This document shows, one piece after another, positions 1 to 5,713 of a stretch of 5,713 nucleotides of DNA (the first letter of the stretch is position 1; each line of letters opens with the position of its first letter). Location: NCBI GenBank assembly GCA_019056805.1, contig DXJG01000018.1:1-5713 (forward strand). Reading direction: 5' to 3'. Origin of the DNA: Candidatus Baldrarchaeota archaeon (GTDB taxonomy: Archaea; Asgardarchaeota; Baldrarchaeia; Baldrarchaeales; DXJG01). A program made the translations under genes and the position numbers. The notes under the pieces are model-generated. The model worked only from the letters and a program-made list of their open reading frames with translations, did not search any database and was not told the origin of the DNA.

Positions 1-2
1 AG

Positions 3-134
3 CATGGTGGCTACTACTTTTTGGTTGTAAGGGATGAAACAGTTAATTTTATTCGGTTTGTGAGAGCAGAAGAACTGAAACTCGAGTTTAAAAGTGATGA
101 GATAGTAGTAAGCTGGGTTAAAGTGTGGGGGTGA
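3..134 (+). CDS. 5'-truncated hypothetical protein (C-terminal 43 aa: HGGYYFLVVRDETVNFIRFVRAEELKLEFKSDEIVVSWVKVWG)
   Basis: Frame is open from the window edge to TGA 132-134. The stop lies inside GGGGTGA, the SD of the next gene, a coupling pattern repeated across the window. Not in the ORF track. Confidence 0.7.
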   Translation, partial: HGGYYFLVVRDETVNFIRFVRAEELKLEFKSDEIVVSWVKVWG

Positions 135-138
135 GTGT

Positions 139-447
139 GTGAGTAGCGATGTTGTTGGAGAAGTGATAAAGTATCTCAAAAAGTTGTGTGAGTATCAACC
201 TGCGTTTGAAACAAAGTGGAGGAGAAGGTGTACAGTTGAGTCTGTGTATTGCAAAGTATTTAACTTGTTAGACGAGTTTATAGATATTTATAAACCTTGT
301 GATTATGTAAAAGAGAGGTTGATAGAGTTGAGGTGGGCAGTAGAGTTTTTAGGTGCAGTTAATGATAAAGAAACTTATAAGAGGTTACAAAGGGAAATTC
401 AATTGCTTTCTGAAGAGATATTAGTGGCATTAGGTTATTTGACTTAA
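139..447 (+). CDS. Hypothetical helical protein, 102 aa; paralog A of a tandem pair
   Basis: GTG start 4 nt after SD GGGGTGA (128-134). Shares the motif YxPxFETKxRR-x5-SVxCKV with the next ORF. Confidence 0.85.
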   Translation: MSSDVVGEVIKYLKKLCEYQPAFETKWRRRCTVESVYCKVFNLLDEFIDIYKPCDYVKERLIELRWAVEFLGAVNDKETYKRLQREIQLLSEEILVALGYLT

Positions 448-482
448 ATTTTTATTAGCAGATAGTTTTGGGGTGGTGTGTT

Positions 483-815
483 ATGTATAGGTTGGATAGT
501 TTGAAATTATATGAAATAAAGTGTGTGTCAGAAGATTTAAAGACGCTTAAACGATTCTTAAGTTATGAACCTAACTTTGAAACGAAGCAGAGAAGGGTAA
601 GAAACCCAGATTCTGTGATATGTAAAGTGCGTAGGGCTACTTTGAGACTATTGTGGTTTTTAGATTTAAATAAAGAGCAAGCAAGAATTCTTGGAAGAAT
701 TGATGCATATGCTATGTCGTTAAGAGATATAAGTGCTGATGAGGATGCCTATTATATTATTTTAGCTCGTATGAAGTTAGAGGTGAATAGGTTTTTTATG
801 GCGTTGTTTATTTAA
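483..815 (+). CDS. Hypothetical helical protein, about 110 aa; paralog B of a tandem pair
   Basis: Start revised from TTG 468 to ATG 483, which follows the SD-like GGGGTGGTG (470-478). 13/22 identical residues to 139..447 over an ungapped block. Confidence 0.85.
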   Translation: MYRLDSLKLYEIKCVSEDLKTLKRFLSYEPNFETKQRRVRNPDSVICKVRRATLRLLWFLDLNKEQARILGRIDAYAMSLRDISADEDAYYIILARMKLEVNRFFMALFI

Positions 816-830
816 ATTGGCGGTGAAGTT

Positions 831-1034
831 ATGAAAGTGAATATTTTTGATGATAGACGGAGTTTGATTCATTTTTTTATGGGTGTTTTAACATATTGGT
901 TTATATTTATTTTTGTGGTTTTTCTTTTTTATCAATTGATTGAACATTTCTATAAAGGAAAAAGGGATCATTTATTAGGTGATATAACGGAATATTTATA
1001 TGGTTTAAGCTTCATATATCTACTGTTTGGGTGA
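831..1034 (+). CDS. Small integral membrane protein, 67 aa, with polar residues in or beside hydrophobic helices (H14, Q35/E38/H39, D51/E54)
   Basis: ATG preceded by GGTGA (822-826). Hydrophobic segments LIHFFMGVLTYWFIFIFVVFLFY and YLYGLSFIYLLFG. Confidence 0.8.
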   Translation: MKVNIFDDRRSLIHFFMGVLTYWFIFIFVVFLFYQLIEHFYKGKRDHLLGDITEYLYGLSFIYLLFG

Positions 1035-1038
1035 TATT

Positions 1039-1206
1039 ATGAAAATTAGAGCAAAGCGAAGAACTATCTCCTGGAATCAGTTGATTCCTTGTTTGAATGG
1101 AAATTGTCATTTTGATGGCTGTGCAGATACAACGAGATCATGTTTTATAGCGCTTATTGAAAAGACAAGAAGAGAGAGAGGAGGTGCTATTCTTGGATTT
1201 AGGTGA
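1039..1206 (+). CDS. Unannotated 55-aa basic, Cys-rich protein (MKIRAKRRTISWNQLIPCLNGNCHFDGCADTTRSCFIALIEKTRRERGGAILGFR)
   Basis: ATG 1039 lies 4 nt after GGGTGA (1029-1034, containing the upstream stop). It fills the gap exactly and overlaps the next gene's start. Pattern C-x4-C-H-x3-C-x6-C is a possible metal site. Confidence 0.7.
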   Translation: MKIRAKRRTISWNQLIPCLNGNCHFDGCADTTRSCFIALIEKTRRERGGAILGFR

Positions 1207-1651
1207 AAAACAAAGAAGGCATTTAATGACTGTTAGTTTGGATAATAAAACCCTTGGAGGGTTTCGATTAGATGATTTAACTGTTTTAGACGCAATGGGT
1301 TTGGAGCTTGAAGACGAAAAAGCAGATTTATCTGAGGAAGTTCAAGAGAGAGTTAAGTATGAGAAAATAGCATATATTAAAGGGAAGTCATCAGATGTAG
1401 CAGTGTTTTGTAAATGGGTTTTAGACGATTATGGAGAAGTTGTTTTGAAGCCGTATCTGAGGGTGTATGTAGGGGAGTATTATTACGAGTTCTATTTAGA
1501 TTCTGAAGCTTCAAAGAGGTTAGAAAGAGCAATACGGAAAGTAAGATACCGATTTAGCAAAACTAAGCGAATTAATCAATGTGCAAAAGAAAAGAGGGAA
1601 CGAGCGTTCTTAGACATAGTAGGAAAATCTCTTAGAGAGCTTCTAAGGTGA
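1193..1651 (+). CDS. Hypothetical protein, about 152 aa (acidic N-terminal half, beta-rich middle, basic C-terminal helix)
   Basis: Start revised from 1157 to TTG 1193, which lies 6 nt after a perfect GGAGGTG (1180-1186). ATG 1226 is an alternative start. Confidence 0.75.
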   Translation: MDLGEKQRRHLMTVSLDNKTLGGFRLDDLTVLDAMGLELEDEKADLSEEVQERVKYEKIAYIKGKSSDVAVFCKWVLDDYGEVVLKPYLRVYVGEYYYEFYLDSEASKRLERAIRKVRYRFSKTKRINQCAKEKRERAFLDIVGKSLRELLR

Positions 1652-1655
1652 AAAT

Positions 1656-1763
1656 ATGTTTTGCGCAAAATTTGTTTTGCTAATAAATAGTTTACAGCAG
1701 TTTATATCCGGAATGAGATTTTTATCAAGGAGTTGTATAGGTATTATATACAATACTATATAG
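1656..1763 (+). CDS. Possible 35-aa small ORF (MFCAKFVLLINSLQQFISGMRFLSRSCIGIIYNTI)
   Basis: ATG 4 nt after AGGTGA (1646-1651); the TAG stop overlaps the next SD (TAGGTGA). It also overlaps palindromes and a promoter, so it may be non-coding. Confidence 0.3.
   Translation: MFCAKFVLLINSLQQFISGMRFLSRSCIGIIYNTI
1733..1753 (+). promoter_or_regulatory. TATA box (TTATATAC 1744-1751) inside the inverted repeat TTGTATA-N7-TATACAA
   Basis: TTATATAC lies 21 nt before ATG 1773, the same spacing as TTATATAC 2734-2741 before ATG 2763. Perfect 7-bp arms at 1733-1739 and 1747-1753. Confidence 0.6.
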
Positions 1764-1772
1764 GTGATTTGA

Positions 1773-2342
1773 ATGGCTGAAAAAAGCTACAGGATGAAGC
1801 GTGTTAGGAGAGGTGGTAGATATTATGTTTATGTTTGGGGTAAAGATGGAAAGTTGATTACAGTTAAAAAATGGAGTTCTAAGAAAGAAAAAAGAGAGCA
1901 AATTAAAAAAGAGATTAAAAGGAAAATAAGAGTAGAGATTGAATATAGATATACGGTTTGTGGGAAGAGATTAATAGATTATTTTTCGTTGAATTCTGCA
2001 ATTGCATATTATTTTTATGAAAAAGAAAGTTGGATGATTAATTTGCTTGAAGATATACATAACGCCATTGTTGAATATTACGAGAATTTTATGGATATAC
2101 TAAGCAGCTCTGAAGGACTTGATGATTGCTCTCAATTCGATTTTTCTGAGTTAGAGGAATTGAATGTAGTAGACTGTGATAGTGTTTATGGTTTGTTAAT
2201 TAGCTACTCATGGGATATTGAGAAAGATACAATTAAGTATTATCTAAAAGCAGACTGGGTTACAAAACGAGTAATAGCTAAAAAGGGTGGAATGTGGGAT
2301 TTAGTGCTAAAGAAATGGGGGTTTAAGTATGATAACGATTGA
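1773..2342 (+). CDS. Hypothetical 189-aa protein with a very basic N-terminal beta-hairpin (RVRRGGRYYVYVWGKDGKLITVKKW) and an acidic central/C-terminal part; putative DNA-binding partner of the primase-like protein
   Basis: SD AGGTGA 1762-1767. K/R-rich first ~60 aa, D/E-rich middle. Overlaps the next gene by 14 nt. Confidence 0.8.
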   Translation: MAEKSYRMKRVRRGGRYYVYVWGKDGKLITVKKWSSKKEKREQIKKEIKRKIRVEIEYRYTVCGKRLIDYFSLNSAIAYYFYEKESWMINLLEDIHNAIVEYYENFMDILSSSEGLDDCSQFDFSELEELNVVDCDSVYGLLISYSWDIEKDTIKYYLKADWVTKRVIAKKGGMWDLVLKKWGFKYDND

Positions 2343-2682
2343 TCTTGATGTTTTCAAGAGGTTTAGCAATAATCATTATTATGCTGTTCATGTAGTTCAG
2401 AAAATTATGTTTAATTTACTTACAATTTCACCATATAAGGTAAGAGTTTCAGCATCGGGAAAAGGGTTACATATTGTTTTACCGATTGACAATGAGGTAG
2501 TTAGAGAGTGTCATGATGATTATTGTAGGTTTAAAGCAGATCAGGAAAGAGAAAAGTTAGGGTTGTTTACAAATATTTTATTCAAAATAAAAGATGACAA
2601 AAAAGCTGGAGAATGGAAATATATCAAAAGTGAAATAGATGTGGTAGAGTTTATTCAAGAATTTTTTAGGTTAAATTTTTAG
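2329..2682 (+). CDS. Minimal archaeo-eukaryotic primase (AEP / prim-pol)-like catalytic domain, 117 aa
   Basis: Motif I hhhDhD = ITIDLD (D5, D7); motif II = SASGKGLHIV (S41, H48); candidate motif III acid in RECHDD (D63/D64). SD GGGGGT 2317-2322. No helicase, PriCT or Zn domain is visibly fused. Confidence 0.7.
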   Translation: MITIDLDVFKRFSNNHYYAVHVVQKIMFNLLTISPYKVRVSASGKGLHIVLPIDNEVVRECHDDYCRFKADQEREKLGLFTNILFKIKDDKKAGEWKYIKSEIDVVEFIQEFFRLNF

Positions 2683-2687
2683 GCAAA

Positions 2688-2695
2688 TTTTTTTT
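2688..2695 (+). terminator. Archaeal-type oligo(T) terminator
   Basis: T8 run 5 nt after the stop of 2329..2682 and just upstream of the next promoter. Confidence 0.55.
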
Positions 2696-2724
2696 CTAAC
2701 TTAGCTTTCTAATTTGGTGGTGCA

Positions 2725-2741
2725 ACGAAAACATTATATAC
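2725..2741 (+). promoter_or_regulatory. Archaeal BRE-TATA promoter (ACGAAAA CA TTATATAC), probably giving a leaderless mRNA
   Basis: Purine-rich BRE plus TATA centred about 26 nt upstream of ATG 2763, which has no SD. Confidence 0.75.
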
Positions 2742-2762
2742 TATTTATGTGTAATACCATAT

Positions 2763-3101
2763 ATGACAGAGGAAGGTGTTGAGGAAAAAATAGAAATTTA
2801 TGAGTGTCGGTATTGTGGTAAAGAGTACAAAAGTAAGTGGGGAGTTCAACGACATGAGGAAGTGTGTTCAGAAAGACCAAGGGTTGAAGAAAAATCAAGT
2901 GACTCAAAGCAGGAAGCTGATGTGGATGACTCTGAAGGGTTTGAAATCTTTGATGATCTTGAAGATGATGAAGAAATAGAGTATGAATGTACGGAGTGTG
3001 GTTATGTGTCTGGTAGCTCATTTGAGATATGCCCCAGGTGTGGTGAAGAGCTGGAATGGGAAGACGATGAGGAGGATTGGGGGAAGGAGGAAGAATGGTG
3101 A
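2763..3101 (+). CDS. Highly acidic double zinc-finger protein, 112 aa: C2HC finger (C15-x2-C18-x12-H31-x3-C35) plus C4 zinc ribbon (C76-x2-C79-x10-C90-x2-C93)
   Basis: Ligand spacing read directly from the translation; 42 D/E versus 12 K/R. Confidence 0.85.
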   Translation: MTEEGVEEKIEIYECRYCGKEYKSKWGVQRHEEVCSERPRVEEKSSDSKQEADVDDSEGFEIFDDLEDDEEIEYECTECGYVSGSSFEICPRCGEELEWEDDEEDWGKEEEW

Positions 3102-3340
3102 TTATGAAGAAATGGATTCAGAAGAGCATTAAACATCCTGGAAGAGTTAAAAAATATCTTAGAAGACTTTATGGAGATAAAGCATTTACAAAGGATGGAA
3201 AAGTAAAACTTAGTTATATAAAGAAAGCAATTAAACACTTAAAACGAATGCCAGAAAGTAAAAGAGCAGAAGGATTGTTAAATGCTTTGCAGTTAGCTAT
3301 TAGATTACACAAAATAGCTAAAAGGAGGAGGAGAAAATGA
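3095..3340 (+). CDS. Small very basic protein, about 81 aa; putative DNA-binding or virion core protein
   Basis: Start revised to ATG 3095, 4 nt after GGAGG (3086-3090); ATG 3104 is an alternative. 28 K/R versus 4 D/E. The N-terminal KKWIQKSIKHPG recalls a KKWIQxAIKxPG motif of small basic phage proteins (recall only, unverified). Confidence 0.8.
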   Translation: MVIMKKWIQKSIKHPGRVKKYLRRLYGDKAFTKDGKVKLSYIKKAIKHLKRMPESKRAEGLLNALQLAIRLHKIAKRRRRK

Positions 3341-3489
3341 ACTGGGATTTTTTTGATGAAGGAATAGCAGGTATTTTAGTCATAGCTGGGATAATTTATG
3401 GATTTGCTATAGACTTTCAGAACGGTTTAACTTTGATAGGTATTGGTACATCATACTTGTTTGGCAAAAGTATACCAAAACAGAGGTGA
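3337..3489 (+). CDS. Unannotated 50-aa two-helix membrane protein (MNWDFFDEGIAGILVIAGIIYGFAIDFQNGLTLIGIGTSYLFGKSIPKQR); holin-like or virion membrane protein
   Basis: ATGA overlap with the upstream stop and a strong SD GGAGGAGGAG (3323-3332). Two Gly-rich hydrophobic segments and a basic C-terminal tail. Its stop lies within GAGGTGA, the SD of the next gene. Confidence 0.85.
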   Translation: MNWDFFDEGIAGILVIAGIIYGFAIDFQNGLTLIGIGTSYLFGKSIPKQR

Positions 3490-3492
3490 AAA

Positions 3493-3909
3493 ATGCCTGA
3501 TAGACGATTTACTTTAGAGGATATTATCGAGTATGAGGTAGAAAGGAGGTTGAAGAAAAAAGAAGGGGTAAGTGGTGGTGATTTTGATTTGAAGGAGTTA
3601 TTTCAACTAATAAAGTTTTTTGTTAAATTGAAAAGTGAATTTAGTGGATTGATACCACAACAACAGTCAAATTTAGGTGTACCTCAGGATGTTAAAATAG
3701 TTGAAAAAGTAGTCGAAAAACCAGCTAAATCTCAAATTACTGGTGAACAAATTTATGAAGCAATAATGCAAATGTTAGCTATGATTAAGCAGGTATATGG
3801 AGATATACCAATCTCTAAAGTTCAAGAGATGGCTGAAGCACACAGGAATCAGATTATTGAGATGATTGACGCTCAGTTTTCACAAATGGTTGGTGAGAGT
3901 AGTGGTTAA
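3493..3909 (+). CDS. Hypothetical alpha-helical protein, 138 aa, directly upstream of and overlapping the ATPase
   Basis: SD GAGGTGA 3483-3489. Two amphipathic helical regions joined by a Q/P/K/E-rich linker. Confidence 0.8.
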   Translation: MPDRRFTLEDIIEYEVERRLKKKEGVSGGDFDLKELFQLIKFFVKLKSEFSGLIPQQQSNLGVPQDVKIVEKVVEKPAKSQITGEQIYEAIMQMLAMIKQVYGDIPISKVQEMAEAHRNQIIEMIDAQFSQMVGESSG

Positions 3910-4504
3910 GAAGATCGTAATTTGTGGTTTACAAGGGTCGGGAAAGACATTTTTGACTAAATACTATTTTCTCAAGAAAACGAAGTATCATCTTGTTATT
4001 GACCCGAATGACGAATATAAAGGATTTATTCGATATGTGCCAAAATATGTTGGTGATTTTGAGAAGTTAAAAGATGAGCTAAAACTTGTTCTTAAAAAAT
4101 TAGTATTTCCAAATGTCAATTGGATTGAAAAGCAAAAAAAGAAGAAAAAGGCTTTAAAAATGGTTGTAATTGATGAGTTGGATTTATTTGCTCCGTCCAG
4201 AAAGCAATTGGGGCAGGAAATAAGAGACTTATATGTGAGGTGTAGACACATGGATTTAGATTATTTGATCGGAATAACAAGAAGAATAACAGATGTTCAC
4301 CCGTATATTCATGAAGTTTCGGAAAACTTAATAATTTTTAAGCAAACTGGGTTAAACGATATGCGGAGATTAAATGAAATAGCTGGAAAGGGTACATCAG
4401 AGTTAATGAGAAAAGAAATTGATTTTAATAAACATAACTTTTTGTTTATTGATATTGATAGGAATGTTAAGGTGGTGAACACATGGGCGGAGCTAAATAT
4501 TTAG
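3902..4504 (+). CDS. Viral genome-packaging ATPase, FtsK/HerA superfamily (A32 / PRD1 P9 / STIV B204-like), about 200 aa
   Basis: Walker A GLQGSGKT near the N-terminus, strand-2 motif LVIDPNDEY, Walker B MVVIDELD, arginine-finger region RCRH, sensor-like GITRR, then NLIIFKQ. Start revised to GTG 3902, 5 nt after GGTGA (3892-3896). Confidence 0.85.
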   Translation: MVKKIVICGLQGSGKTFLTKYYFLKKTKYHLVIDPNDEYKGFIRYVPKYVGDFEKLKDELKLVLKKLVFPNVNWIEKQKKKKKALKMVVIDELDLFAPSRKQLGQEIRDLYVRCRHMDLDYLIGITRRITDVHPYIHEVSENLIIFKQTGLNDMRRLNEIAGKGTSELMRKEIDFNKHNFLFIDIDRNVKVVNTWAELNI

Positions 4505-4827
4505 ACAGAGTTTGGAAAAACCCGTCTGAGTATAAAATTGAAAAACTAATTATAGTCAACTACCCATACTTTCATGTAGATGTTTTTCTGGAAAATGGTG
4601 ATATTTTCGGAGTACCGTTAAATTATGTAAAAGGAATGGCATTTTATGTACTACCACCAAATAAGGGGAAAAAAATTAATAAAAAAGAGTTGTTGAAGCA
4701 AGCACCAACTAAGTTTTGTAAATATCACAATGAAAAGATGATTCCAACTAAACTTTTTGTGTTTGAGAGAATACGATTACAATACAAATGTCCGGTCTGT
4801 TTTTTAACCGATTATTTTGATTATTAG
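4483..4827 (+). CDS. Hypothetical 114-aa protein with a C-terminal zinc-ribbon-like motif (CKYH-x20-CPVC)
   Basis: SD GGTGGTGA 4471-4478; overlaps the ATPase 3' end by 22 nt; CxxH...CxxC ligands. Confidence 0.75.
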   Translation: MGGAKYLDRVWKNPSEYKIEKLIIVNYPYFHVDVFLENGDIFGVPLNYVKGMAFYVLPPNKGKKINKKELLKQAPTKFCKYHNEKMIPTKLFVFERIRLQYKCPVCFLTDYFDY

Positions 4828-4844
4828 ACGAAAATTTTATATAT
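4828..4844 (+). promoter_or_regulatory. Archaeal BRE-TATA promoter (ACGAAAA TT TTATATA) of the structural operon
   Basis: Same ACGAAAAnnTTATATA consensus as 2725-2740. SD AGGTGG at 4879-4884 precedes ATG 4889. Confidence 0.8.
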
Positions 4845-4888
4845 CTTAATATCTAACTATTTGTAACAAAAATTAAGTAGGTGGTAGT

Positions 4889-5194
4889 ATGGCAAAAAGG
4901 AAAAGAGGTAGGAAGAAAGGGATTGTTAGTGGACAGTTTACAGACTATCTGATTGCAGGGTTGGTTAAGAGCTTCACTGAACCTTTACTGGCTAACTATA
5001 TTGGAAACGCAAACCTCGTTTCTGGTGCAGTGAAAATAGGGATAGGTTATGGTGTACAGAAGTTTATCGGGGGAAATGTTGCTAAATACATAAAAATGGC
5101 TATGCTCATTGATGGTGCTGAAGACATTGTGTATGGACTGTTTAGAGGTGGACTACAGGCACAAGGGCAGTCAGGATTTGGGGTGGTGGTCTAA
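4889..5194 (+). CDS. Putative virion internal-membrane/DNA-binding protein, 101 aa (MAKRKRGRKK tail plus Gly/Ala-rich amphipathic or hydrophobic helices)
   Basis: Basic N-terminus followed by apolar helical segments; first gene of the promoter-led unit, immediately before the putative MCP. Confidence 0.7.
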   Translation: MAKRKRGRKKGIVSGQFTDYLIAGLVKSFTEPLLANYIGNANLVSGAVKIGIGYGVQKFIGGNVAKYIKMAMLIDGAEDIVYGLFRGGLQAQGQSGFGVVV

Positions 5195-5710
5195 ATGGTG
5201 CTGAATTTCTTAGGTCTTGGTGGAAAGCAGTATAAGTATAAATTCCCTTCTGCGATGGTTCTCGGTGATGCAGACAGTACTGGTGATGGTAAAACTCTTT
5301 CAACTGGTGTAAGAGTAGTTGTCTGGAAAAAGAAAGTTGGCGCTCAGCAAATGATGACATTTGGAAAAGGAGCTATTAGGGGAGGAGTTGATGACAGAGG
5401 TATTCTTTATCTGTCACTGAAAGACAATGCAACTACACCAGTTCAGCTCGAGGGTACATTCAGATTTGAGTTGTGGGATGCAAATGATATACCACAGGCA
5501 ATTCTACACGAAGTAAGATCAGAGGAAGTTAGAGGCTCAAAGACAGATAGAACACAGGCATACTTCCTTGAGGAACTGTCACATAAAGGTGTTGCTAAAG
5601 AAGATAGTTATTTGGTTATAACTTTCAAACCAGACGCATCAGCAAACGGAAAGACGATAAAAGACGATAATTCAGACTTCCAGATACCGGTGACTACATT
5701 CTATCTCTGA
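5195..5710 (+). CDS. Probable single-jelly-roll major capsid protein, 171 aa
   Basis: Series of alternating beta-strand patterns (VRVVVWKKKV, MMTFG, ILYLSLKD, GTFRFELWD, ILHEVR, EDSYLVITFKP, SDFQIPV) in an order and size resembling small MCPs of Halopanivirales (P23-77 VP16, SH1 VP7), from recall. Lies two genes downstream of the packaging ATPase; ATG directly follows the upstream TAA, with SD GGTGGT. Confidence 0.65.
   Translation: MVLNFLGLGGKQYKYKFPSAMVLGDADSTGDGKTLSTGVRVVVWKKKVGAQQMMTFGKGAIRGGVDDRGILYLSLKDNATTPVQLEGTFRFELWDANDIPQAILHEVRSEEVRGSKTDRTQAYFLEELSHKGVAKEDSYLVITFKPDASANGKTIKDDNSDFQIPVTTFYL
5650..5670 (+). repeat. Perfect 10-nt tandem duplication (AAAGACGATA x2) inside the putative MCP gene
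   Basis: Read directly: aaagacgata aaagacgata a; the two copies are in different reading frames. Confidence 0.8.
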
Positions 5711-5713
5711 TTC

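Follow-up and report, generated by a model that had tools for sequence, protein, structure and literature searches.

A predicted RRM-unit-only primase-polymerase in a putative small archaeal virus and in SH1-like haloviruses

The catalytic domain of archaeo-eukaryotic primases (AEPs) consists of an N-terminal alpha/beta unit and an RRM-like unit that holds the three catalytic motifs (PMC4538821, PMC10345425). In the NrS-1 primase-polymerase (7rr4, 6a9w), LigD-Pol (2fao, 2iry) and PriS/Prim1 (7uy8_C, 8b9d, 1v33), 75-135 residues forming the N-terminal unit precede motif I, and many solved AEPs add Zn, PriCT, PriL-binding or helicase modules. In PriS-PriL(-PriX), and in PrimPol with its Zn-finger/ModN, the catalytic unit is insufficient alone and an accessory part binds the template or the initiating nucleotide.

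Here we describe a protein that shows the same three motifs in the same order, but in which motif I lies at residue 2-5 and the whole chain amounts to 117 aa. This protein, which we call the mini-AEP, is encoded at 2329..2682 (+ strand) of an archaeal contig and is predicted to be the RRM-like catalytic unit alone of the AEP/Prim-Pol superfamily. The stretch of DNA analysed (the window, 5,713 nucleotides) is the entire 5.7-kb contig, and the genome it belongs to is incomplete.

A short AEP-like protein that begins at motif I

Motif I of the mini-AEP, ITIDLD (hhhDhD, residues 2-7), lies at 2332..2349, and motif II, SASGKGLH (sxH, residues 41-48), at 2449..2472. Motif III spans 2512..2550, where HDD (residues 62-64, at 2512-2520) is followed by a helix with R67 and R74 (all motifs on the + strand). 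In an alignment of 43 homologues (~30% identity), no substitution occurs at D5, D7, H48, D63, D64 or R67, and conservation is 90% or higher at R39, S41, G46, R74, K88 and W96; the family consensus of motif III is YDD and the copy in the window reads HDD. We thus confirmed an earlier note on this DNA, which had read IDLD, SASGKGLH and a candidate HDD motif III within the 117 aa, with motif I starting at residue 2. The invariant R67 and the nearly invariant R74 may act as triphosphate ligands. An exhaustive HMMER search returned 26 relatives and, given these relatives and the residues invariant across 43 sequences, the motifs are far beyond chance. Family members are 110-160 aa long, and the invariant or nearly invariant columns contain no HxH motif and no conserved Tyr, which sets the family apart from the HUH rolling-circle Rep endonucleases with their related RRM-like fold.

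At the profile level, the family matches NrS-1 primase-polymerase chains (7rr4, 6a9w and 6k9a, E 0.003-0.0045). The alignment pairs DxD, SxSGxGLH and DD, placing D5/D7 on D78/D80 of NrS-1 and motif II on SPSGDGLH. On the other hand, an E of ~0.003 is borderline for a PDB sequence match, which weighs against the AEP reading. We also obtained weak matches to ligD_pol (profile positions 117-184 of 245) and to the polymerase/primase phrog_2478. No AEP model of the Pfam/NCBIfam set (Prim-Pol, DNA_primase_S, LigD_Prim-Pol, AEP-TOTE and BT4734-like_N families) was reached at threshold. The best curated-model scores, all sub-threshold, were those of PF08800 (E 0.0079, for 1 of 24 members) and LigD_Prim-Pol (E 0.27), and TIGR02778 gave an E of 0.05, with 13 bits against a 215-bit cut-off.

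The AF2 model of the mini-AEP (pLDDT 94.7) has a beta-alpha-beta-beta-alpha topology, and this RRM-like core superposes on the NrS-1, LigD-Pol and PriS domains from motif I to the domain end. Among 48,161 PDB chains, the best match was Tetrahymena PriS (Z 5.3, 98 aa), joined at the top by P. aeruginosa LigD-Pol (Z 5.2, 95 aa, chain residues 665-797) and human Prim1 (Z 4.8, from residue 105). These top VIA matches (Z 5.3-4.8, 95-98 aa, rmsd 3.0-3.8) are in register with their motif I. M. tuberculosis LigD-Pol was aligned over residues 136-267 at 19% identity, while RepB and AAV Rep reached a Z of only 2.0-2.8. Among the AFDB/BFVD neighbours, small uncharacterised proteins were followed by primases, Prim-Pol, TOTE-AEP and LigD-Pol. 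The comparison with AEP structures that the earlier note had proposed therefore returned an RRM-like model with PriS, LigD-Pol and Prim1 on top, albeit with modest Z-scores.

Two aspects of the model argue against the AEP reading. Z-scores of 3-5 are modest, as unrelated RRM/ferredoxin-like folds score there too; P. horikoshii PriS (Z 3.7) and S. solfataricus PriS and RepB' (both Z 3.3) ranked lower, amid unrelated folds. Moreover, D63/D64 are placed between two helices in the AF2 model, whereas the canonical AEP motif III lies on a strand.

The short N-terminus belongs to the protein itself. A TAA at 2308 closes the mini-AEP frame, leaving room for at most six added codons before the ATG, so motif I cannot be located deeper inside a longer protein. 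The N-terminal unit is likewise absent in nearly all 43 homologues. Judging from motifs, profile and predicted fold, we conclude that the 117-aa protein is a member of the AEP family and, more precisely, an RRM-unit-only derivative rather than a canonical full AEP domain. The "stripped-down AEP" of the earlier note is supported in this respect by the motifs, the NrS-1 profile match, the RRM-like model from motif I on and the absent N-terminal module. To our knowledge, there is no characterised precedent for an AEP without its N-terminal unit, and such a protein could be inactive or serve another purpose.

The gene pair and its viral surroundings

The mini-AEP gene overlaps by 14 nt (ATGATAACGATTGA, 2329..2342, +) the gene of a 189-aa protein (1773..2342, +), and a GGGGG Shine-Dalgarno-like run can be read 8-12 nt upstream of the second ATG. 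A TATA-box-like TTATATA (1744..1750, +), a putative promoter element, precedes the start codon of the 189-aa gene by 23 nt. At the other end, 6 nt past the mini-AEP stop, a T8 run that is unique in the window (2688..2695, +) is a likely archaeal oligo-T terminator. The heptamer also occurs 23 nt before the ATG at 2763 and 46 nt before the ATG at 4889, and both elements are by themselves statistically unremarkable; their positions at the ends of the gene pair fit a separate transcription unit. The ORF coordinates agree with the overlap described in the earlier note, and the TATA box and T8 terminator that it had assigned to the pair are present, with presumed functions. A frameshift fusion of both ORFs was considered and rejected: the two ORFs are offset by +1 in the window, L009 and L010 but by -1 in L013, L014 and L022, and every mini-AEP starts from an ATG of its own at motif I.

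The window further encodes a fusellovirus VP2-family DNA-binding protein (3077..3340, +; PF25632, E 7e-27) and an FtsK/A32-type genome-packaging ATPase (3866..4504, +; phrog_2666, E 1.6e-17, with weak Pox_A32 and Zot-like matches). From the packaging ATPase, which is not a replicative helicase, the element can be recognised as a virus whose packaging system is of the icosahedral type. The downstream ATPase of the relatives was also considered as a helicase and rejected, being orthologous to the packaging-type ATPase. By its gene content the window can be likened to the small ArcVen-P3-type proviruses related to Sphaerolipoviridae, which have a VP2-like protein, an FtsK-like ATPase and downstream capsid candidates as in the window (Makarova et al. 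2014, PMC4158269). ArcVen-P3, however, is integrated and has an integrase, and a mini-AEP was not reported for it (PMC4158269).

The mini-AEP is the most widely shared gene among the window's virus and its relatives, and a contig encoding the 117-aa mini-AEP reaches a size of 8.6 kb. The DNA itself recurs in marine sediment, subsurface and marine metagenomes from several studies, with no RNA run listed among the sequencing runs that contain it. A search of a plasmid collection gave no match. An RHH protein is encoded upstream in the relatives L009, L010 and L014; the 164-aa ORF at 1157-1651 of the window has no detectable kinship to it. The contig was binned with an archaeal MAG (Candidatus Baldrarchaeota archaeon, Asgardarchaeota). 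We found no CRISPR-spacer-like matches to contig C12 elsewhere in the MAG and no mini-AEP family members among 400 same-phylum genomes, so it is solely the binning that assigns the virus to a host.

Scans with Pfam, PHROGs and NCBIfam did not detect a helicase, PolB or HUH Rep in the window, in agreement with the earlier note, the sole ATPase being that of the FtsK/A32 packaging type. The same three were sought and not found in the near-complete 8.3-kb relative L010. A canonical replicase, which together with an inactive mini-AEP the earlier note would have taken as evidence against its own reading, was hence seen in neither of the two. Against a replication role of the gene pair, a replicase could sit in the part of the virus genome outside the window.

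Charge is unevenly distributed along the 189-aa protein: the first 60 residues are strongly basic, with a pI of 10.4, and the remaining ~130 aa are acidic, with a pI of 4.4, in line with the basic/acidic protein that the earlier note mentions. Its model has a pLDDT of 59.6, with fair confidence only for the first ~60 residues, a 3-strand sheet plus helix, and the acidic C-terminal part is poorly modelled. When this low-confidence model was used in a fold search, all matches were of a generic 3-strand-plus-helix kind; AP2 (Z 4.9) and the arm domain of an integrase (Z 3.9) appeared there amid many unrelated proteins, so that an AP2/arm-like fold is only a lead. A word-index search retrieved the protein itself and nothing else, and the family had no informative match in Pfam, PDB or Atlas. 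Compared with PriL, PriX and PriCT, the 189-aa protein showed no detectable similarity and no Fe-S or Zn motif, a comparison to be read with its poorly modelled C-terminal domain in mind.

An overlapping upstream gene of ~180 aa is present in all five closest contexts (the window, L009, L010-12, L013 and L014/15), which retain the pair at 25-50% protein identity. Elsewhere, the upstream genes are unrelated to the 189-aa gene: they encode a 94-aa protein in L020, a methylase-like 203-aa protein in L021, a 230-aa protein together with a P-loop NTPase in L016, L022 and L023, and the 399-aa ORF42 in SH1. The co-occurrence of the two genes, a check suggested in the earlier note, thus held for all five closest contexts and failed for the distant members, SH1 included. 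Since the upstream genes of these distant members are unrelated, the pair is a feature of the closest clade and not of the family.

This distribution bears on whether the two proteins work together. It is possible, although we would not expect it, that the mini-AEP is active, or does its work, independently of the 189-aa protein, for instance by forming homo-oligomers or together with host factors such as PriL, PriX or the replisome, and that the 189-aa protein is an unrelated DNA-binding regulator, origin or nucleoid protein in the same operon. Such independence would fit the restriction of the 189-aa family to the nearest clade, with unrelated neighbours elsewhere, and gene overlap is common among compact viral genomes. 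Yet an abutting or overlapping upstream gene of ~180-400 aa accompanies the mini-AEP gene in most contexts examined, with the same pair in the five closest. Furthermore, we infer from the described domain organization (PMC10345425) that the catalytic unit would probably be unable to hold a template unaided by the other half of the AEP domain.

SH1-like haloviruses and linear genomes

Homologues of the mini-AEP are encoded by all four cultured SH1-like haloarchaeal viruses, namely SH1 (ORF41), PH1 (ORF35), HHIV-2 (protein 30) and HCIV-1. SH1 ORF41 matched the mini-AEP family with an hhalign probability of 97.2% (E 3e-11). The profile match to phrog_25650, which is SH1 ORF41-like and annotated as 'unknown function', had an E of 7.2e-6 and aligned residues 2-111 of the mini-AEP with positions 17-132 of the 163-position profile, and Foldseek retrieved an SH1-type homologue from BFVD (E 4e-5, TM 0.65). 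The ORF41 group and the mini-AEP have the same invariant residues, and in both the upstream gene is tightly coupled. The halovirus homologues differ in length, their ~160 aa including about 15 additional residues at the N-terminus and about 30 at the C-terminus, and in residing in genomes of 28-31 kb with halophile hosts.

As indicated by profile and model comparisons, the SH1-like proteins are members of the mini-AEP family, an assignment that is new here. No primase annotation for the SH1, PH1, HHIV-2 or HCIV-1 proteins was present in the searched records or papers, and no link of SH1, PH1 or HHIV-2 to a primase was found in the freely searchable literature, a scope that leaves subscription-only papers outside.

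Work on SH1-type haloviruses goes back to about 2005, and transfection and mutagenesis tools exist for SH1. The 2023 ICTV profile reportedly mentions that no polymerase gene was found in these viruses. These four viruses, the alphasphaerolipoviruses, are described as having linear genomes that bear ~300-bp ITRs and terminal proteins and in which a polymerase gene has not been found (PMC3622292, PMC12643093).

We observed terminal repeats also among the relatives of the window. L011 has perfect ITRs at both contig ends, whose length of 101 nt was possibly set by the assembler, and L010 has the same arms. In the distant relative L022 (9.6 kb), 32-nt ITRs lie exactly at both ends; being imperfect and exactly terminal, they are not an assembler artefact. 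The genomes of SH1, PH1 and HHIV-2 start with CAC(TC)n and that of L022 with CACACAG, while the left end of L010 has (CA)7.

As a tentative and rather doubtful extension of our reading, linear genomes that have ITRs and terminal proteins might owe their replication to the mini-AEP and a clade-specific partner: the enzyme would be the missing virus-encoded initiator, or even the replicase itself, and would start at the CAC(NN)n ends, possibly on the terminal protein. In that case an enzyme of the primase family would carry out protein- or end-primed initiation while having just half of the canonical catalytic domain. The extension would apply to the alphasphaerolipoviruses and to archaeal viruses of ~8-10 kb from marine sediments, a group not recognised before.

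We consider it unlikely that the mini-AEP is specifically the initiating enzyme of a terminal-protein-linked replication, either protein-primed or end-patching, adding the first nucleotides onto the terminal protein or a 3' end at CAC(NN)n. This alternative draws on the presence of the gene in four of four alphasphaerolipoviruses, with their linear ITR-bearing genomes, their terminal proteins and their lack of a known polymerase gene, on the ITRs of L010, L011 and L022 and on the shared ends made of CAC plus a dinucleotide repeat; short terminal repeats are typical for sliding-back initiation in protein-primed systems. However, we know of no AEP that uses a protein primer. As AEPs start de novo, a protein primer would be unnecessary. 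The upstream proteins, moreover, are non-homologous between clades, and the correlation involves three lineages only, with the window virus's own ends lying outside the contig. Within the closest clade, the coupled upstream protein could be a terminal protein or an end-binding factor.

Proposed role of the mini-AEP

We regard it as very unlikely that the mini-AEP has no part in replication and is instead a degenerate AEP-derived scaffold or DNA binder, another palm/RRM nucleotidyltransferase (cyclase/GGDEF-like signalling, anti-defence) or part of a TOTE-like conflict system: palm domains of GGDEF proteins and adenylate/guanylate cyclases are among its structure neighbours in the Atlas and AEP-TOTE clusters among its feature neighbours, a distant match (P0020, 629 aa) has an AEP-TOTE domain and the structural Z-scores are modest, but the invariant residues are the exact metal- and nucleotide-binding set of AEPs, which disfavours a degenerate domain, PADLOC gave no match, the profile matches primase-polymerase and no cyclases, and the gene lies in an early, non-structural region and is the most conserved gene of these small virus genomes.

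Considering all the above results, we lean towards a single explanation, namely that the window is a partial genome of a small archaeal virus and that the gene pair at 1773-2682 is a replication module, in which a 117-aa minimal Prim-Pol would start viral DNA synthesis, probably with a helper. The mini-AEP represents a new architecture within a known superfamily and would probably serve as the viral replication initiator. On this reading it would be catalytically active, take part in replication and depend on a partner.

The mini-AEP retains the RRM-like unit, on which the three catalytic motifs lie, and adds to it a short C-terminal extension. In the mechanism that we propose, the conserved R67, R74 and K88 of this extension probably grip the triphosphate of the incoming nucleotide. 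The mini-AEP would most likely make a primer or the first nucleotides and so start viral DNA synthesis. Bulk synthesis would be left to a host polymerase, the mini-AEP itself being a less likely candidate for this task. As the mini-AEP lacks the N-terminal alpha/beta unit found in every AEP described so far, it would probably rely on a helper to bind the template or the origin. In the closest clade, the 189-aa protein, whose N-terminal domain is basic and whose gene is translationally coupled to that of the mini-AEP, may be the best candidate for this helper; elsewhere, the equivalent position is occupied by other upstream proteins, which could take its place. Conceivably, the C-terminal domain of the 189-aa protein could even correspond to the missing N-terminal unit, as in a split AEP. 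The proposed principle is similar to that of PriS-PriL(-PriX) and PrimPol.

A conserved RRM-unit-only family with invariant catalytic residues raises the question of what a minimal primase is, and whether the other half of the domain may be supplied in trans. If active, a 117-aa thermophile-type primase-polymerase would be of interest to enzyme engineers. Likewise, a primase-like gene in all four cultured SH1-like viruses is a concrete and testable candidate for their missing replication enzyme. Altogether, the family links these haloviruses with tiny, linear, ITR-bearing archaeal viruses of marine sediments, one of them binned with an Asgard MAG, and may widen the replication repertoire of archaeal viruses.

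A primase-like protein reduced to its catalytic unit

The 117-aa ORF lies at 2329-2682 on the plus strand and overlaps by 14 nt the 189-aa ORF directly upstream (1773-2342, same strand), as the earlier note had stated. The motifs of the archaeo-eukaryotic primase (AEP, or Prim-Pol) superfamily reported there are also present, with ITIDLD at residues 2-7, SASGKGLH at 41-48 and HDD at 62-64. Reading of the plus strand further confirmed the flanking signals of the pair, namely a TATA-box-like TTATATA 23 nt upstream of the ATG at 1773 and a T8 run, the sole one in the window, 6 nt past the stop of the mini-AEP. The same heptamer recurs ahead of the ATGs at 2763 (by 23 nt) and 4889 (by 46 nt); its position ahead of three apparent operons fits three archaeal transcription units.

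A word-index search with the 117-aa protein returned only itself. Exhaustive searching with HMMER over 1.8 billion representatives recovered 26 related proteins, nearly all of 109-132 aa, and about 20 more came from a profile search, all of them unannotated and without Pfam domains. In an alignment of 43 sequences (about 30% identity), which takes in the proteins of haloviruses SH1 and PH1, D5, D7, H48, D63, D64 and R67 are invariant, and R39, S41, G46, R74, K88 and W96 are conserved in at least 90%. The motif pattern is more than chance.

The family profile matches the primase-polymerase of phage NrS-1 (7rr4, 6a9w, 6k9a; E 0.003-0.0045), with DxD, SxSGxGLH and DD aligned. Weaker matches were obtained to ligD_pol (profile positions 117-184 of 245), to phrog_2478 polymerase/primase and, in single family members, to BT4734-like and LigD_Prim-Pol, and none of the curated Pfam AEP models scored above threshold against the family. 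In the AlphaFold2 model computed from the family alignment (pLDDT 94.7, pTM 0.85), a beta-alpha-beta-beta-alpha core leads into helices and a small hairpin; motif III is placed between helices, whereas in canonical AEPs it is on a strand. Searched against 48,161 chains, this model best matched Tetrahymena PriS (Z 5.3, 98 residues, rmsd 3.8), the P. aeruginosa LigD polymerase domain (Z 5.2, 95 residues, rmsd 3.0) and human Prim1 (Z 4.8); yeast Pri1 (Z 3.9), P. horikoshii PriS (Z 3.7), and S. solfataricus PriS and RepB' (both Z 3.3) ranked lower, among unrelated folds. The structural alignments begin at motif I of the target (LigD 665, human Prim1 105, M. tuberculosis LigD-Pol 136). The Foldseek comparison that had been proposed, run against AFDB clusters and BFVD, ranked small uncharacterised proteins first, followed by "DNA primase", Prim-Pol, TOTE-AEP, LigD-Pol and BT4734-like entries. 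Motifs, profile and predicted fold thus agree in pointing to an AEP, and the assignment rests on that agreement, no single line being decisive and the Z-scores being modest.

The catalytic domain of AEPs consists of an N-terminal alpha/beta unit and a C-terminal RRM-like unit, which holds all three motifs (PMC4538821, PMC10345425). Motif I is preceded by 75 residues in NrS-1, 104 in human Prim1 and about 130 in LigD-Pol, whereas the mini-AEP family has essentially none, and we therefore regard it as an RRM-unit-only AEP derivative. The start codon falls within a few residues of motif I in nearly all members and, since a TAA closes the frame just six codons ahead of the ATG, the 117-aa protein is not a mis-started longer AEP. 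The proposal of a stripped-down AEP without its N-terminal module is therefore supported and, given the missing unit, the family is placed as a new architectural variant rather than as a canonical member. A 629-aa metagenomic protein (P0020) is truncated N-terminally and starts within a mini-AEP-like domain (hhalign probability 99%); at residues 273-354 it has a second, AEP-TOTE-like domain, and it is possibly a fusion of two AEP-type units.

A tightly coupled but variable upstream gene

In all five closest contexts (the window, L009, L010-12, L013 and L014/15), the mini-AEP shares 4-19 nt with an overlapping upstream gene of roughly 180 aa. The products of this gene are homologous, most clearly in the basic N-terminal 45 or so residues (consensus IKRVRRxGKYYIYAFDKxxGK...KWSSKKEKRE). 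In the 189-aa protein, the first 60 residues have a pI of 10.4 and the remainder 4.4; its AlphaFold model shows an N-terminal three-strand sheet with a long helix (pLDDT about 80), for which structural matches are generic, and a C-terminal domain of low confidence. A frameshift fusion of the two ORFs was rejected: their frame relation differs from relative to relative, and every mini-AEP has an ATG and a G-rich ribosome-binding stretch of its own, so that we read them as two separate proteins. The truncated, 5'-open first ORF of the window (3-134, HGGYYFLVVRDETVNF...) shows a weak similarity to the basic domain that begins the 189-aa family proteins (RGRYYLVARDEKGRF in L014; E 0.005 by tblastn, with a tiny database), which hints at a second copy of this domain in the virus.

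More distant members have unrelated upstream genes. In L022 and L023, this gene encodes a protein of about 230 aa, itself preceded by a P-loop NTPase of about 255 aa (nSTAND3-like, E 8e-6; L022 5924-6694, L023 4764-5492); in L016 the same NTPase (5623-6390) is followed by an unrelated 193-aa protein ending 238 nt before the mini-AEP. This second-clade NTPase differs from the packaging ATPase encoded in those genomes and is a candidate for the role of replicative helicase or initiator. Elsewhere the upstream product is methylase-like (L021, 203 aa), 94 aa long (L020) or SH1 ORF42 (399 aa). The two-component module that had been proposed is therefore a property of one clade, and what the family has in general is a mini-AEP whose upstream gene varies but is tightly coupled to it. 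That the mini-AEP works without its 189-aa partner, a reading for which these distant members speak and against which the pair kept in the five closest contexts speaks, is possible, though we do not favour it; it departs from our main reading only as to the partner.

Small viruses and linear genomes

The window is an entire 5713-base contig of a MAG (1.92 Mb, 18 contigs) that is archaeal, since it encodes TBP. Its genes all share one strand, and the GC skew stands at +0.41, whereas each of the other 17 contigs is near 0. The gene products include a DNA-binding protein of the fusellovirus VP2 family (PF25632, E 7e-27) and a packaging ATPase of the FtsK/A32 type (phrog_2666, E 1.6e-17), alongside Zn-ribbon proteins and small membrane proteins. 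From strand, skew and gene set, we conclude that it is part of a small viral genome rather than of the host chromosome; this genome is incomplete in the window. Several studies have yielded metagenomes, from marine sediment, the subsurface and marine settings, that contain nearly identical DNA, and the element is therefore real and recurrent. We found no CRISPR-spacer-like match joining it to its MAG and no carrier of the mini-AEP gene among 400 genomes of the same phylum; its host is assigned through binning only and is uncertain.

Other features of the contig deserve mention. The excess of G over C on the coding strand is extreme, and relatives L002-L015 range from +0.25 to +0.46 (L016, -0.05); candidate causes are the purine loading of a thermophile's mRNAs and an asymmetric mode of replication. 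Adjacent, paralogue-like ORFs at 139-447 (102 aa) and 468-815 (115 aa), neither with a Pfam match, share the motif Y(Q/E)P(A/N)FETK(W/Q)RR...(E/D)SV(Y/I)CKV. Within 2763-3340, a highly acidic protein with two Zn-fingers (one C2H2-like, the other a Zn-ribbon with a weak DUF7129 match) overlaps the start of the very basic VP2-family protein; a DUF7129-like protein is also found in L016. The last two ORFs (4889-5710; 101 aa, hydrophobic and Gly-rich, and 171 aa) have conserved counterparts in L010, a near-complete relative of 8.3 kb (4410-5167; 33% and 51% identity), and follow the packaging ATPase, the location of capsid genes in sphaerolipovirus-like elements.

In a tblastn search of 50,697 phage records, the only carriers of the family were the Haloarcula viruses SH1 (ORF41), PH1 (ORF35) and HHIV-2 (protein 30); SH1 ORF41 as query added HCIV-1, so that all four cultured alphasphaerolipoviruses carry it. 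SH1 ORF41 aligns to the family in hhalign at every motif (probability 97.2%, E 3e-11), and the best BFVD match of the model is that of HHIV-2. GenBank and PHROGs label these proteins "ORF 41", "hypothetical protein" or "unknown function", and in the openly searchable literature we found no paper connecting SH1-type viruses to a primase.

Alphasphaerolipovirus genomes are linear, with inverted terminal repeats (ITRs) of about 300 bp and terminal proteins, and published descriptions report no polymerase gene in them (PMC3622292, PMC12643093). Perfect 101-nt inverted repeats stand at both ends of L011 (8183 bp), and L010 has the same arms with 146 extra bases on one side, the pattern we would expect an assembler to give for a linear genome with longer ITRs. 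L022 (9.6 kb), from a distant clade, carries ITRs of 32 nt, imperfect at 94%, that sit exactly at the two contig ends; an assembler artefact would not explain them. SH1, PH1 and HHIV-2 all start with CAC(TC)nTGGGGG (end region 1-20), L022 starts with CACACAG (end region 1-32) and the L010 end carries (CA)7 (end region 1-25). The mini-AEP strikingly goes with linear ITR genomes that have CAC and dinucleotide repeats at their ends, in three lineages, which are few. We consider protein-primed or end-patching initiation at the ITRs a rival reading, and an unlikely one.

A putative role in replication

In the window, Pfam, PHROGs and NCBIfam reveal neither a PolB nor a helicase, HUH Rep or second primase, the first three of which the earlier note had also given as absent; none was found in L010 either. 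The ATPase adjoining the mini-AEP in L009 and L010 is a packaging-type enzyme. Among these elements the mini-AEP is the most widely shared gene, and a non-replicative role for it appears very improbable. The main reading and its rivals overlap, and the likelihoods we attach to them are not meant to sum to one.

On the basis of these computational results, we lean towards the 117-aa protein being a catalytically competent minimal AEP that would initiate viral DNA synthesis with the assistance of a helper. D5, D7 and D63/D64 are predicted to bind metal, and H48, R67, R74 and K88 to bind the nucleotide. Template or origin binding would be supplied by the helper; in this virus the 189-aa protein probably fills that part, using its basic N-terminal domain. 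Elongation would fall to a host polymerase.
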